In this document: in pieces, positions 1 to 64,000 of the stretch
Layout of the letters: each line of letters starts with the position of its first letter
Position numbering within the stretch: the stretch's first letter is position 1
Assembly (NCBI GenBank): GCA_964484655.1
Contig: CAZAFA010000001.1
Coordinates: 31,242-95,241 of the forward strand
Length of the DNA: 64,000 nucleotides
Source of the DNA: an uncultured Candidatus Saccharibacteria bacterium
GTDB taxonomy: Bacteria > Patescibacteriota > Minisyncoccia > UBA6257 > 2-01-FULL-56-20
Reading direction: 5' to 3'
Position numbers and translations under genes: made by a program
The notes under the pieces: generated by a model
What the model was told of the DNA's origin: nothing
The model's input: only the letters and a program-made list of their open reading frames with translations
Databases searched by the model: none

Positions 1-19
1 GACGTGATCCCGTCCGGCG

Positions 20-469
20 ATGCTGTCCGCTAGCGTCGGCATCCTCCTGCTCGCGCTGGCCGCTGCGCGCTTCCCTGAGGCGCCCCTGCTGGCGTTCCTG
101 CCTGCCGTCGCGGGAACCGCGCTCGCCGCGGTGACGCCGCGGGGACGCGGCGCCTGGCGAGCCGGCCTGCTCGCTGCCGGATTCCTCACCTGGCTCCCCG
201 GGAACCTGATCCTCGCTCTCGCGACGGCCCTCCTTCCGGCAGCCGTCTCGTTCGCGCGCGGAAGGCTGCCGGTGCGCACTGCGGGCTTCGCGCTGGCGAC
301 GCTGCCGGCGGCGACCTACCTGGCCGCCAGCGCGGCGGCGCGCAGCTTCGCGCTCCCGCTCCAGTATCCGCTGGACCTCTGTGCCGCCCTCGTCATCGGT
401 GCTACCCTCAGCTCGCTTGCCTATGCGCCGCTACAGAGAGAACGGTTTGGGACTCGAGGACGCGCTTGA
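20..469 (+). CDS. Polytopic membrane protein, possibly rod-shape protein MreD
   Basis: Complete 149-aa ORF that begins right after an in-frame stop. It is hydrophobic, Ala/Leu-rich and multi-TM, and its end overlaps the PBP2 start as in mreD-mrdA operons. No diagnostic motif. Confidence 0.35.
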   Translation: MLSASVGILLLALAAARFPEAPLLAFLPAVAGTALAAVTPRGRGAWRAGLLAAGFLTWLPGNLILALATALLPAAVSFARGRLPVRTAGFALATLPAATYLAASAAARSFALPLQYPLDLCAALVIGATLSSLAYAPLQRERFGTRGRA

Positions 470-2294
470 CCTCGGCTTCGGGAGCGGCGAGGTCCGCGAG
501 CTGCCCCTGCACCGGGGCAGTCTGGCGTTCGCGGGCTTCGTCGCGGTCCTGGTGGTCGCGGGGGTCGTCTCGCGCATGCTCTGGCTCGGGGTCGCCCAGG
601 GCGCCTACTACGGCGAGCTCGCCGAGGCGAACGTCAACTATGCCGTCACTACGGACGCGCCGCGCGGTCGTATCCTCGACGCGTACGGTGAGCTGCTCGC
701 GGATAACGCGCCGTCGTTCGCGCTGCAGCTGGACGTGCGCGCCTACCTCAAGGAAGGGGAAGAGGAGCGCGCTGCGGCGCTCGAGCTCATCCGCGCGCAG
801 ACCGGCCTCGAGCCCGCGACCGTGGAGGAGCGCATCCAGGCGCAGCTGAAGGCCAACCGCGGCGAGCCGCTCACCGTGTACCGCGGCCTGACGGAGGCGC
901 AGGTCGTCGCCGTCCGCGCCGCCAAGCGCGCGGACGTCACCGTCCGCGAGGGCTACCAGCGCGCCTATCCGCTCGGGGCGGCCGCGGCGCACGTGGTCGG
1001 CTACACCGGGCCCGTCTCCGCGGACGACCTCGAATCCGACCCGTCCCTGATCCCGACCGACGTCATCGGCAGGCAGGGCGTCGAGGCGTACTACGACGAC
1101 CGCCTGCGCGGCATCCTCGGCCGCACGCTCGTCAGCCGCGACGCCGCCGGCGCGCTGCTCGGCGACGAGCGGACCACGCCTGCCGAGCCGGGACAGGACC
1201 TGCATCTCACGATCGACGCGGAGCTGCAGAAGTACGCGTACGAGCGGCTCACGCAGGGGCTGCATTCGCTCGGGCGCACGCGCGGCGCCGTGGTCATCGT
1301 CGACCCGCGCGACGGCGCCGTGCGCGCGCTCGCGTCCGCGCCGAGCTTCGAGCCCGAGGCGTTCGTCCAGTCCAACCGGCGCGAGGAGCGCGCGCAGTAC
1401 CTCGAGAGCGCCGACCGCCCGCTCTACGACCGCGTCGTCTCCGGCGTCTACACGCCTGGATCGACGATCAAGCCGCTGCACGCGATCGCGGCGCTGAGCG
1501 AGAACGTCGTGAGCACGGACTGGAGCATATTCTCCCCGGGCTACCTGGACATCCCGAACCCGTACAACCCGAGCAAGCCGACGCGCTACGTGGACTGGCG
1601 CTACCAGGGCGTGGTCAACGCGCGCAGTGCGATCGCGCAGTCGTCGAACGTGTACTTCTACGCCGTCGGCGGCGGCACCGGATCGCTTAAGGGCCTGGGC
1701 ATCACGCGCCTGCGCGCGTGGTGGCAGCGCTTCCTCCTCGACCAGAAGACGGGCATCGACCTGCCGGGGGAAGGCGTCGGCTTCCTCCCGAGCCCGGAAT
1801 GGAAGAAGGACCGCACAGGCAAGGACTGGCTGCTCGGCGACACGTACAACGTCTCGATCGGGCAGGGCGACCTGACGCTCACGCCGCTGCGCCTCGCGAA
1901 CTACGTCGCGGCGGTAGCGAACGGCGGCACGGTCTGGAAGCCGTTCGTGAACGCGTCCTCGACGCCGCAGGTCGCGGCGGACCTCACCATGTACGCTCCC
2001 GCGATCGCGGAAGCGCAGAAGGGGATGCGGCAGACTATCACCTCCGACCTCGGTACGGCGCACACCATGGACGGCCTGCCGTTCGCGGTCGCGGGAAAGA
2101 CCGGCTCTGCTCAGATCCAGAACAACGCCAAGGAGAACGCCTTCTTCGTCGGCTACGCCCCGTACCAGAATCCCGAGATAGCCATCGCGCTGCTCGTGGA
2201 GGACGCCAAGCACGGCAGCCTCAACGCCGTGCCGATCGCGCAGGACATCTTCCGCTGGTGGTACGAACACCGGGGAGTAGGGAAGCCAAAATAA
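423..2294 (+). CDS. mrdA: Penicillin-binding protein 2 (peptidoglycan D,D-transpeptidase)
   Basis: N-terminal TM helix. Transpeptidase motifs STIK (SxxK), SSN and KTGS present. HVVGYTG dimerisation-domain signature. The start was moved to M at 423 to limit overlap with the upstream ORF; the track ORF starts at 381. Confidence 0.8.
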   Translation: MRRYRENGLGLEDALDLGFGSGEVRELPLHRGSLAFAGFVAVLVVAGVVSRMLWLGVAQGAYYGELAEANVNYAVTTDAPRGRILDAYGELLADNAPSFALQLDVRAYLKEGEEERAAALELIRAQTGLEPATVEERIQAQLKANRGEPLTVYRGLTEAQVVAVRAAKRADVTVREGYQRAYPLGAAAAHVVGYTGPVSADDLESDPSLIPTDVIGRQGVEAYYDDRLRGILGRTLVSRDAAGALLGDERTTPAEPGQDLHLTIDAELQKYAYERLTQGLHSLGRTRGAVVIVDPRDGAVRALASAPSFEPEAFVQSNRREERAQYLESADRPLYDRVVSGVYTPGSTIKPLHAIAALSENVVSTDWSIFSPGYLDIPNPYNPSKPTRYVDWRYQGVVNARSAIAQSSNVYFYAVGGGTGSLKGLGITRLRAWWQRFLLDQKTGIDLPGEGVGFLPSPEWKKDRTGKDWLLGDTYNVSIGQGDLTLTPLRLANYVAAVANGGTVWKPFVNASSTPQVAADLTMYAPAIAEAQKGMRQTITSDLGTAHTMDGLPFAVAGKTGSAQIQNNAKENAFFVGYAPYQNPEIAIALLVEDAKHGSLNAVPIAQDIFRWWYEHRGVGKPK

Positions 2295-2295
2295 T

Positions 2296-2323
2296 GAAGA
2301 AGCCCGCATCAGCGGGCTTCTTC
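2296..2323. terminator. Hairpin terminator shared by convergent mrdA and isochorismatase-family gene
   Basis: gaagaagcccgc-atca-gcgggcttcttc perfect 12-bp stem. The stop codon of the minus-strand gene lies in the loop. Confidence 0.5.
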
Positions 2324-2887
2324 GGCTAAAACGGTGCGTGCCCAGGACACGCGACGCGCGATGCGCATCGTCAGCGATCGCGGCGGCGCGAGCAGCTCGT
2401 CGAACGTGTCGACGATCCTTCCCTTGCTCGCGAACCAACCGATGTCGTCGTCGGCAGGGTGCGTCTCCTTCCCGGCAATCACGTTCGGGCTCGTGACGAC
2501 ACCGAACTTGCGCTGCAGCGCGCCGTGCGCGGTCCAGCGGACGCATGCCGTGGCGTTGATGCCCATCAGGAACAGCGTCTCGACGCCCCAGCGGTCCAGA
2601 TGCTCCTGGAGCCTGGTATCAGCGAAGGCGTTGTCCCATTGCTTCACGATCCGCTCCTGCCGCAACACGGATACCGCAGCGACGCGCAGCGTCTCGTGCG
2701 TCGGTTCCGCCGGGATCTGGGCGTACTCCACGACTACCAGGGGTATGTCGCGCTCGGCGCAGATGCGGATCGTCCGCAGCTGATGGGGGATGATGTGCGC
2801 TGCCGCGCCTGGACGGAGCTGCCGGATGAACACCGGCTGCATGTCTATCAGGAGGACGGCGAGACCCGTCCTCGGGTCTCGGGTCAT
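2309..2887 (-). CDS. Isochorismatase-family cysteine hydrolase
   Basis: 192 aa. LVLIDMQ..F N-terminal motif and GVETLFLMGINATACV catalytic-Cys region typical of the isochorismatase/YcaC fold. Confidence 0.6.
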   Translation of the reverse strand: MTRDPRTGLAVLLIDMQPVFIRQLRPGAAAHIIPHQLRTIRICAERDIPLVVVEYAQIPAEPTHETLRVAAVSVLRQERIVKQWDNAFADTRLQEHLDRWGVETLFLMGINATACVRWTAHGALQRKFGVVTSPNVIAGKETHPADDDIGWFASKGRIVDTFDELLAPPRSLTMRIARRVSWARTVLAEEAR

Positions 2888-3012
2888 ATGCGTTCACCTC
2901 GTCTTTCAAGAGTGCAGTTTCCGCTGCCTGGCGGAAGCTCACCACGGCTCGGGAGTGCCGTCAAACGCGGCTGTTGCCTTTTTCCGACCCGTTCCGTACT
3001 ATGCGCCCTGCT

Positions 3013-3324
3013 ATGGATTCCTTCGCGATCATCGCCACCGGCGGCAAGCAGTACCTCGTCGCCCCTGGCCAGAAGCTCAAGATCGAGAAGCTTGCCGGCG
3101 AGGCGGGCGACACGGTGACTTTCGACCAGGTCCTGCTGAGCACGGACGGCAAGAAGGTCAGCGTCGGCGCGCCCATCGTGGCCGGCGCGGGCGTGAAGGG
3201 GACGATCCTCCGCCAGGCGCGATCCAAGAAGGTGACGGTCTTCAAGTACCACTCGAAGAACCGCTACGACAAGAAGAAGGGCCACCGCCAGCACTTCACC
3301 GAGGTACGCATCGAGAGCCTGTAA
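3013..3324 (+). CDS. rplU: 50S ribosomal protein L21
   Basis: MDSFAIIATGGKQYLVAPGQKL...VFKYHSKNRYDKKKGHRQHFTEVRI is strong L21 family similarity. No rpmA downstream. Confidence 0.85.
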   Translation: MDSFAIIATGGKQYLVAPGQKLKIEKLAGEAGDTVTFDQVLLSTDGKKVSVGAPIVAGAGVKGTILRQARSKKVTVFKYHSKNRYDKKKGHRQHFTEVRIESL

Positions 3325-3598
3325 AAGGGCTCTCGTCCGTTATGCACCGGTTATCCAGGACGGCCGCTTGCCTGTTCCCGCCAGGGAGGTATGCTCGTCC
3401 TTGCGTCGGAACACAGCCAGCACGTGACTGGCCGACCTCCGGGCTCTATTACCGCGAAAGCATCGCCGCTGGATTCTGAGCCAGCATTCGTTTCCGGATC
3501 ACAGGAACCACCGCTTTCGTCTTACTGACCCAGCCTGACAGGCATCCACGCAACCAAGAGGCAGCCACGTGTGCTGCCTCATTTGTCGCTTGGAATAA

Positions 3599-3627
3599 TT
3601 GACATTTAGCATATTTAATGCTTAAAT
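3599..3627 (+). promoter_or_regulatory. Sigma70-like promoter (TTGACA-17-TTAAAT) in AT-rich spacer
   Basis: ttgaca at 3599-3604 and a TAAAT-type -10 17 nt downstream. It is followed by a 5'UTR with RBS aggaga and the ATG at 3694. Confidence 0.45.
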
Positions 3628-3693
3628 ATGGGCAGTAACAAGGCAGTCCCGCTGCCCGTTCGAATCTGAATACGTAATAAGGAGACAAATACT

Positions 3694-4008
3694 ATGGCTG
3701 AAAACAGCTTCCGCGTTCGCGTGATAGACGAACGCAACCTGCCGACGGTGGTCGGCGAAACTGGCACGGTGGACCTCCATCTGGAGCACACCGATGCCGA
3801 CGGCAAGTGGGCGAACGTGAGGATGCGCGTCCGCGTCACGAAGACCGACGGATCGCGCTCGAAAGCCGAGTTCGACGGAGCGATCCTCGTCTCGCGCGGC
3901 GCGTTCCACGAACGGCACCCGTTCGGAAAGTTCCGGCTTCGGCGCGGGGACCATCCCTTCTTCCTGCGCCATCAACTGCATTCTCAGAAGGTCTTCATGA
4001 CCATCTGA
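3694..4008 (+). CDS. Hypothetical small protein (104 aa)
   Basis: Strong promoter plus AGGAGA RBS 8 nt upstream of the ATG. No recognisable family. GC is slightly lower than the neighbours. Confidence 0.5.
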   Translation: MAENSFRVRVIDERNLPTVVGETGTVDLHLEHTDADGKWANVRMRVRVTKTDGSRSKAEFDGAILVSRGAFHERHPFGKFRLRRGDHPFFLRHQLHSQKVFMTI

Positions 4009-4045
4009 CCAATTCCCAGAGCCCCCGCACCCGCGGGGGCTCGCT

Positions 4046-5482
4046 TCATCTCAGGTCGTAGACCTGGGCGTCCGGCGGCACGCCGTCGGTGCTGGTCGCA
4101 TAGAAGACGCGCTCGCGCTGCTGCGCTTCCCGCGTCGCGGTTCCCGTGACGAACATCACGGTCTGCGCCGCTACCGGCATGCCGCCGATGCGCACGTCGC
4201 CGTCGGGGACGATCACGTACGCGTCGCGAGCTCGGTCCCGCTGCAGCAGCGCCCGTCCGGCCTCGAGGTAGCTCGTCGTGAACTCGTCGCGGACCTCGGG
4301 CTTCGCGGCATACGCCGGATACCGCACCGCGGTGCTCGCGAGCGCGCCGCCGCAGACTAGTACCGCAAGCGCGATTCCCGCCCGCGGCCAGCGCCGAGCC
4401 GCGCGGTCCAGCGCGAACGCCGAAAGCAGCATCACCGGCACGACGAGGAGTATCCCGCGCAGCGCGTGCGGCATACCCTCGTTGCTGAGCACGGCGGGGA
4501 GCGCGCCCGCGACCAGGAGCGCCCCGACGATCGCCGCGTCATGCTTCCGCCGCCACAGGAGCGCGGCTCCGACGAGCGTGCAGGCGAGGACCGGCAGCGC
4601 CACCGCCGGCGCGCCGCTGTCGTTATGGCGCCAGTTGCGATCGCCGTTCCAGGCGAGCATGCCGGCCATCAGCGCGACGTTGCGCGCGATCTCTCGCGCG
4701 GGTCGCTCCGTCTCCCATGCGGCGACCTGGTCCGCGCGCTCCCCGAAGCTTCCCGGATGCGTGGCGAAGTAGTGCGCGAGGGGAGCGGCGGCGATGGCGG
4801 CGCAGACGCCGGCGAGCGCGAGCGCCGCGGCGACGCGCCTCCGCGCATCGCGCGCGCAAGCGATAAGCGCGATGCCGATCGCGGCGAACGCGAGCCCTGC
4901 GGCGCGGAAGGCGATGTACGTATGCAGGCCGACGCCGGCTAGGAATCCTCCCAGCGCAGCGAGCGGCCATCCGTTCGCGCCTTCGCGCACGCGTCGCACG
5001 CCGGCGAGGAGCGCCCAGAGCGCGAAGACGAGCACGAGCGGCGCGAGGATCGCGCGGAACCCGACGCGCGAGAAGACGACGTGCCAGAAGCTTCCCGCGA
5101 GGAGCGCCGCTGCGATCAGGCCGGCGCGCCTGCCCCAGAGCTCGCGCCCGAGCAGGTACATGCCGGGGACGGTCAGGATGCCGGCGAGCGCGGAGACCAG
5201 GCGCAGGACCCACGGCTCGCGGACGCCCGCGACGGCGAGCGCGATGGACTGCAGGTTCGCGTACAGGCCCTCGCGGCCGTTGTTGCCCGGGTAGAACCAG
5301 TCCCACCGGCCTTCGAGCGCCGCGAGGGCGTCGTTGCCCTCGGTAGCCTCGTCGGGATAGAGGCCGGGCGGCAGGTCCGCGAGGCTCGCGAGCCGCAGGG
5401 ATGCCGCGGCGAGGACGATGCCGGCGAGGAGGAGGCGCGTCGGCGTGATCCACGTGGGCAAGCGCATGGGCGAAGTGTACAC
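4046..5482 (-). CDS. Glycosyltransferase family 39 (ArnT/PMT-like, phospholipid-carrier-dependent) membrane protein
   Basis: 478 aa and polytopic. N-terminal LPPGLYPDEATEGNDA region with the conserved DE of the GT-C PMT_2/ArnT family. Confidence 0.65.
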   Translation of the reverse strand: MYTSPMRLPTWITPTRLLLAGIVLAAASLRLASLADLPPGLYPDEATEGNDALAALEGRWDWFYPGNNGREGLYANLQSIALAVAGVREPWVLRLVSALAGILTVPGMYLLGRELWGRRAGLIAAALLAGSFWHVVFSRVGFRAILAPLVLVFALWALLAGVRRVREGANGWPLAALGGFLAGVGLHTYIAFRAAGLAFAAIGIALIACARDARRRVAAALALAGVCAAIAAAPLAHYFATHPGSFGERADQVAAWETERPAREIARNVALMAGMLAWNGDRNWRHNDSGAPAVALPVLACTLVGAALLWRRKHDAAIVGALLVAGALPAVLSNEGMPHALRGILLVVPVMLLSAFALDRAARRWPRAGIALAVLVCGGALASTAVRYPAYAAKPEVRDEFTTSYLEAGRALLQRDRARDAYVIVPDGDVRIGGMPVAAQTVMFVTGTATREAQQRERVFYATSTDGVPPDAQVYDLR

Positions 5483-5489
5483 TTATCGC

Positions 5490-5861
5490 ATGGAGACTCC
5501 CGAGCAGCCGCGCGTCGTCAACTTCAGCGAAGCTGACGTGGCGCGCGTGAAGACGGAGCTCGAGTCGCGGCCGGAGACGCGCGCCGAGGGCGCGCCCGCG
5601 AACCGCGAGGCCGTTCGGCAGGCGCTCGTCGCCGTCCTCCCGCAGCCGGTGCCCGCGACGGCAACCTCGACGCCGTCGCAGGTCGTCGAGACGGCCGGAA
5701 CGCAGCAGCGCGTGGAGGCGCTGGTCCGCCAAGCCGCCGAGCAGGGCATCGACGCGGCGCACGCCCGCGCCGCTGCGGACGAGCCCTACGTGCTCGACGC
5801 GTTCCACGACGCGCTCGCCGGCGCGATGCACGACGAGCTCGCTCGTCGCGGACTGCTCTGA
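5490..5861 (+). CDS. Hypothetical soluble protein translationally coupled to the downstream ATPase
   Basis: 123 aa from M at 5490 (the track ORF starts at 5418). Its stop TGA overlaps the ATG of the next gene (ctgATGc). Ala/Glu-rich with no known domain. Confidence 0.4.
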   Translation: METPEQPRVVNFSEADVARVKTELESRPETRAEGAPANREAVRQALVAVLPQPVPATATSTPSQVVETAGTQQRVEALVRQAAEQGIDAAHARAAADEPYVLDAFHDALAGAMHDELARRGLL

Positions 5862-8221
5862 TGCAGTATCTCGCGTACGGCCTCGTCATCGGCTTCCTCG
5901 CGCTGTGCGGGATCGGCGCGTTCCTCATCCGGCGCACGCTTCGGCACCGCGCCCTCATCGCGTCGCTCAGCTACGCGCTGCTGCTCGTGCGCGTGCCGCG
6001 CGAGGACAGCAAGCAGGGCGAGGACCTGAAGACGCAGACCGCGCGCGCCGAGCAGCTGTTCGCCGGCCTGCTCTCGCTCGGCGTGCCGGTGTCCTACGAG
6101 GTCGCCGTGCCGCACGTCGGCGAGGAGCTCCACTTCTACCTGTCCGTGCCGCGCACGATGATCGACGCGGCGACGCGCCAGGTCCAGGCCCTCTGGCCGT
6201 CCGCCTCCGTATCGCGCGAGGAGGGGGACTACAACATCTTCTCTCCCGGAGGCTCGGTCGCAGCCGCGTACGTCATCGCGAAGGATTCGCATGCGCTGCC
6301 GATCCGCACCTACCTCGAGCTGGGCACGGACACGACCGCGTCCATCCTGGGCGGCTTCGCGAAGCTCGCGAACATCGGCGAAGGAGCTTCCTTCCAGCTC
6401 GTCGTGCGTCCGGCTCCGAAGGACGCGGGGAAGGGGCTGCAGCGGATCCTCTCCGGACTCAAGGAAGGGAAGTCTCTCAAGGACCTGGTGCCGAGCCTGA
6501 GCCGATCGCTCAAGGACCTCGCGGGCTCCGCGGGGGACAGGAAGGAGGCAGGCGCCGCTCCGGGCCGCGTCGACGAAGAGCTCGTCCGCGCGCTCGAGGG
6601 CAAGCTCGCCAAGCCGCTCGCGTGGGCGGAGGTGCGCCTGGTCGCTTCGGCGCCGACGCAGGCCGCCGCGGACCAGATCCTCGAGAGCCTCGCCGCCGGC
6701 TTCGCGCAGTTCTCCGCGCCGCGTCGCAACGAGCTCAAGGTGAGCAGGCCGCGCTCCTGGCGGAGCATCGTGCACGAGTTCAGCTTCCGGGAATTCACGG
6801 GCAACGCGGCGTCGCTCCTCAACGTCGAGGAGCTCGCGAGCCTCTACCACTTCCCGCTGCCGGGCGCGGACCTCGCGCGCGTGAAGTGGCTCAAGTCCCG
6901 CGAGGCGCCGCCTCCGACCGACCTGCCGAAGGAAGGCCTGCTCCTCGGCGAGAGCGTGTACCGCGGCATGCGCACGCCTGTCTACCTCTCCGACGAGGAC
7001 CGCCGGCGCCACATCTACGTGATCGGACAGACCGGCACCGGTAAGTCGACGCTGCTGGGCAACCTCATCCTCGACGACATCAAGCGGGGAGCGGGCATCG
7101 CGGTCCTCGACCCGCACGGCGACCTCGTGGAGACGGCACTCGCGCATATCCCGCGGAACCGCATCGACGACGTCATCTACTTCGATCCGGGCGACCTCAT
7201 GCTCCCGATGGGGCTCAACATGCTCGAGTACAACCTCGCCAACCCCGAGGAGAAGACGTTCATCGTCAACGAGGTGCAGGGCATCTTCAACAAGCTCTTC
7301 CCGCCGGAGACGATGGGCCCGATGTTCGAGCAGTACATGAGGAACGCGCTCCTGCTGCTCATGGAGGACGCCGCCAACGAGCCGGCGACGCTCGTCGAGG
7401 TGCCGCGCATCTTCACGGACGCGGAATGGCGCAAGCGCAAGCTCGCGCGCATCGCTAACCCCGTGGTCCGCGACTTCTGGGAACAGGAGGCCTCGAAGGC
7501 GGGCGGGGACGCGTCCCTCGCGAACATGACGCCGTACATCACCTCGAAGTTCAGCAACTTCATCGCCAACGACTACGTGCGCCCCATCATCGGCCAGCCG
7601 CGCAGCAGCCTGAACTTCCGCGACGTCATGGACAGCGGGAAGATCCTCCTCGTGAACCTCGCGAAGGGGAAGATCGGCGACATCAACGCCAACCTGCTCG
7701 GCATGATCATCATGGGCCGCATCTCCATGTCCGCCTTCGCGCGCGCGGGTACGGCCAAGGAGTCGCGTCGCGACTTCCACGTCTACATCGACGAGTTCCA
7801 GAACTTCACGACCGACTCGATCTCCACGATCTTCTCCGAGGCCCGCAAGTACCGCCTGACCCTGACCGTGGCGCACCAGTTCATCGCGCAGCTGAGCGAC
7901 AAGATCCGCGACTCGGTCTTCGGGAACGTCGGCAACCAGCTCGCCATGCGCGTGGGTCCCGCCGACGCCGAGTTCCTCGTGAAGCAGTTCGAGCCCACCT
8001 TCACCGCCGCGGACCTGATCAACATCGACAACCTGAACGCGTACGCGAGCATCATGGTGAACGGGCAGACCACGACCGCGTTCAATCTCGAGGTGGGCCA
8101 CCAGTCCTGGGAGAAGGGCGATCCGGACTACACCGCGAAGCTGCGCGAGTACGCGCGCATCAAGCTCGGCACGCCGCGGCATCAGGTGGAGGCGGATATC
8201 ACAAGGCGTCTGCGGAACTAG
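5861..8221 (+). CDS. Membrane-anchored P-loop ATPase, type IV coupling protein-like (VirD4/TraD/TrwB family)
   Basis: 786 aa with one N-terminal TM. Walker A VIGQTGTGKST is followed by DPHGD, which resembles the DPKGE of TraD/TrwB. Walker B HVYIDEFQNF and an AHQ sensor are present. Confidence 0.55.
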   Translation: MQYLAYGLVIGFLALCGIGAFLIRRTLRHRALIASLSYALLLVRVPREDSKQGEDLKTQTARAEQLFAGLLSLGVPVSYEVAVPHVGEELHFYLSVPRTMIDAATRQVQALWPSASVSREEGDYNIFSPGGSVAAAYVIAKDSHALPIRTYLELGTDTTASILGGFAKLANIGEGASFQLVVRPAPKDAGKGLQRILSGLKEGKSLKDLVPSLSRSLKDLAGSAGDRKEAGAAPGRVDEELVRALEGKLAKPLAWAEVRLVASAPTQAAADQILESLAAGFAQFSAPRRNELKVSRPRSWRSIVHEFSFREFTGNAASLLNVEELASLYHFPLPGADLARVKWLKSREAPPPTDLPKEGLLLGESVYRGMRTPVYLSDEDRRRHIYVIGQTGTGKSTLLGNLILDDIKRGAGIAVLDPHGDLVETALAHIPRNRIDDVIYFDPGDLMLPMGLNMLEYNLANPEEKTFIVNEVQGIFNKLFPPETMGPMFEQYMRNALLLLMEDAANEPATLVEVPRIFTDAEWRKRKLARIANPVVRDFWEQEASKAGGDASLANMTPYITSKFSNFIANDYVRPIIGQPRSSLNFRDVMDSGKILLVNLAKGKIGDINANLLGMIIMGRISMSAFARAGTAKESRRDFHVYIDEFQNFTTDSISTIFSEARKYRLTLTVAHQFIAQLSDKIRDSVFGNVGNQLAMRVGPADAEFLVKQFEPTFTAADLINIDNLNAYASIMVNGQTTTAFNLEVGHQSWEKGDPDYTAKLREYARIKLGTPRHQVEADITRRLRN

Positions 8222-8280
8222 GTTTTTATAGAAATTTCATATCCTGTCCCCTAGGCTTGCCTCAGCTTGGAGGTGAAAAA

Positions 8281-8808
8281 ATGAATATTCGTATCGAAGA
8301 TGTACGCCATGAGCTTAGCGAGGTGTACCTTTTCTTAAATGAGCACGCGCAACAGGCACGCCAGTGCTTGCCGCCGCCGATGCTAGAAATCTTCGCTATC
8401 TGTGAAGATGACGGTGAAATAGTCGCTTGCTGCGGCGCTTCCGTAGCGAGCAAAGGAAGACTCCATATCGAGAAGATTTACCGTCTTGATGTTGAGACGG
8501 CACAATTTCTCGACAAGGAGCGCCAGAGGTTCTGCGAGATCGGGCGCTGGTTCTCGGTCGTTCCTGATGCAGCGACAGCAACCCTGAAGGCTCTGGTTAT
8601 GCATCTCGAGAAACAAGGAGTTGCGTTCGCTCTCTGCGAGCTCAAGGATGCAACGGTTCGCCGGGCAAAGCGCATGGGGCTCGCCTTTCATCAAACGGCT
8701 TCAACCTTAAATCTTGAGGCGATTGACGCAACGGAGATAGCTTACTACCAAGACGATCATCCGCCGAAGCTATACTGGCTGAATTTCGCTGAGATCCAGT
8801 GGAAGTAA
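8281..8808 (+). CDS. Hypothetical protein on a low-GC island, possible GNAT-fold acyltransferase
   Basis: 175 aa. GC ~50% against ~68% flanking. RBS ggaggtg 7 nt upstream. The C-terminal LKDATVRRAKRMGLAF resembles the GNAT motif (A/V)xxx(Y/A)xkxGF. No confident family assignment. Confidence 0.5.
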   Translation: MNIRIEDVRHELSEVYLFLNEHAQQARQCLPPPMLEIFAICEDDGEIVACCGASVASKGRLHIEKIYRLDVETAQFLDKERQRFCEIGRWFSVVPDAATATLKALVMHLEKQGVAFALCELKDATVRRAKRMGLAFHQTASTLNLEAIDATEIAYYQDDHPPKLYWLNFAEIQWK

Positions 8809-8842
8809 AAAAAGAAACCGAGGAGATCTCGGTTTCTTTTTA
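8809..8842. terminator. Bidirectional rho-independent terminator
   Basis: aaaaa-gaaaccgag-gagat-ctcggtttc-ttttt. A perfect 9-bp stem flanked by an A-tract and a T-tract, serving the convergent genes on both sides. Confidence 0.65.
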
Positions 8843-10041
8843 TAAACTCACGAACCGCTTCCGTAGGATGCGCCAGGCGTCCAGCGGCGAGAGCATGCTC
8901 AATAGATACCGTGCCTCGGCGAGGATGGAGAGTAGCTGCGCGAGTCGTCCTCGGCAGCGCACGCCCAGGTACTGGGCGACGCCTCCCCTGGTACCCAGCG
9001 GGACCACGAACACCGGCCAGCCAGGATGGAACGGCCGCTCCTTCTTCCCGGCGATGCGCCGCAGGATGTTGTCCGCGACGCGGTCCGCCTGGTCGAGCGC
9101 CATATGCGCGGTCCAGGGAAGCGGCTTGCCCTTGTAATGGAAGGACGCGGCGTCGCCGATCGCATACACGTGCGGCTCGACGCCGCCCTCCTGCGGCACG
9201 CACGTCAGAGGCGCATCCGCCGCGAGCCGTCCCTTCTCCTGCACGTAGGGGAGCGTGCTCAGGATCGCCGGCGGCTGGATGCCGCCGGTCCAGACGAGCA
9301 CGTCGTGCGGCAGCGCGGCGCCGTCCGCGAGCGTCACCGCATCCTTGTCCGCGCCGGTTATGGCGACGCCGGTGCGCACCTGCACGCCTCTGCGCGCGAG
9401 CTCTTCGGCGGCGTAGGTCCGGACGTGCTCCGGGTAATTGCCGAGAATGGAAGGCGAAGCTTCCACGAGGGTGACGTGAACGCCTGCCTGCCAGGCGCCG
9501 ATGCGCTCGGCGAGCATCGCCGCGAGCTCGACGCCGGTCGGACCGGCGCCGCCTATCGTCACGCGCAGCGGCTTGTCCCGTCCGCGCATGAGCGTCGCGA
9601 GCGTGCGGTTGATGCGGTCCGCGTCAGCGAGCGTCTTGAGCGTGACGGCGTGCTCCTTGAGGCCGGGGATGCCGTAATACGCAGGCTCGCTCCCGAGCGC
9701 GATCACGAGCGTGTCGTAGCCGACCTGCCGTCCGTCCGCGAGCCCCACGGTCCTTGCCTCGGCGTCGATCGACGCGACCTCGGCCTGCATGAACGAGATC
9801 GGGAGGCCGGCGATGAGGCGCCGGATGGAGAGGGCGAAGGCGCGGTCCATAACGCGACGCCGCGCCGCGTCGGTGACGGCGCCCGCGAGGAGGTAGAAGC
9901 CGGGCGTGTAGCCGTGCATGCCGTCGCGGTTGATCAGCGTCACCGCGAGGTGCCGCCGCTTCGCGTCCCGCGCGAGGTTCCGCGCGGCGCGGATCCCGGC
10001 GAATCCGCCGCCGACGATGACCACGCGATGCGGGGAGCTCA
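8840..10041 (-). CDS. ndh: Type II NADH dehydrogenase (NDH-2), FAD-dependent pyridine nucleotide-disulfide oxidoreductase
   Basis: VVIVGGGFAGIRAA dinucleotide-binding motif, a second GAGPTGVELAAML Rossmann motif, and AIGDAA near the C-terminus. The start was chosen at MSSPH; the track ORF extends to 10087. Confidence 0.7.
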
Positions 10042-10086
10042 TGCGCACATTGTACCGGGGGTCCCCGATGAGTAAACTCGAGGGCA

Positions 10087-12255
10087 ATGCTCAAGCCTCT
10101 CGCCGACGCCTCCGACCGCGCCCTCTCCGGCATCGCGCTCGTGCGCATCGACGTCAACGCGGCTGACGACTGGCGCCTCGAGGCGGTCGTGCCTACGATT
10201 CGCCATCTCGCGGAGCGCGCGCGGAAGGTGATCGTGATCAGCCACAAGGGACGTCCGTCGCCGGGACAGCGCCTCGGCCCGCTGAGCCTCTGGAGCGACG
10301 CGCAGAAGCTGCAGGAGCATCTGGAGCAGGACGTCTGGTTCGTCTCCGACACGAGCATTCCCGCGGTGCGCAAGGAGCTCGCCACGATTCCCGACGGCAC
10401 CGTGACGGTCCTCGAGAACATCCGCGCCTTCAAGGGCGAATCCTCGGACGCGGAGAGCTTCGCGGCCGCGCTCGCCTCGCTCGGGGACTACTACGTCTCC
10501 GACGCGTTCCCGGTCTTGCATCACCCGGCGGCTTCCGTGACCGGCCTGCCGCGCCTCCTGCCGAGCTACGCCGGCTTCCAGCTCACCGAGGAGCTCGAGC
10601 GGCTCGGCAAGCTCTCCAACCGCGTGCGCCGGCCGTACGTGGTGGTAATCGGCGGCGCGAAGGCGGGGGACAAGCTCGGCGTCCTCGAGGAGGTGATCGG
10701 GCGCGCGGACAAGGTGCTCGTCGGCGGCGCGTGCGCGAACGCGCTGCTCGCGCTCTCGGGCGTCGACGTCGGGAACTCCGTCTACGAGCGCGACCCGAAG
10801 CTGCTCGCCGCGCTCAAGCCGTACGTGGGGCATAAGAAGATCATCCTGCCGACGGACTACGTCAGGAGCGGCGGCCGGATCCTCGACATCGGCCCGAAGA
10901 CGGCGCGCGCCTTCGCGCGCGAGGTGGGCAAGGCGGGGACCGTGCTCTGGACGGGCCCGCTCGGCCTCATCGAGCAGAAGCGCTTCGCGAAGGGCACGCT
11001 CGCCGCGGCCGTCGCGGCGGCGCGCAACCGCAAGGCGTTCACGGTCACCGGCGGCGGCGAGACGGTCACGTTCCTCAAGCAGCACGGCCTCGACCGGAAG
11101 TTCTCCTTCATCTCGACCGGCGGCGGCGCGATGATCGACTTCGTCGCGGGGAAGAAGCTGCCCGGCCTCGAGGCGCTCGCCGGACGCAAGGCGCCCGCCC
11201 CGCGGAAGAAGGCGGCCACGACGAAGGAGCGCGTCGCCCAGGTCATCGCGCCGAAGATGCCGAAGCTCGCGCCGACCTATGACATCTTCTTCCACGACGA
11301 CTTCGACGGCCGCGCCTCGGCCGCGGTCTTCATGGACTTCCTGTCGTCGCGCAAGAGCAAGGTGGGCCGCCTGATCCCGGTGGAGCACGACCTTGCCGAC
11401 GTCTGGCTCAAGCGCGACGCGCTCAATCGCATCGCCGGCAGCAAGCGGATCAACCCGGCCGTAGTCGTGGATTTCCCGTACCACCCGCAGGCCGCCTTCT
11501 GGTATGACCATCATCCGGGCGCCATCCGCCTGCCGGAGTGGGAGGCGCGCTTCCAGCCGTCCGTGTTCCGCCGGCTCGACACGGACTACGCGTCGGCCTG
11601 CCATCTCGTCCTGGACATGCTCGTCGAGGGATTCGGGTACGCGCCGCCGCGCCGCATCAAGGAGCTCGCGCGCTGGGCGGACATCGTCGACAGCGCCCGC
11701 TGGACCAACCCGTATCAGACCTTCGCGCTTCGGGAGCCTGGCATGCAGGTGAGCTCCTTCATCAGCGACGAGGCTGCCGCCGCCGCGCGCCGCGGCGAGC
11801 GCACGGACGCGCTTCCCTGGCTCATCGAGCTCATGGCCAAGCACGGCGTCGAGCGCGCCTCGCGCGACAAGCGCGTGCAGGCGGCCGTCGCGCGCATCCG
11901 CGAGGAGAGCAAGCAGTCGCTCGCGTTCTACCGCCGCAACCTGGAGGAGCGGGGGATCGTCGCGGTCATCGACACGTCGGGCCTGCCGACGCGCAAGCTG
12001 CGGTACGCGCCGTACTACCTGTCTCCCGCAGCGATCTACGCGCTCGCCCTGTCCGAGCGCAAGGACGGCTCGTACGTCATCCAGGCAGGCGTCAGCCCCT
12101 GGAAACGGGAGCGCAACGCCTTCGACATCGGCGGCGTGCTCCGGCAGTTCGGGGGCGGCGGCCATCCCTTCGCGGGCGCCGTGCGGCTCGCCACCCGAGC
12201 CGAAGCCGACCGCGTCGTCGACTACCTCGTCTCGCTGTTCAATGGCACCAGCTAG
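10087..12255 (+). CDS. pgk: Fusion protein: phosphoglycerate kinase (N-terminal) plus DHH/DHHA1 phosphoesterase (NrnA-like, C-terminal)
   Basis: Residues 1-~372 form a complete PGK, ending with the PGK C-terminus FISTGGGAMIDFVAGKKLPGLEAL. A basic linker follows. The C-terminal ~350 aa carry DHH motifs FHDDFDG, VVVDFPYHP, WYDHHPG and the DHHA1 GGGGHPFAG. There is no stop between the two parts. Confidence 0.75.
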   Translation: MLKPLADASDRALSGIALVRIDVNAADDWRLEAVVPTIRHLAERARKVIVISHKGRPSPGQRLGPLSLWSDAQKLQEHLEQDVWFVSDTSIPAVRKELATIPDGTVTVLENIRAFKGESSDAESFAAALASLGDYYVSDAFPVLHHPAASVTGLPRLLPSYAGFQLTEELERLGKLSNRVRRPYVVVIGGAKAGDKLGVLEEVIGRADKVLVGGACANALLALSGVDVGNSVYERDPKLLAALKPYVGHKKIILPTDYVRSGGRILDIGPKTARAFAREVGKAGTVLWTGPLGLIEQKRFAKGTLAAAVAAARNRKAFTVTGGGETVTFLKQHGLDRKFSFISTGGGAMIDFVAGKKLPGLEALAGRKAPAPRKKAATTKERVAQVIAPKMPKLAPTYDIFFHDDFDGRASAAVFMDFLSSRKSKVGRLIPVEHDLADVWLKRDALNRIAGSKRINPAVVVDFPYHPQAAFWYDHHPGAIRLPEWEARFQPSVFRRLDTDYASACHLVLDMLVEGFGYAPPRRIKELARWADIVDSARWTNPYQTFALREPGMQVSSFISDEAAAAARRGERTDALPWLIELMAKHGVERASRDKRVQAAVARIREESKQSLAFYRRNLEERGIVAVIDTSGLPTRKLRYAPYYLSPAAIYALALSERKDGSYVIQAGVSPWKRERNAFDIGGVLRQFGGGGHPFAGAVRLATRAEADRVVDYLVSLFNGTS

Positions 12256-12676
12256 GCCCCAGCTCACCGACGGCGTCCTCGTCGTCTACACGGACGGGGG
12301 CTCGCGCGGCAACCCCGGCCCTGCCGCCGCCGGCTGGGTGGTCGGCGGGCTGAGCTTCGGAAAGTTCATCGGCGTCACCACGAACAACGACGCCGAGTAC
12401 CAGGCCATCATCAACGGACTGCGGACCGCGAAGGACCTGCTCGGGAAGGCGACGGCGAAGCGTACGCGCGTCGAGGTGCGCATGGACTCCGAGCTCGCCT
12501 GCAAGCAGCTCAATCACGAGTACCGGCTCAACGATCCCCAGATCCAGAGGCACTTCATCGAGATCTGGAACCTCATGCTCGACTTCGCGGAGGTGCGCTT
12601 CGTGCACGTGCGCCGCGAGTTCAACAAGGACGCGGACGCTGCTGCGAACCGGGCCCTGGACGAGGCGGGATACTAG
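12242..12676 (+). CDS. rnhA: Ribonuclease HI
   Basis: YTDGGSRGNPGPAAAGWV, TNNDAEYQAII, MDSELAC and HVRREFNKDADAAAN are the catalytic DEDD-region signatures of RNase H1. Confidence 0.8.
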   Translation: MAPARPQLTDGVLVVYTDGGSRGNPGPAAAGWVVGGLSFGKFIGVTTNNDAEYQAIINGLRTAKDLLGKATAKRTRVEVRMDSELACKQLNHEYRLNDPQIQRHFIEIWNLMLDFAEVRFVHVRREFNKDADAAANRALDEAGY

Positions 12677-12695
12677 GACCTGGTACACTTATCCC

Positions 12696-13223
12696 ATGCA
12701 CAAGACCGCCAAGATACTCATCGCCGTCCTGGCGCTCGTCCTCATCGCCTTCGTCGCGTATCGCGCGACGAAGAGCCGGACGGTCGTCGGGACGCCGTCG
12801 CCTGACAAGGTGACCTGGACGAGCTTCGCCGACCCGCAGGAGCGCTACGCGCTCGACCAGCCGCAGGGCTTCGACCCGCTGCCGAGCGTGGACGGGTCCA
12901 AGATGTCGTTCCGCAACGCGGCGCTGACCCGCGAGGGCCAACCCGCCACGGTCTCGGTCGAGCTCATGGACAATCCCGACGACCTCGACCTCCAGTCCTG
13001 GTTCGACCAGCAGATTCGCGACGGCATCCTGCCCGCCTACAGCACGTCGACGAAGATCACCCGCGACGGGCGCCTCGGCGGCAAGGAGGTCATCACGGTG
13101 CGCCCCGCCGTGGGATCGTCCTCGTACTTCTTCGTAGCCGGACCCAAGAAAATCGCGGTCATGCACGAGATCCTCGCCGAGGCGTACATGGACCGCTTCA
13201 TCCGCAGCTTCTCGCTGAAGTAG
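12696..13223 (+). CDS. Hypothetical membrane-anchored/secreted protein
   Basis: 175 aa with an N-terminal TM/signal anchor. No known domain. Confidence 0.4.
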   Translation: MHKTAKILIAVLALVLIAFVAYRATKSRTVVGTPSPDKVTWTSFADPQERYALDQPQGFDPLPSVDGSKMSFRNAALTREGQPATVSVELMDNPDDLDLQSWFDQQIRDGILPAYSTSTKITRDGRLGGKEVITVRPAVGSSSYFFVAGPKKIAVMHEILAEAYMDRFIRSFSLK

Positions 13224-15017
13224 CTAGTCGAGGCGGTACAGGAAGATGCTCGTGCCGGCGCGGGCGTCCGGCTCCGGGACGGTGCCGTGCGCCGCGCCGC
13301 GCAGCGCCTGGAGCCACCGGTACTCGTCGATGGTCAGGCGCGGCTCGAGGTTCGCGAGGCCCTGGGTCGCCGTGAGGAGGTAGCTGCTGGATACCGCGAG
13401 CCAGCGGATGCCGTATTCCGCGGGATTGCCGCGCGCTGACCACCAGGCGATCGCGCGCGGGCCGAGCAATGCTTGCGGATCGCTGCCGCCGAACAAGTCC
13501 ACCGCTATGAGCCCTTCTTCAGGGTGCTCGTCCATCCAGCGGCGGAGGCGCAGCGCGTCCTGCCCCCAGTCGTAGTTGCTGTCCGCGGCGACCAGGTAGC
13601 CGTGCGCGGTCCCGCCCGCGAGCGGGTTGTAGTACGCGAGCGGGTAGGGTAGGGACAGGATGCCGACCGCGCCATGCAGCGCGAGCGCGCCCGCGAGCGC
13701 GTAGCCGAAGCGGCGGTCGCGCCGCGCCGCCTCGCGCCAGCCGGCGAGCGCGACGAGGTAGCCTGCCAGGATGACCGGGAAGAGATGGCGGATGCCGATG
13801 TTCAGCGAGCTCCGGAAGGTCATCGCGAGGTAGAGGGCCGCGAAGACGGCGAGCACGAGCTCGGGACTGACGCGCCGGCCGATCGCCGCCTCCCCGCCGC
13901 GCTGCCGCTCGCGGCGGTACAGCCAGAGGCCGGCTATCAGGATGGCGAGCGCGGGGAGCGTCTCCTTCGCGGCGTAGACTACCGGGAAGTAGAGGCGCGA
14001 GCCCGCCGCGCTCACGCTGCCGAGGAAGTAGGCGGTGTTTCCGCCCGCGGACCGCTGCGCGACCATGAGGACGCCGAGGAGGTACGTCCCGGCGGGCTGC
14101 GTGAGCTTGCTGCCCGAGAGCGCGATGGCGAGATCGGCCGCGTAGCGCTGCGGCGGGCGCACCAGGCGGTCCGTCGGCCCGCCGGCGAAGGAGCTCAGCA
14201 GGAACGCCGCGTCGCGGCGGCTGATCTCCGGTTCGCCGCGCAGCGTCAGCGCGAGGTAGGCGGGATATACCACGAGCGAGTACGCGGCCACGATGACGAC
14301 CGCCGTCTGCTTGAGGAGGAGGCGCGCATGCGGCCACGAGCGCGCGCCGCGGTACCCATGCAGCGCCGCTACCGCGAGGAAGGCCGGCACGAGGAGCACG
14401 AGCGAGAACTTCGCGAGCTCGGCGACGCCGAGCGCGACGACGGCGAGCGCGCCGCTCCGGAGGCCCGGCCGGTTCAGGAACGCGGCGAAGGCGGCGCAGG
14501 CGAGCGCTCCCGCTCCCGCGGCCGCGACGTCGGTGGTGACCAGGTGCGCGTGGCCGAGGAAGAACGGCGAGAGCGCGACGAGCGCGACGAGCGCGACGCC
14601 CCAGGCCTCGCCCCAGCGCCGCGCGACGGCGCGCCAGCCGATCAGCAGCAGGCCGAGGTTGAGGAGGGCCACGCCGAGGCGGCCGAGCGCGAGCAGGGCG
14701 CCCGCGTCGCGGTCGCCGCCCCAGAGCACCGCGTCGCCTGCGCGCCACTGCTCGTTGATGCCGCCGTCCCACCACGGCGCGTCGGTCGGGAGGCGCGGCT
14801 GGACGACCTGCGCGAATGCGCCCGCGAAGACCTTGATCAGCGGGGGATGCTCCGGATTGAGCCGGTACGCCAGCTGCTGCACGTACCCGATGCCGGCAGC
14901 CAGGTGCGGCGTCTCGTCGACCGCAGGCGCGTCCGCGAAGAGGGCGTAGCCGCTCCAGAGCGCCGTGATGAGGACCAGCAGCGCGCCGAGCGCGCGGTAT
15001 CGGACGGCGGGGGACAC
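13224..15017 (-). CDS. Glycosyltransferase family 39 (ArnT/PMT-like) membrane protein, second copy
   Basis: 597 aa and polytopic. DETPHLAAGIGY and NPEHPPLIK motifs typical of GT-C mannosyl/arabinosyl transferases. Confidence 0.6.
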   Translation of the reverse strand: MSPAVRYRALGALLVLITALWSGYALFADAPAVDETPHLAAGIGYVQQLAYRLNPEHPPLIKVFAGAFAQVVQPRLPTDAPWWDGGINEQWRAGDAVLWGGDRDAGALLALGRLGVALLNLGLLLIGWRAVARRWGEAWGVALVALVALSPFFLGHAHLVTTDVAAAGAGALACAAFAAFLNRPGLRSGALAVVALGVAELAKFSLVLLVPAFLAVAALHGYRGARSWPHARLLLKQTAVVIVAAYSLVVYPAYLALTLRGEPEISRRDAAFLLSSFAGGPTDRLVRPPQRYAADLAIALSGSKLTQPAGTYLLGVLMVAQRSAGGNTAYFLGSVSAAGSRLYFPVVYAAKETLPALAILIAGLWLYRRERQRGGEAAIGRRVSPELVLAVFAALYLAMTFRSSLNIGIRHLFPVILAGYLVALAGWREAARRDRRFGYALAGALALHGAVGILSLPYPLAYYNPLAGGTAHGYLVAADSNYDWGQDALRLRRWMDEHPEEGLIAVDLFGGSDPQALLGPRAIAWWSARGNPAEYGIRWLAVSSSYLLTATQGLANLEPRLTIDEYRWLQALRGAAHGTVPEPDARAGTSIFLYRLD

Positions 15018-15059
15018 GGCGTCAGTCTACTGCATTGAGGAGGGCGGTCGAGTACGGCT

Positions 15060-16856
15060 ATGATGCAGCCGATGCGCGACATCGTCCCATACGCCGACGC
15101 CGATCCCACGCCGGACCGTCCCCCGCGGCCGCCGGTCCCGCGCGAGCCGCGGCGGAAGCTCCGTGCCGCCCTCCTCGCGTCCTTCCTCGGCCTTGCGCTC
15201 CTGGTCGCGAGCGTCGGGTCCATCGTCGTGGCGTTCGGCCGGATGGCCGACGCGACGCCGCTCTCGTTCCCGCTCGCATCCGTCCTCGAGACTATCTCGA
15301 GCGCGTACCGCCGCATAGCCGGATTTGCCGGCAGCAGCGTGGCGCTCGTACGGCTCGGCAACGAGGCCCTCGCCCTCGCCCCGGACCTCCTCAAGGGGAA
15401 GCGCGGCGACGAATTGATTGCACTCCTCGGCCGCGCGCAGGACGAGCTCGCCGCGCTCGGCAGCACGGGCCTCGTGCCCGAGCTCGGCGCCAAGGGGAGC
15501 GACCTGGCGACGGCGGCGGGCGCGTTCCGCGAATGGCTCGACAGCGCGGAGGAGCGCCGCGTCGCCGTGGTCTTCGGCAACTCCGCCGAGATGCGCGCCG
15601 GCGGCGGCTTCATCGGCAGCTACGCCGAGGTCACGCTGCGCCGCGGCGCCGTCGCGGGGATCGTCGTGCGCGACATCAACGACGCCGACAGCGGGAGCGG
15701 CGACCGCACGATCCCGCCACCGCAGCTCGAGCCCGTCGCCGCGCGCTGGCGAGCCGCCGACGCCAACTGGTTCCTCTCCGGGCCCGCGTCCGGCGCCGCG
15801 TTCCTGAACCTGCTCAACCGCTCGCCGCTCTATAAGGACAAGCCGGTCGACGCGGCTTTCTTCGTCGCGCCGCGCGTGGTCTCCGACTTCCTCGCGCTCA
15901 CCGGCCCGATCGAGGCGGGCGGCGTGACCGTCGACAAGGACAACTTCCTCCGCGTCATCCAGAACGAGGTCCAGGAGGGGCAGGCGTCCGGCGCGGAATC
16001 GCCCAAGGCCGTGCTCACCGCGCTCGTGCCGGCCTTCACCGACGCCCTCCTCTCGCAGGCGCGGAGCCAGCCGCTCGCCGTCGTCGAGACGCTCCGGAAC
16101 GGCGTCGCGCGGCGCGACATCGTCGCGTACGCAGACGACGCCGCCGTGGAGCGCGCGCTGGACCTGCTCGGCATGAGCGGCAGCCTCTACCCGACCGGGG
16201 ACCGCTTCGTCGGCGGCTACGTCGCCGTCGCCCCGAGCACGATCGGCGGGGACAAGACGGACGCCGTCACGGGCCAGGAGGTCCGCGTCAGGCAGCAGCT
16301 CTTCCCGAAGGGTCTCGTCGAGACCACCGTCGAGGTGGAGCGCGCCCATCGCGGCGCCGACGACGACCCGTGGTGGTACCGCGAGGAGCACCGCAGCTAC
16401 GTGAAGGTCTACGCGCCGCAGGATTCCACGCCGCTCGCCGCGACCGGCATCTGGCTGCGCGACCGCGCGCTCGCGACGTACGACGGCACGTTCTCCGCCT
16501 ACGAGCCGCTCGCGACGGTCCTGTCCACGCGGGCGTACTTCCCGGACGTGCCCGGCGTCGAGTCGTACCGCGAGGCGGACAAGACGGTGTTCGGCTTCTG
16601 GCAGCGCACGGCGCGCGGCGCCTCGACCGTGGCGCGCCTCTCCTACGCGACCCAGCTGCCGCGCGAGCTCCGGGACGGCGACGCGTATGCCTTCGTCCTC
16701 GAGCGCCAGCCGGCGAGCACCTCCTCGTACCGGGTCGACGTGTACGCGCCGCCCGGATTCCGCTTCGCCGAGAGCGGGACCGCGCGGTACCAGTGGTCCA
16801 GCGAAGATCCCGCGGGCCGCACCGTGACGGCGCTCACCCTGCAGGCCGCCCCGTGA
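15060..16856 (+). CDS. Hypothetical membrane-anchored extracellular protein (DUF4012-like)
   Basis: 598 aa with a Pro-rich N-terminus and one TM. The GGFIGSYAEV motif is remembered from DUF4012 family proteins. Low certainty on the family. Confidence 0.4.
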   Translation: MMQPMRDIVPYADADPTPDRPPRPPVPREPRRKLRAALLASFLGLALLVASVGSIVVAFGRMADATPLSFPLASVLETISSAYRRIAGFAGSSVALVRLGNEALALAPDLLKGKRGDELIALLGRAQDELAALGSTGLVPELGAKGSDLATAAGAFREWLDSAEERRVAVVFGNSAEMRAGGGFIGSYAEVTLRRGAVAGIVVRDINDADSGSGDRTIPPPQLEPVAARWRAADANWFLSGPASGAAFLNLLNRSPLYKDKPVDAAFFVAPRVVSDFLALTGPIEAGGVTVDKDNFLRVIQNEVQEGQASGAESPKAVLTALVPAFTDALLSQARSQPLAVVETLRNGVARRDIVAYADDAAVERALDLLGMSGSLYPTGDRFVGGYVAVAPSTIGGDKTDAVTGQEVRVRQQLFPKGLVETTVEVERAHRGADDDPWWYREEHRSYVKVYAPQDSTPLAATGIWLRDRALATYDGTFSAYEPLATVLSTRAYFPDVPGVESYREADKTVFGFWQRTARGASTVARLSYATQLPRELRDGDAYAFVLERQPASTSSYRVDVYAPPGFRFAESGTARYQWSSEDPAGRTVTALTLQAAP

Positions 16857-18607
16857 TGGACATCCGCAACTTCGTCATCATCGCGCACATCGACCACGGC
16901 AAGTCCACGCTCGCGGACCGCATGCTCGAGGTCACGGGCACCGTCGAGATGCGCAAGATGCGCGCGCAGTACCTCGACCAGCTCGAGCTCGAGCGCGAGC
17001 GCGGCATCACCATCAAGATGGCGCCGGTGCGCATGCAGTGGAAGGGCGTGACGCTCAACCTCATCGACACGCCGGGGCACAGCGACTTCAGCTACGAGGT
17101 CAGCCGCGCCCTGCAGGCGGTCGAGGGCGCCGTGCTCCTGGTCGACGCGACCAAGGGCATCCAGGCGCAGACGCTCTCCAACCTGCGCGCCGCCCGCGCG
17201 GCGGGTCTCACGATCATCGGCGCCGTGAACAAGGTGGACATGAACCCGCCCCACCTCGACGACACGATCCTCGCGCTCGCCCAGCTGCTGGACCAGAGCC
17301 CGGACGACATCCACCGCATCTCGGGCAAGGCCGGCACCGGCGTGCCGGAGCTCCTCGACATGGTCGTCGCGAAGGTCCCTCCCGCGGAGGCGGGGAGCGG
17401 CAAGCTTGCCGCCCTGATCTTCGACTCGCGCTACGACGACCATCGCGGCATCCTCGCCTTCGTGCGCGTCGAGGCCGGGCAGATCAGGCCCGGGGACGAG
17501 GTCGTGCTCGCCGCGACGGGCGCCCGGGTCAAGGTGAAGGAGGTCGGCTCGTTCGCGCCGCAGCTGACGCCGGGCAAGGCGCTCGAGACCGGGCAGATCG
17601 GCTACGTCGCCACCGGCCTCAAGGACACGGGCATCGTGCGCATCGGCGACACGGTCGTGCAGCAGGGCGGGGCTGACGCGGCGCTTCCGGGCTACCGCCA
17701 GCCGGAGCCGGTCGTCTTCATCGCGTTCTATCCGGACGAGAGCACGTCCTTCGACGACCTCGAGCGCGCGCTCGCCAAGCTCCGCCTCAACGACGCGGCG
17801 CTCGTGGTTTCCCCGGACGCCAACGAGGCGCTCGGACGCGGCCTGAAGGTGGGATTCCTCGGCCAGCTCCATTTCGAGATCACGGCCGGCCGCCTCCAGC
17901 GCGAGTTCGGCCTCTCGGTGGTCACGAGCTTCCCGTCCATCGCGTACCGCGTGCGGACCGGCGGCGTCGAGAAGATCGTCACCCAGGGCGACGAGTGGCC
18001 GAGCGAGGTGGACCAGGCCTGGCAGCCCATGATCAAGCTCGAGATCATCGCCCCGCCCGACTACGTCAACGCGGTCTCGCAGGTCGGCGCCCGGTACGAC
18101 ATGGAGACGCTCGCCTTCGAGAACATCGGCGAGTCCGTCCTCATCGAGGCGCGCATGCCGCTCTCCGAGCTCATCCGCGACTTCGACGACCAGCTGAAGT
18201 CCGCCACGGCCGGCTACGCGTCCTTCACGTACGAGCCGGACGGCGAGGAGGTCGCGAAGCTCGTGAAGCTGGAGATCCTGCTCGCGGGCGAGGTGGAGCC
18301 GGCGCTCACGCGCATCGTGCCGCGCAAGGACGCGGAGCGCGAAGGCCGCGGCATGTGCGAGAAGCTCAAGGAGCTCCTGCCGAAGCTGCAGTTCGCGCAG
18401 GCGATCCAGGCGCGCGTGGACAGCAAGATCATCGCGCGCGAGACGATCGCCGCCATGAAGAAGGACGTGACCGGGTACCTGTACGGCGGCGACCGCAGCC
18501 GCAAGATGAAGCTCTGGAAGAAGCAGCAGGAAGGCAAGAAGCGCCTCAAGGCGAGCGGCACGGTGTCGGTCCCGATCGAGGTATTCCGCGAGATCCTCAA
18601 GAAGTAG
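16856..18607 (+). CDS. lepA: Elongation factor 4 (LepA)
   Basis: NFVIIAHIDHGKSTLADR G1, DTPGH G3 and NKVD G4 motifs. The LepA-specific C-terminal domain is present. The track ORF has a spurious N-terminal extension from 16370. Confidence 0.85.
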   Translation: MDIRNFVIIAHIDHGKSTLADRMLEVTGTVEMRKMRAQYLDQLELERERGITIKMAPVRMQWKGVTLNLIDTPGHSDFSYEVSRALQAVEGAVLLVDATKGIQAQTLSNLRAARAAGLTIIGAVNKVDMNPPHLDDTILALAQLLDQSPDDIHRISGKAGTGVPELLDMVVAKVPPAEAGSGKLAALIFDSRYDDHRGILAFVRVEAGQIRPGDEVVLAATGARVKVKEVGSFAPQLTPGKALETGQIGYVATGLKDTGIVRIGDTVVQQGGADAALPGYRQPEPVVFIAFYPDESTSFDDLERALAKLRLNDAALVVSPDANEALGRGLKVGFLGQLHFEITAGRLQREFGLSVVTSFPSIAYRVRTGGVEKIVTQGDEWPSEVDQAWQPMIKLEIIAPPDYVNAVSQVGARYDMETLAFENIGESVLIEARMPLSELIRDFDDQLKSATAGYASFTYEPDGEEVAKLVKLEILLAGEVEPALTRIVPRKDAEREGRGMCEKLKELLPKLQFAQAIQARVDSKIIARETIAAMKKDVTGYLYGGDRSRKMKLWKKQQEGKKRLKASGTVSVPIEVFREILKK

Positions 18608-18619
18608 TAGGATAGCCGC

Positions 18620-18973
18620 ATGGCCCGCATGCGCACGCCTTCGCTGTCCGACCGCATCCGGTCGATGCCGCTCCCTTCCGCGCGCCAGGCCGGCATCCTC
18701 GCGGTGCTCGCGATCGTCGTGATACTCAGCGGAGTGCGCCTCGCCGGCCTCGCCGACGAGCTGCAGGACACGCGCGGCAAGCGCGCCGAGCTCGAGGAGA
18801 AGCGCGCCGAGCTCGAGCGGCGTCACCGCGACCTCGAGACGCAGTCCACCTTCGTCGCCGATCCCGACCACCTCGAGCAGGAGCTCCGCGCCCGCTACAA
18901 TTACAAGAAGCCGGGCGAGCAGGTGATCATCGTCGTGCCGCCCGCGACATCGACCACCTCCACCGCCCCATGA
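18620..18973 (+). CDS. ftsB: Septum formation initiator (FtsB/DivIC family)
   Basis: 117 aa with one TM, then a coiled coil (AELEEKRAELERRHRDLE) and the ARYNYKKPGEQVI motif typical of FtsB. Confidence 0.55.
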   Translation: MARMRTPSLSDRIRSMPLPSARQAGILAVLAIVVILSGVRLAGLADELQDTRGKRAELEEKRAELERRHRDLETQSTFVADPDHLEQELRARYNYKKPGEQVIIVVPPATSTTSTAP

Positions 18974-19554
18974 GCAGCCGCCGGCGCCGCGCCAAGCGCA
19001 ACCGCTACCTGATCGGCGCCGCCGTCGGCGCCTCGGCGCTCCTGCTCGCTATCGCCGCGGGCTGGTACCCGCTGGCGCTCGTGAACGGGAAGCCGATCTG
19101 GGCCTCGTCGTACCGCGCGTACGTCGCGTCGGCGATCGCGTATCAGCAGGCTGCTCGCGACACGTACGCGACCTCGTCACCGCTCCTGTCCGCGCAGGGC
19201 GAGCGCGCCCTCGGCGCGGTCGCGCTCGACGAGCTCGTCGAGCAGAAGCTCCTCCAGCAGGGCATGGCACAGCTCGTCGGCGACCATGCCGACCAGCTCG
19301 TCGAGAACAAGATGGCAGACCTCGCCAAGGAGCCTCAGCTGGTGGGCGCGAGCCGCGCGCTCTTCCAGCTCGACCCGCAGGCGTTCCGCCGCGTCGTGCT
19401 GCGCCCGCAGGCCATGCGCGAGGTGCTCTCCGGGCGCCTCTATCTCGATGGCACCACACTCGAGGCGTGGACGGAGGACGCCAGGAGGGGTGCGCGCGTG
19501 CGCCTGCTGACCGGCGCGTACGGCTGGCAGGACCGCAAGGTGCAGGCCCGGTAG
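18970..19554 (+). CDS. Hypothetical membrane-anchored protein
   Basis: 194 aa with an N-terminal TM. It overlaps the ftsB stop (ATGA). No domain assignment. Confidence 0.4.
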   Translation: MSSRRRRAKRNRYLIGAAVGASALLLAIAAGWYPLALVNGKPIWASSYRAYVASAIAYQQAARDTYATSSPLLSAQGERALGAVALDELVEQKLLQQGMAQLVGDHADQLVENKMADLAKEPQLVGASRALFQLDPQAFRRVVLRPQAMREVLSGRLYLDGTTLEAWTEDARRGARVRLLTGAYGWQDRKVQAR

Positions 19555-19577
19555 CCGGGTGCTACACTCTCACGCGC

Positions 19578-19648
19578 GCGGGATTAGTACATCGGTAGTA
19601 CGCTTGCTTCCCAAGCAAGAGAGACGGGTTCGATTCCCGTATCCCGCT
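19578..19648 (+). tRNA. tRNA-Gly (anticodon CCC)
   Basis: Cloverleaf read by hand: acceptor gcgggat/atcccgc, anticodon stem cttgc/gcaag with loop ttCCCaa, T-arm acggg-ttcgattc-ccgt. No encoded CCA. Confidence 0.75.
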
Positions 19649-20835
19649 CAGAAGGAGAGCGTCTCGCGCTCGCGGATCAGCTCGGCGATGCCCGGGCGCA
19701 GCAGCGCTTCCGCAGGACGCGGCCGCGCGTTGTACGTCGACGCCATGGAGTATCCGTACGCTCCCGCGGTGAGGATGCCGAGGACGTCGCCCTCCTGCGG
19801 CAGGGGAAGCTCGCGGCCCTCGGCGAAGACGTCGCCGGACTCGCAGACGTTCCCCGCGACCGTGACGGTCTCGCGCGACGCGTCCGGGCTCGTGAGGTTC
19901 AGGACGTGGTGGTAGCTGCCGTACATGGCGGGGCGCGCGAGCTGGTTGAAGCCGCTGTCCACGCCGACGAACACCCGGTCCGGGGTGCGCTTCACGTCGG
20001 TCACGGTGACGAGGAGCGTCCCGCTCTCGGCCACGAGGTAGCGGCCTGCCTCGAAGCGCATCGTCAGCTGCCTGCCGTACTCTCCGCAGAAGCGCTGGAA
20101 GCGCTCGCCGATCCGCGCGCCGAGGGACGCGATGTCCAGCGCCTCCTCCTCAGGCCGGTACGGCACGCCGAACCCGCCGCCGAAGTCGACGTAGGTGAGG
20201 TCGGGGAGCGTCGCCGCGGTCGCGAGGAGCGCCTCGACGGCGGCCATGAAGACCTCCTGGTCGAGGACGTTGGAGCCGATATGCTGGTGCACCCCGACGA
20301 TGCGCAGGCCGAGCTCCTGCGCCCATGCCGCGGCCTGGTCCACCTGCTCGTGATGGATGCCGAACTTGCTGCGCGGCCCGCCCGTGATGACGTGGTCGTG
20401 GTGCCCGGCGCCGATGCCTTGGTTGACGCGGATGCCGATGCCGCCGCCGGGGATGATGCGGGCGAGCTTCTCGATCTGCCCGAACGAGTCCGCGTTGACG
20501 CGCACGCCGCGCTCAGCGACCGCGCGGAGCTCCGCCTCGGAGACGTTGCTGCAGGTGTAGAGAATGTCCGCAGGCGCGAAGCCCGCCGCGAGCGCGGCGC
20601 GCACCTCGCCCTCGGATACCGTCTCGACGCCGGCGCCGAGCTCGCGCAGGAGCTTGAGGATCGCGGGATTGGTGTTCGCCTTGCACGCGAAGTGGATCCG
20701 CGTGTCGTGCCAGGAGATGCCCGAAGCGAGCGCGCGGTACCGCTCGGCGATCGTCGACTCGTCGTACGCGTAGAGCGGCGAGCCGAAGCGCGCGAGGAGC
20801 GCGCGCGGGTCGTGGCCGGCAAGGCGGGGTTCCAT
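19648..20835 (-). CDS. lysA: Diaminopimelate decarboxylase
   Basis: PLP fold-III decarboxylase signatures: the HFACKAN PLP lysine, GGGFGVPY, and the C-terminal CESGD region. Confidence 0.8.
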   Translation of the reverse strand: MEPRLAGHDPRALLARFGSPLYAYDESTIAERYRALASGISWHDTRIHFACKANTNPAILKLLRELGAGVETVSEGEVRAALAAGFAPADILYTCSNVSEAELRAVAERGVRVNADSFGQIEKLARIIPGGGIGIRVNQGIGAGHHDHVITGGPRSKFGIHHEQVDQAAAWAQELGLRIVGVHQHIGSNVLDQEVFMAAVEALLATAATLPDLTYVDFGGGFGVPYRPEEEALDIASLGARIGERFQRFCGEYGRQLTMRFEAGRYLVAESGTLLVTVTDVKRTPDRVFVGVDSGFNQLARPAMYGSYHHVLNLTSPDASRETVTVAGNVCESGDVFAEGRELPLPQEGDVLGILTAGAYGYSMASTYNARPRPAEALLRPGIAELIRERETLSF

Positions 20836-20883
20836 GCGCGGAAGTATAGCGAAGCCCCGCGTCATATGCGGGGCTTCGCGAGT

Positions 20884-20961
20884 TGGTAGCGCGTACGGGA
20901 TTCGAACCCGTGTTTTCGCCGTGAGAGGGCGACGTCCTGGACCGGGCTAGACGAACGCGCC
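20884..20961 (-). tRNA. tRNA-Glu (anticodon CTC), CCA encoded
   Basis: Reverse complement gives ggcgcgt-tc-gtctagcccggtccaggac...gccCTCtcacggcg...gggttcgaatcccgt-acgcgct-a-cca. Resembles bacterial tRNA-Glu. Confidence 0.75.
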
Positions 20962-21000
20962 AGGCGGAGGTGAGTGTAGCAAGTAGCGACCGTGAGGCAA

Positions 21001-22449
21001 CTAGGCCTCCTCGTATCTGATTCCCAGCGCGAGCACGCGCGCGTCGTCGAAGCGCGTTCCCTGGAGCTGGAAGGAGACCGGGAGGCTCTCCGGGCCGTAC
21101 GCGGCATCGTTCCACGGCGTCACCGGCACCGAGATCGCGGGCAGCCCGGCGAGGTTCGCCGGGATCGTGAAGACGTCCGAGAGGTACATCGCGACCGGAT
21201 CGTCGGCCTTCTCGCCTGCCTTGAAGGCGGTCGTCGGGGTCGTGGGGGAGAGGATCGCGTCCACCTTCCCGAACGCCTCGTCGAAGTCGCGGGAGACGAG
21301 CGTGCGCGCGGCCTGCGCCTTCCCGTAGTAGGCGTCGTAGTAGCCCGAGGAGAGGACGAACGTGCCGAGGATGAGGCGCCGCTTCACCTCGGCGCCGAAG
21401 CCGGTGCCGCGCGCGTTGAGATAGCGCTCGAGGAGCGTGCCGTCGCTGCCGTGGACGGGCGCATAGCGGAGGCCGTCGTAGCGCGCGAGGTTCGAGCTCG
21501 CCTCGGCCGGCTGTATGACGTAGTAGCAGGCGAGCGCGAGGTCGGTATGCGGCAGCGAGATCTCCACGACCTCATGCCCGAGCGACTCGAAGCGCTTGCG
21601 CGCCTGCTCGAACCCGGCAGCGATCTCAGGCGCGAGGTCGCCGGAGAGGTACTCCTTCGGGATGCCAATGCGCATGCCCTGCGCGGACGACGCGTCGACG
21701 TGCGCGAGGCCTTCGGCGAGGTCGCGGTGCGCGGTGGTCGCGTCGAGCGGATCCGGACCGGCGATCGCGGCGAAGACGGTCGCGGCGTCGCGGACGGTCT
21801 TCGCGAACGGGCCGATCTGATCCAGGCTGCTCGCGAGCGCGATCGCGCCGGAGCGCGAGACGGCTCCATAGGTCGGCTTGAAGCCGACCGCGCCGCAGAA
21901 GGCGGCGGGCTGGCGGATGCTGCCTCCGGTGTCCGTCCCGAGCGCCGCGAGCGCCTCGCTGTCGGCGACGGCAGCCGCCGAGCCGCCGGAGCTGCCGCCC
22001 GGCACGCGCTCGAGGTCCCACGGGTTGCGCGTGACGCCGAGCGCCGAGTTCTCGGTGGAGGAGCCCATCGCGAACTCGTCCAGGTTCGTCTTCCCGACGA
22101 GCACGGCGCCGGCGTCCTTGAGGCGCGCCACGGCGGTCGCGTCGTAGCTCGCCTCGTAGCTCTCGAGGATCCGGGAGGCGGCGGTAGCCGGCGCTCCCTG
22201 CACGAGCAGGTTGTCCTTGATCGCGACCGGGATGCCGTCCAGGTCGCCCTTGGTCGCGCCCTTCGCGCGGCGCTCGTCCGAAGCGGCCGCGGTCGCGAGC
22301 ATCTCGTCGGTCATCACGTGCAGGTACGCGCCGACCTCCTCCCGCTCCTGGATGCGCGCGAGGGTCGCGCGCGCGAGATCGGTCGCGGTGTACGTCCCCG
22401 CGGCGAGTTCCCGGGCGGCGTCGGCGATGGTGAGCTTGGCGAGGTCCAT
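21001..22449 (-). CDS. gatA: Glu-tRNA(Gln)/Asp-tRNA(Asn) amidotransferase subunit A
   Basis: Amidase signature GGSSGGSAAAVA plus the conserved KDN and Ser-cisSer-Lys regions. The true start MDLAKL is at 22449; the track ORF is artefactually extended to 23097. Confidence 0.85.
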   Translation of the reverse strand: MDLAKLTIADAARELAAGTYTATDLARATLARIQEREEVGAYLHVMTDEMLATAAASDERRAKGATKGDLDGIPVAIKDNLLVQGAPATAASRILESYEASYDATAVARLKDAGAVLVGKTNLDEFAMGSSTENSALGVTRNPWDLERVPGGSSGGSAAAVADSEALAALGTDTGGSIRQPAAFCGAVGFKPTYGAVSRSGAIALASSLDQIGPFAKTVRDAATVFAAIAGPDPLDATTAHRDLAEGLAHVDASSAQGMRIGIPKEYLSGDLAPEIAAGFEQARKRFESLGHEVVEISLPHTDLALACYYVIQPAEASSNLARYDGLRYAPVHGSDGTLLERYLNARGTGFGAEVKRRLILGTFVLSSGYYDAYYGKAQAARTLVSRDFDEAFGKVDAILSPTTPTTAFKAGEKADDPVAMYLSDVFTIPANLAGLPAISVPVTPWNDAAYGPESLPVSFQLQGTRFDDARVLALGIRYEEA

Positions 22450-22451
22450 GG

Positions 22452-22727
22452 TCAGAATACGCGGGGCACCTTGAGGAAGCCGTCCTCGGACTCGGGGAAG
22501 GCGCGCTTCGCGTCCTCGCCGATACGGGCGCTCTCGCCGTCCTCGCGGAAGACGCCGCGCTCCGGAGCGGCATGCGTCGCCGGCGCCTGCTTGGCCGCCT
22601 CGAGCCGGCTCACGTGCCCGAGGATGTTTCCGAGGTCCGCGGCGAGGCGCTCCGTCTCGACGGCTTCGAGGCGGATGCGCGCGAGGCCGGCAAGGCGGGA
22701 TACCTCCTCGGGAGATACGTCGGGCAT
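22452..22727 (-). CDS. gatC: Glu-tRNA(Gln) amidotransferase subunit C
   Basis: 92 aa immediately upstream of gatA. MPDVSPEEVSRLAGLARIRL is a typical GatC N-terminus. Confidence 0.7.
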   Translation of the reverse strand: MPDVSPEEVSRLAGLARIRLEAVETERLAADLGNILGHVSRLEAAKQAPATHAAPERGVFREDGESARIGEDAKRAFPESEDGFLKVPRVF

Positions 22728-22759
22728 GCGGAGAGTGTAGGCCGAATCCGCGGGCGCTG

Positions 22760-23272
22760 CTACCGCTTCGGGTGCACGCAGATGATGCGCTGCGTCCAGT
22801 GCTCGCGCAGCGTCGCGAGCGGCACCTCGTAGCGGACCCCCTCGCGCGTGTCGCGGAACGGGTCGTAGACGGTGGCGGAGCCGCCCTCGAGGCCGCAGAC
22901 GACGATGAGGTGGCTGCTCTCGCTCGGCGAGAACGCTGGCGCCACGGACGCGACCACCGGGCCGCGCGCGACCGCGTCCTCGAGGTGCTCCCACGCATCC
23001 TCAGGGAGATCGCCGCTCCAGTCCTCGGGGTGAGCGCGCACGCCGAAGCTTCGCGCGACCGCGGCAAGCTCGCGATGGAGCCAGCCGTTCCCCTCATGAT
23101 ACGCGCCGGTCTCGAGGCCGCGCGCGAGCACCTCCTCGACGGACGGGGGGTTCTCGATGCCCGAGGCGCCGAGGACCATGGCGAGCGCAGCGGCGCCGCA
23201 GGAGCGGCGACGGTACGCAGGATCGCTGACGTCCAGGAGCTGCGAGTAGGCGGGGAGGGTGCGGTCGGTCAT
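22760..23272 (-). CDS. Papain-like cysteine peptidase, C39-like (Peptidase_C39_2/BtrH-like)
   Basis: SCGAAALAMVL catalytic-Cys motif and a downstream SHLIVVCGLEGG His region. Confidence 0.5.
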   Translation of the reverse strand: MTDRTLPAYSQLLDVSDPAYRRRSCGAAALAMVLGASGIENPPSVEEVLARGLETGAYHEGNGWLHRELAAVARSFGVRAHPEDWSGDLPEDAWEHLEDAVARGPVVASVAPAFSPSESSHLIVVCGLEGGSATVYDPFRDTREGVRYEVPLATLREHWTQRIICVHPKR

Positions 23273-23835
23273 TTGTTCGGCTGCCAGAAGACGCCAGCGG
23301 GATGCTTCGGCGCCTGCTTCTTCCTGCCGGCGAATCCCTTGTCGAGCGCGTCGTGCCACCAGTAGCTCTCCACCGGCCGGTACTTCAGGGGGGCGCGCAC
23401 GGGGGCCATGGTCTTGTCGCCGTCGTTGTGCACGGCCTCGCCGCCGCCGACGTAGAAGCCGCAGTGGCTGACGAGCGGCTGGTACACGCCTGTGTCCTTC
23501 CTCATGCGCGACGCGTCAGCGGGCTTGGGGAGCCAGAAGACGACGCACCCGACGCGGGGCCGGGGGATCTCGTGCCACCCGGATTCCTTCATGTCGCGCT
23601 TGAGGCGGTTGATCGTGACCTGCACCTCCTGCACGAGGTTGAAGAGCTTGAGGATGCTCGCGGTATAGAAGGAGCAGCTCACGCGTCCGTCGCGGACGAT
23701 GTTCGTCCTCTTCCCGTTGACCTTCGCCCAGAAGCTCCGGAACAGGGGAGTGCCGACGCTCGCGCCGATCATCGCGAGGTAGGTGTCCAGCAGGAGCGGC
23801 TCGACGACCACGCCCTTCAGCTTCTTCAGCGCCAT
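23269..23835 (-). CDS. NlpC/P60-like cysteine hydrolase
   Basis: Cys in SCSFYTASIL and His in SHCGFYVGGGEAVHN follow the C...H...H pattern of NlpC/P60/CHAP. It overlaps the downstream C39-like gene by 4 nt. Confidence 0.45.
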   Translation of the reverse strand: MALKKLKGVVVEPLLLDTYLAMIGASVGTPLFRSFWAKVNGKRTNIVRDGRVSCSFYTASILKLFNLVQEVQVTINRLKRDMKESGWHEIPRPRVGCVVFWLPKPADASRMRKDTGVYQPLVSHCGFYVGGGEAVHNDGDKTMAPVRAPLKYRPVESYWWHDALDKGFAGRKKQAPKHPAGVFWQPNK

Positions 23836-23900
23836 GGCGCGAGTGTACCACGTACGCCAAGCGGCGCCTCGTGGGCGCCGCTTGGCTGGGGATCCGCTTG

Positions 23901-23972
23901 TTGCGGGGACAGGAGTCGAACCTGCTACCTTGAGCTTATGGGGCTCACATGCAACCGTTACACTTCCCCGCG
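23901..23972 (-). tRNA. Initiator tRNA-fMet (anticodon CAT)
   Basis: 5' cgcgggg and 3' ccccgca-a give the C1:A72 mismatch diagnostic of bacterial initiator tRNA. Anticodon loop ccCATaa. No encoded CCA. The D-arm is atypical. Confidence 0.65.
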
Positions 23973-24097
23973 GAACAGAAGGTAGCCCGTGCGGTGGGGA
24001 AAGGCAAGCTTGCCGACCCTGTCAAGGCGCGCTACTATCCGCCTTAGCTCTGCAGTCCCGAAAGGGTGAGCACATCAAAAAAGAGAGGACAGCGAAA

Positions 24098-24505
24098 ATG
24101 AAATTTACCTTCGCGATCGCAGCTATCATGCTGCTCGCGTTCGTATCGTTCGCTTCGTCGAGCTCACCGCCGACCGGCACGGTCGTCGCCTTGACCAAGA
24201 AGGCAACGCTGCCGACGGCGGCCGCAGTACCTGGCGCGCTCGCCTCGGTTCCCCTCGTATCGGAACCGGCATCAGCATCGCGTCCGGTCCTCGAGTCCGA
24301 CGTTCCATTCCAACCCGAAAGTATGAGGCATGTCGCGCTGCTAACAACCAGCGAACGTGTCGGCTCTGACGCCGAAGGTGAACCCGCCGTGGGAGTAATC
24401 GAAGCAAGCGTCGTCCGCGAGGACGCGCTCGCCGCAACCTACGATGGCATCCACCGGATCACGCAGGGAGGTCGTATCACTCCCGCATCGAATGGTGCAG
24501 CGTAA
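24098..24505 (+). CDS. Hypothetical small secreted protein
   Basis: 135 aa. RBS agagagga upstream and a signal peptide MKFTFAIAAIMLLAFVSFASS. No known domain. Confidence 0.35.
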   Translation: MKFTFAIAAIMLLAFVSFASSSSPPTGTVVALTKKATLPTAAAVPGALASVPLVSEPASASRPVLESDVPFQPESMRHVALLTTSERVGSDAEGEPAVGVIEASVVREDALAATYDGIHRITQGGRITPASNGAA

Positions 24506-24552
24506 GCTGCCCAACCCGCTGCTGGAAGTCAGACACCTGTTTTTCTCAAAGA

Positions 24553-24585
24553 TCGAAGGGCCCGCATTGCGGGTCCTTTCGTTTC
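24553..24585 (+). terminator. Rho-independent terminator
   Basis: gaagggcccgc-attg-cgggtcctttc followed by gtttct. Confidence 0.45.
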
Positions 24586-24613
24586 TAAACGGACTCCTAT
24601 ATAAAGAGCGCAC

Positions 24614-24688
24614 GCCAGGGTAGCTCAGCTGGTTGAGAGCGCGCGACTCATAATCGCGAGGTCGAGGGTTCGAGTCCCTCCCCTGGTA
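24614..24688 (+). tRNA. Elongator tRNA-Met or tRNA-Ile2 (anticodon CAT)
   Basis: gccaggg-ta-gctcagctggttgagagc...cgcga-ctCATaa-tcgcg...gaggg-ttcgagt-ccctc-ccctggt-a, with a G1:U72 wobble. No encoded CCA. Confidence 0.75.
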
Positions 24689-24729
24689 CACTCAATGCAT
24701 CCCGCCTGAGATCGTCAGGCACCACAGCC

Positions 24730-26181
24730 ATGCGTCTTTCCGTCCCGCGCGAGGTCCAGGACGTCGTCGCGCTCCTGACCTATAACGGCCACGAAGCCTT
24801 CCTCGTCGGAGGCTGCGTTCGCGACGCGCTCCGCGGCGTCCCCGCGCACGACTGGGATGTCGCGACCAACGCAGAGCCCGAGCAGGTGCAGGCGCTGTTC
24901 CCGGACTCCGTGTACGAGAACCGCTTCGGCACGGTCGGGGTGAAGACGGGGAGCGAGGACCCGACGCTCGCCATCGTCGAGGTCACCACGTACCGCGTGG
25001 ACGGCCCGTACCTCGACGGGCGCCATCCGGAGACGGTTTCGCGCGCGCGGACGATCGAGGAGGACCTCTCGCGCCGCGACTTCACCGTCAACGCCATGGC
25101 GTACGGCGACGGCGCGCTCGTGGACCCGTTCAACGGCGAGGACGACCTCAAGGCGAAGCTCGTCCGTGCGGTCGGGGATCCGCACGAGCGCTTCGGCGAG
25201 GACGCGCTCCGCCTGATGCGCGCGGTGCGCTTCTGCGCGCAGCTCGGCTTCGAGCTCGAGCCGCGCACGCGGCAGGCGGTGGCCGACCTCGCGAGCACGA
25301 TCGCCAACGTCAGCGAGGAGCGCGTGCGGGACGAGCTCGTCAAGCTCGTCATGAGCCCCGGCGCCGAGCAGGGGATGGAGCTCATGCGCGAGCTCGGGCT
25401 CTTGCAGCACGTCGTCCCCGAGCTCATGGAAGGCGTCGGCGTGACGCAGAACAAGCACCACGTCTTCACGGTATACGAGCACAACCTGAAGGCGATGGCG
25501 TTCGCCGTCTCGCAGGGCTACGACCTCAACGTCCGCCTCGCCTCGCTGCTCCACGACGTCGGCAAGCCGCGCGTGAAGCGCGGCGAGGGGCCGGACTCGA
25601 CCTTCTACAACCACGAGGTCGTCGGTGCGCGGCAGACGCGGGACATACTGAACCGCCTGCGCTTTCCGAAGGAGACGGTCCAGACCGTCTCGCATCTCGT
25701 GCGTCATCACATGTTCTACTACAACGTCGACGAGGTCTCTCCCGCGGGCGTGCGCCGCTTCGTGCGGCGCGTCGGTCCGGAGCACATCGACGACTTGTTC
25801 CGCCTCCGCGAGGCGGACCGCATCGGATCGGGCGTGCCCAAGGCGGTCCCGTACAAGCTGCGTCATCTGCGCTACATGATCGACAGCGTGAAGGCCGACC
25901 CGATCGACGCGAAGATGCTCAAGGTCACGGGCACCGACCTCATGGAGCAGCTCGGGCTGCAGCCGGGGCCTATCCTCGGCCAGATACTCGCCATCCTCCT
26001 CGAGGAGGTGATCGAGGATCCGGGGAAGAACGCGAAGGAGGCACTGCTGGCGCGCGCCAAGGAGGTCATGGCGCTATCGGCGGAGGAGCGCGCCGCGCTC
26101 ACCGAGGCCGCGCGACGGCGCGCGCAGGAGGAAGAGGAGGAGCAGGACGCGGCGATCCGTCGCGCGCACCGGGTGCGCTAG
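24730..26181 (+). CDS. cca: CCA-adding tRNA nucleotidyltransferase with HD domain
   Basis: Pol-beta NTase head GGCVRD...DWD, the RRDFTVNAMA motif, and a C-terminal HD domain with LLHDVGKP. Confidence 0.8.
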   Translation: MRLSVPREVQDVVALLTYNGHEAFLVGGCVRDALRGVPAHDWDVATNAEPEQVQALFPDSVYENRFGTVGVKTGSEDPTLAIVEVTTYRVDGPYLDGRHPETVSRARTIEEDLSRRDFTVNAMAYGDGALVDPFNGEDDLKAKLVRAVGDPHERFGEDALRLMRAVRFCAQLGFELEPRTRQAVADLASTIANVSEERVRDELVKLVMSPGAEQGMELMRELGLLQHVVPELMEGVGVTQNKHHVFTVYEHNLKAMAFAVSQGYDLNVRLASLLHDVGKPRVKRGEGPDSTFYNHEVVGARQTRDILNRLRFPKETVQTVSHLVRHHMFYYNVDEVSPAGVRRFVRRVGPEHIDDLFRLREADRIGSGVPKAVPYKLRHLRYMIDSVKADPIDAKMLKVTGTDLMEQLGLQPGPILGQILAILLEEVIEDPGKNAKEALLARAKEVMALSAEERAALTEAARRRAQEEEEEQDAAIRRAHRVR

Positions 26182-26233
26182 CCGACGCTGTCCACGCATT
26201 CCCACTCATGAGCGCGCCTCGTATACTTGGGGC

Positions 26234-26662
26234 ATGTTCCGCGGCGACCGGCTCTTACGCCTAGTCCTCAATACCTGGACCGCCCTCATCCTGCCGTTCG
26301 TCATCTTCAACTTCTTCACGCACGAGGTGCTCGAGTACCTCGCGGTGCCCGTAGCCGTGCTCTACGTCGGCCTGCTGACGCTCTACGTCGGCACCAAGGA
26401 GTTCGAGCGCTGGTACGACCTCCATCACGGGAGGCATCCCGGCGAGTGGTTCGTGATCGCCTGGACGCTGGTCATGATCTTCCTCTTCGGCTGCTCGATC
26501 GCGCTCGGACCCGAGCACACCATCCACTCGGATCTCGTCGCCGTCTACGTGGCGGTCCTCACTCTTTACGCCTTCACGCATCATTCCAAGGAGCTTCACC
26601 GGAGGAAGCGGGCTCTGGACCGCCGCGAGCAGGCCGTTGAACGGCGGGAGGGGACCGTATAG
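26234..26662 (+). CDS. Hypothetical 4-TM membrane protein
   Basis: 142 aa with four hydrophobic helices and a basic C-terminal tail. Confidence 0.4.
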   Translation: MFRGDRLLRLVLNTWTALILPFVIFNFFTHEVLEYLAVPVAVLYVGLLTLYVGTKEFERWYDLHHGRHPGEWFVIAWTLVMIFLFGCSIALGPEHTIHSDLVAVYVAVLTLYAFTHHSKELHRRKRALDRREQAVERREGTV

Positions 26663-26681
26663 GATAGGCGGGTTCCGAAAA

Positions 26682-26755
26682 CGGGCCGTAGTATACCGGT
26701 AGTACGTGCGCTTCGGGTGCGTAAAGACCGAGTTCGATTCTCGGCGGCCCGACCA
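26682..26755 (+). tRNA. tRNA-Pro (anticodon CGG), CCA encoded
   Basis: cgggccg-ta-gtataccggtagtac-g-tgcgc-ttCGGgt-gcgta-aagac-cgag-ttcgatt-ctcgg-cggcccg-a-cca. Confidence 0.7.
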
Positions 26756-26851
26756 GGAGTCAACGAGCATCCCTAGGGATGCTCGTTGACCATTTATCTA
26801 AAATTCCTTATAATATGAGGCGCCGAAAGGCGTGTTCCAAGAAAACAGAAT

Positions 26852-28273
26852 ATGGAGAATTTTATGAACAAACATCAGGCACACAGAGGAAGGGGGAGCG
26901 CCGTCACGTTGGCGATCCTGCTCCTCTCGATGGTCGCGTTACTCGCGACGCCGCTGGTGCGTTCTATCGGCGCGAAGTACGAATACTCCGCGCGCGAGGA
27001 CGCTGCCAGCAACGAGATCCTGCCGACGATGACCGCAGCCCAGTTCGTGGCCGAGGTCGAGCGTCTGCGGGAGCGGAGCGCTACGATACGCGCTCCGGAC
27101 TACGAGGCATACTTCGCCTTCCTGAGCGAAGCGCGGACGCTCGAACGCGTCGGCGCCAAGCTCGATCAAGCGGGGAGCATCGAGGTCCGCGGCAGACTCC
27201 TGTCGCTGAACGGCATCCAGATGAATCTGGCGAACACGTTCATGGAGGAATTCAGGCTTAACCCCCTGTTCAACGTCATGACCGCTTCGCCTGGCTTCAA
27301 GGAGGCGCAGCAGAATGCCGACGCCACCGAGCGCGCCATACGCGCGAGGATCGAGATGCCGCCCGAGTACCAGCTCGGCACCGTCTTCTCGCTCTGGCTG
27401 ACCGCCCTGCTGTGCTGCATCCCCTTCGGGGTCGGCACGGTCGCGCTGCAGCTGCGTCGCATGCATGGCGAGTCCTACGGCTCGATCATGCTGGCGTTCT
27501 TCAGCGACTGGCGCCTGGCAGCCGCGTCCCTCACGGGTCCGGCGTCGCCGGTGGTCCTGCGGATCCTGTTCTGCGATCGCGACCAGCTTCGCGTGGACGT
27601 GCGCTACCTGGCGTACGCCCTGAGCAGCTTCCTTTCCGTCTTCGTCGGCGGGGGAGCGGTCGCGGTCAAGGCGCAGACGCCGAACGCGCCGAGCAAGAAG
27701 CTTTCCGGCTCGGTGACCGAGCGCGTAGAAGCGGACGAGTCAGGGATCGTCTCCACCACCATGGCGGGCGTGACCTACGATCCGACCGGCTCGAGCCTCG
27801 AAGGCATCGCGGTGAAGGGCGACGGCTTCACGCGCACGTACGCCCTGTACGTGCAGCGCATCAAGAAGTGGTCCACGCCCCGCATCAAGGCGAGCGTTTC
27901 CAGCGTGACCGGCCTGATGACGTTCAAGGCCCGTTCCAGCAGCACGAACGTGTATGCGGTGACGGGCGCGCGAGCGAGCATCGCCTCGGGCAGGTTCTTC
28001 TGGAACACGCCACATGCGGCGATCGAGACGCCGCTGACGCGGGACGCGCGTATCACCTCCGCGATCATCACCCGGCCGGGATGGAAACTGACCGACCGCG
28101 TTTCGATCGTCGGGGAGCAGTTCGCGCGATTCACCGCAGGCAGCAAGCCGAAGCTGACGAGCTACGCGCTCGTCAACGTGAAGCTCGGCTCGCGTGCGAC
28201 CTTGGAGGCGGGCGGCTACCGCACCAACTCCGGACTGACTGGCCTGCGCGTCCAGTTCGGTCTCAGCTTCTAG
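26852..28273 (+). CDS. Hypothetical secreted/membrane protein with C-terminal beta-rich domain ending in Phe
   Basis: 473 aa with a signal peptide, a central hydrophobic segment, and a C-terminal ~190 aa of alternating hydrophobic pattern ending ...LRVQFGLSF. Preceded by an AT-rich promoter-like region. Confidence 0.45.
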   Translation: MENFMNKHQAHRGRGSAVTLAILLLSMVALLATPLVRSIGAKYEYSAREDAASNEILPTMTAAQFVAEVERLRERSATIRAPDYEAYFAFLSEARTLERVGAKLDQAGSIEVRGRLLSLNGIQMNLANTFMEEFRLNPLFNVMTASPGFKEAQQNADATERAIRARIEMPPEYQLGTVFSLWLTALLCCIPFGVGTVALQLRRMHGESYGSIMLAFFSDWRLAAASLTGPASPVVLRILFCDRDQLRVDVRYLAYALSSFLSVFVGGGAVAVKAQTPNAPSKKLSGSVTERVEADESGIVSTTMAGVTYDPTGSSLEGIAVKGDGFTRTYALYVQRIKKWSTPRIKASVSSVTGLMTFKARSSSTNVYAVTGARASIASGRFFWNTPHAAIETPLTRDARITSAIITRPGWKLTDRVSIVGEQFARFTAGSKPKLTSYALVNVKLGSRATLEAGGYRTNSGLTGLRVQFGLSF

Positions 28274-28434
28274 CGCAACGAGAGAGTCCGCCGCATGGCG
28301 GGCTCTTTTTGTCATGCCGAGGCATCGCGTGCTATACTTCTCCTTCGATTAGCGGAGGAGTCCGCGAAGGCGTAACCTTTGAGTAGAAAGGCCGTTTCCG
28401 TTTTCCCAAGGCCTTCACCAACCCCTCTTCCCTC

Positions 28435-30264
28435 ATGAGCAAGGAACGGACAAAGAAGCGGACCTCAATCTTCCTGGATACGCTCCGATACACCTTCCGC
28501 CTGTTCGGCATGGTGCGCAGCGAGATCCCGCTCTCGCTCGCGGTCGTGTTCGTGATGTCCGGGCTCGACGCACTCTGGCCGCTCGTCCGCGGCAAGTCGC
28601 AGGAATGGTTGATCGACGCGCTGACGGAGGCGGCGGGCTCGGGTGCCGTGACGCCGCACCTCGAGCTTGTTTTCGGCGTGTTCGCGTTGCTGACCATTTA
28701 CGCGGGCGTCGACGGCTACGTCATCAACTATTTCCGCACCGTGGTCTTCGAGCGCGTCACGGCCAAGACGGATCTCGTGCTGCGCGGCGCCATGGCCCGG
28801 CTCGATGTGGCGCACCTCGAGGATCCGGCCTTCATGGACACGGTGGACAAGGCGTCGGGACAGGGCATCGGCCGCGTCCGGCAGTTCCTGGACAACCAGA
28901 TGAACGTCCTCATCTTCGGCGTGACTGTGATCGCCTCCGCGCTCGCCATCGGGTACCAGAAGTGGTGGCTGCTCCCGGTCCTGGTGGTCGCCACGATTCC
29001 GGAGCTGGCAGTCCGCGGCCGTTTCGCGCGCGAGATCTGGGACCTCCGCACGCGTCAGGCCGAGGTCCAGCGCAAGCTCGGTTTCACCAAGGGCTTCTTC
29101 GGCGGCGTCGCGGGCCTCGTGGAGCTCAAGCTCAACGGCCTGGCGAGGTACATGCTCGACCGCATGCGCGACATGCTCGCGCTGCTGCTCCGCAACGAGC
29201 TGGAGTACACCGGCCGGCAGTCCCGCTCGCTCACGGTCGCCGGCCTGATCGGCTATCTCGGCGTCATCATCGCCCTTGCCGTGTTCGCGCTCGACGTGAT
29301 CAGCGGAGCCATCACGGTCGGCCGACTCGTATTCCTCCTCAGCACCATGGTGGCGTTCCGCGGCACGCTCGCGCAGCTCTTCCGCGCGCTCTCGGCGAAC
29401 TACGAGCATACGCTTTTCCTGCATGACGTCTTCGCCCTGCTCGATGCCGCCCCGCGCGTCCCGCGTCCCGAGCATCCGGTCTCGCTCTCGGGAGACGAGG
29501 TGCCCGAGGTCCGCTTCGAGCAGGTGGGCTTCACTTATCCGGGCAGCGCGAAGCCCGTACTCGAGGACGTGAGCTTCGTCATCAGGCCGGGTGAGAAGGT
29601 CGCGCTCGTCGGCGTGAATGGGGCGGGCAAGACCACGGTCATCAAGCTGCTGTGCCGCTTCTACGACCCGACGTCGGGACGCATCACGGTAGGCGGGACC
29701 GACCTGCGCGAGATCGACCTCGAGTCGTGGTACCGGATGCTCGGAATCCTCTTCCAGGATTTCATCACGTACCGCTCCTTCTCCGTCCGCGAGGCGATCG
29801 GGATAGGGGACGTGAACCGGACCGATCCAGATGCGGTCGCGGGAGCCGCGCGTGCCGCAGAGGCGGACGCATTCATCGAGCGACTTCCCAACCAGTACGG
29901 CCAGATCCTGGGACGCATGTTCAAGGGAGGCACGGAGCTCTCCGGCGGCCAGCAGCAGAAGCTCGCGCTCGCGCGGGTCTTCTACCGCGACCCGGCGATC
30001 TGGGTGCTCGACGAGCCGACGGCGGCCATCGACGCGGAGGCGGAGGCGCATATCTTCGACCGCATCGAGCAGACGCTGGCGGGGAAGTCGGCCATCATCA
30101 TCAGCCACCGGTTCTCGACGGTCCGGAACGCAGACCGTATCCTCGTGCTCAAGGACGGGACGGTCGCGGAGCAGGGGACCCATGAGGAGCTCATGGCCGC
30201 GCCGAGCGACTACGCGCGCCTGTTCACCCTCCAGGCGCGCCGGTACCAGGGGTCGGAAAGCTAG
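28435..30264 (+). CDS. ABC transporter, fused permease/ATP-binding protein (type I exporter, MsbA-like)
   Basis: Six TM helices. Walker A GVNGAGKTT, signature LSGGQQQKLALAR, Walker B IWVLDEPTAAID. Confidence 0.85.
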   Translation: MSKERTKKRTSIFLDTLRYTFRLFGMVRSEIPLSLAVVFVMSGLDALWPLVRGKSQEWLIDALTEAAGSGAVTPHLELVFGVFALLTIYAGVDGYVINYFRTVVFERVTAKTDLVLRGAMARLDVAHLEDPAFMDTVDKASGQGIGRVRQFLDNQMNVLIFGVTVIASALAIGYQKWWLLPVLVVATIPELAVRGRFAREIWDLRTRQAEVQRKLGFTKGFFGGVAGLVELKLNGLARYMLDRMRDMLALLLRNELEYTGRQSRSLTVAGLIGYLGVIIALAVFALDVISGAITVGRLVFLLSTMVAFRGTLAQLFRALSANYEHTLFLHDVFALLDAAPRVPRPEHPVSLSGDEVPEVRFEQVGFTYPGSAKPVLEDVSFVIRPGEKVALVGVNGAGKTTVIKLLCRFYDPTSGRITVGGTDLREIDLESWYRMLGILFQDFITYRSFSVREAIGIGDVNRTDPDAVAGAARAAEADAFIERLPNQYGQILGRMFKGGTELSGGQQQKLALARVFYRDPAIWVLDEPTAAIDAEAEAHIFDRIEQTLAGKSAIIISHRFSTVRNADRILVLKDGTVAEQGTHEELMAAPSDYARLFTLQARRYQGSES

Positions 30265-30331
30265 CGTTTCCTGCCTCCTGGCCCGGTCCGTCATGCGCAT
30301 GTAACCTTAGGCAACCTCTCACGTCACACTA

Positions 30332-30832
30332 ATGAAGGAAAAGACCAGACAAGCCTTCCTCGCCGCTTACGACGAGCACGCGGACGCCCTCTACCGGCAC
30401 ATCTACTTCCGCCTGCTCGACAAGGGCCAGGCCGAGGAGCTCGTTCAGGAGACCTTCCTCAAGACGTGGCAGTACCTTGAAGCGGGAAACCCGATCGACA
30501 ACCTCCGCCCCTTCCTGTACCGGGTCGCGACCAACCTGATCATCGACTACGTACGGAAGAAGAAGGAGGCCTCGCTCGACGCCGTGCTCGAGGCGAACCC
30601 GCTGGCCGAGCCGGCAGGGACCGACGAGCGCGACGTGGAGCGCCAGGCGCTCCTCCGGGCGGTCAAGGACGCGTTCAGCATCCTCTCGCAGGACGACCGC
30701 GACCTCGTGACCATGCGGTACGTCGACGACATGGACCCGCGCGAGATCGCGCAGATCCTCGATATCACGCCAAACCACGTCTCCGTGAAACTCAACCGCG
30801 CCGTCGCCAAGCTCAAGCAGCATCTCACCTGA
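30332..30832 (+). CDS. RNA polymerase sigma factor, ECF subfamily
   Basis: 166 aa. Region 2 (ELVQETFLKTWQ) and region 4 (EIAQILDITPNHVSVKLNRA) are sigma-70 ECF signatures. Confidence 0.8.
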   Translation: MKEKTRQAFLAAYDEHADALYRHIYFRLLDKGQAEELVQETFLKTWQYLEAGNPIDNLRPFLYRVATNLIIDYVRKKKEASLDAVLEANPLAEPAGTDERDVERQALLRAVKDAFSILSQDDRDLVTMRYVDDMDPREIAQILDITPNHVSVKLNRAVAKLKQHLT

Positions 30833-30836
30833 ACCA

Positions 30837-31796
30837 ATGGACAAGCTCCGCTCAACCATCCACGAGGCCTCACGGGCCGTGCATCTCGACCCTCACGTGA
30901 AGGACGGCTTCCGCCGCACCCTCGAGGCGCTCACCGAGACGCCCGCAGTCGCCGCTGCGCCGGCGAGCTTCCGCCTGCCGCGCGCGCTGGCCTGGTCGCT
31001 CGCGGCGTTCGTCGTCGCGAGCACCGGCGCGACCGCGACGTACGCGAGCACGCGCGCGCTGCCCGGCGACGCGCTCTACGCCATGAAGATCGCCGTGGTC
31101 GAGCCGGCCGAGTCCGCGCTCGCGTTCTCCGCAGACGCCAAGGCCGAGGTCGCAGTCGCTCATCTCGAGCGCCGCTTCCAGGAGGCCGCGGCGCTCTCCG
31201 CGCAGGGGACGCTCGACGAGCACGACGAGAGCCTCGCGGAGCTCGCGGCGCGCGACGTCGCCGCCGTGGACCGCGACGACCAGCCGGTAGCCCGGGCCCG
31301 CTTCGAGGCGCTCGCGGCCGCGTACGGCCCTTCGCTGAGCCTGAGTAACAAGACCAAGTCCCGCTTCGCGGTGGCGGTCAGGATCGAGAGCGAGGACGAG
31401 GTCCCGGTTCCCGACTACGTGGCCAAGGCGACGGCCGAGGAGCAGATCGCGATCGCGAAGCAGAAGGGGGACGCCGCGAAGAAGGGCAAGGTTTCGGCCG
31501 CGGTCTCGCTTCGCCTGAAGACCGCAGGCCGGCTCTCCGAGGCCGCGGAGGACCAGCTCGAGAAGGGCTCGTACCAGTCCGCGCTCAAGCTCTCCGGAGC
31601 CGCGGCGCAGGCGGCGCTCGAGGCGCAGCTCTTCTCCCAGGTCTCCTCGAGCACCACGTCGACGGCAGCTACCTCGACGGCGACCACCACCGCGTCCTCG
31701 ACGACCGGCGGCTCCGGCAACGGGGGCGGGAGCTCCAACGCTGGCGGCGGCGCCGGAGGCGGCGTCGGCTCCGTGCTTCGCGGCCTCCTTCACTAG
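30837..31796 (+). CDS. Putative anti-sigma factor (membrane-anchored, DUF5667-like, Gly/Ser/Thr-rich tail)
   Basis: It overlaps the sigma gene stop by 4 nt. Short cytoplasmic N-terminus, one TM, and an extracytoplasmic LPGDALYAMK domain. Confidence 0.5.
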   Translation: MDKLRSTIHEASRAVHLDPHVKDGFRRTLEALTETPAVAAAPASFRLPRALAWSLAAFVVASTGATATYASTRALPGDALYAMKIAVVEPAESALAFSADAKAEVAVAHLERRFQEAAALSAQGTLDEHDESLAELAARDVAAVDRDDQPVARARFEALAAAYGPSLSLSNKTKSRFAVAVRIESEDEVPVPDYVAKATAEEQIAIAKQKGDAAKKGKVSAAVSLRLKTAGRLSEAAEDQLEKGSYQSALKLSGAAAQAALEAQLFSQVSSSTTSTAATSTATTTASSTTGGSGNGGGSSNAGGGAGGGVGSVLRGLLH

Positions 31797-31906
31797 GAAC
31801 GGCATCGCGGGTATCCTGAGCTCATGCAGCCGCGCCCGCTGGCCACGGTCCTGGTCATCTTCCTCATCCTCGCCTTCCTGGCGCCGCTCCTCCTGCTGGC
31901 ATTCTC

Positions 31907-32539
31907 ATGAGCCTGCTTCACGCGGACCTGCCGCAGCTGATCCAGTGGCTCGGGTACGCCGGCGTCACGTTCATCGTCTTCGCCGAGTCCGGGTTGCTGA
32001 TAGGGTTCATGTTCCCGGGAGACAGCCTGCTGGTGACCGCAGGCCTCCTCGCGTCGCAGGGGTATTTCTCGTATCCGCTGCTCGCGGCGCTCGTCTTCGT
32101 GGCCGCGGTCGCGGGCGACGCGGTGGGCTACACCTTCGGTAGGCGCGTCGGCCGGAGGCTCTTCCGCAGGAAGGGCTCGCTCTTCTTCGATCCCGAGCAT
32201 CTCCGCCGCGCCGAGGAGTTCTACGAGCGGCACGGCGGCAAGGCCATCATCCTCGCGCGCTTCCTGCCGTTCGTGCGCACGTTCGCGCCGATCGTGGCGG
32301 GAATCGGGAAGATGAGCTATCCGCGCTTCGCGTTCTTCAACGTCATCGGGGCCATGCTCTGGGGCGTCGGCCTCTCGTTCCTCGGCTATGTGCTCGGCAA
32401 CACCGTCCCGGGCATCGACCGCTACATCCTGCCGCTGGTCCTCGGCATCATCGTCATCTCCGCCGCGCCGGTGTTCTGGCGCCTGCTCGCAGATCCGCAG
32501 GAGCGGGCGCGCATCTGGGGCCTGATCCGCCGTCGCTAG
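31907..32539 (+). CDS. DedA family (VTT domain) membrane protein
   Basis: FAESGLLIGFMFPGDSLL and ARFLPFVRTFAPIVAG motifs of the DedA/SNARE-associated family. Confidence 0.8.
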   Translation: MSLLHADLPQLIQWLGYAGVTFIVFAESGLLIGFMFPGDSLLVTAGLLASQGYFSYPLLAALVFVAAVAGDAVGYTFGRRVGRRLFRRKGSLFFDPEHLRRAEEFYERHGGKAIILARFLPFVRTFAPIVAGIGKMSYPRFAFFNVIGAMLWGVGLSFLGYVLGNTVPGIDRYILPLVLGIIVISAAPVFWRLLADPQERARIWGLIRRR

Positions 32540-32580
32540 TTGCCGGGAGGGGAGCGCTTCGGTACCATCTGGCGCGTACC

Positions 32581-32651
32581 GGGCCTGTAGTTAAGTGGTA
32601 TAACGCGGCATTCGCATTGCTGAGGCGGGAGTTCGATTCTCCCCAGGTCCA
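32581..32651 (+). tRNA. tRNA-Ala (anticodon CGC)
   Basis: gggcctg-ta-gtta...cggca-ttCGCat-tgctg...gggag-ttcgatt-ctccc-caggtcc-a. Has G:U pairs. No encoded CCA (followed by ccc). Confidence 0.7.
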
Positions 32652-32777
32652 CCCGACGTTGCTCGCTGCATCGAGGAGCGGCTGTACACAGGCGAGGAGG
32701 GCAGGCCTGATATACTTATTCCGAGGGGCGGTCCAGCGCGACCTCCCGGTCAACACTCAGAAATCCCTTCTATCCTT

Positions 32778-33461
32778 ATGTTCTTCACTTCACTCGCCGA
32801 CGGGCTGGCGAACTCCCTCGCGAGCCTCTGGCTGGGAATCGCGTCATTCCTCCCGAGCCTCTTCGGGGCGATCCTCATCCTCATCGTCGGCCTCATCGTG
32901 GCCGCAGCTCTCGGCTCGATCGTGGAGCGCGTCCTCGACGCACTCAAGATCGACCGCGCGCTCGGCCGCGCAGGCGTTGACACGCACGTGACCCGCGGCG
33001 GCCTCCGCCTCCGCGCCGCGTACCTCTGCGGACAGATCGTGCGCTGGTTCTTCATCGTCGTCTTCGTGCTCGCCGCGGCTGACACGCTCGGCATGTACGC
33101 CCTGACAGCGTTCCTCCGCGACGTGCTCGCGTACATCCCGAACGTCATCGTCGCCGCGCTCATCCTCGTGGCCTCGCTCGCGATCGCGAACATCCTCGCG
33201 CGCCTCGTCGCCGCCTCGACGACCGCAGCCCGCCTCTCCGGCGCCGGCGTCCTGAGCACGATCACCTGGTGGTCCATCGTGCTGTTCGGCATCTTCGCCG
33301 CGCTGCTGCAGCTGAACGTTGCCGCCGCGATCATCCAGACCCTCGTCACCGGCGTGATCGCGATGCTCGCGCTCGCCGGCGGCCTCGCCTTCGGCCTGGG
33401 CGGCCGCAGCTACGCCGAGCACCTGCTCGACAAGCTCCGCCGCCGCACGGAGGGCCAGTAG
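32778..33461 (+). CDS. Membrane protein with conserved TM-helix repeats (mechanosensitive-channel-like)
   Basis: 227 aa with four long hydrophobic helices. The pattern resembles the TM_helix (MscS-associated) family. Confidence 0.45.
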   Translation: MFFTSLADGLANSLASLWLGIASFLPSLFGAILILIVGLIVAAALGSIVERVLDALKIDRALGRAGVDTHVTRGGLRLRAAYLCGQIVRWFFIVVFVLAAADTLGMYALTAFLRDVLAYIPNVIVAALILVASLAIANILARLVAASTTAARLSGAGVLSTITWWSIVLFGIFAALLQLNVAAAIIQTLVTGVIAMLALAGGLAFGLGGRSYAEHLLDKLRRRTEGQ

Positions 33462-33586
33462 TCGGCTCCTCCGCCACGCAACGCGCCGCCTCGGGCGGCG
33501 CGTTGCGTTTGACGGCGTGCCGCTCGCTGGCGCACTCTTTATGCAGCGGATTCGTCCGTTGATATCAGATGAAGGAGGTGACGGCT

Positions 33587-34135
33587 ATGATCCGTCCACT
33601 GCTCGCGTGCATCGCGCTCTGCATTGGAGCGCAGCACTCATGGGCTTTCTGCCCGACGCCGGATTCCTACGGAACCGACGAGAACCCGCCGACGGTGTCG
33701 CTCGCCGCCACCGAACGGTCCAATGCGTTCGCGATCGTCGTGCGCACGGACAAGCCGGTCTGCCTGGTCACGCTCGAGGTGGTGACGCAAGGGTCGCGCT
33801 CGCCCTTCGCGCTCCTCTCCGGCGCCCCGACCGAGACGTCGAACGCGCGCGCCCGGACCGTTGCCGGCATATCCCGGTACTCGTTCCTGGTGCTTTCCTG
33901 GCTGCCCGCCGGCGAGACCCGTTACCAGCTCTGGTTCGGCAACGGGCAGACGTACGTCGCCCTGGACGGCCAGCAGCTTCTCTGGAAGCGCGAGGGGAGC
34001 CTCGCCCTTCCGGCGAAGCTCGCTGGCGGCACCTGGGGCGTACTCCAGACTCCCGTGCGCCGGAAGGCCACGAAGTCCAGGAACAAGCCCGCGCAGGCCA
34101 CCAAAGCGACGAAAGCCAAGAAACGACGCCCCTGA
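33587..34135 (+). CDS. Hypothetical secreted protein with Lys-rich C-terminus
   Basis: Signal peptide MIRPLLACIALCIGAQHSWA. No domain. Confidence 0.35.
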   Translation: MIRPLLACIALCIGAQHSWAFCPTPDSYGTDENPPTVSLAATERSNAFAIVVRTDKPVCLVTLEVVTQGSRSPFALLSGAPTETSNARARTVAGISRYSFLVLSWLPAGETRYQLWFGNGQTYVALDGQQLLWKREGSLALPAKLAGGTWGVLQTPVRRKATKSRNKPAQATKATKAKKRRP

Positions 34136-34247
34136 CCGGGCGTCGTTCGCGTAATGCGAGGCGGCGCGGCCCGTCATATATCACGTGGACCCGTCCTCGG
34201 GATCAGTCCCCCGAGGCTCTCCACAGCATCCAGCGCTAATCGAGTCC

Positions 34248-34499
34248 ATGAAGCATTTTCTCGTATCTCTACTCGCTGCGCTCGGCATCGTGGCACTTCC
34301 GGTGCTCGCTGCAGCGGCGACGTACAAGTATGTCGATTGCACGGGCAACGTGCGCATGGTGAACGCGGACAACGAGATGGCCGCGCTCGCACTTGCGCCC
34401 GATATCGCCATCAACTCCGGCGTCATCCTCGCTGATGCCGCGGAGGAGATTCCGGTAGGTACGGACGTCTCTGGCGTGCCTGCGGTCTGCGTGCGATAG
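34248..34499 (+). CDS. Hypothetical small secreted protein (83 aa)
   Basis: Signal peptide MKHFLVSLLAALGIVALPVLAAA with two Cys. Followed by a terminator. Confidence 0.3.
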   Translation: MKHFLVSLLAALGIVALPVLAAAATYKYVDCTGNVRMVNADNEMAALALAPDIAINSGVILADAAEEIPVGTDVSGVPAVCVR

Positions 34500-34518
34500 C
34501 ATCCAGGCCCGACATACG

Positions 34519-34552
34519 AAAGGACCCCGCTTGGTGCGGGGTCCTTTCGTTA
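34519..34552 (+). terminator. Rho-independent terminator
   Basis: aaaggaccccgc-ttgg-tgcggggtcctttcgtt. Confidence 0.5.
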
Positions 34553-34911
34553 GGCGGCGTCCTGGTAAGCGGGATTCTGTCGCGCGAGCGCGGGCAGCAA
34601 TCTGTCTGGGATCATCGTCGCCGATGACCTCAAGCGGCACTCCGGCTTGCGCCGGCACGGCCTTGCACCCGGTAAGGATTTAGCCGTTTCACCCCGGCGG
34701 TCTCCCGCCGGACTGTCCCCGAGGGGACCCGGAGGCATTTCTGCTCCGGCGTCTCTGTTCGCACCTCTCGCGTTGCCGCGGCGGGCCGTTAGCCCGTACC
34801 TTTTTGACTCGATGAAGAGTGGGTGTCCCGACTTTCCTCTGGAGCGGAACTCCAGCTGCTGCCTCGGACGCCGCGCTGGCAGTCTGTCAGCTTTGGCTCG
34901 CGATGCAAGGC

Positions 34912-35406
34912 TCAGGCCTTCTCCTCCAGGTCGTTGCGGAGCGCGTGATTGCTCAGGCCGGTCACGCGCAGCAGGTAGATCGTCAGCGACATGAGGAGCG
35001 CCGCGAGCGTCGCGAACTGCCAGAGGCCGAGGCCCGCGAGGATGCCGATGCCGGCGGTGCTCCAGATGAGCGCCGCGGTGGTGAGGCCCTGCACATGGTG
35101 GTTCTCCTTCATGATGATGCCGCCGCCGATGAAGCCGATGCCGACGACGATGTTGGCGATGAGGTTGAAGGCCGTCGACTCAGCCGCGAAGTTCGCAGCG
35201 GCCGCGGCGGAGTCGGTCATGAGGTAGGGGATGGAGATCGCGACGAGCGTGAACAGACACGCGCCGCCGGCCACGAGCATGGACGTCTTGATGCCCGCGT
35301 CCTTGCGGATGACCTCGCGCTCGAAGCCCATGACGACGCCGAGCGCGAGCGCCACCATGAGGCGCACCAGCATTTGCGAGACCGTGAGCAGTTCCATAGA
35401 CTGCAT
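34912..35406 (-). CDS. mgtC: MgtC/SapB family membrane protein
   Basis: VALALGVVMGFEREVIRKDAGIKT and GLTTAALIWSTAGIGILAGLG are MgtC-family signatures. The rest of the 683-aa track ORF (to 36963) is antisense to aspS and rejected. Confidence 0.6.
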   Translation of the reverse strand: MQSMELLTVSQMLVRLMVALALGVVMGFEREVIRKDAGIKTSMLVAGGACLFTLVAISIPYLMTDSAAAAANFAAESTAFNLIANIVVGIGFIGGGIIMKENHHVQGLTTAALIWSTAGIGILAGLGLWQFATLAALLMSLTIYLLRVTGLSNHALRNDLEEKA

Positions 35407-35418
35407 TGTACCAAAGGC

Positions 35419-36807
35419 ATGCGCACGCTCATAAAGGCTGCTCCCGGCAAGGTGGGCGAGGACGTGCTCCTCCAGGGCTGGGTGGATACCCGGCGGGACC
35501 ACGGCAAGGTCTCCTTCATCGACCTCCGGGACCGCACGGGCATCGTGCAGGTCGTGCTCACGCCCGACATCGCGGGCGCGGACGAGCTCCGGACGGAGAG
35601 CGCCGTGGAGATCCAGGGGCACGTGAAGGCCCGTCCGGAGAAGCTCGTCAACGACAAGATGCCGGACCGCCTCGGCACGATCGAGATCGAGGCGCGTGCG
35701 GTGCGCGTCCTCGGTCCAGCCGAGGTCATGCCGATCGCCGTCACCACGGACGGCTACGAGATCGGCGAGGAGAGCAGGATGAAGTTCCGCTACCTCGACC
35801 TGCGCCGTCCGCGCCTGCAGCGGAACCTGCGCATGCGCCACGCGGTCATCAAGGGCATCCGCGACTTCCTCAGCGAGCGCGACTTCATCGAGGTGGAGAC
35901 GCCGAATCTCACGAACCCCACGCCGGAGGGCGCGCGCGACTACCTCGTGCCGAGCCGCCTGCAGCCCGGCTCCTTCTACGCGCTGCCGCAGTCCCCGCAA
36001 CAGTTCAAGCAGCTCCTCATGGTCGCCGGGCTCGAGCGCTACTTCCAGATCGCGCGCTGCTTCCGCGACGAGGACACGCGCGGCGACCGCCAGGCCGAGT
36101 TCACGCAGCTCGACCTCGAGATGAGCTTCGTCGACCAGGAGGACGTCATGAACCTCAACGAGGCGCTCCTGATCCATCTCGTCGAGACGCTCTTCCCCGA
36201 GAAGCGCATCCAGGAGACCCCGTTTCCGCGCCTGACCTACGCCGAAGCGATGGACCAGTACGGCTCGGACCGTCCGGACCTGCGCACGGACAAGAGCGAC
36301 CCGGACCTGCTCGCGTTCTGCTGGATCGTGGACTTCCCGATGTTCGAGAAGGACGACGCGGGCGGCTGGACCTTCACGCATAACCCGTTCTCTGCCGCGC
36401 AGCCCGCGTACCAGCAGAACCTCGCCAACGGCGCCGACGTCGGGCAGATCCTCGCCGCGCAGTACGACGTGGTGCTCAACGGCTACGAGATCGGCGGCGG
36501 CAGCGTCCGTAACCACAAGCCGGAGCTCCTCCGTGCCGTCCTGCGCATCATGGGCTACGAGGACGAGCGCATCGACGCCGACTTCGGCCACATGCTCGAG
36601 GCGCTCGGGTACGGCGCGCCGCCGCACGGCGGCATCGCGTGGGGCCTGGACCGCCTCGTCATGCTCCTGCTCGGCGAGCCGAACATCCGCGAGGTCATGG
36701 CGTTCCCGAAGACGGGGGACGGCCGCGACCTCATGGCCGGCGCTCCGGTCCCGGTGCCGAAGGAGCGCCTCGACGACCTCGGCCTCAAGCTCGTGGACAA
36801 GAAGTAG
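35419..36807 (+). CDS. aspS: Aspartyl-tRNA synthetase (probably non-discriminating)
   Basis: Class II aaRS motifs FRDEDTR and GGGSVRNH, an OB-fold N-terminus, and the C-terminal GLDRLVMLL. gatCA is present in the window. Confidence 0.85.
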   Translation: MRTLIKAAPGKVGEDVLLQGWVDTRRDHGKVSFIDLRDRTGIVQVVLTPDIAGADELRTESAVEIQGHVKARPEKLVNDKMPDRLGTIEIEARAVRVLGPAEVMPIAVTTDGYEIGEESRMKFRYLDLRRPRLQRNLRMRHAVIKGIRDFLSERDFIEVETPNLTNPTPEGARDYLVPSRLQPGSFYALPQSPQQFKQLLMVAGLERYFQIARCFRDEDTRGDRQAEFTQLDLEMSFVDQEDVMNLNEALLIHLVETLFPEKRIQETPFPRLTYAEAMDQYGSDRPDLRTDKSDPDLLAFCWIVDFPMFEKDDAGGWTFTHNPFSAAQPAYQQNLANGADVGQILAAQYDVVLNGYEIGGGSVRNHKPELLRAVLRIMGYEDERIDADFGHMLEALGYGAPPHGGIAWGLDRLVMLLLGEPNIREVMAFPKTGDGRDLMAGAPVPVPKERLDDLGLKLVDKK

Positions 36808-37344
36808 ATGCTCCGGTTCGTCACCGGCAACCGCAACAAGCTCGAGGAGGCGCGCAGCGTCATCCCGGACCTCGAGCAGCTCGACCTGGACCTGCCCGAG
36901 ATCCAGGAGGTCGACCCGCAGGCGGTGATCGAGGCGAAGCTCCAGGCTGCGCTCGCGCAGCACCAGGCCGGAATCGTCGTCGAGGACACGTCGCTGTTTG
37001 TCGACTCGCTGAAGGGCTTGCCCGGGCCCTTGATCAAGTGGTTCGAGAAGACCGTCGGGTACGACGGTCTCGCGCGCATGGCCGCAGCCTCCGGCGACGC
37101 CGCTGCAGAGGCGCGCGTCACGCTCGGTTACGCCGATGAGTCAGGCAACATCTCGTACTTCTCGGGTTCGATTCGCGGCACGATCGTGCCGTCGCGCGGC
37201 GAGGGCTTCGGCTGGGACGTCATCTTCCAGCCCGAAGGGGAGACCCGCACCTTCGCCGAGATGCCTATCGAGGAGAAGAACGCTATGAGCATGCGGAAGA
37301 TCGCATTCGAGAAGCTGAAGGAGGCATTGGGTAGACGGAGCTGA
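36808..37344 (+). CDS. rdgB: Non-canonical purine NTP pyrophosphatase (RdgB/Ham1)
   Basis: FVTGNRNKLEEA N-terminal motif. The gene is translationally coupled to aspS (tagATG). Confidence 0.8.
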   Translation: MLRFVTGNRNKLEEARSVIPDLEQLDLDLPEIQEVDPQAVIEAKLQAALAQHQAGIVVEDTSLFVDSLKGLPGPLIKWFEKTVGYDGLARMAAASGDAAAEARVTLGYADESGNISYFSGSIRGTIVPSRGEGFGWDVIFQPEGETRTFAEMPIEEKNAMSMRKIAFEKLKEALGRRS

Positions 37345-37391
37345 CAATCTTGGGTCGTCCGCTATACTCGCTAGGCTCAATAACGAAAACT

Positions 37392-37904
37392 ATGCACAAG
37401 CCACAACGCACCCTCATCCTTCTCAAGCCCGATGCCGTCCAGCGCGGCATCGTTGGCGAGGTCCTGACGCGCTTCGAGCGCGTCGGCGCATCCATGATCG
37501 GCATGAAGCTTCTCGTATCCGACAAGGACACTGCGATGAAGCATTACACGGACGATCTTGCGCAGCGTCGCGGCGAAGCGGTGCGTAACCAAATGATCGA
37601 GATGCTGACATCCGGTCCGGTCGTCGCGCTAGCGCTCGAGGGCATCGACATCGTCGAGGTAGTGCGGAAGATGGTAGGCGCGACCGAGCCGAAGTCGGCA
37701 GCACCGGGAACCATCCGCGGCGATTTCGCTCACGTCTCGTACGCGCAGGCGGACGCAAGCGGCAAAGGTATATTCAACCTGATCCATGCTTCAGGAACGC
37801 CCGATGAAGCAGAGATCGAGATCGGAGTCTGGTTCAAGCCGGAAGAGCTTGTCAGCCATAAGCCTGGATACGCTCAGCATACTATCCATCAGTACTACTC
37901 GTGA
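37392..37904 (+). CDS. ndk: Nucleoside diphosphate kinase
   Basis: RTLILLKPDAVQRGIVGEV, the catalytic-His region NLIHASGT, and GTIRGDF. Confidence 0.8.
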   Translation: MHKPQRTLILLKPDAVQRGIVGEVLTRFERVGASMIGMKLLVSDKDTAMKHYTDDLAQRRGEAVRNQMIEMLTSGPVVALALEGIDIVEVVRKMVGATEPKSAAPGTIRGDFAHVSYAQADASGKGIFNLIHASGTPDEAEIEIGVWFKPEELVSHKPGYAQHTIHQYYS

Positions 37905-37907
37905 TAA

Positions 37908-37938
37908 GAAAAGACCCGGGGGAGCCGGGTCTTTTCTT
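37908..37938. terminator. Bidirectional terminator between ndk and release-factor gene
   Basis: aagacccgggggagccgggtctt with a T/A-rich flank on both sides. Confidence 0.5.
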
Positions 37939-37943
37939 ATGTC

Positions 37944-38663
37944 TTATGCCGCCTTCATCGCTTCCGCGATCTTTCCGAAGTCTCCCTCGAGGATCTTCTC
38001 GATGTTGCTCCACTTCTTGCCGATGCGGTGATCGGTGATGCGGTCGTCGGGGAAGTTGTACGTGCGGATCTTCTCGGAGCGGTCGCCGGTGCCGATGGCC
38101 TGGCGTCCCGCGGCGGTCTGCGCCGCGTCTTTCTCGCGCTGGATGTCATAGAGCTTCGAGCGGAGGATGCCCATCGCGAGCTCGCGGTTCGCGGCCTGCG
38201 TGCGCTCGACGCGAGACGAGACGACGATTCCCGTCGGCTTGTGGAGGATGCGGACGGCGGACTCGATCTTGTTCACGTTCTGGCCGCCGGGCCCGCCGGC
38301 GCGCGAGAAGGTCACCTCGAGGTCGCGGTCGTTGATGACCACCTCAGTCGGCGGGACCACGGGGAACGCGGCCACGGTTGCCGTAGAGGTGTGGATGCGG
38401 CCGCTGCGCTCGGTCTTCGGGACGCGCTGGACCCGGTGGACGCCGGACTCGTGCCGGAAGGCGTCCCAGGCGCCCTCGCCAGAGACCTCGGCCACGAGGG
38501 TCTTGTAGCCCCCGAGGTCGTTCTCGGAGGCGTCGAGGACCGTGAATTTCCAGCCCTGGCTCGAAGCGTAGCGCTGGTACATGTTGGCCAGGTTCGCGGC
38601 GAAAAGAGCCGCCTCGTCGCCGCCGGCGCCAGCCCGGATCTCCATGATGAGCTTCTTGCCCAT
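37944..38663 (-). CDS. prfA: Class I peptide chain release factor, RF1-like, lacking N-terminal domain 1
   Basis: About 240 aa. It begins at the equivalent of E. coli RF1 residue ~105 ([16 protein letters not shown]). PKT tripeptide ([13 protein letters not shown]), GGQ motif [10 protein letters not shown]. There is no room upstream for domain 1, as only 77 bp separate it from a divergent gene. Confidence 0.7.
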
Positions 38664-38740
38664 AGTGGGCACATGGTACCGGCGAGGCGGGGGAGCCGGC
38701 AACCTTTGCTTGACGGGCCGTTCATGTATACTTCGGAATC

Positions 38741-39166
38741 ATGAACAAGCGAATCCTCGTCGTAGACGACGATCCGGATTTCCGCGAGATATTCTCCACG
38801 CACCTCCGCATGAAGGGGTATGACGTGGACACGGCGATGAACGCCGACGACGGCCTGGCCAAGGTCCGTACCGACGCTCCCGACCTGGTGCTCATGGACG
38901 TGCAGATGCCGCCCGGCAAGACGGGCATCGAGGCGTTCTTCGAGCTGAAGAACGATCCGGCGACCAAGGACGTGCCGATCATGTTCCTCACGAACCTCGG
39001 CGCGACCGAGGTGGAGGCGCAGCAGATCAACGTGCAGTACGCCAAGGAGCTCGGCGCGATCGGCGTGCTGAAGAAGACCGAGGACCTCAAGAGCCTCAGC
39101 GAGGCCGTTGCCGCGCAGTTCGCGCAGGAGGTCGGGACGAGCACGCCGCCAGCGCCGGTAGCGTAA
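38741..39166 (+). CDS. Single-domain response regulator (CheY-like receiver)
   Basis: ILVVDDDPDF, the LVLMDVQMP phospho-acceptor Asp, and the conserved Lys region. Confidence 0.75.
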   Translation: MNKRILVVDDDPDFREIFSTHLRMKGYDVDTAMNADDGLAKVRTDAPDLVLMDVQMPPGKTGIEAFFELKNDPATKDVPIMFLTNLGATEVEAQQINVQYAKELGAIGVLKKTEDLKSLSEAVAAQFAQEVGTSTPPAPVA

Positions 39167-39200
39167 AAAATCGAGCCCGCGGTTTTCCGCGGGCTCTGCA
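39167..39200 (+). terminator. Rho-independent terminator
   Basis: aaaaatcgagcccgcggttttccgcgggctc. Confidence 0.45.
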
Positions 39201-39203
39201 TTC

Positions 39204-39737
39204 TCACATCTCGAGCAGGTATTCGGCGATGACGCCGCCTTCCTCCAAGTATCTCGCCTTCGCGTCGTCAGGCAGGTCCTTGAACCCGCCGATGGCGCCG
39301 CGGCAGATGCCGCTGCCGCACAGGCAGGGGACCCCTGCCGCGGTGACGTCGTACTCGAGGGTGGCGTAGTCGAACGCCAGTTCTTCCCCGACCGCGATGT
39401 CGCGACGGGCGACGACCGCGATGACCGCGACCGTGCCTTCCCAGCTCGGACGGACGATCACGGTAGGATCGCACGAATGGTTGAGGAAGTGTCCCGGATT
39501 GAAGGTGCCGTTCAGGCGTTCCGGCTCGATGTGCCGGTCCCGGTCGAACGCGAACGAATACTTCGTCGGCGCGTTCACAAGCATACCTTTCACCGGGAAG
39601 ATCATCTCACCCTTGCGGAACGATCGCGTTGCGATCACGCCCGCCTGTCCGCTCACGGACGGGCTCAGCCCGATGGCTATGCCCCAGTAGTCCATGAAAT
39701 ATATTGCGCCGTCGATGACGGGCGTATTGCTGTCCAT
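39204..39737 (-). CDS. SET-domain protein-lysine methyltransferase
   Basis: FLNHSCDPT (NHSCxPN motif), EELAFDY (ELxFDY), and the post-SET Cys cluster CLCGSGICRG. Confidence 0.7.
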   Translation of the reverse strand: MDSNTPVIDGAIYFMDYWGIAIGLSPSVSGQAGVIATRSFRKGEMIFPVKGMLVNAPTKYSFAFDRDRHIEPERLNGTFNPGHFLNHSCDPTVIVRPSWEGTVAVIAVVARRDIAVGEELAFDYATLEYDVTAAGVPCLCGSGICRGAIGGFKDLPDDAKARYLEEGGVIAEYLLEM

Positions 39738-39754
39738 ATGGTTCGTCGTCTCCT

Positions 39755-39834
39755 GATTTTTCGAAAAATCGAACTGCTCCTATTTTACATACAAAATCAG
39801 ATTTTTGTCAATCGTAGCCTATGTAAAAAGGAGC
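39755..39834 (-). promoter_or_regulatory. Promoter (TTGACA-N17-TAAAAT on minus strand) plus perfect 16-bp palindrome in the 5'UTR of the SET gene
   Basis: The minus strand reads ttgacaaaaatctgattttgtatgTAAAAT, and the palindrome is gatttttcgaaaaatc at 39755-39770. A second inverted repeat is ctcctattttacata/tatgtaaaaaggag. Confidence 0.4.
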
Positions 39835-39858
39835 ATCTCTCCGATGCTCCTTTTCGCC
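39828..39858. terminator. Bidirectional terminator insulating SAM decarboxylase from SET gene
   Basis: aaaaaggagcatc-tctcc-gatgctcctttt. Confidence 0.5.
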
Positions 39859-39871
39859 GAACGGTCCCTTC

Positions 39872-40252
39872 CTAGACGCGGGTGACCACGCTGTGGTTCT
39901 CGTCGCCCGCCTTCCAGTACTCCATGCAGAACTTCACCGCGTCCTCGGGGTCGAACTCGCGGCACGAGAAGAGGTTGAGGTACATGGTCTTGGTGATCGT
40001 GAGGGCATGGCACACGACGTTGCTGGTCTCGATGAACTGGATCGCCGAGATGCCGTCGAGGTGGGGGATGCCGGAGTGGTCCTCCCACATCATCGGCTCG
40101 CCGTGGCGCACCATCTTAACGTGGTCGACGAGCTTGACGAGGAATTCGCCCAGCGTTTCCTGCGTGAGGCCGCTGAAGTCGCATCCGCGCATGTCGAGGA
40201 TCAGCTCGAGGCCGTAATTGCCCCGGTATCCGTATTGCTCCTGTTCTGCCAT
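39872..40252 (-). CDS. speH: S-adenosylmethionine decarboxylase proenzyme (SpeH-like, class 1)
   Basis: LELILDMRGCD and ETSNVVCHALTITK...LFSC parallel the ESH...HTWPE...FTCG layout of small bacterial/archaeal AdoMetDC. The start at M(AEQEQ) is uncertain. Confidence 0.5.
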   Translation of the reverse strand: MAEQEQYGYRGNYGLELILDMRGCDFSGLTQETLGEFLVKLVDHVKMVRHGEPMMWEDHSGIPHLDGISAIQFIETSNVVCHALTITKTMYLNLFSCREFDPEDAVKFCMEYWKAGDENHSVVTRV

Positions 40253-40395
40253 TGAAATGAGATGATGATTTGAGAGTTCGGCTCTTGACCGCATTCTAGA
40301 CCTCTGGGGATGTGGGCTCAAGTGTCCCCGCGGGTTTTCCCCAGGGGCTGATTCCCGGTGCGCTACACTATCCCTATCGGGTCCTATCTGTCCCC

Positions 40396-41223
40396 ATGCC
40401 CCTCATCCTCTCCATAGTCTACGCGGCCACCCTGGTCTTCTGGCTCGCCGTCGCGCGCGATCCGGCAAATGTCTCGGCAGGGCTCAACATGCAGCTCCTG
40501 CTGTTCGCGGTCCCGTTCATCGGGGCGCTCGTGGGCCTGTATAACGCGCGCCAGTGGGGCGGCCTGAAGAGCTCCGTCGGCAAGGCCGTCGGGTTCATCG
40601 CCGGCGGCGTGCTCGCCTGGTCCGTCGGCATGCTCATCTGGTGCTACTACATCTTCGTCGCTCAGGTGGAGATCCCGTACCCGTCGCTCGCCGACGCCTC
40701 CTTCATCCTGAGCTGGCCCCTCTGGACGATCGGCATCTACTGGCTCTCCAAGGCCACGGGCGTCCGCTACGCCATCCGCGAGGGCAAGGGCAAGGCGCTC
40801 CTGGTGGTCGTGCCCCTCGTCGCGCTCGCCATCGCGTACTACCTCCTGGTCGTCGTCGCGCGCGGCGGCGTCATCGAGCTCGAGGCGCTCGATCCCTGGA
40901 AGTCGTTCTTCGACCTCTTCTACCCGATCGGCAGCGCGATCATCCTCGCGTTCACGCTCACGTTCTTCAGCCTCTCCAGCTCATTCCTCGGCGGGCGGTA
41001 CCGCAAGCCGATCACCATCCTGGTCCTCGCGCTCCTCGTGAACTTCGCGGCAGACATCGTGTTCTCGTACACCACGACCAACGAGACCTACTACAACGGC
41101 GCGATCGCCGACATGCTCTTCGTGACGGGCATGTTCCTGTTCTCGCTCAGCCTGAGCCTGATGCGCCCGCCCGTGCAGTCGCCGCAGCCACAGTCGCAGC
41201 CGCTTCCCGCCGCAACGTCATGA
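40396..41223 (+). CDS. Hypothetical polytopic membrane protein
   Basis: About 275 aa with 7-8 hydrophobic helices and a C-terminal PQPQSQP tail. Confidence 0.4.
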   Translation: MPLILSIVYAATLVFWLAVARDPANVSAGLNMQLLLFAVPFIGALVGLYNARQWGGLKSSVGKAVGFIAGGVLAWSVGMLIWCYYIFVAQVEIPYPSLADASFILSWPLWTIGIYWLSKATGVRYAIREGKGKALLVVVPLVALAIAYYLLVVVARGGVIELEALDPWKSFFDLFYPIGSAIILAFTLTFFSLSSSFLGGRYRKPITILVLALLVNFAADIVFSYTTTNETYYNGAIADMLFVTGMFLFSLSLSLMRPPVQSPQPQSQPLPAATS

Positions 41224-41513
41224 TCATGAGCACGCTCGACCAGATCGCTGGGAGGATCATCAAGGAGCAGGAGCTCATCCTCGGGCCTCTCGCCTGGGAC
41301 GAGGCGGCGAACGTTCCTCATCTCCAGATCCTCGACCGCGCGAACGGCTCGGTCGACATCCCCGAGGGTCCCGAGGGCAGCCGGGTGATCGACGAGCTCG
41401 TGAACCGCTACGTCGACCTCTTCGGACGCGCCGCGCGCGAGGCCTGCCGCGAGGCGGCGCATGCGCTCGTCGCCGACCTGCCGCCCGGAGAGGTCCCCGA
41501 GAGTCTCCGCTAG
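41220..41513 (+). CDS. Hypothetical small soluble protein
   Basis: 97 aa. Its start overlaps the upstream stop (ATGA). Acidic. Confidence 0.3.
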   Translation: MIMSTLDQIAGRIIKEQELILGPLAWDEAANVPHLQILDRANGSVDIPEGPEGSRVIDELVNRYVDLFGRAAREACREAAHALVADLPPGEVPESLR

Positions 41514-41556
41514 GGGAAACGAAAAGACGCCGCGATTGCGCGGCGTCTTCGTTGTC
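41514..41556. terminator. Bidirectional terminator
   Basis: gaaaagacgccgcg-attg-cgcggcgtcttcgtt. Confidence 0.5.
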
Positions 41557-42187
41557 AGGTCTGCAGGATCTGCACGAGCACGATCACTGCGATGAGTAGG
41601 TGCCAGAACCAATAGTTCGTAGGAGTTATCAGTTCTCGCCACCAGAGCTTGTCGCTCCTGCGCATCATCACGCAGAGCATCTGCATGAAGAATCCGGCCG
41701 CCCACATCGCCCAAGGCAGGAGCGGCTCGATTCCCGGGTTCTCGTACGCGGATCGCGCGATGGGAAGCGCGCTGAAGACCAGCAGGACCTGGAACGCGAC
41801 CGTGGCCGGCCACACCTCATCTTTCTTCAGCGCTCGCCGGTATATCGCGAGGACGATCAGCGCGAGGATCGCGCTGATCACGTCCTTCCCTTCCACTACT
41901 GCGAGCAGGGGAATGCCGGTGACGAGCGAACGACCTATCAGGATGAGCGTGATCGCCACGCATCCGGCGGCTGCTGCGACCTCCTCCGCGTATTTCGCGA
42001 GGTCGCCGCGGACCTGCCGCTTGTATATGTGATAGCTGAGCACGGTCTCAATCGACCAGAGCGCCCAGCCGATCACGTTCGTATCCGTCTGCGCGAGCAG
42101 CAGATACCCACCGTAGATCAGGTACGCGATCGCGCTTATCAGCGCGCCTGCATAGCCGAGCACTTTGCCGATTGTTCTCATATTCAT
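41555..42187 (-). CDS. Hypothetical membrane protein
   Basis: About 210 aa with 6 TM helices. The start is placed at MNMRT. Confidence 0.4.
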   Translation of the reverse strand: MNMRTIGKVLGYAGALISAIAYLIYGGYLLLAQTDTNVIGWALWSIETVLSYHIYKRQVRGDLAKYAEEVAAAAGCVAITLILIGRSLVTGIPLLAVVEGKDVISAILALIVLAIYRRALKKDEVWPATVAFQVLLVFSALPIARSAYENPGIEPLLPWAMWAAGFFMQMLCVMMRRSDKLWWRELITPTNYWFWHLLIAVIVLVQILQT

Positions 42188-42308
42188 TTTCAACGCGGAC
42201 CTCCAGCCGCTTCTCAACTGCCCATATTATAGCATAAAAATCTCATTCAGGCAATTGTCGGTGCCACTTCGTCATTCCTGGCCGGCGCCGGTGCTGTAGA
42301 ATGAGCTC

Positions 42309-43718
42309 ATGGATCCTCAGTCGAAGGCCGCGGAAGAGGCCGCCTCCGTTCCGGGCATGCCCGCGAAGGACAGCGCCCAGGCGCTGGCGCAGGGCCTGTA
42401 CGCCCGCACGGTCGAGATGGGGATCAAGAACAAGATCCTCTCGCTCCTCGAGCAGCTCTACGGCATCAGCATCCAGCAGCAGTCCACGAAGGATCTCGCG
42501 AGCAAGCTGGCGCCTGTCCTCTGTAACGACCTGTCCTGCGAGTTCGTGTCGCTCCAGCGCTATCTCGACGGCGAAGACAAGCGGCTCGAGACGCTCGCGG
42601 TCGCGGGCTCGGAGCGGTACGCCGAGGCGGCGCGCTCGCTCGGCGTCGACCTGTCGGCGGCCGTCGTGCCGCTCGCCTCGACGCAGGCGCTCGTGGAATG
42701 CGTCACCGAGCATCGGTTCGTAGAGCGCGATTCGCTGTCGTCGGTTTGGGGAGACCTGATCCGCGCGTCGGAGCAGGAGCTTGCCGAGAAGGCGCATGCG
42801 CGCTACGTGATGCTCTACCCGCTCGCCGGCGGCGGGCAGGTCATCGGCGTCCTCGCGCTCGTGCTCAACCGCTCGCGCGCGCAGCTGTCCAGCCTCGAGC
42901 GCGTCCTCTTCGACAACGCGGCCAACGTCGTCGGCATCGCGTTCGAGAAGACGCACCTTTACGAGGCGCTCCAGGACGCGAACACGCAGCTCGGGGATGT
43001 CAGCCACTTCAAGAGCCAGCTCCTGAGCCTCGCCTCGCACCAGATCAAGGCGCCGCTCGCGGCCATGAAGGGGTACATCTCGCTCATCCTCGAGGGCGGC
43101 TACGGCGAGGTTCCGGAGAATCTCATGAAGCCGATCACCGCGATGCAGCGTTCCGCGGACGGCCTCGTCGAGCTGGTCACCTCGCTCCTCGATCTCCGCA
43201 AGATCGAGGAGGGGAAGATGGACTACTCGTTCGACCAGGTCGACCTCGCCGCCATGGTCCGCGACGTGGTCGAGGAGCTCGGCATGCTCGCCCGCGAGAA
43301 GCATCTCGACCTCACCCTCGCCGGCGCGCAGAGCCCGGTCTTCGTCCGCGCGGACAAGACCAAGCTCCGCCAGGTCGCCCAGAACCTCGTGGACAACGCG
43401 ATCAAGTACACCCCCAGCGGCTCGGTGAACGTCTCGCTCATCGTCCAGGACCGGTTCGTCACGTGCACGGTCGCAGACACGGGCCTCGGCATGGCCCCGC
43501 TCCTGCTACCGCGCCTCTTCGACGAGTTCACGCGCGACCAGCGCGTGCAGCACACCATCCGCGGCACGGGTCTCGGCCTCTACATCGCGAAGCGCATCAT
43601 GGAGGCGCACGGCGGCGGCATCTACGCGGACAGCGCCGGCGAGGGCCTCGGCTCGCGCTTCTGGTTCACGCTGCCGATCGACCAGGACCTGCCGGTCCCG
43701 GTGCCGCCGGCGGCGTAG
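42309..43718 (+). CDS. Cytoplasmic GAF-domain sensor histidine kinase
   Basis: No TM. A central GAF-like region, the HisKA H-box LASHQIKAPL, and HATPase_c N/G1/G2 boxes (NLVDNAIKYT, DTGLGM, GTGLGL). Confidence 0.75.
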   Translation: MDPQSKAAEEAASVPGMPAKDSAQALAQGLYARTVEMGIKNKILSLLEQLYGISIQQQSTKDLASKLAPVLCNDLSCEFVSLQRYLDGEDKRLETLAVAGSERYAEAARSLGVDLSAAVVPLASTQALVECVTEHRFVERDSLSSVWGDLIRASEQELAEKAHARYVMLYPLAGGGQVIGVLALVLNRSRAQLSSLERVLFDNAANVVGIAFEKTHLYEALQDANTQLGDVSHFKSQLLSLASHQIKAPLAAMKGYISLILEGGYGEVPENLMKPITAMQRSADGLVELVTSLLDLRKIEEGKMDYSFDQVDLAAMVRDVVEELGMLAREKHLDLTLAGAQSPVFVRADKTKLRQVAQNLVDNAIKYTPSGSVNVSLIVQDRFVTCTVADTGLGMAPLLLPRLFDEFTRDQRVQHTIRGTGLGLYIAKRIMEAHGGGIYADSAGEGLGSRFWFTLPIDQDLPVPVPPAA

Positions 43719-43752
43719 CCGGAAACGGCAGGGGAGGAGTACACTGGGCTCC

Positions 43753-45042
43753 ATGACGCCCATCCAGACACCGCATCGCGGCGTGCGCACGAAGCTCGAC
43801 ACCTCGGTCTTCGACCGGCACGAGCTGACCAACGGCGTCACGGTCTGGGTGCAGCGGACGCCGGTGGACCTCTCCGACGAGGGCGTGCTGGTCGCGTACT
43901 TCGTAAACGCCGGCAGCATCCTCGACCCGGAAGGGAAGGAGCACACGGCGCACTTCCTCGAGCACCTGCCGTTCAAGGGCACGCGCTCGTACCCGAACAC
44001 CGAGGCGCTCACCGGCGCCATCAACGACGCCGGCGGCAGCGACAACGCCACGACGTCCCGGTACTGGACCAACTACCGCGTCTTCCTGCCCCGCGAGTCC
44101 TTCGACCTCGCGCTCGACGTGCTGCGCGAGCTCCTGCTCGAGCCGCTCCTGCGACCCGAGGACTTCGAGGTGGAGCGCGGCATCATCCTCAGCGAGCACG
44201 AGCGGAAGTTCGAGAACGTGGACGTCCAGCGCACCCGCGACCTGGCGAAGCTGCTCTACGGGGACCATCCGATCGCGCGCTGGGCGGGATCGCCGGAGAC
44301 CATCAACGCGATCACGCTCGAGGACGTCCGCGCCTTCCGCGACGCGCACTACCACGCCGGCAACCTGCACGTCGCGGTCGGGGGAGCGTTCAGCGACGTC
44401 CCCGGCCTGCTGGCCAAGCTCGAGATGGCCTTCGGCGCCATGCCTGCGGCCGCGCCGACGCAGCTCGCGCTGCCGCCGCTGCCCGCCTTCCCCGAGGGCC
44501 CGCATCAGATGCTGCATCCGCGTTTCGCTCGTTCCCGCTTCCACCTGTTCTGGCAGAAGCGCGAGCCGGTCTCCCGCGAATCGCACCTCGCGCTCTCGCT
44601 CCTGACCAACGCCTTCTCGGCGGGCATGGACTCGCCGCTCGCGCTCGAGCTGCGGGACCGGCGCGGCCTCGTCTACGAGAGCGGCCTCATGGGCGAGGCG
44701 CGCGTCCTCGGCCTCGGCGAGGAGATCGAGCTGGAGCTGCCGATCCGCCGGGACCAGTTCGCCGACGTCTATGCCGCCGTCACGGGGCTGCTCGCGAACC
44801 TCAGCGACGCGCGCATCGCGCAGGCGCTGGACCGCTGGCAGGTGGACCGCCTCTCCTCCTTCTCGTTCCCGACCAAGATGTGCGCGCGCCTGGGCGGCGA
44901 GCTCGTGGAGCTCGGCAGGACCGAGAGCATCCACGAGACGGAGACGCTCGTGGACGACATCGACCTCGATCTCGTGCATGCGTGGAAGGAATTCCTCCTG
45001 AGCACGCCGCCGACGATCGTCGAGACAGGACCGGCCGCGTAG
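43753..45042 (+). CDS. M16-family zinc metallopeptidase (pitrilysin/insulinase-like)
   Basis: The inverted zinc-binding motif HFLEHLPFKGT (HxxEH) and the downstream Glu region. Confidence 0.75.
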   Translation: MTPIQTPHRGVRTKLDTSVFDRHELTNGVTVWVQRTPVDLSDEGVLVAYFVNAGSILDPEGKEHTAHFLEHLPFKGTRSYPNTEALTGAINDAGGSDNATTSRYWTNYRVFLPRESFDLALDVLRELLLEPLLRPEDFEVERGIILSEHERKFENVDVQRTRDLAKLLYGDHPIARWAGSPETINAITLEDVRAFRDAHYHAGNLHVAVGGAFSDVPGLLAKLEMAFGAMPAAAPTQLALPPLPAFPEGPHQMLHPRFARSRFHLFWQKREPVSRESHLALSLLTNAFSAGMDSPLALELRDRRGLVYESGLMGEARVLGLGEEIELELPIRRDQFADVYAAVTGLLANLSDARIAQALDRWQVDRLSSFSFPTKMCARLGGELVELGRTESIHETETLVDDIDLDLVHAWKEFLLSTPPTIVETGPAA

Positions 45043-45080
45043 CGAAAGGACCCGGCATTGCCGGGTTCTTTCTTGCCGGA
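45043..45080. terminator. Bidirectional terminator between the M16 peptidase gene and rpmE
   Basis: gaaaggacccggc-attg-ccgggttctttc. Confidence 0.5.
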
Positions 45081-45086
45081 AGGGGA

Positions 45087-45338
45087 TTACGCCTCCTCCT
45101 TCTTGGCGCGTACCTTCTTGGCCTTCTTCTCAACCGGCGCCGCCGCCTGGCGGGAGCGGAAGCGCTCGACGCGCCCGGCGGTGTCGATGAGCTTCTGCTC
45201 GCCGGTGAAGAACGGATGGCACTTCGAGCAGATCTCGATGTCGTAGGATTCGCGGGTTCCGCCGACGGTGAACTTGGTGCCGCAGCCGCAGGTAGCGGTC
45301 GCGGACGCGTGATAGACGGGGTGCAGGTCTGCCTTCAT
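45087..45338 (-). CDS. rpmE: 50S ribosomal protein L31 (Zn-ribbon type)
   Basis: MKADLHPVYH...CGCGTKF...CSKCHPFFTGEQK..DTAGRVERF is the L31 signature with C-x2-C pairs. Confidence 0.85.
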   Translation of the reverse strand: MKADLHPVYHASATATCGCGTKFTVGGTRESYDIEICSKCHPFFTGEQKLIDTAGRVERFRSRQAAAPVEKKAKKVRAKKEEA

Positions 45339-45369
45339 GGTGCCGGCATCCTATCCCTCCTTATTAGGT

Positions 45370-45397
45370 TTGACAAGGCGTGCCCGGTCCGTATACT
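45370..45397 (+). promoter_or_regulatory. Consensus sigma70 promoter for the 16S rRNA gene
   Basis: TTGACA at 45370-45375, a 16-nt spacer, and TATACT at 45392-45397, about 320 nt upstream of the mature 16S 5' end. Confidence 0.55.
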
Positions 45398-45714
45398 CCA
45401 ACCCGCACTCTGCTTGAGCCTCACCGGCCCCTTGCGGGCCGCTTCGCTTGAACGGGGCGCACCTTGAAAGCGCGATCACAAGGACAGTAATGACGGACGC
45501 ACCGATCGCGTCCGAACAAACCAGAAAAGTTTAGTAGTTGCTCCAATAGCGTCTGGCTCCCTGTAATGGGGCGCACGGCGTTAAACAAGAACAACTACTC
45601 AACAAGAGTGAACTCTGTTCATTCAATTTGAGTGACCCAAAGAAAAGTGAGCTCTACGTGCCCGAAACCCGACCGCTACGGCGGAGGCGAGTACTGCGCG
45701 ATATCTCATTCTTC

Positions 45715-47311
<1,597 letters not shown>

Positions 47312-47511
47312 AGCCCTGTAACGGGGACAGGCTAGAGAGTAGGTCGGTCACGGTAGAGCCTCCGGGCACCGTCCGCGGGGGACCAATAGGCCCTTCGGAA
47401 TGGCTATCGTGGATCGCTACAGTCGTAGCACCTATTGGGGCAACTACTAAGCTTTTCTGTCATTACTGCCGCCGGTACCGCATACTATACTTGTGGTACT
47501 ATCTCTACCCC

Positions 47512-47925
47512 ATGGTCGAAGCTCCTAATCTCGCCCTCATCGTCGAGGACCAGAAATTCCTCTCTGCGATCCTCAAGGCCCGCCTCGAGCGGGAGGGCGT
47601 GCAGGTCGCTCAGGCCTTCGACGGTGAGGAAGCCATCCAGTTCCTCACCCAGACGAAGCCGGGCGTCGTGATCCTCGACCTTGTGATGCCGAAGACCTCG
47701 GGATTCGAGGTCCTGGAGGCAATCGCCCTCAACCCGATGCTGAAGTCGCTCCCGGTCCTGGTTCTCAGCAACCTGGCCCAGGACGAGGACATCGCGAAGG
47801 TGAAGCGCCTGGGCGCGAAGGAATACTTCGTGAAGGTGCAGAACCCGGTAGAGACGCTCGTGACGCGCATCAAGGCGTACCTCCCGCAGGCCACGGTACC
47901 CATACCCACCCCACCGAACCCATGA
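47512..47925 (+). CDS. Single-domain response regulator (CheY-like)
   Basis: ALIVEDQ, the VVILDLVMP phospho-acceptor Asp, and the conserved Lys. The start was chosen at MVEAPN; the track ORF starts at 47491. Confidence 0.7.
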   Translation: MVEAPNLALIVEDQKFLSAILKARLEREGVQVAQAFDGEEAIQFLTQTKPGVVILDLVMPKTSGFEVLEAIALNPMLKSLPVLVLSNLAQDEDIAKVKRLGAKEYFVKVQNPVETLVTRIKAYLPQATVPIPTPPNP

Positions 47926-48233
47926 TCGCCGACGACATCCGCTCCCAGATCCTCCCTGGCGCCAAGGTGCGCGTCTTCGAGGGCAAGGCGAAGAGCCCGT
48001 TCACGGGCATGGTCATCGCAGCCAAGCACGGCGCCGAGGCCGGCGCGACCTTCACGGTCCGCTCCATGGTCGCCGGCGTCGGCGTCGAGAAGGTCCTGCC
48101 GTTCAACAGCCCGAACATCACCAAGGTGGAGATCGCGAGCAGCCCGAAGAACGTGCACAAGAGCAAGCTCTACTACGTCCGCGACATGTCCGGCAGCACG
48201 ATCCGCAAGCGCCTCGGCGTCTCGCTCTCCTAG
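47922..48233 (+). CDS. rplS: 50S ribosomal protein L19
   Basis: TFTVRSMVAGVGVEKVLPFNSPNITKVEI...KSKLYYVRD matches the L19 core. It overlaps the upstream stop (ATGA). Confidence 0.85.
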   Translation: MIADDIRSQILPGAKVRVFEGKAKSPFTGMVIAAKHGAEAGATFTVRSMVAGVGVEKVLPFNSPNITKVEIASSPKNVHKSKLYYVRDMSGSTIRKRLGVSLS

Positions 48234-48289
48234 GATACCCGCCGTATTGCACCGCGTCAGAAGGGCCCGTACACTGTGCGGGCCCTTCT

Positions 48290-48371
48290 GCGCAGGTGGT
48301 GAAACTGGTAGACACGCCATCTTGAGGGGGTGGTCCCGAAAGGGGTGGAGGTTCAAGTCCTCTCCTGCGCA
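48290..48371 (+). tRNA. tRNA-Leu (anticodon GAG), type II with long variable arm
   Basis: gcgcagg-tg-gtgaaactggtagacac-gccat-cttGAGgg-ggtgg-tcccgaaagggg-tggag-gttcaagt-cctct-cctgcgc-a. No encoded CCA. Confidence 0.8.
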
Positions 48372-48377
48372 CATCCC

Positions 48378-48408
48378 GGAAAAGGCGGCCCGAAAGGCCG
48401 CCTTTTCC
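48378..48408 (+). terminator. Rho-independent terminator after tRNA-Leu
   Basis: ggaaaaggcggcc-cgaaa-ggccgccttttcc. Confidence 0.55.
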
Positions 48409-48423
48409 TCGTCTCCCCATACT

Positions 48424-48451
48424 TGCTATTTATAGAGATTATTGTATAATA
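48424..48451 (+). promoter_or_regulatory. Sigma70 promoter TTGCTA-16-TATAAT
   Basis: Perfect -10 TATAAT at 48446-48451, in an AT-rich spacer before the gene at 48497 (RBS aggaaaagg). Confidence 0.5.
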
Positions 48452-48496
48452 TATGCAGCCCGAAAGGGAATATCTTGAAAACAGGAAAAGGAAAAT

Positions 48497-49789
48497 ATGA
48501 TCAAAAATCTGTCGCTGAGCATCGCCGTGATGCTTACGCTTTTCATCGGATCCGTCTGCGCGCAGACGGTTGGCAGCAACCCGGCCTTCGACGGCTGGAA
48601 TTGCAATGACCCGTCGGCGGAGCCGGGATTCTGCACGCGCACGCTTTCCAAGTCGGAGACGGCTTGGGACTTCGCCGGAACCCTCTTCAACAACCATTCC
48701 CTGTGGAACCGGTTCGTGGAAGACAATCCCGACAAGACCATTGTCCGGAAGGATGCGAAGGGGAATCCCATTCTCATCTGGAAGGAAGGTGCGACGGTCC
48801 GCATCCGCAAGACCGACCTGACCAACATCCAGAACGGAACGGTCGTCCCGGACGCGAAAGCGCCCGTGACCGTGACCATCCAGGAAGAGTCCTGGTGGGC
48901 GTTCCCGGGGATCTTCGGTCCGATCGCGCTCATCGTCCTAACGTTTCTCGCCGGTCTGGCGTTCGCGTATTGGCTCATCAGGAGACTCACGCGTTCCGCG
49001 CGCCTGCGCGAGAACCCGCGGGATCCCGAGTTCTTCGGGCGCCCGATGCGGAGCGACTTCGACCACACGCTGAACGTCGCGCCCACGCGTCGAGAGATGC
49101 AGCGCACGCTCAGTCGCGTCCGCGAAAGCGGCGGCGGCATCCACCAGCGTCCGTTCACGCGTCGTAAGCGCACCATCTCGGCGCGCATCACACTCCCGGA
49201 AGGTGCGACCGTCCCCGTCGAGTTCCGCAACGGAACCTTCGACGCGCGACCGATCAACAACCTCGCCTACTTCGACATCTACCACGATGGAGAAGGCGCG
49301 ATCGTGAACCTGGTCGGCGCGTTCAGCCGGTGCTCCAACGGGCTCCTGCTGGGATCGATGACCCCCGCCGAGCTCGCCCGCTTCGCGCAGGCGACGCTCA
49401 CGGACGCGAAGGTGATCGTGGAAGACCCCAATCTTCCCGCGTTCAGCCTCGATGCCGTCCACGCGTTCCTCCGCGGCCTCGCTTCCTCGGAAGCGCCCGC
49501 GCAGGAAACGCAGTCCGCGACGACCGAAGCTGCCCCGACCGGCGAAGCCGCTCAGACGCAGCCCGCGCAGGACTCCTCGCAGGCGCTCAGCCAGCAGGAG
49601 ATCCACTTCGGACGCGACGGCTGGGTGATCCGCGGCGGCAAGATCAACCTTGCCGGCGGCGCGAAGCTCGACCTCACCGAAGGCGGCGAGGTCAGCATCA
49701 AGCCGGACGGCAAAGCGTCGGTCGGCGACCTGCCGCTCAACCTCACGCCGGACGTCACCGACGTCAGCGACGAGACCCGCGAAAGCTAA
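48497..49789 (+). CDS. Hypothetical bitopic membrane protein (signal peptide, ~130-aa extracellular domain, TM, ~270-aa cytoplasmic domain)
   Basis: 430 aa. The 5' third has noticeably lower GC (~55%). No known domain. Confidence 0.5.
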   Translation: MIKNLSLSIAVMLTLFIGSVCAQTVGSNPAFDGWNCNDPSAEPGFCTRTLSKSETAWDFAGTLFNNHSLWNRFVEDNPDKTIVRKDAKGNPILIWKEGATVRIRKTDLTNIQNGTVVPDAKAPVTVTIQEESWWAFPGIFGPIALIVLTFLAGLAFAYWLIRRLTRSARLRENPRDPEFFGRPMRSDFDHTLNVAPTRREMQRTLSRVRESGGGIHQRPFTRRKRTISARITLPEGATVPVEFRNGTFDARPINNLAYFDIYHDGEGAIVNLVGAFSRCSNGLLLGSMTPAELARFAQATLTDAKVIVEDPNLPAFSLDAVHAFLRGLASSEAPAQETQSATTEAAPTGEAAQTQPAQDSSQALSQQEIHFGRDGWVIRGGKINLAGGAKLDLTEGGEVSIKPDGKASVGDLPLNLTPDVTDVSDETRES

Positions 49790-49820
49790 ACGTCCGCCGG
49801 CGCGTCAGCCCGGTAAAGAG

Positions 49821-49845
49821 AAGGACCCCATCACGGGGTCCTTTC
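49821..49845. terminator. Bidirectional terminator
   Basis: aaggacccc-atca-cggggtcctttcc. Confidence 0.5.
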
Positions 49846-50685
49846 CTATTTCGCGATCCGTACCTCGGTCACCGGGTAGGTGATGGCCATGTCCTTCCTG
49901 CTTCGGATAGCCTCGAGTATCCGGAGGTTGATGTCGCTGGCGACGCGGTTGGCATCGGCGACGGAGACCTGGTACCTGAGCTCGATCCGCACGCCGGAAG
50001 GGTCGAGCTTCGCGCGCGTGTGCGGCTTCGCGGGCGCGCCGGCGACCTCTGCGGCGATGCCCTCGAGCAGGGGGATCGCCGCGGCGACGTCGCTGTCGTA
50101 GGAGAGCGTGACCTCGACCTCGCCGAGGATGCGGTCACGCGCGCCGCCGTACCGGACGACCGGCTGGTCGAAGATGATGCTGTTGGGCAGCATGACGCGC
50201 CTGCCGGAGACGTCCTCGGCGCCGTACCGGCCGACCTCCTCGAGGTAGAGGTGCGTGAAGGTGATCGCGAGCACGTTGCCGCGCGCGAGCGTGCCGACCT
50301 CGATGCGGTCTCCGATGCGGAACGGCCGCTTGAGGAGGATGGTCATCCACGCCGCGACCGAGGCCGCGGGGCGCTGCAGGGCGAAGCCCGCCGCGGCGAC
50401 GATGACGCCGAGGCTCACGCCGAAGCCCTTCCAGGACCCCGCGTACGTGAAGACCGCGAGGATCACCACCACGACGAACAGCAGCCAGCGGAGGAGGTAG
50501 AGCGCGGGCGCGACGCGTGCGTCGCTCTTCACGCCACTCCGGGCGAGCGCCCGTCCGGCGACCGAGATGGCCACGTTGCCGATCAGGAGCGCGAGCAGGA
50601 AGGGGACGGCGACGCTCGCGACGTGGACGGCGGTATCGAGGGGGAGCGCCTGTTCGAAGCGGTCGCGCAACGCGTTGAGCATGTC
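49846..50685 (-). CDS. mscS: Small-conductance mechanosensitive channel (MscS family)
   Basis: 279 aa from MLNALRD. Three TM helices followed by the MscS beta-domain signature (TILLKRPFRIGDRIEVG...G.V..I....T.L). Confidence 0.7.
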   Translation of the reverse strand, partial: DMLNALRDRFEQALPLDTAVHVASVAVPFLLALLIGNVAISVAGRALARSGVKSDARVAPALYLLRWLLFVVVVILAVFTYAGSWKGFGVSLGVIVAAAGFALQRPAASVAAWMTILLKRPFRIGDRIEVGTLARGNVLAITFTHLYLEEVGRYGAEDVSGRRVMLPNSIIFDQPVVRYGGARDRILGEVEVTLSYDSDVAAAIPLLEGIAAEVAGAPAKPHTRAKLDPSGVRIELRYQVSVADANRVASDINLRILEAIRSRKDMAITYPVTEVRIAK

Positions 50686-50725
50686 CCCAGTGTACCAGGC
50701 CGGACCGCCTGCTACACTCGCGGCA

Positions 50726-51324
50726 TGTACCGCATCGGCATCGACGAGGTCGGGCGCGGCCCTCTCGCGGGACCGGTCGTGGTCGCGGCAGTCGCCCTGC
50801 CGAAGGGTAAGCGCTTGCCGCTCTGGCTCGGGGAGCTGCGCGATTCCAAGAAGCTCACGCGCAACGCACGGGAGGCCTGGGCCGACTGGATAAGGGCCGC
50901 GCTGCCGCATGCGCTCGCCCGCAGCGCGCCGGCGTCCGTGGATCGGCGCAACATCAGCGCCTGCGCGAACGCCTGCGCGGCACGCTGCTGGGCGCGAATC
51001 ACGCTCCAGGTCGGGGTGCACCCCGCCGCGCTCGACGGCGGGCTCTATCTCGGCTCGAAGGAGCGCCAGACCTCGTTGCCGGCGGTCACGGAGCCGAAGG
51101 CGGACGAGCGGTACCGCGAGGTCGCGCTCGCTTCCATCCTCGCCAAGGCCCACCGCGACGCGGCCATGGCACGCTACCACCGGCGGTGGCCGCGGTACGC
51201 CTTCGACCGCAACGCCGGATACGGAACCCGGGCCCACTACGCGGCGCTCCGCGAGGCCGGCCCGTGCCCCATCCATCGGTTGACCTTCCTGGGCGCTCTC
51301 GGTACTATGGGCCCACTTCCATGA
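50726..51324 (+). CDS. rnhB: Ribonuclease HII
   Basis: GIDEVGRGPLAGPVV, DSKKLT and ASILAK motifs. The track ORF (from 49330) carries a long spurious N-terminal extension. Confidence 0.8.
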
Positions 51325-51524
51325 GCGTTCCCGTCAAGCACCACACCCGCGGCAAGGTAGGCCGCCGCCGCTCGCATCACGCCCTCAAGGCGACGGCGCT
51401 GATGCCCTGCAGCGAGTGCAAGGCGCCCCTGCTGCCGCATCGCGTCTGCGCCAACTGCGGCGCCGTGCACACGCGCTCGGTCCGCAAGGCCCGCGCCGCT
51501 TCTGCGCAGCAGAAAGCATCCTGA
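51321..51524 (+). CDS. rpmF: 50S ribosomal protein L32
   Basis: 67 aa: [22 protein letters not shown]...[16 protein letters not shown], with the L32 RRSH motif and a Zn-ribbon. Its start overlaps the rnhB stop. Confidence 0.7.
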
Positions 51525-51570
51525 GCTCATTAACCGCTCTCGCGAGCGACCCGCACCTTCCACAACGACC

Positions 51571-52032
51571 ATGGCGACCCGACACCTCATCCGGAGCGTG
51601 ATCCTCCAGTCCCTCTACGAGTGGGACTTCTACAACCAGAAAGGGGACATCGCGAAGATCCTCGAGCGCAACCTCGAGGAGTTCGCGCCGGGCATCGACG
51701 AGCCCGAGTTCGCGTGGAAGATTCTCCAGCGGATCGTCGAGCATCTCGCGGAGCTCGACGCCATGATCGTGCAGCTCGCTCCCGAGTGGCCGCTCGACAA
51801 GATCGCGATCATCGACCGCAACATCCTGCGCATCGGCCTCTCCGAGCTGCTCTACGCCGACCACAACGAGGTGCCGCCCAAGGTCGCCATCAACGAGGCC
51901 ATCGAGATGGCCAAGGGCTTCGGCGGGCAGTCCTCGCCCCGCTTCGTCAACGGCGTGCTCGGCACGGTCTACCGCGAGCGCATCGCGCCGCACGAGCCCG
52001 TGCACGCGGCGGCAGATCACCAGGATCGCTGA
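51571..52032 (+). CDS. nusB: Transcription antitermination factor NusB
   Basis: R(S/A)..LQ.LY N-terminus and [26 protein letters not shown]. Confidence 0.8.
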
Positions 52033-52035
52033 GCC

Positions 52036-52734
52036 GTGCCGGAGACCTCGCGCCTCGAATCATTAGAGACGTCGCTCGGCGTCCTCTTCCGCGACCGCGC
52101 GCTCCTTAAGGAGGCGCTCACGCACCGCTCGTACCTCAACGAGCACCCGCACTGGTCCCCGCGCCATAACGAGCGTCTCGAGTATCTTGGCGATGCGGTC
52201 CTCGAGCTCGCGGTGTCGGACTCCCTCTACCGCACGCTGCCCGAGGCGAGCGAGGGCGAGCTCACCGCGGTGCGCGCCGCGCTGGTGAACTTCCAGTCCC
52301 TGGCGCGCCTCGCGGGCGCCATCGGCCTCGGCCCGTACATCCGCATGAGCAAGGGGGAGGCGCGCGACCAGGGCCGCGCGCGCGAGGTGATCCTCGCCAA
52401 CGCGATGGAGGCGGTGGTCGGCGCGATCTACCTGGACGCCGGGATGGCGCCGGTGCAGACGCTCGTGGACGCCCACCTCATGCCGCTCGCCAGCGACATC
52501 CTCGCCACGAAGTCGTACAAGGACCCTAAGAGCGCCCTGCAGGAGTTCGTGCAGGAGCGCTACCGCGTCACGCCCTCGTACCGCGTCCTCGCCGAGGACG
52601 GGCCGCCGCACCAGCGCACCTTCACGGTGGGCGTCTACGTCGACGGCGCGATCGTCGGGCAGGGGACCGGCCCGAGCAAGCAGGAGGCTGAGGTCGACGC
52701 GGCCAAGCAGGCGATGAGCCAGTACGCGGGCTGA
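52036..52734 (+). CDS. rnc: Ribonuclease III
   Basis: ALTHRSY, ERLEYLGDAVLEL (RNase III signature) and a C-terminal dsRBD. Confidence 0.85.
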   Translation: MPETSRLESLETSLGVLFRDRALLKEALTHRSYLNEHPHWSPRHNERLEYLGDAVLELAVSDSLYRTLPEASEGELTAVRAALVNFQSLARLAGAIGLGPYIRMSKGEARDQGRAREVILANAMEAVVGAIYLDAGMAPVQTLVDAHLMPLASDILATKSYKDPKSALQEFVQERYRVTPSYRVLAEDGPPHQRTFTVGVYVDGAIVGQGTGPSKQEAEVDAAKQAMSQYAG

Positions 52735-52735
52735 C

Positions 52736-54871
52736 ATGGCACACCTGCTCCGTCGCATCGAGCTCCAGGGATTCAAGTCGTTCGCCAGCCGCACGGTACT
52801 CGACGTCCCTGCCGGCATCACGGCCGTCGTCGGGCCGAACGGCTCGGGAAAGAGCAACGTCGTCGACGCGGTCCGCTGGCTCCTCGGCGAGCGCGACGCC
52901 AAGCACCTCCGCGGCGGCACCGTCGACGACCTCATCTTCGCCGGCACCCCGCAGCGCGCCCGCGTCGGACAGGCGACGGCCTCCTTCACCTTCGACAACG
53001 CGTCGGGGTCGTTCCCGGTGGACGCGCCCGAGGTCGTGCTCAGCCGGCAGGTGAGCCGCGACGGGACGAGCAAGTACTTCATCAACAAGCAGGAGGTCCT
53101 GCTCCGCGACCTCGTGGACCTGCTCGCCCGGGCGCGCCTCGGCTCGCGCGGCCTCACGGTCGTGACGCAGGGCAACAGCGACGTGTTCGTGCAGGCGAGC
53201 CCCGCGCGCCGGCGCGAGATGATCGAGGAGGTCCTCGGTCTCAAGGAGTTCCAGCTCAAGAAGCGCGACGCGGAGCGCCGCCTCAAGGCTGCGGACGCGA
53301 ACCTCGCGCAGGCGCACGCCGTGGCTGCCGAGCTCGAGCCGCAGCTGCGCATGCTGCGCCGGCAGATCGGCCGCTTCGAGAAGCGCGACGCCCTCGCCGC
53401 GGAGCTCACCGCCTCCGAGGACGAGCTGTACGGCTCGCAGCTGACGGCAGCGCGCAAGGAGCGCGGCCGGCTCGAGGGCGAGCTCGCGGCGCACCGGACG
53501 ACGCTGCCCGCGCTCGAGGCCGCCCGCAACGAGGCCGCCGCCGCGCGCCAGCGCGTGGAGGACCAGGCTCCCGCCGAGCGCGAGGAGCTCGCCGAGACCA
53601 AGCGCCAGCTGCTCGCCGCGCTCTCCGCCCAGAACGAGATCCAGAAGGCGACCGGACGCCTCGAGGCGCAGATCGAGATGCTCGCGCGCCGGCAGTCCGA
53701 GCCGGAGGCGCCCGACCAGGCGACGCTTCTCGGGCTCGTGCGCGAGATCGAGCGCGAGGTCGCCGAGCTCTCCGGCATGGACGAGCTCCCGACGCTCCGG
53801 CAACGCCTCGCGAGCCTCTCGTCGCGCATCCGCGCGATCTTCGCCAAGCAGCCTGCGGCACCGGCGCCCGAGTCGGACGCGCTGCAGGACCAGCTCCAGG
53901 AGCAGCGCGCGCGCCTGCACGAGCAGACCCGGCTCGTGGAGCGCCTCGCCGCGCGCAGCGAGGAGCTCGAGGCGGGCCAGGCCGGGTTCTACGACGCCTT
54001 CAAGGCGGCGTCCGTGGCGCTCGACGACGCGCACCGCGCGCTCGAGGCGTGGCGGGCGAAGGAGCAGCAGCTCCGGTCCCTGCTCGAGCGATACCAGCTT
54101 CAGGAGGAGTCCGTCCTCCAGCAGCTCGCGCATGCCGGCCGCGGCGCCGATTCGCTCCCGGAGGTCGCGCACACGCTCGGGCACGAGGACGTCGCGCGGC
54201 TCGAGCGGCAGGTGTACCGCCTGCGCGGCGAGCTCGCTGCCATCGGCGACGTGGACGAGCAGATGCTCGCCGACGCGCGCGCGACCGAGGAGCGGCACGC
54301 GCAGCTGACCGCCGAGGCAGCTGACCTCGAGGCGGCGCGCGAGGACCTCGTCGGCCTCGTCGCCGACCTGGACCGGCGCATCACGCGCGAGTTCAGCGAC
54401 GCGATCGCCTCCATCTCCGCCGAGTTCGGGAAGCTGTTCGCCGCGATGTTCGGCGGCGGCACGGCGCGTCTCGTGCCGGTATCCGCGCGCGCAGCTTCAG
54501 AGGAGGAGGGGAGCGAGGACGAGGAGTCCGGCGCTACCGGCCTCGAGATCGAGGTGCAGCTGCCGAAGAAGCGCGCGAGCAGCCTCGAGGTGCTCTCCGG
54601 AGGCGAGCGCAGCCTCGTGGGCCTCGCCGCGCTCTTCGCGCTGGTCTCCGTCTCGCCGCCACCGTTCCTGGTCCTCGACGAGGTGGACGCGCCGCTGGAC
54701 GAGCGCAACGCGAAGCGCTTCGGCGAGCTACTCCGCAGCTTCGCGCACGAGAGCCAGTTCGTGATCGTCACGCACAATCGCGCCACGATGGAGGCGGCCG
54801 ACGTGCTCTACGGCGTCACGCTCGAGGCGGACGGCACGAGCAAGGTAGTGAGCCTGAAGGTCGCTCAGTGA
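52736..54871 (+). CDS. smc: SMC-family chromosome segregation ATPase, short (711 aa), no recognisable hinge
   Basis: N-terminal IELQGFKSF...VVGPNGSGKSNVVDAVRWLLGE. The C-terminus has the ABC signature LSGGERSLVGLAALFAL and Walker B LVLDEVDAPLD. The middle ~450 aa are coiled coil only. It follows rnc as in the rnc-smc-ftsY synteny. Confidence 0.7.
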   Translation: MAHLLRRIELQGFKSFASRTVLDVPAGITAVVGPNGSGKSNVVDAVRWLLGERDAKHLRGGTVDDLIFAGTPQRARVGQATASFTFDNASGSFPVDAPEVVLSRQVSRDGTSKYFINKQEVLLRDLVDLLARARLGSRGLTVVTQGNSDVFVQASPARRREMIEEVLGLKEFQLKKRDAERRLKAADANLAQAHAVAAELEPQLRMLRRQIGRFEKRDALAAELTASEDELYGSQLTAARKERGRLEGELAAHRTTLPALEAARNEAAAARQRVEDQAPAEREELAETKRQLLAALSAQNEIQKATGRLEAQIEMLARRQSEPEAPDQATLLGLVREIEREVAELSGMDELPTLRQRLASLSSRIRAIFAKQPAAPAPESDALQDQLQEQRARLHEQTRLVERLAARSEELEAGQAGFYDAFKAASVALDDAHRALEAWRAKEQQLRSLLERYQLQEESVLQQLAHAGRGADSLPEVAHTLGHEDVARLERQVYRLRGELAAIGDVDEQMLADARATEERHAQLTAEAADLEAAREDLVGLVADLDRRITREFSDAIASISAEFGKLFAAMFGGGTARLVPVSARAASEEEGSEDEESGATGLEIEVQLPKKRASSLEVLSGGERSLVGLAALFALVSVSPPPFLVLDEVDAPLDERNAKRFGELLRSFAHESQFVIVTHNRATMEAADVLYGVTLEADGTSKVVSLKVAQ

Positions 54872-55388
54872 AAGCCGGGAGCATGAAAATGGGCCGGCTT
54901 GTTCGCCGGCCCTCTCGTGGTTGCTGTATGTGAACGCCTTTGGCCGCAACCCGCCTCGGGCATCTCTTGTTACGGAGATCAATATTGGACTTTGGCGCCT
55001 CGTCGTAATCGCCGCGTCCTCACCGCCATTCGCTCAGACCAGGATATGGATCGCGCCTGCGGACCAGCGCTTCACCTCATTCCTGATGCGGCTATATTAA
55101 ATGAATATATCAAAGTGTCAAGTCCTAGGATTTGACAGCGTCATGGGGAAATTTCATGATTTCCCCATGTCAAAGTATTGGCACAACCCGGCCGACAGCC
55201 GCCGCGCCTGCCTTACGCAGTCCGGCGTCGTCATCAATCCCGCCTTCATGCGCGGGCCTGACCGGGTTGCTGCTCGTACGAGGTAACTGCCTCCAGCTAC
55301 GACGAGGAACGCCCCGGCTAGGCCCGGGGCGTTCCTCGTCCTTGTCCTAGAACCGCACTCTTAAAAAACGAATAAGGAGGATTCAATC

Positions 55389-56603
55389 ATGGAAAACATT
55401 CGCAGGGATCCCGCGCGGGCATTCCTGATCATCTCGACGCTCAACGCGTTCTGCGTGGGGCTCACGTTCGGGACGTACGTCCTGTTCCTGTACCACCTCG
55501 GGCTGACGCCCGTGCAGGTCAACCTGACCAACTTCGCCTTCTATCTCGGCAGGTTCTTCCTCGAGATACCGACCGGCGCCGTTGCTGACACGTACGGGAG
55601 GCGCGTCTCGTCGCTAATCGCGTTCGCGCTCTACGGCGCTGGCCTGCTGGCCTACTGGCAGGCGACCACCTTCCTCGGCTGCATCGCCGCCGAGCTCGTG
55701 CTCGCTACCGGCGCGACGTGCCTGAGCGGAGCGTTCGAGGCATGGGTCGTGGACGAGCTGAAGGCATGCGATCGGCCGGACGAGATCCGGACGCTCTTCG
55801 TGCGCGAGGCGATCTACGACCGCGTCGCCACGATCGTGGGCGCGCCGATCGGCGGGCTGCTCGCGACGGCGTACGGCATGGCAGCGCCCTGGTTCGCAGC
55901 CGCGGCAGGCATGTTCCTGCTGCTGGCGCTCGCCGCGCTGATCATGCGCGAGAGCCGCGTCGTCATGCGTCACGAGGGCCACTCCTTCGGAGAACTCGTA
56001 CGCACGGCGCAGCGCAGCGTACGCTACGCCGCTTCTCCTGGACCGGTGCGCGCCTTCCTGCTCGTCTCAGCGTGCTTCACGTTCGCGAGCATGGCGCCGA
56101 ACATGCAATGGGCGCCGTACTTCCAGGGCATGGTCGGCGGGTCGTCGGGAACGGGCATCCTGTTCTCCGTCCTCGCGCTGCTGGTCCTGGCCGGATCCTG
56201 GCTCGCGCCGCGCATGCGGCGGTGGGCAGGGGAGGACTGGGCCGGACTCGGTGCCACGCTCGTGCTCGCCGGCATCGGCATCGCCGCTGTGCCGCTGCTG
56301 CCTCTGCCGTTCTCGCTGGCGCCCCTGGCGCTCTACGAGATCGCTAATGGCATGTTCAACCCGCTCAAGAAGGCGAGCCTGAACATGGCGATCGAGACGG
56401 ACGACCGCGCTACGGTGCTCTCCTGCGAGGAGATGACCTCGAAGCTCGGCGGCGCGCTCGGCCTGTTCGCGACCGGCGTCCTGGCACAGGGCGTATCGAT
56501 CGGCGCGGCGTGGATCTGCGGCGGACTCTCCTGCCTCCTGGCAGCCTGGACTGTGTGGCACGTCCGCATCCGCCCGATACGGGCATCGAAGGACCTTTCT
56601 TAG
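55389..56603 (+). CDS. MFS transporter
   Basis: 12 predicted TM helices, with the MFS motif-A-like G.VADTYGRR between TM2 and TM3. Confidence 0.75.
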   Translation: MENIRRDPARAFLIISTLNAFCVGLTFGTYVLFLYHLGLTPVQVNLTNFAFYLGRFFLEIPTGAVADTYGRRVSSLIAFALYGAGLLAYWQATTFLGCIAAELVLATGATCLSGAFEAWVVDELKACDRPDEIRTLFVREAIYDRVATIVGAPIGGLLATAYGMAAPWFAAAAGMFLLLALAALIMRESRVVMRHEGHSFGELVRTAQRSVRYAASPGPVRAFLLVSACFTFASMAPNMQWAPYFQGMVGGSSGTGILFSVLALLVLAGSWLAPRMRRWAGEDWAGLGATLVLAGIGIAAVPLLPLPFSLAPLALYEIANGMFNPLKKASLNMAIETDDRATVLSCEEMTSKLGGALGLFATGVLAQGVSIGAAWICGGLSCLLAAWTVWHVRIRPIRASKDLS

Positions 56604-56620
56604 GAAAGGTCCTTTTTATC
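56583..56620 (+). terminator. Terminator overlapping the MFS stop codon
   Basis: gaaggacctttc-ttag-gaaaggtcctttttatc, with the TAG stop in the loop. Confidence 0.5.
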
Positions 56621-56787
56621 AGGTGGGGAATCAGGATTCAGGCGCAGGATGCCGCCCGTGTGGATAACGAGTGCGTATCCGAGGAGCTGTTGCGCAAATG
56701 CCTCAATAAAATCAAGGATTTCAAACTGTAACTTTCCGTCCACTCGTACATTTTGTGCTTCCATCCAGGTGGCGTATGATGAATGCC

Positions 56788-56816
56788 AAGTGGGGAAATG
56801 TGGATGATTCTGGGGA
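56788..56816 (+). promoter_or_regulatory. Putative MraZ operator: three direct GTGGG-like repeats at exact 10-bp spacing
   Basis: aaGTGGGGaaatGTGGATgattcTGGGGaaaac at 56790, 56800 and 56810, ~85 bp upstream of the mraZ ATG. This matches the known MraZ box architecture. Confidence 0.45.
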
Positions 56817-56899
56817 AAACGAGGCTTTTCTGGGTATAACTCCGAAACCTCGTTCCTCCAGAAGCATTCCGTTCCACGCTTGCCAATAACGATTCGTAC

Positions 56900-57331
56900 A
56901 TGTTGCTCGGAGAATATCGCCACAGCGTCGACGCGAAAGGCAGGGTAGCCATCCCGGCCAAGTTTCGCGACGAGCTCGGCACCGGAGCGATCGTGACGCG
57001 GGGCCTCGACAACTGCCTGTTCATCTTCGGACGGCACGAGTGGGAAGCCCTCGCCGCGAAGCTTATGGCGCTGCCGCTGGCCCAGGCGAATTCGCGCGCA
57101 TTCGTACGCCTCATGCTCTCCGGCGCTACTGACGTGGAACTGGACGGCCAGGGACGGGCGCTCGTTCCCGAATACCTGCGTTCCTACGCGGGGATCGAGA
57201 AGGATGCGGTCATCACGGGCCTCTACAACCGCGTCGAACTGTGGGACACGCGACGCTGGGACGAGTACAAGGCGAAGACGGAGCACGCATCCGAGGAGAT
57301 CGCGGAGCACCTCGGCGCTCTCGGGATCTGA
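56900..57331 (+). CDS. mraZ: Division/cell-wall cluster transcriptional regulator MraZ
   Basis: Two MraZ repeats with DxxxR motifs (SVDAKGRVAIP, ELDGQGRALVP). Confidence 0.85.
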   Translation: MLLGEYRHSVDAKGRVAIPAKFRDELGTGAIVTRGLDNCLFIFGRHEWEALAAKLMALPLAQANSRAFVRLMLSGATDVELDGQGRALVPEYLRSYAGIEKDAVITGLYNRVELWDTRRWDEYKAKTEHASEEIAEHLGALGI

Positions 57332-57334
57332 CGC

Positions 57335-58219
57335 ATGCACGAACCCGTACTTTTACACGAAACGATCGCACACCTGGATCCGCGCCCCGGCGACCTCGTC
57401 GTCGACGGCACGCTCGGCCTCGGCGGTCACAGCAAGGAGATCCTCCCGCGCCTCGCGCCGGGCGGCACGCTCCTCGGGCTGGACCTCGACCCGACGCGGC
57501 TCGGACGTGTGCAGGCGGCACTCGACGACGATGCAAGCAGGCTCGGCGTCACGGTGTCCGTACGGCACGCGAGCTACGACACGCTACCCGCCATCCTCGC
57601 CGACATCGGCCGCAGGGCTGACGGGCTCCTCCTGGATCTCGGCTTCGCGTCGGACCAGCTCGTTCCCGAGAGGGGATTCAGCTTCCGCGAGAAGGGTCCT
57701 CTCACGATGACCTACGACCCGGACGCGACACCTCTTTCGGACCTCCTCGCCTCGGCGAGCGAGGGCGAGATCGGCCGCGTCATCCGCGAGTACGGCGAAG
57801 AGCGGTACTGGCGGCGGATCAGCCGCTCGCTGTACCAGCGCGCGCGCTCCGGCGAGCTCCGGACCACGCTGGACCTCCGCGACGCCGTCGTCTCCGTGAT
57901 CCCGCGCGCCGCAGGACACGGCGCCACCGATCCGGCGACCCGTACCTTCCAGGCGCTCCGCATCTGGGCCAACGGCGAGCTCGAGCGGCTCGACCGCATC
58001 CTCGCGGCGCTGCCCGAGGTCATGGCTCCCGGCGGACGCGTCGCGATCATCAGCTTCCACGCCCTCGAGGACGCCCGCGTCCGACAGGCGTTCCAGGACC
58101 TCCGCAAGGACAAGCGCGGCACGACGGACAAGAAGTTCGTCGCCGCGGGCCTCGCCGAGGTCGTCCGCAACCCCCGCGCCCGCTCCGCGCGACTCCGGAG
58201 CTTCACCTTCAATCCCTGA
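57335..58219 (+). CDS. rsmH: 16S rRNA (cytosine1402-N4)-methyltransferase
   Basis: HEPVLLHETI, the VVDGTLGLGGHS SAM-binding motif, and the C-terminal ISFHALEDARV. Confidence 0.85.
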   Translation: MHEPVLLHETIAHLDPRPGDLVVDGTLGLGGHSKEILPRLAPGGTLLGLDLDPTRLGRVQAALDDDASRLGVTVSVRHASYDTLPAILADIGRRADGLLLDLGFASDQLVPERGFSFREKGPLTMTYDPDATPLSDLLASASEGEIGRVIREYGEERYWRRISRSLYQRARSGELRTTLDLRDAVVSVIPRAAGHGATDPATRTFQALRIWANGELERLDRILAALPEVMAPGGRVAIISFHALEDARVRQAFQDLRKDKRGTTDKKFVAAGLAEVVRNPRARSARLRSFTFNP

Positions 58220-58313
58220 CCCATGCGCACCCGCTTCCCGTACCAGATCCTCGCCGGCGCGCTCGTCGCGCTCCCGCTCATCCACCTCGCACTCCTCCGC
58301 TACACCTCCTGAC

Positions 58314-58646
58314 ATGACCTACCTCCAGCCGCACGCGCAAGCTACGACCTCAATCTACCGCCTTCTCATCATCGGCTTCGCCGTCGCGGCGACCGTATCC
58401 ATACTCGGCCTCATCGGCCTCTACAACGCGGTGGTGAGCGAGCGGCATGCGGCGCAGGAGGCAGGCAAGGCGATCATCACGCTCCAGACGGGCAACGTCG
58501 ATCTCGAGCAGCGGCTGCTCCTCGCGTTCGACGTGAACGCCGTCGACGCGTTCGCGGCGTCGCGCGGCCTTGTGAAGGAGCGCGATCCCCGATACCTTGA
58601 GGGCACTCCGGCGTCATGGGCTCTCGCTTCCGTTTCTCACTTCTGA
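58314..58646 (+). CDS. ftsL: Cell division protein FtsL-like
   Basis: 110 aa with one TM and a coiled coil. It sits between rsmH and ftsI in dcw-cluster synteny. Confidence 0.5.
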   Translation: MTYLQPHAQATTSIYRLLIIGFAVAATVSILGLIGLYNAVVSERHAAQEAGKAIITLQTGNVDLEQRLLLAFDVNAVDAFAASRGLVKERDPRYLEGTPASWALASVSHF

Positions 58647-60256
58647 TCGCCGCAGCGTTCGTCGCCTACGGAGCCCTGCTCCTCAGGCTCTACGACCTCC
58701 AGATCGACAAGGGGGACACGTACGCGGCGAAGGCGAGCCAGCAGCTCGAGGCGGGCCAGCGCCTCGACGCGCCGCGCGGCGTCATCTACTTCACGGACAA
58801 GAACGGCAACCGCACGCCGGTCGCGGTCAACCGCGACCTGCCGGTCGTCTACGCCGTGCCGAAGGAGGTCGAGGACCCCGCAGCGCTCATCGAGGCGCTG
58901 CTGCCGTACTTCCCGGACATGGATCAGGGGAAGATGCTCACGCGCCTGCAGAACAAGGAGAGCCTCTACACGCTCTTCGGGAAGCGTCTCCCCCAGGAGA
59001 CCGCGGACCGCATCAAGGAGCTCGGCCTTACGGGCCTCTACGTCAACAACCAGCCCTTCCGTTATTACACCCTCGGCCCTTCGGCCGGTCACCTGCTCGG
59101 CTTCGTCGGCCCGAACCAGAACGGCCTCGGCGACGCGGGCCGCTACGGCGTCGAGGAAGCGTACGACACGCACCTGACCGGCGCGCCCGGCATCCTCGAG
59201 AACGGGCGCCTGACCTTCCCGACGCCGGGCGAGGACCTCGTGCTCACCATCGACCCGAACGTGCAGGCCGAGGCGCAGACGCTCCTGACGAACCTCGTCG
59301 CCAAGTACCGCAGCAAGGGCGGCACGATCATCGTGCAGGAACCCAAGAGCGGGAAGCTGCTCGCGCTCGTCGGCGCGCCGACGTTCGACCCGAACAGCTA
59401 CAGCAAGGCGCCGCTCGAGGCGTTCGTCAACGGCGCGACGCAGCAGCAGTACGAGCCGGGCTCGGTCGTGAAGGTGCTGACCATGGCGGCCGGACTCGAC
59501 GCGGGCAAGTTCACGCCGCAGACCACGGTCTACGACAACGGCGACTTCGAGGTCAGCGGCTTCCACATCCATAACTGGGACCTGAAGGCGTACGGCACCG
59601 TGACGATGACCAACATCATCGAGCACTCGCTCAACGTCGGCACCTCGCTCGCCCAGCGCATGGTCGGGCGCGACACCTTCCTGAAGTACATGAAGGCATT
59701 CGGCTACGGCGAGCGCACGGGCATCGACCTGCCCGGCGAGATCCGCGGCGACCTCGGCGAGATCACGCGGTCGGGCGCGAGCGACATCGCCTGGGCGACC
59801 GCGTCCTTCGGGCAGGGCGTCGTCGCGACGCCGATCCAGGTGATCAACGCGGTCTCGGCGATCGCCAACGGCGGGAAGCTCATGCGCCCGTACGTGAACG
59901 CCGAGCTCGAGCCGGAGGTGCGGCGCACGGTCATCAAGCCGGAGACCGCGCGCCAGGTGGCGCAGATGATGAGCACCGCCGTCGTCACCAACAAGATCGC
60001 GGCCATCCAGGGCTACGACGTCGCCGGCAAGACGGGCACGGCGCAGCTGGCGGTCGGCGGCAAGTACGGGGACAACGTCATCAACACGTACGTCGGCTTC
60101 GCGCCGGCGTTCGATCCCAAGTTCGTGATCCTCGTGAAGCTCGACCAGCCTGCCGGCGCGCCGCTCGCGGGACAGACCATCGTGCCGGTGTTCCGCGAGC
60201 TCGCGCAGTTCCTGCTCACGTACTACGAGGTACCGCCGTCCCGCTCCGCGCAATGA
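58616..60256 (+). CDS. ftsI: Penicillin-binding protein (FtsI/PBP3-type transpeptidase)
   Basis: N-terminal TM, SVVK (SxxK), HSLN region and KTGTAQ (KTG). Confidence 0.8.
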   Translation: MGSRFRFSLLIAAAFVAYGALLLRLYDLQIDKGDTYAAKASQQLEAGQRLDAPRGVIYFTDKNGNRTPVAVNRDLPVVYAVPKEVEDPAALIEALLPYFPDMDQGKMLTRLQNKESLYTLFGKRLPQETADRIKELGLTGLYVNNQPFRYYTLGPSAGHLLGFVGPNQNGLGDAGRYGVEEAYDTHLTGAPGILENGRLTFPTPGEDLVLTIDPNVQAEAQTLLTNLVAKYRSKGGTIIVQEPKSGKLLALVGAPTFDPNSYSKAPLEAFVNGATQQQYEPGSVVKVLTMAAGLDAGKFTPQTTVYDNGDFEVSGFHIHNWDLKAYGTVTMTNIIEHSLNVGTSLAQRMVGRDTFLKYMKAFGYGERTGIDLPGEIRGDLGEITRSGASDIAWATASFGQGVVATPIQVINAVSAIANGGKLMRPYVNAELEPEVRRTVIKPETARQVAQMMSTAVVTNKIAAIQGYDVAGKTGTAQLAVGGKYGDNVINTYVGFAPAFDPKFVILVKLDQPAGAPLAGQTIVPVFRELAQFLLTYYEVPPSRSAQ

Positions 60257-61554
60257 GGTCCGTGCCAGGCTTCGCGCACTGGGCAGCAGTGCGCCTCGTG
60301 CGGGCTTCGCTCTGGCGCTTCAAGCCGAGCGTGGTCTCAGTGACGGGGACGGTAGGGAAGACGACGACGAAAGCGGCGATCGCGGCGGTGCTCTCGCCGA
60401 TGCGCCGCGTGCGCATCGCGCCCGACGGCGTGCCGCCCTACGCGGCGCTCGCGCTCACCGTGCTCGCCACGGACGAGCACCTCGCGGAGGCGCCGAGCCA
60501 GTACCAGGACGACGGCTACAACCACGACCTGAAGCGGAGCTGGTTCTGGATCCGCGTCCTCGCGTTCGCCTCGTTGCGGCTGGTCCGGACCCGGCGCAAG
60601 GAAGCGCCAGACGTCTGCGTCGCCGAGTACGGCCGCGCCGAGAACGTGCGCCAGCTCCTGCGCCTCGTGCGCCCGACGGTCGCGGTCCTGACGCCGATCG
60701 GCGAGGTCGCGCCCGGCGGCCGCGGCGAGGAGGACCCGATCCGCGACTACGCGCGCACCGTCGAGCAGCTGCCTGCCGCCGCGTTCGCAGTCATCCCGTG
60801 CGAGGACGCGGCGCTCGCGGTGCGCCAGCGCACGCGCGCGCACGTGCTCACGTACGGCGCGGGCAGCGCCGCGCACGTGCAGGTGCAGCAGGTGCTCCAG
60901 GAGATCGACGCGGACGGGCATCCTGCCGTCTCGGCCGACATCAGCTACGGCGGATCGGTGGTGCCCATCGTCCTCCGCGGGGCGGTCGGGCCGTACCACA
61001 CCAACGCCGCAGCCGCCGCGATGTGCGTCGGCATCGTCTTCGGCGCCACGCTGCCCGACCTCGCGAGCGCGCTTTCCGCGTACCGCCCGCCGCAGGGATC
61101 CGTGCGCGTGATCCCGGCCGTGAAGGAGGCGACGCTCATCGCCGACGAGTACGACGCGCACCTGCTGACGGCCGTCGCCGGGCTGGAGCTCCTCGACGCG
61201 TACCCGGGCAAGCGGAAGATCGTGGTGCTCGGCGACCTCGTGGACCTCGGCAGCAAGAGCATGGAGGTGCACGAGTACCTCGGCCGGATCGTGAAGGAAG
61301 TCGCTGACGCGTTCATCGTCGTGGGCAGCCGCGCCCGCATCGCCGCCGAGTCGGCGCTGCGCGCGCGCATGGCCAAGAAGAACGTGCAGGCGTTCGAGCG
61401 CGCCGAGGACGCCGCGCCGGCGCTGCAGGCTTTGCTGAAGAAGGGCGACGTGGTGCTCGTCGCCGGCTCGCGCGTGATGCGCCTCGACAAGGTCGTGGAG
61501 GAGGTGCGCCTTCCCGACGCCGAGGATGTCCGGCGCGCGCAGGAAGGGGAGTAG
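60253..61554 (+). CDS. murF: Mur ligase family protein, probably UDP-MurNAc-pentapeptide synthetase MurF
   Basis: VTGTVGKTTTK P-loop and ADEYDAH (DxYNANP-like). Its position after ftsI in dcw synteny fits. It is shorter than a typical MurF. Confidence 0.5.
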   Translation: MRSVPGFAHWAAVRLVRASLWRFKPSVVSVTGTVGKTTTKAAIAAVLSPMRRVRIAPDGVPPYAALALTVLATDEHLAEAPSQYQDDGYNHDLKRSWFWIRVLAFASLRLVRTRRKEAPDVCVAEYGRAENVRQLLRLVRPTVAVLTPIGEVAPGGRGEEDPIRDYARTVEQLPAAAFAVIPCEDAALAVRQRTRAHVLTYGAGSAAHVQVQQVLQEIDADGHPAVSADISYGGSVVPIVLRGAVGPYHTNAAAAAMCVGIVFGATLPDLASALSAYRPPQGSVRVIPAVKEATLIADEYDAHLLTAVAGLELLDAYPGKRKIVVLGDLVDLGSKSMEVHEYLGRIVKEVADAFIVVGSRARIAAESALRARMAKKNVQAFERAEDAAPALQALLKKGDVVLVAGSRVMRLDKVVEEVRLPDAEDVRRAQEGE

Positions 61555-61556
61555 CC

Positions 61557-62171
61557 ATGGCCAAGCGTCCTTCCAAGGCGGCGACCCGCATCAGCGACGA
61601 GGCGACGGTCCGCGCGACCGGCAAGACCTCCGCGGAATGGTACGCGCTTCTCGACGCGGACCATGCCGAGCTCTGGAGCCATAGGGAGCGCGTCAGCTTC
61701 CTGCGCCGTCACGGCGTCGCGCCCTGGTGGCAGCAGATGATCGCGGTCAACTACGAGCGCGCCCGGGGCCTGCGCCTCCTCGGCGAGACGAAGGCCGGCT
61801 TCGAGTTCGGGATCTCGCGCACGCTCGCGGTCGCGCCGGAGCGCGCCTGGGAGCTCCTGACCGCGGGCGTCGGCCTCGAGGCGTGGGCGGGCGACGGCAC
61901 GGACGTCGAGCTGCGGAAAGGGGCCAGCCAGCAGCTGCGCGGCAAGCGCGTCGAGGTCCGCGGCCTCACGCCCGGCGTCCGCCTGCGCCTCGCGGTGACC
62001 GAGCCCGGAGTGCCGCAGCGGATCATCCAGATGAGCGTCGCGCCCGCGGCGAACGGGCGCTCGAGCATCCGTTTCCACGAGGAGCACCTGCCCGGCATCG
62101 CCGCGCGCAAGCGCGCGGAGCGCCGCTGGCACGACGTCATGGACGAGGTGGAGGATATCCTCGGCGCCTGA
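61557..62171 (+). CDS. DUF4287-domain protein with C-terminal SRPBCC/AHSA1-like region
   Basis: N-terminal ATGKTSAEWYALLDA...HGVAPWWQQMIAVNYE matches the remembered DUF4287 pattern. Confidence 0.4.
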   Translation: MAKRPSKAATRISDEATVRATGKTSAEWYALLDADHAELWSHRERVSFLRRHGVAPWWQQMIAVNYERARGLRLLGETKAGFEFGISRTLAVAPERAWELLTAGVGLEAWAGDGTDVELRKGASQQLRGKRVEVRGLTPGVRLRLAVTEPGVPQRIIQMSVAPAANGRSSIRFHEEHLPGIAARKRAERRWHDVMDEVEDILGA

Positions 62172-62192
62172 CCGGTCTGCTACACTGGGGGC

Positions 62193-62597
62193 ATGTCAAC
62201 GCACGCCTCCCGTCCCTCCTACACCTATCTCTACATCGCGATAGCCATCGTCGCGGTCGCGCTCGTGGGATGGGGGATCCTGGCGCTCGACCAGCAGAGC
62301 ACGAAGCTCGACGGCTTCGCGTCCTGCCTGAAGGAGAAGGGCGCCACCTTCTACGGCGCCTTCTGGTGCCCGCACTGCCAGGAGCAGAAGGCCATGTTCA
62401 AGAAGTCGTCGCGCCTGCTCGCGTACGAGGAGTGCTCGACGCCGGACGGCAAGGGGCAGACGCAGGACTGCACGGACAAGGGCATCAAGTCGTACCCGAC
62501 CTGGACCTTCGCAGACGGCAGCACCGAGGAGGGCGTGCTCTCGCTGGGCAAGCTCGCCGAGAAGACCGGCTGCGAGGTTCCCGAGGAAGCCAAGTAG
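62193..62597 (+). CDS. Membrane-anchored thioredoxin-like protein (CxxC)
   Basis: One TM. The WCPHCQ active site and a second Cys pair, in the style of DsbA/VKOR-associated Trx. Confidence 0.55.
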   Translation: MSTHASRPSYTYLYIAIAIVAVALVGWGILALDQQSTKLDGFASCLKEKGATFYGAFWCPHCQEQKAMFKKSSRLLAYEECSTPDGKGQTQDCTDKGIKSYPTWTFADGSTEEGVLSLGKLAEKTGCEVPEEAK

Positions 62598-62601
62598 CGC
62601 C

Positions 62602-63135
62602 ATGGACGCAGCCCTGTTCACCGGGATCGTCAGCGTGATGGTGGTCATCGGCCAGATCGCTGCGGTCGGGCTCGCGCTCCTGCTCATGCGGGACGTGCGC
62701 CAGCGCCGCCGCGACGGCCTCACGGCATGGGTGCACCGCTACGGGCTCACGCTCGCCTTCGTCATCGCGCTCGGCGCCGTGGCCGCGAGCTTCGTGTACT
62801 CGGACGTGATCGGGTACGCGCCGTGCACTCTCTGCTGGTACCAGCGCGCCTTCATGATCCCGCTCGCGGTCGTCCTCGGCATCGCGGCGTGGCGCAATGA
62901 CCGGAGCATCATCCCGTACGCGCTCGCGCTGACCGCCTTCGGCGGCCTGGTCGCGCTCAACCACGTCTGGCTCCAGACGATGGGCGTCTCCCTCATCCCG
63001 TGCGACGCCAGCGGCCCGAGCTGCGACCAGCGCTTCGTCTACGAGTTCGGCTACGTGACGATCCCGGTGATGTCGCTCACCGGATTCGCGCTCATCGGCG
63101 CCCTGCTCGGTCACGCGCAGGTACGCAAGCACTAG
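62602..63135 (+). CDS. Disulfide bond formation protein B (DsbB/BdbC family)
   Basis: 4 TM. The first periplasmic loop has CTLCWYQR, like B. subtilis BdbC. The second Cys pair is CDASGPSC. Confidence 0.6.
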   Translation: MDAALFTGIVSVMVVIGQIAAVGLALLLMRDVRQRRRDGLTAWVHRYGLTLAFVIALGAVAASFVYSDVIGYAPCTLCWYQRAFMIPLAVVLGIAAWRNDRSIIPYALALTAFGGLVALNHVWLQTMGVSLIPCDASGPSCDQRFVYEFGYVTIPVMSLTGFALIGALLGHAQVRKH

Positions 63136-63136
63136 C

Positions 63137-63940
63137 ATGGCCACCGCGCTCGTCACCGGCGCGTCATCCGGGATCGGCATGGAGTTCGCCGGCGTGCTCG
63201 CGCGCGAGGGATACGACCTCTTCCTAGTAGCGCGGGACGGCGAGCGGCTCGCGAAGGTCTGCGACGCGCTGAAAGTCGCGTACGGCATCCAGGCGCACTA
63301 CCTGGCGCAGGACCTGTCCGTGATCGGGGCGCCCGAGGCGCTCGTCGACGCGCTCGACGCGCAGGGCATGGTCATCGACGTGCTCGTGAACAACGCGGGC
63401 GTCGGCGACTACGGGAAGTTCATGGAGGCGGACGTCGCGAGGATCCGCGCGATGCTCCGCATCAACGTCATGGTGCCGACGCTCCTCGCGCGCCTGATCG
63501 GCGCGCGCATGATTGAGCGCGGCAGCGGCAGGATCCTCAACGTCGCCTCGTTCGCGAGCTTCGTGCCCGGCCCGTGGATGGCCGCCTACTACGCATCCAA
63601 GGCGTACCTCCTCTCGTTCTCGGAGGCGCTCGCGACCGAGCTTCAGGGGACCGGCGTCACGGTCACGGCGCTCTGCCCCGGCCCGACCGACACCGACTTC
63701 ATGCAGGTCTCCGGCATGAGCCGGTCGCGCCTGGTCTCCGGCAAGAAGCTCGCCGACCCGAAGCGCGTCGCCGAGTTCGGCTACCGCGCGATGATCCGCG
63801 GGAAGCGCGCCGCCGTGACCGGGCCGCGGTACCGGCTGTTCGCGTTCCTCACGGGCCTCGCGCCGCGGAGCCTCGTCGCGCGCATCGTGGAGCGCTTGCA
63901 GGCGCCGGTCTCCGGCGAGCCGAAGCCGGCACGGCACTAG
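63137..63940 (+). CDS. Short-chain dehydrogenase/reductase (SDR) family oxidoreductase
   Basis: TGASSGIG cofactor motif, NNAG, and the YxxxK catalytic region (YYASKAY). Confidence 0.8.
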   Translation: MATALVTGASSGIGMEFAGVLAREGYDLFLVARDGERLAKVCDALKVAYGIQAHYLAQDLSVIGAPEALVDALDAQGMVIDVLVNNAGVGDYGKFMEADVARIRAMLRINVMVPTLLARLIGARMIERGSGRILNVASFASFVPGPWMAAYYASKAYLLSFSEALATELQGTGVTVTALCPGPTDTDFMQVSGMSRSRLVSGKKLADPKRVAEFGYRAMIRGKRAAVTGPRYRLFAFLTGLAPRSLVARIVERLQAPVSGEPKPARH

Positions 63941-64000
63941 AGGGGATTGCGTCCTCCGGCGAGGTTGCTAGGATGGCCATGAAATCCCATGACCGCAGGC

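Follow-up and report, generated by a model that had tools for sequence, protein, structure and literature searches.

RESULTS

Two adjacent genes and their surroundings

In the window (the whole 64-kb stretch of DNA that was analyzed), a gene for a small SET-domain protein lies directly downstream of one for a homologue of pyruvoyl decarboxylases of the AdoMetDC fold. The two genes share the minus strand and have the following surroundings.

38741..39166, plus strand: receiver-only response regulator, convergent with the SET gene and conserved only in the closest relatives
39173..39196, minus strand: predicted intrinsic terminator of the SET gene (10-bp GC stem, then GATTTTTT), between it and the convergent response-regulator gene
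39204..39737, minus strand: SET plus post-SET methyltransferase gene, 177 aa, predicted pI of 4.8
39872..40252, minus strand: AdoMetDC-fold pyruvoyl decarboxylase homologue, 126 aa from the ATG at 40252, upstream of the SET gene
40396..41223, plus strand: membrane protein with ~7 to 8 transmembrane (TM) segments, 275 aa, divergent from the decarboxylase gene
41220..41513, plus strand: conserved 97-aa protein, its start overlapping the stop of the membrane-protein gene
42309..43718, plus strand: cytoplasmic GAF-HisKA-HATPase histidine kinase, in the conserved neighborhood

The SET protein

The open reading frame at 39204..39737 appears to encode an active, minimal SET plus post-SET methyltransferase that depends on SAM. 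Its product matches the Pfam SET family with 52.5 bits (cutoff, 22.4; E value, 7.4e-14), and a structure model of the protein (pLDDT, 91.5) recovers the SET beta-fold. In SET-domain (class V) methyltransferases, NHxC and ELxFDY are the motifs that build the SAM pocket and the pseudoknot. These and the other distinctive segments of the protein are located as follows.

39465..39482, minus strand: NHSCDP motif, residues 86 to 91, with the predicted SAM-binding Asn-His and a Cys that joins the predicted post-SET zinc site
39366..39383, minus strand: ELAFDY motif, residues 119 to 124, with the predicted active-site Tyr124 (from translation and alignment)
39303..39326, minus strand: post-SET CxCx4C motif CLCGSGIC, residues 138 to 145 (C138, C140, and C145), which aligns to CHCGAPNC of BurB
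39207..39284, minus strand: C-terminal extension FKDLP...Y..EG.I..YLL, residues 152 to 177, two helices (from alignment and secondary structure)

An alignment of 32 SET sequences shows no variation at N86, H87, C89, D90, P91, or D123, and Y124, C138, C140, and C145 are each kept in 90% or more of the sequences. C89 and the C138/C140/C145 group make up a predicted post-SET zinc cluster, the cysteines of which are conserved. The original prediction had placed the protein in the SET family and had proposed Pfam and structure comparisons as checks; with all three motifs present, a Pfam score above the cutoff, the fold recovered, and Tyr124 in place, that assignment is confirmed. It had also called SET proteins uncommon in bacteria. 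This does not hold, as more than 520 relatives of this protein from species-representative genomes are among the matches listed, and a 2014 review counted SET domains in 83 of 390 bacterial species by 2007 (PMC3980110).

Judged from the aligned sequences, the family is one of stand-alone bacterial proteins of ~160 to 180 aa with a conserved C-terminal (F/W/A)K(D/E)LP extension, which is family specific and partly common to BurB (GAKELPND), a bacterial SET-domain methyltransferase discussed below. One relative, 41% identical to the window protein, is fused to a cyanophycin synthetase, an enzyme that handles Arg and Lys side chains outside ribosomal proteins. A literature search found no characterized SET protein methyltransferase from Patescibacteria.

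The best sequence and Foldseek matches to the protein are the SET domains of MLL1, MLL3, SET1, and ASH1L, which have the NHSC, ELxFDY, and post-SET zinc motifs in common with it, and nearly all characterized SET enzymes act on lysines of proteins. One possible reading, which is in essence that of the original prediction and to which we give less than an even chance, is therefore that the window protein is a stand-alone protein-lysine methyltransferase acting on a nucleoid or ribosomal protein, on the decarboxylase itself, or on part of a signaling module, so that adjacency to the decarboxylase gene would reflect coregulation or an enzyme-target relationship and no common metabolite. The alignment of Tyr60 with the Tyr of the MLL1 CYMF strand and the conservation of Tyr124 agree with this reading, and an acidic protein would suit basic protein substrates. 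The alignment to MLL1, however, contains a 14- to 15-residue gap at the position of the SET-I insert, which lines the peptide groove of MLL-type enzymes. Unlike the MLL/SET1/ASH1L proteins, the window protein also lacks flanking domains and complex partners, and it has extra C-terminal helices and a place in a prokaryotic operon with a decarboxylase. In addition, alignments of the decarboxylase family and of the 95-aa protein, a usual neighbor described below, contain no invariant lysine, and neither was retained as a candidate for a dedicated protein substrate.

The decarboxylase homologue

The start of the decarboxylase gene at the ATG at 40252 agrees with the alignment of a relative, L002, from residue 1. 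Its product matches Pfam AdoMet_dc with 44.4 bits (cutoff, 25), and its AF2 model (pLDDT, 94) has TM scores of 0.76 to 0.78 to the Thermotoga maritima AdoMetDC (1TLU/1VR7). Residues S77, H82, and C97 align to what we take to be S63, H68, and C83 of the T. maritima enzyme. In contrast, the protein scores 22.9 bits on the NCBIfam SpeH equivalog (TIGR03330; cutoff, 75.65), is 15 to 18% identical to the T. maritima protein, and retrieved nothing at an E value of ≤1 in a sequence search of the PDB. Two further features are assigned to this gene.

40022..40024, minus strand: Ser77 codon, predicted pyruvoyl precursor, in the family motif QFIE-T-S-NVVCH with a Thr-Ser cleavage site
40293..40321, minus strand: weaker promoter-like sequence TTGAGC-17-TAGAAT (9 of 12 positions match), upstream of the decarboxylase gene in the divergent intergenic region; its conservation in relatives is not clear

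Within the family alignments, T76 never varies and S77 is kept in 90% or more of the sequences. The cleavage dipeptide is Thr-Ser, compared to Glu-Ser in bona fide AdoMetDC. The window protein has Thr86 where the T. maritima sequence presumably has the Pro that follows the catalytic His, while most family members have Pro there. This conserved Pro is a criterion for bona fide AdoMetDC (PMC10407285).

Homologues of AdoMetDC/SpeD with new functions have been described as the ornithine decarboxylase SpeDC and the arginine decarboxylase SpeDA (PMC10407285, PMC9992855), and for homologues from CPR bacteria, ornithine decarboxylase activity has been demonstrated by experiment (PMC10407285). Like these proteins, the window protein has the class 1b AdoMetDC fold and the Ser/His/Cys triad while being far from bona fide SpeD, comes from a CPR genome, and contains the Gln and a Thr before the Ser. 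In addition, no SpeE was detected nearby in the rough test described below. Among the residues reported as diagnostic of SpeDC, namely, Gln, Thr, Phe, and Tyr (PMC10407285), Q72, T76, and Y91 are compatible in a comparison by description, and the Phe has no obvious match. Unlike the validated SpeDC genes, which cluster with hss, speE, or casdh/casdc, the window gene is found with genes for the SET protein, an 8-TM protein, and a kinase. The Pfam families of hss, speE, and casdh/casdc were absent from the called genes of the examined loci, and a rough test with a SpeE query, which covered the 64-kb window and ~180 other loci, found no SpeE-like sequence. A PLP decarboxylase gene at 19648..20865 was considered as a polyamine gene and rejected, since its product is LysA (407 bits; cutoff, 298). 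Homologues of the decarboxylase outside CPR genomes lie behind genes for a 2-hydroxyacid dehydrogenase plus EamA or for a peptidase M20 and are not beside polyamine genes.

The neighbor of the SET gene is thus probably not a bona fide AdoMetDC and probably is a neofunctionalized amino acid decarboxylase of a kind already described in CPR bacteria. The original prediction had named it an AdoMet decarboxylase that consumes SAM; the Pfam family stands, but activity on AdoMet is doubtful given the SpeH score, the low identity, and the Thr-Ser dipeptide. As a separate observation, a search of a phage collection yielded only a Sinorhizobium-phage AdoMetDC (24% identity) and one sequence from a Microcystis phage.

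The region between the two genes

A 134-nt AT-rich spacer separates the decarboxylase and SET genes in the window and contains the following elements.

39826..39854, minus strand: hairpin with a 12-bp stem and a 5-nt loop, then a T run; predicted terminator or attenuator after the decarboxylase gene
39782..39811, minus strand: predicted internal sigma-70-type promoter TTGACA-18-TAAAAT for the SET gene, 11 of 12 positions matching
39755..39770, no strand assigned: perfect 16-bp palindrome GATTTTTCGAAAAATC, in the predicted 5' untranslated region (UTR) directly 5' of the AGGAG ribosome-binding site
39750..39754, minus strand: Shine-Dalgarno sequence AGGAG, 12 nt before the ATG of the SET gene, also present in L175 and L176

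Both promoter hexamers are kept in L175 and L176, the two closest relatives, which bears out the near-consensus promoter of the original prediction, although the spacing is 18 nt and not 17 nt as claimed. The hairpin at 39826..39854 is preserved through compensatory changes in L175, L176, and L002. It is the sole other clear inverted repeat between the two genes; an imperfect 11-nt pair with 91% identity (39775..39785/39825..39835) is also listed. The hairpin is probably what had been reported both as a second, 14-bp inverted repeat and as a bidirectional terminator, but the two genes lie on the same strand and it is therefore codirectional. An Rfam scan of positions 39100 to 40500 at an E value of ≤1 returned a chance snoRNA match only and no riboswitch or other known RNA. 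These comparisons suggest that a terminator hairpin and a strong sigma-70 promoter were inserted between the two cistrons in the sublineage of the window, and the SET gene could therefore be transcribed on its own. An own promoter would suit an enzyme that methylates lysines of proteins, and this arrangement weakens the case for strict coexpression of the two genes in the window.

The 16-bp palindrome in the 5' UTR is present as first described, covering roughly +5 to +20 of the predicted transcript, and it had been interpreted as an operator that defines a regulon. Its location between the -10 hexamer and the ribosome-binding site would fit the operator of a dedicated repressor, and the chance of such a palindrome in this spacer is ~0.003, a value uncorrected for ~60 intergenic regions. 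However, the window contains 7 perfect palindromes of at least 16 bp, compared to ~4 expected, so that the element is weakly above chance. No second copy of GATTTTTCGAAAAATC occurs in the 64-kb window with up to 3 mismatches allowed, and the palindrome is not conserved in L175 or L176, even though both keep the promoter and the terminator. The module contains no gene for a DNA-binding regulator, and the response regulator is receiver only. As an RNA hairpin, the palindrome is predicted to yield only -0.8 kcal/mol. We consider an operator and regulon very improbable and set this reading aside; the palindrome is probably a lineage-specific candidate element.

Conservation of the gene pair

In 17 distinct loci, whose GC contents range from 0.33 to 0.64, the SET gene directly follows the decarboxylase gene on the same strand. 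The gap between the genes is -17 to +47 nt in 12 of these loci, overlaps of stop and start included, and HEY4506496.1 and HEY4506497.1 are successive NCBI accessions. Pairwise distances among the SET proteins correlate with those among the decarboxylases (r = 0.50; Mantel P, ~2e-4), as for coinherited genes, and the flank downstream of the pair differs from locus to locus. A decarboxylase gene followed by a SET gene is thus a conserved two-gene cassette in Patescibacteria (Paceibacteria-type genomes), which is a new observation. In Patescibacteria/CPR-type genomes, the SET gene almost always sits directly behind the divergent AdoMetDC-like gene. This near-constant pairing makes it probable that the two proteins cooperate on an amine or amino acid and that the SET protein is no lone methylase of histone-like proteins; a tight and deeply conserved operon with a decarboxylase would be unexpected for a general protein methylase.

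The usual neighbors of the cassette are genes for the 8-TM protein, a 95-aa protein, and a histidine kinase. By co-occurrence, the membrane-protein gene accompanies the decarboxylase gene in CPR genomes more constantly than any other. The window copy has no Pfam or NCBIfam match, and its homologues are hypothetical proteins found across CPR bacteria. One locus, L180, contains the decarboxylase, the membrane protein, the 95-aa protein, and the kinase but no SET gene, and the SET protein is therefore dispensable for the module. SET genes with ~50% identity also occur alone in genomes outside the CPR bacteria, one of them adjoining an IS element. Both the solitary genes and the absence from L180 are in keeping with a protein-lysine methyltransferase.

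For more distant homologues, we collected neighbors from loci with <44% identity to the window SET protein (Actinomycetota, Solirubrobacterales, and others), and clustering of 667 neighbor open reading frames revealed no dominant partner. A gene resembling glutamate decarboxylase lies near the SET gene in 5 to 7 Solirubrobacterales loci; it is inside a formate/formaldehyde-dehydrogenase synteny block and was not used as evidence.

DISCUSSION

With few exceptions, SET enzymes are regarded as methyltransferases that act on lysines of proteins (histones). Other SET-domain proteins encoded by prokaryotes, namely, cpnSET, NUE, LegAS4/RomA, BaSET, and Go1-SET (PMC3980110), resemble the window protein in this origin, and two of them, Go1-SET and cpnSET, are small as well and have basic DNA-binding proteins as substrates. 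In contrast to the window protein, the members of this group are effectors or methylases of chromatin proteins, and no decarboxylase partner has been reported for them.

Among the closest known systems is BurB/MSMT, a SET-domain methionine S-methyltransferase of the Burkholderia bur cluster and of Streptomyces mobaraensis (PDB entries 9L4T and 9L4V). BurB transfers a methyl group to free Met, and the product is then decarboxylated by BurI (PMC12542666, PMC7496086). Work from 2020 to 2025 has thus established a free amino acid, instead of a protein, as the methyl acceptor of a small bacterial SET protein. Both BurB (172 aa) and the window protein (177 aa) are stand-alone SET plus post-SET proteins, both have the C-terminal tail CxCx4CR...G.K(D/E)LP (residues 129 to 160 in BurB and 130 to 161 in the window protein), and both are encoded with an amino acid decarboxylase, which for BurB acts in the same pathway. 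They differ in that identity is only ~27 to 29%, no better than that to MLL1, and BurB was absent from the 483 proteins collected for comparison. Also unlike the bur system, the partner in the window has a pyruvoyl AdoMetDC fold, comes first in the operon, and is no homologue of BurI/SMMDC, and the examined loci contain no transaminase (BurD), dehydrogenase (BurE), or NRPS-PKS context.

A counterpart of the BurB-BurI or MSMT-SMMDC route that is independent of PLP would have the SET protein S-methylate L-methionine to S-methylmethionine and the AdoMetDC homologue decarboxylate this to DMSP-amine. A SET methyltransferase followed by an S-methylmethionine decarboxylase is known from Burkholderia and Streptomyces. 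Moreover, the ancestral substrate of AdoMetDC is also a methionine sulfonium, and S-methylmethionine is a truncated AdoMet, which would make an AdoMetDC-fold decarboxylase plausible. We nonetheless judge this route unlikely, because identity to BurB is no better than that to MLL1, the Thr-Ser and Gln features are tied by the literature to ornithine decarboxylation, no examined locus encodes an aminotransferase or aldehyde dehydrogenase for the later steps to DMSP, and these groundwater and soil CPR genomes offer no ecological hint of DMSP.

The reading that we prefer, with a probability of about 0.45, is that the pair is a two-step cassette that decarboxylates and methylates a small amine, by analogy with BurB-BurI. 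We infer that the decarboxylase and the SET enzyme would work one after the other on a single small cationic metabolite. The decarboxylase would turn a basic amino acid into its amine, most likely L-ornithine into putrescine as in other neofunctionalized CPR homologues of AdoMetDC, and the SET enzyme would then N-methylate the terminal amino group of this amine. Such a group on a butyl chain is chemically equivalent to a lysine side chain. Alternatively, methylation might come first and decarboxylation second.

This decarboxylate-and-methylate reading is favored by the SET fold and its catalytic motifs, the tight pairing of the SET gene with a decarboxylase that is no typical AdoMetDC, the BurB-BurI precedent and the post-SET/KELP tail common to BurB, the fusion of a SET relative to cyanophycin synthetase, and the want of an invariant Lys that would mark the decarboxylase or the 95-aa protein as a dedicated target. 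It is weakened by the fit of the SET core to MLL/SET1-type protein-lysine methyltransferases, which is almost as good as that to BurB, by the missing SET gene in L180 and the solitary ones outside CPR genomes, by the neighborhoods of the non-CPR decarboxylase homologues, which lack polyamine genes, and by the one SpeDC diagnostic residue of four (Phe) that has no obvious match.

The cassette would probably be controlled by, or feed, the module of membrane protein, 95-aa protein, and histidine kinase. More tentatively, we propose that in Patescibacteria the cassette might make a methylated small amine, either N-methylated putrescine or cadaverine or DMSP-amine, that is made or sensed under the control of this coinherited module. 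Such a product might perhaps serve as a signal or as a protective cation in episymbiotic cells.

Should the SET protein prove to be an ordinary lysine methyltransferase, it would be one more routine addition to a known family. A deeply conserved operon of a SET gene and a neofunctionalized AdoMetDC gene in genome-reduced CPR bacteria is, on the other hand, a directly testable second case of a SET enzyme acting on a small molecule. If the decarboxylate-and-methylate reading is true, the protein would join BurB as only the second SET enzyme with a small-molecule substrate and would be the first that N-methylates a free amine, and the cassette would represent a new pathway of amine or polyamine modification in organisms of largely unknown metabolism. 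It would also serve as a warning about automatic annotations as "AdoMet decarboxylase" and "histone-lysine methyltransferase" and would extend the range of reactions ascribed to the SET fold.

The SET gene and its product

The features of the locus are as follows.

SET-decarboxylase locus, in window coordinates unless stated
39173-39196: GC-rich terminator, 3' of the SET gene
39204..39737, minus strand: SET-domain ORF, 177 aa on translation
SET protein residues 86-91: NHSCDP motif
SET protein residues 119-124: ELAFDY motif
SET protein residues 138-145: CLCGSGIC (post-SET cysteines)
39755-39770: perfect palindrome GATTTTTCGAAAAATC, abutting the AGGAG ribosome-binding site
39811..39782, minus strand: promoter-like TTGACA-18-TAAAAT, 11 of 12 positions matching in a consensus scan
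39826-39854: hairpin (12-bp stem, 5-nt loop), 3' of the decarboxylase stop codon
39872..40252, minus strand: decarboxylase gene, upstream of SET; Pfam AdoMet_dc, 44.4 bits (cut-off, 25)

Since the ORF, its motifs, the promoter, the palindrome, and the AdoMet_dc neighbor were all found, what the original prediction described is present, with small corrections. All three SET hallmarks are there, and the protein scores 52.5 bits against Pfam SET (gathering score, 22.4). In an alignment of 32 homologues, N86, H87, C89, D90, P91, and D123 are invariant, and Y124, C138, C140, and C145 are at least 90% conserved. The AlphaFold model of this acidic protein (pI 4.8) has a mean pLDDT of 91.5, and its top Foldseek PDB matches are the MLL1 and MLL3 SET domains (E 2e-9), with the methionine S-methyltransferase BurB at rank 8 (E 1.9e-8). 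The protein is thus a SET superfamily member, with every testable defining feature found, and its gene, taken alone, is ordinary. Such genes had been called uncommon in bacteria, but this is no rare family in the wider sense: the matches listed from species-representative genomes include more than 520 relatives, the family comprises 5,366 clusters (50% identity) at E <=1e-3 and only 12 at E <=1e-30, and in a 2014 review, 83 of 390 bacterial species had SET genes (PMC3980110). Some proteins (P0335, 1479 aa; P0336, 1449 aa; P0338; P0351) carry 5 to 8 tandem SET copies ~33-35% identical to the window's, a repeat architecture unusual for a methyltransferase.

BurB, a 172-aa SET protein of Burkholderia thailandensis, S-methylates free L-methionine to S-methylmethionine (PMC12542666; PMC7496086). 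Its residues 129-160 (DVLMRQFECHCGAPNCRRWITGAKELPNDIGQ), the stretch compared, align without gaps to residues 130-161 of the window protein (DVTAAGVPCLCGSGICRGAIGGFKDLPDDAKA), and both have a family-specific K(D/E)LP tail after the post-SET cysteines. Because identity to BurB is only 27-29% and the BurB cluster context was not found, we did not class the protein as a BurB orthologue; a PLP-independent BurB-like route, from Met through S-methylmethionine to DMSP-amine, is improbable here. The SET-I insert of MLL1 is missing (a 14-15-residue gap). The core resembles MLL-type enzymes no less than BurB, which favors the main alternative, that of a conventional protein-lysine methyltransferase, a possible reading to be taken seriously. 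From sequence, the protein was left outside any KMT class.

The AdoMetDC-like neighbor

The neighbor, originally read as an AdoMet decarboxylase, does match Pfam AdoMet_dc, and its model (pLDDT 94) superposes on the T. maritima and Aquifex AdoMetDC structures with TM scores of 0.74-0.78 (T. maritima, 0.76-0.78) at 15-18% identity; by phmmer, no PDB chain matched at E <=1. Against the NCBI SpeH equivalog, it scores 22.9 bits, below the cut-off of 75.65, and in its family an invariant Thr, not Glu, precedes the processing Ser. Because of this score and the Thr-Ser cleavage dipeptide, we did not class it as a bona fide AdoMetDC; it is not a convincing AdoMet decarboxylase. The family is strongly conserved internally (...RHGEPxFWEDHSGIPHLxGISAxQFIETSNVVCH...YLNxFSC). 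Ser77, His82, and Cys97 align with Ser63, His68, and Cys83 of T. maritima, which we take to be that enzyme's processing and catalytic residues, and the window protein has Thr in place of Pro after the His.

A rough test found no SpeE-like sequence in the window or any fetched locus. SpeE-less AdoMetDC homologues have repeatedly turned into pyruvoyl-dependent decarboxylases of L-ornithine (SpeDC) or L-arginine (SpeDA), shifts shown by Michael and co-workers with an example, Ca. Kaiserbacteria OGG79367, from the Patescibacteria-type ultra-small bacteria (CPR) (PMC10407285; PMC9992855). The diagnostic SpeDC residues near the processing site are Gln, Thr, Phe, and Tyr (PMC10407285); compared with this published description only, Gln72, Thr76, and Tyr91 fit, and the Phe is not obvious. 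We infer that the substrate may be a basic amino acid.

Homologues ~58% identical also occur without SET in non-CPR loci (L171-L174, 5001-5360; L170, 5001-5360) labeled Thermodesulfobacteriota, Deltaproteobacteria, or Acidobacteria, where the gene either trails a peptidase M20 gene or overlaps the stop codon of a 2-hydroxyacid dehydrogenase gene, with an EamA transporter gene ahead of the latter. There are no polyamine genes near these homologues, and the subfamily may therefore have a substrate not yet described.

A conserved decarboxylase-SET cassette

Among SET relatives 41-77% identical, we found the decarboxylase gene directly upstream of SET, on the same strand, at 17 distinct loci (the window, L175, L176, L002, L179, L162, L166, L167, L178, L003, L081-L085, L087, and L091), with a degraded decarboxylase in L167. 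These loci range in GC from 0.33 to 0.64, those with a label are assigned to Candidatus Paceibacteria, Paceibacterota, or Patescibacteria, and the pair is numbered consecutively in one MAG (HEY4506496.1 and HEY4506497.1). The intergenic gap is -17 to +47 nt in 12 loci, including three stop/start overlaps; among cassette loci, a spacer of 91-145 nt that carries the hairpin and promoter is confined to the window's sub-lineage. The downstream flank varies. Pairwise distances of the two proteins correlate (r = 0.50; Mantel p ~2e-4), with SET evolving ~1.6x faster. The analysis shows operon ancestry and co-inheritance for the cassette, along with the fold, the catalytic motifs, and the internal promoter at the window locus. 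Our searches found no literature linking SET domains with Patescibacteria and, as far as they show, the cassette is undescribed.

When CPR genomes were sampled from the decarboxylase side, SET lay directly downstream in two of three look-ups (L178 and L179); in the third, L180, the decarboxylase gene is followed co-directionally by genes for a membrane protein, a 95-aa protein, and a kinase, without SET. SET genes ~40-50% identical occur alone in non-CPR genomes. That SET is at times missing from this module, or present alone, again fits a protein-lysine methyltransferase. In a Vicinamibacterales contig (L004:5920-6465, 49% identical; L086:316-861, 47%), the SET gene has a codon-position-3 GC of 0.53-0.55 vs ~0.75 in its neighbors and adjoins an IstB-like IS ATPase gene, which suggests recent horizontal transfer without the decarboxylase.

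Regulatory sequences and the neighboring module

The near-consensus promoter proposed between the two genes is present, with a spacer of 18 nt rather than 17 nt. Its -35 and -10 hexamers, the AGGAG, and the post-decarboxylase hairpin are kept in the nearest relatives, L175 and L176 (SET proteins 77% and 70% identical), the hairpin through compensatory changes, so the internal promoter and terminator/attenuator are predicted to be functional elements of this sub-lineage. The perfect 16-bp palindrome is also real, but we set aside its proposed role as the operator of a regulon: a search of the 64-kb window that allowed up to three mismatches gave no other copy, neither nearest relative keeps it, and as RNA it folds with only -0.8 kcal/mol. 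The window has 7 perfect palindromes of at least 16 bp (~4 expected), and the chance of one in this AT-rich 134-nt spacer is ~0.003 before multiple-testing correction; it is possibly a lineage-specific site. Rfam found no riboswitch at the locus. The decarboxylase and membrane-protein genes are separated by a region with a 10-nt inverted repeat, CCTCTGGGGA/TCCCCAGGGG (40301-40347), and a motif resembling (C/T)GTGGGGATAACT is conserved at this position in the divergent intergenic regions of L176, L002, and L179. As a candidate shared regulatory site, it is preferable to the 16-bp palindrome.

The decarboxylase's most constant neighbor is a ~272-aa protein that has 7-8 TM segments, matches no Pfam or NCBIfam family, and is widespread across CPR phyla. 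Next to it come a conserved 95-aa protein (motif LFGRAxRExCREAA) and then a GAF-HisKA-HATPase kinase. This module (window 40396-43718; L162, L175, L176, L178, L179, and L180) is mostly divergent from the AdoMetDC-like gene, with the co-directional SET-less operon in L180, and may regulate the cassette or sense its product. In neither the decarboxylase nor the 95-aa protein did we find an invariant lysine of the kind expected in a dedicated target of SET. Upstream of two cassettes (L166:4480-5391; L167:4991-5485), the 8-TM protein is replaced by a stand-alone LPG_synthase_C (aminoacyl-phosphatidylglycerol synthase-like) or a PEMT/ICMT-family membrane methyltransferase, which could point to a connection with the modification of lipid head groups or amines.

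Other features of the window

A 32-bp perfect palindrome, GTCAACGAGCATCCCTAGGGATGCTCGTTGAC (26759-26790), much longer than every other in the window, lies 4 nt after tRNA-Pro (26682-26755) and could serve as a terminator or as a site of integration/recombination. The complete 16S rRNA gene (45715-47292, plus strand) is followed not by a 23S gene but by a receiver-domain protein at 47491; such unlinked rRNA arrangements are considered common in CPR genomes. RNase P RNA (34550-34874, minus strand) scores 107.9, barely above the gathering score of 100. The low third-position GC of a T_hemolysin-family gene (8257-8808; 0.57 vs ~0.9 in neighbors) suggests a foreign origin. A 722-aa ORF (10087-12255) has a PGK domain in its first 356 residues only; either the ORF is a fusion or it was called too long.

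Possible function of the cassette

We favor, at a probability of about 0.45, a cassette that decarboxylates and methylates a basic amino acid or diamine, the two enzymes probably sharing a metabolite. Both would act on one such compound, and the SET lysine channel would take a butyl-ammonium group, as offered by putrescine (decarboxylated ornithine) or free lysine. We favor this reading because of that fit, because in BurB and its partner BurI there is already a case of a small SET enzyme working in sequence with a decarboxylase on a free amino acid, and because a SET domain 41% identical to the window's forms a fusion with the C-terminus of a cyanophycin synthetase, which points toward basic side chains other than those of ribosomal proteins. 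That fusion, a 1051-aa ORF (L092:2277-5432 and L094:2277-5432) on metagenome contigs Ga0114963_10000918 and Ga0209189_1001874 (GC 0.71), is a complete synthetase (Cyanophycin_syn, ATP-grasp, and Mur_ligase_M and C domains) with SET at residues 906-991, and it suggests that Arg/Lys side chains are methylated in cyanophycin or its precursors. The decarboxylase-SET cassette is easily testable and could potentially widen SET chemistry.
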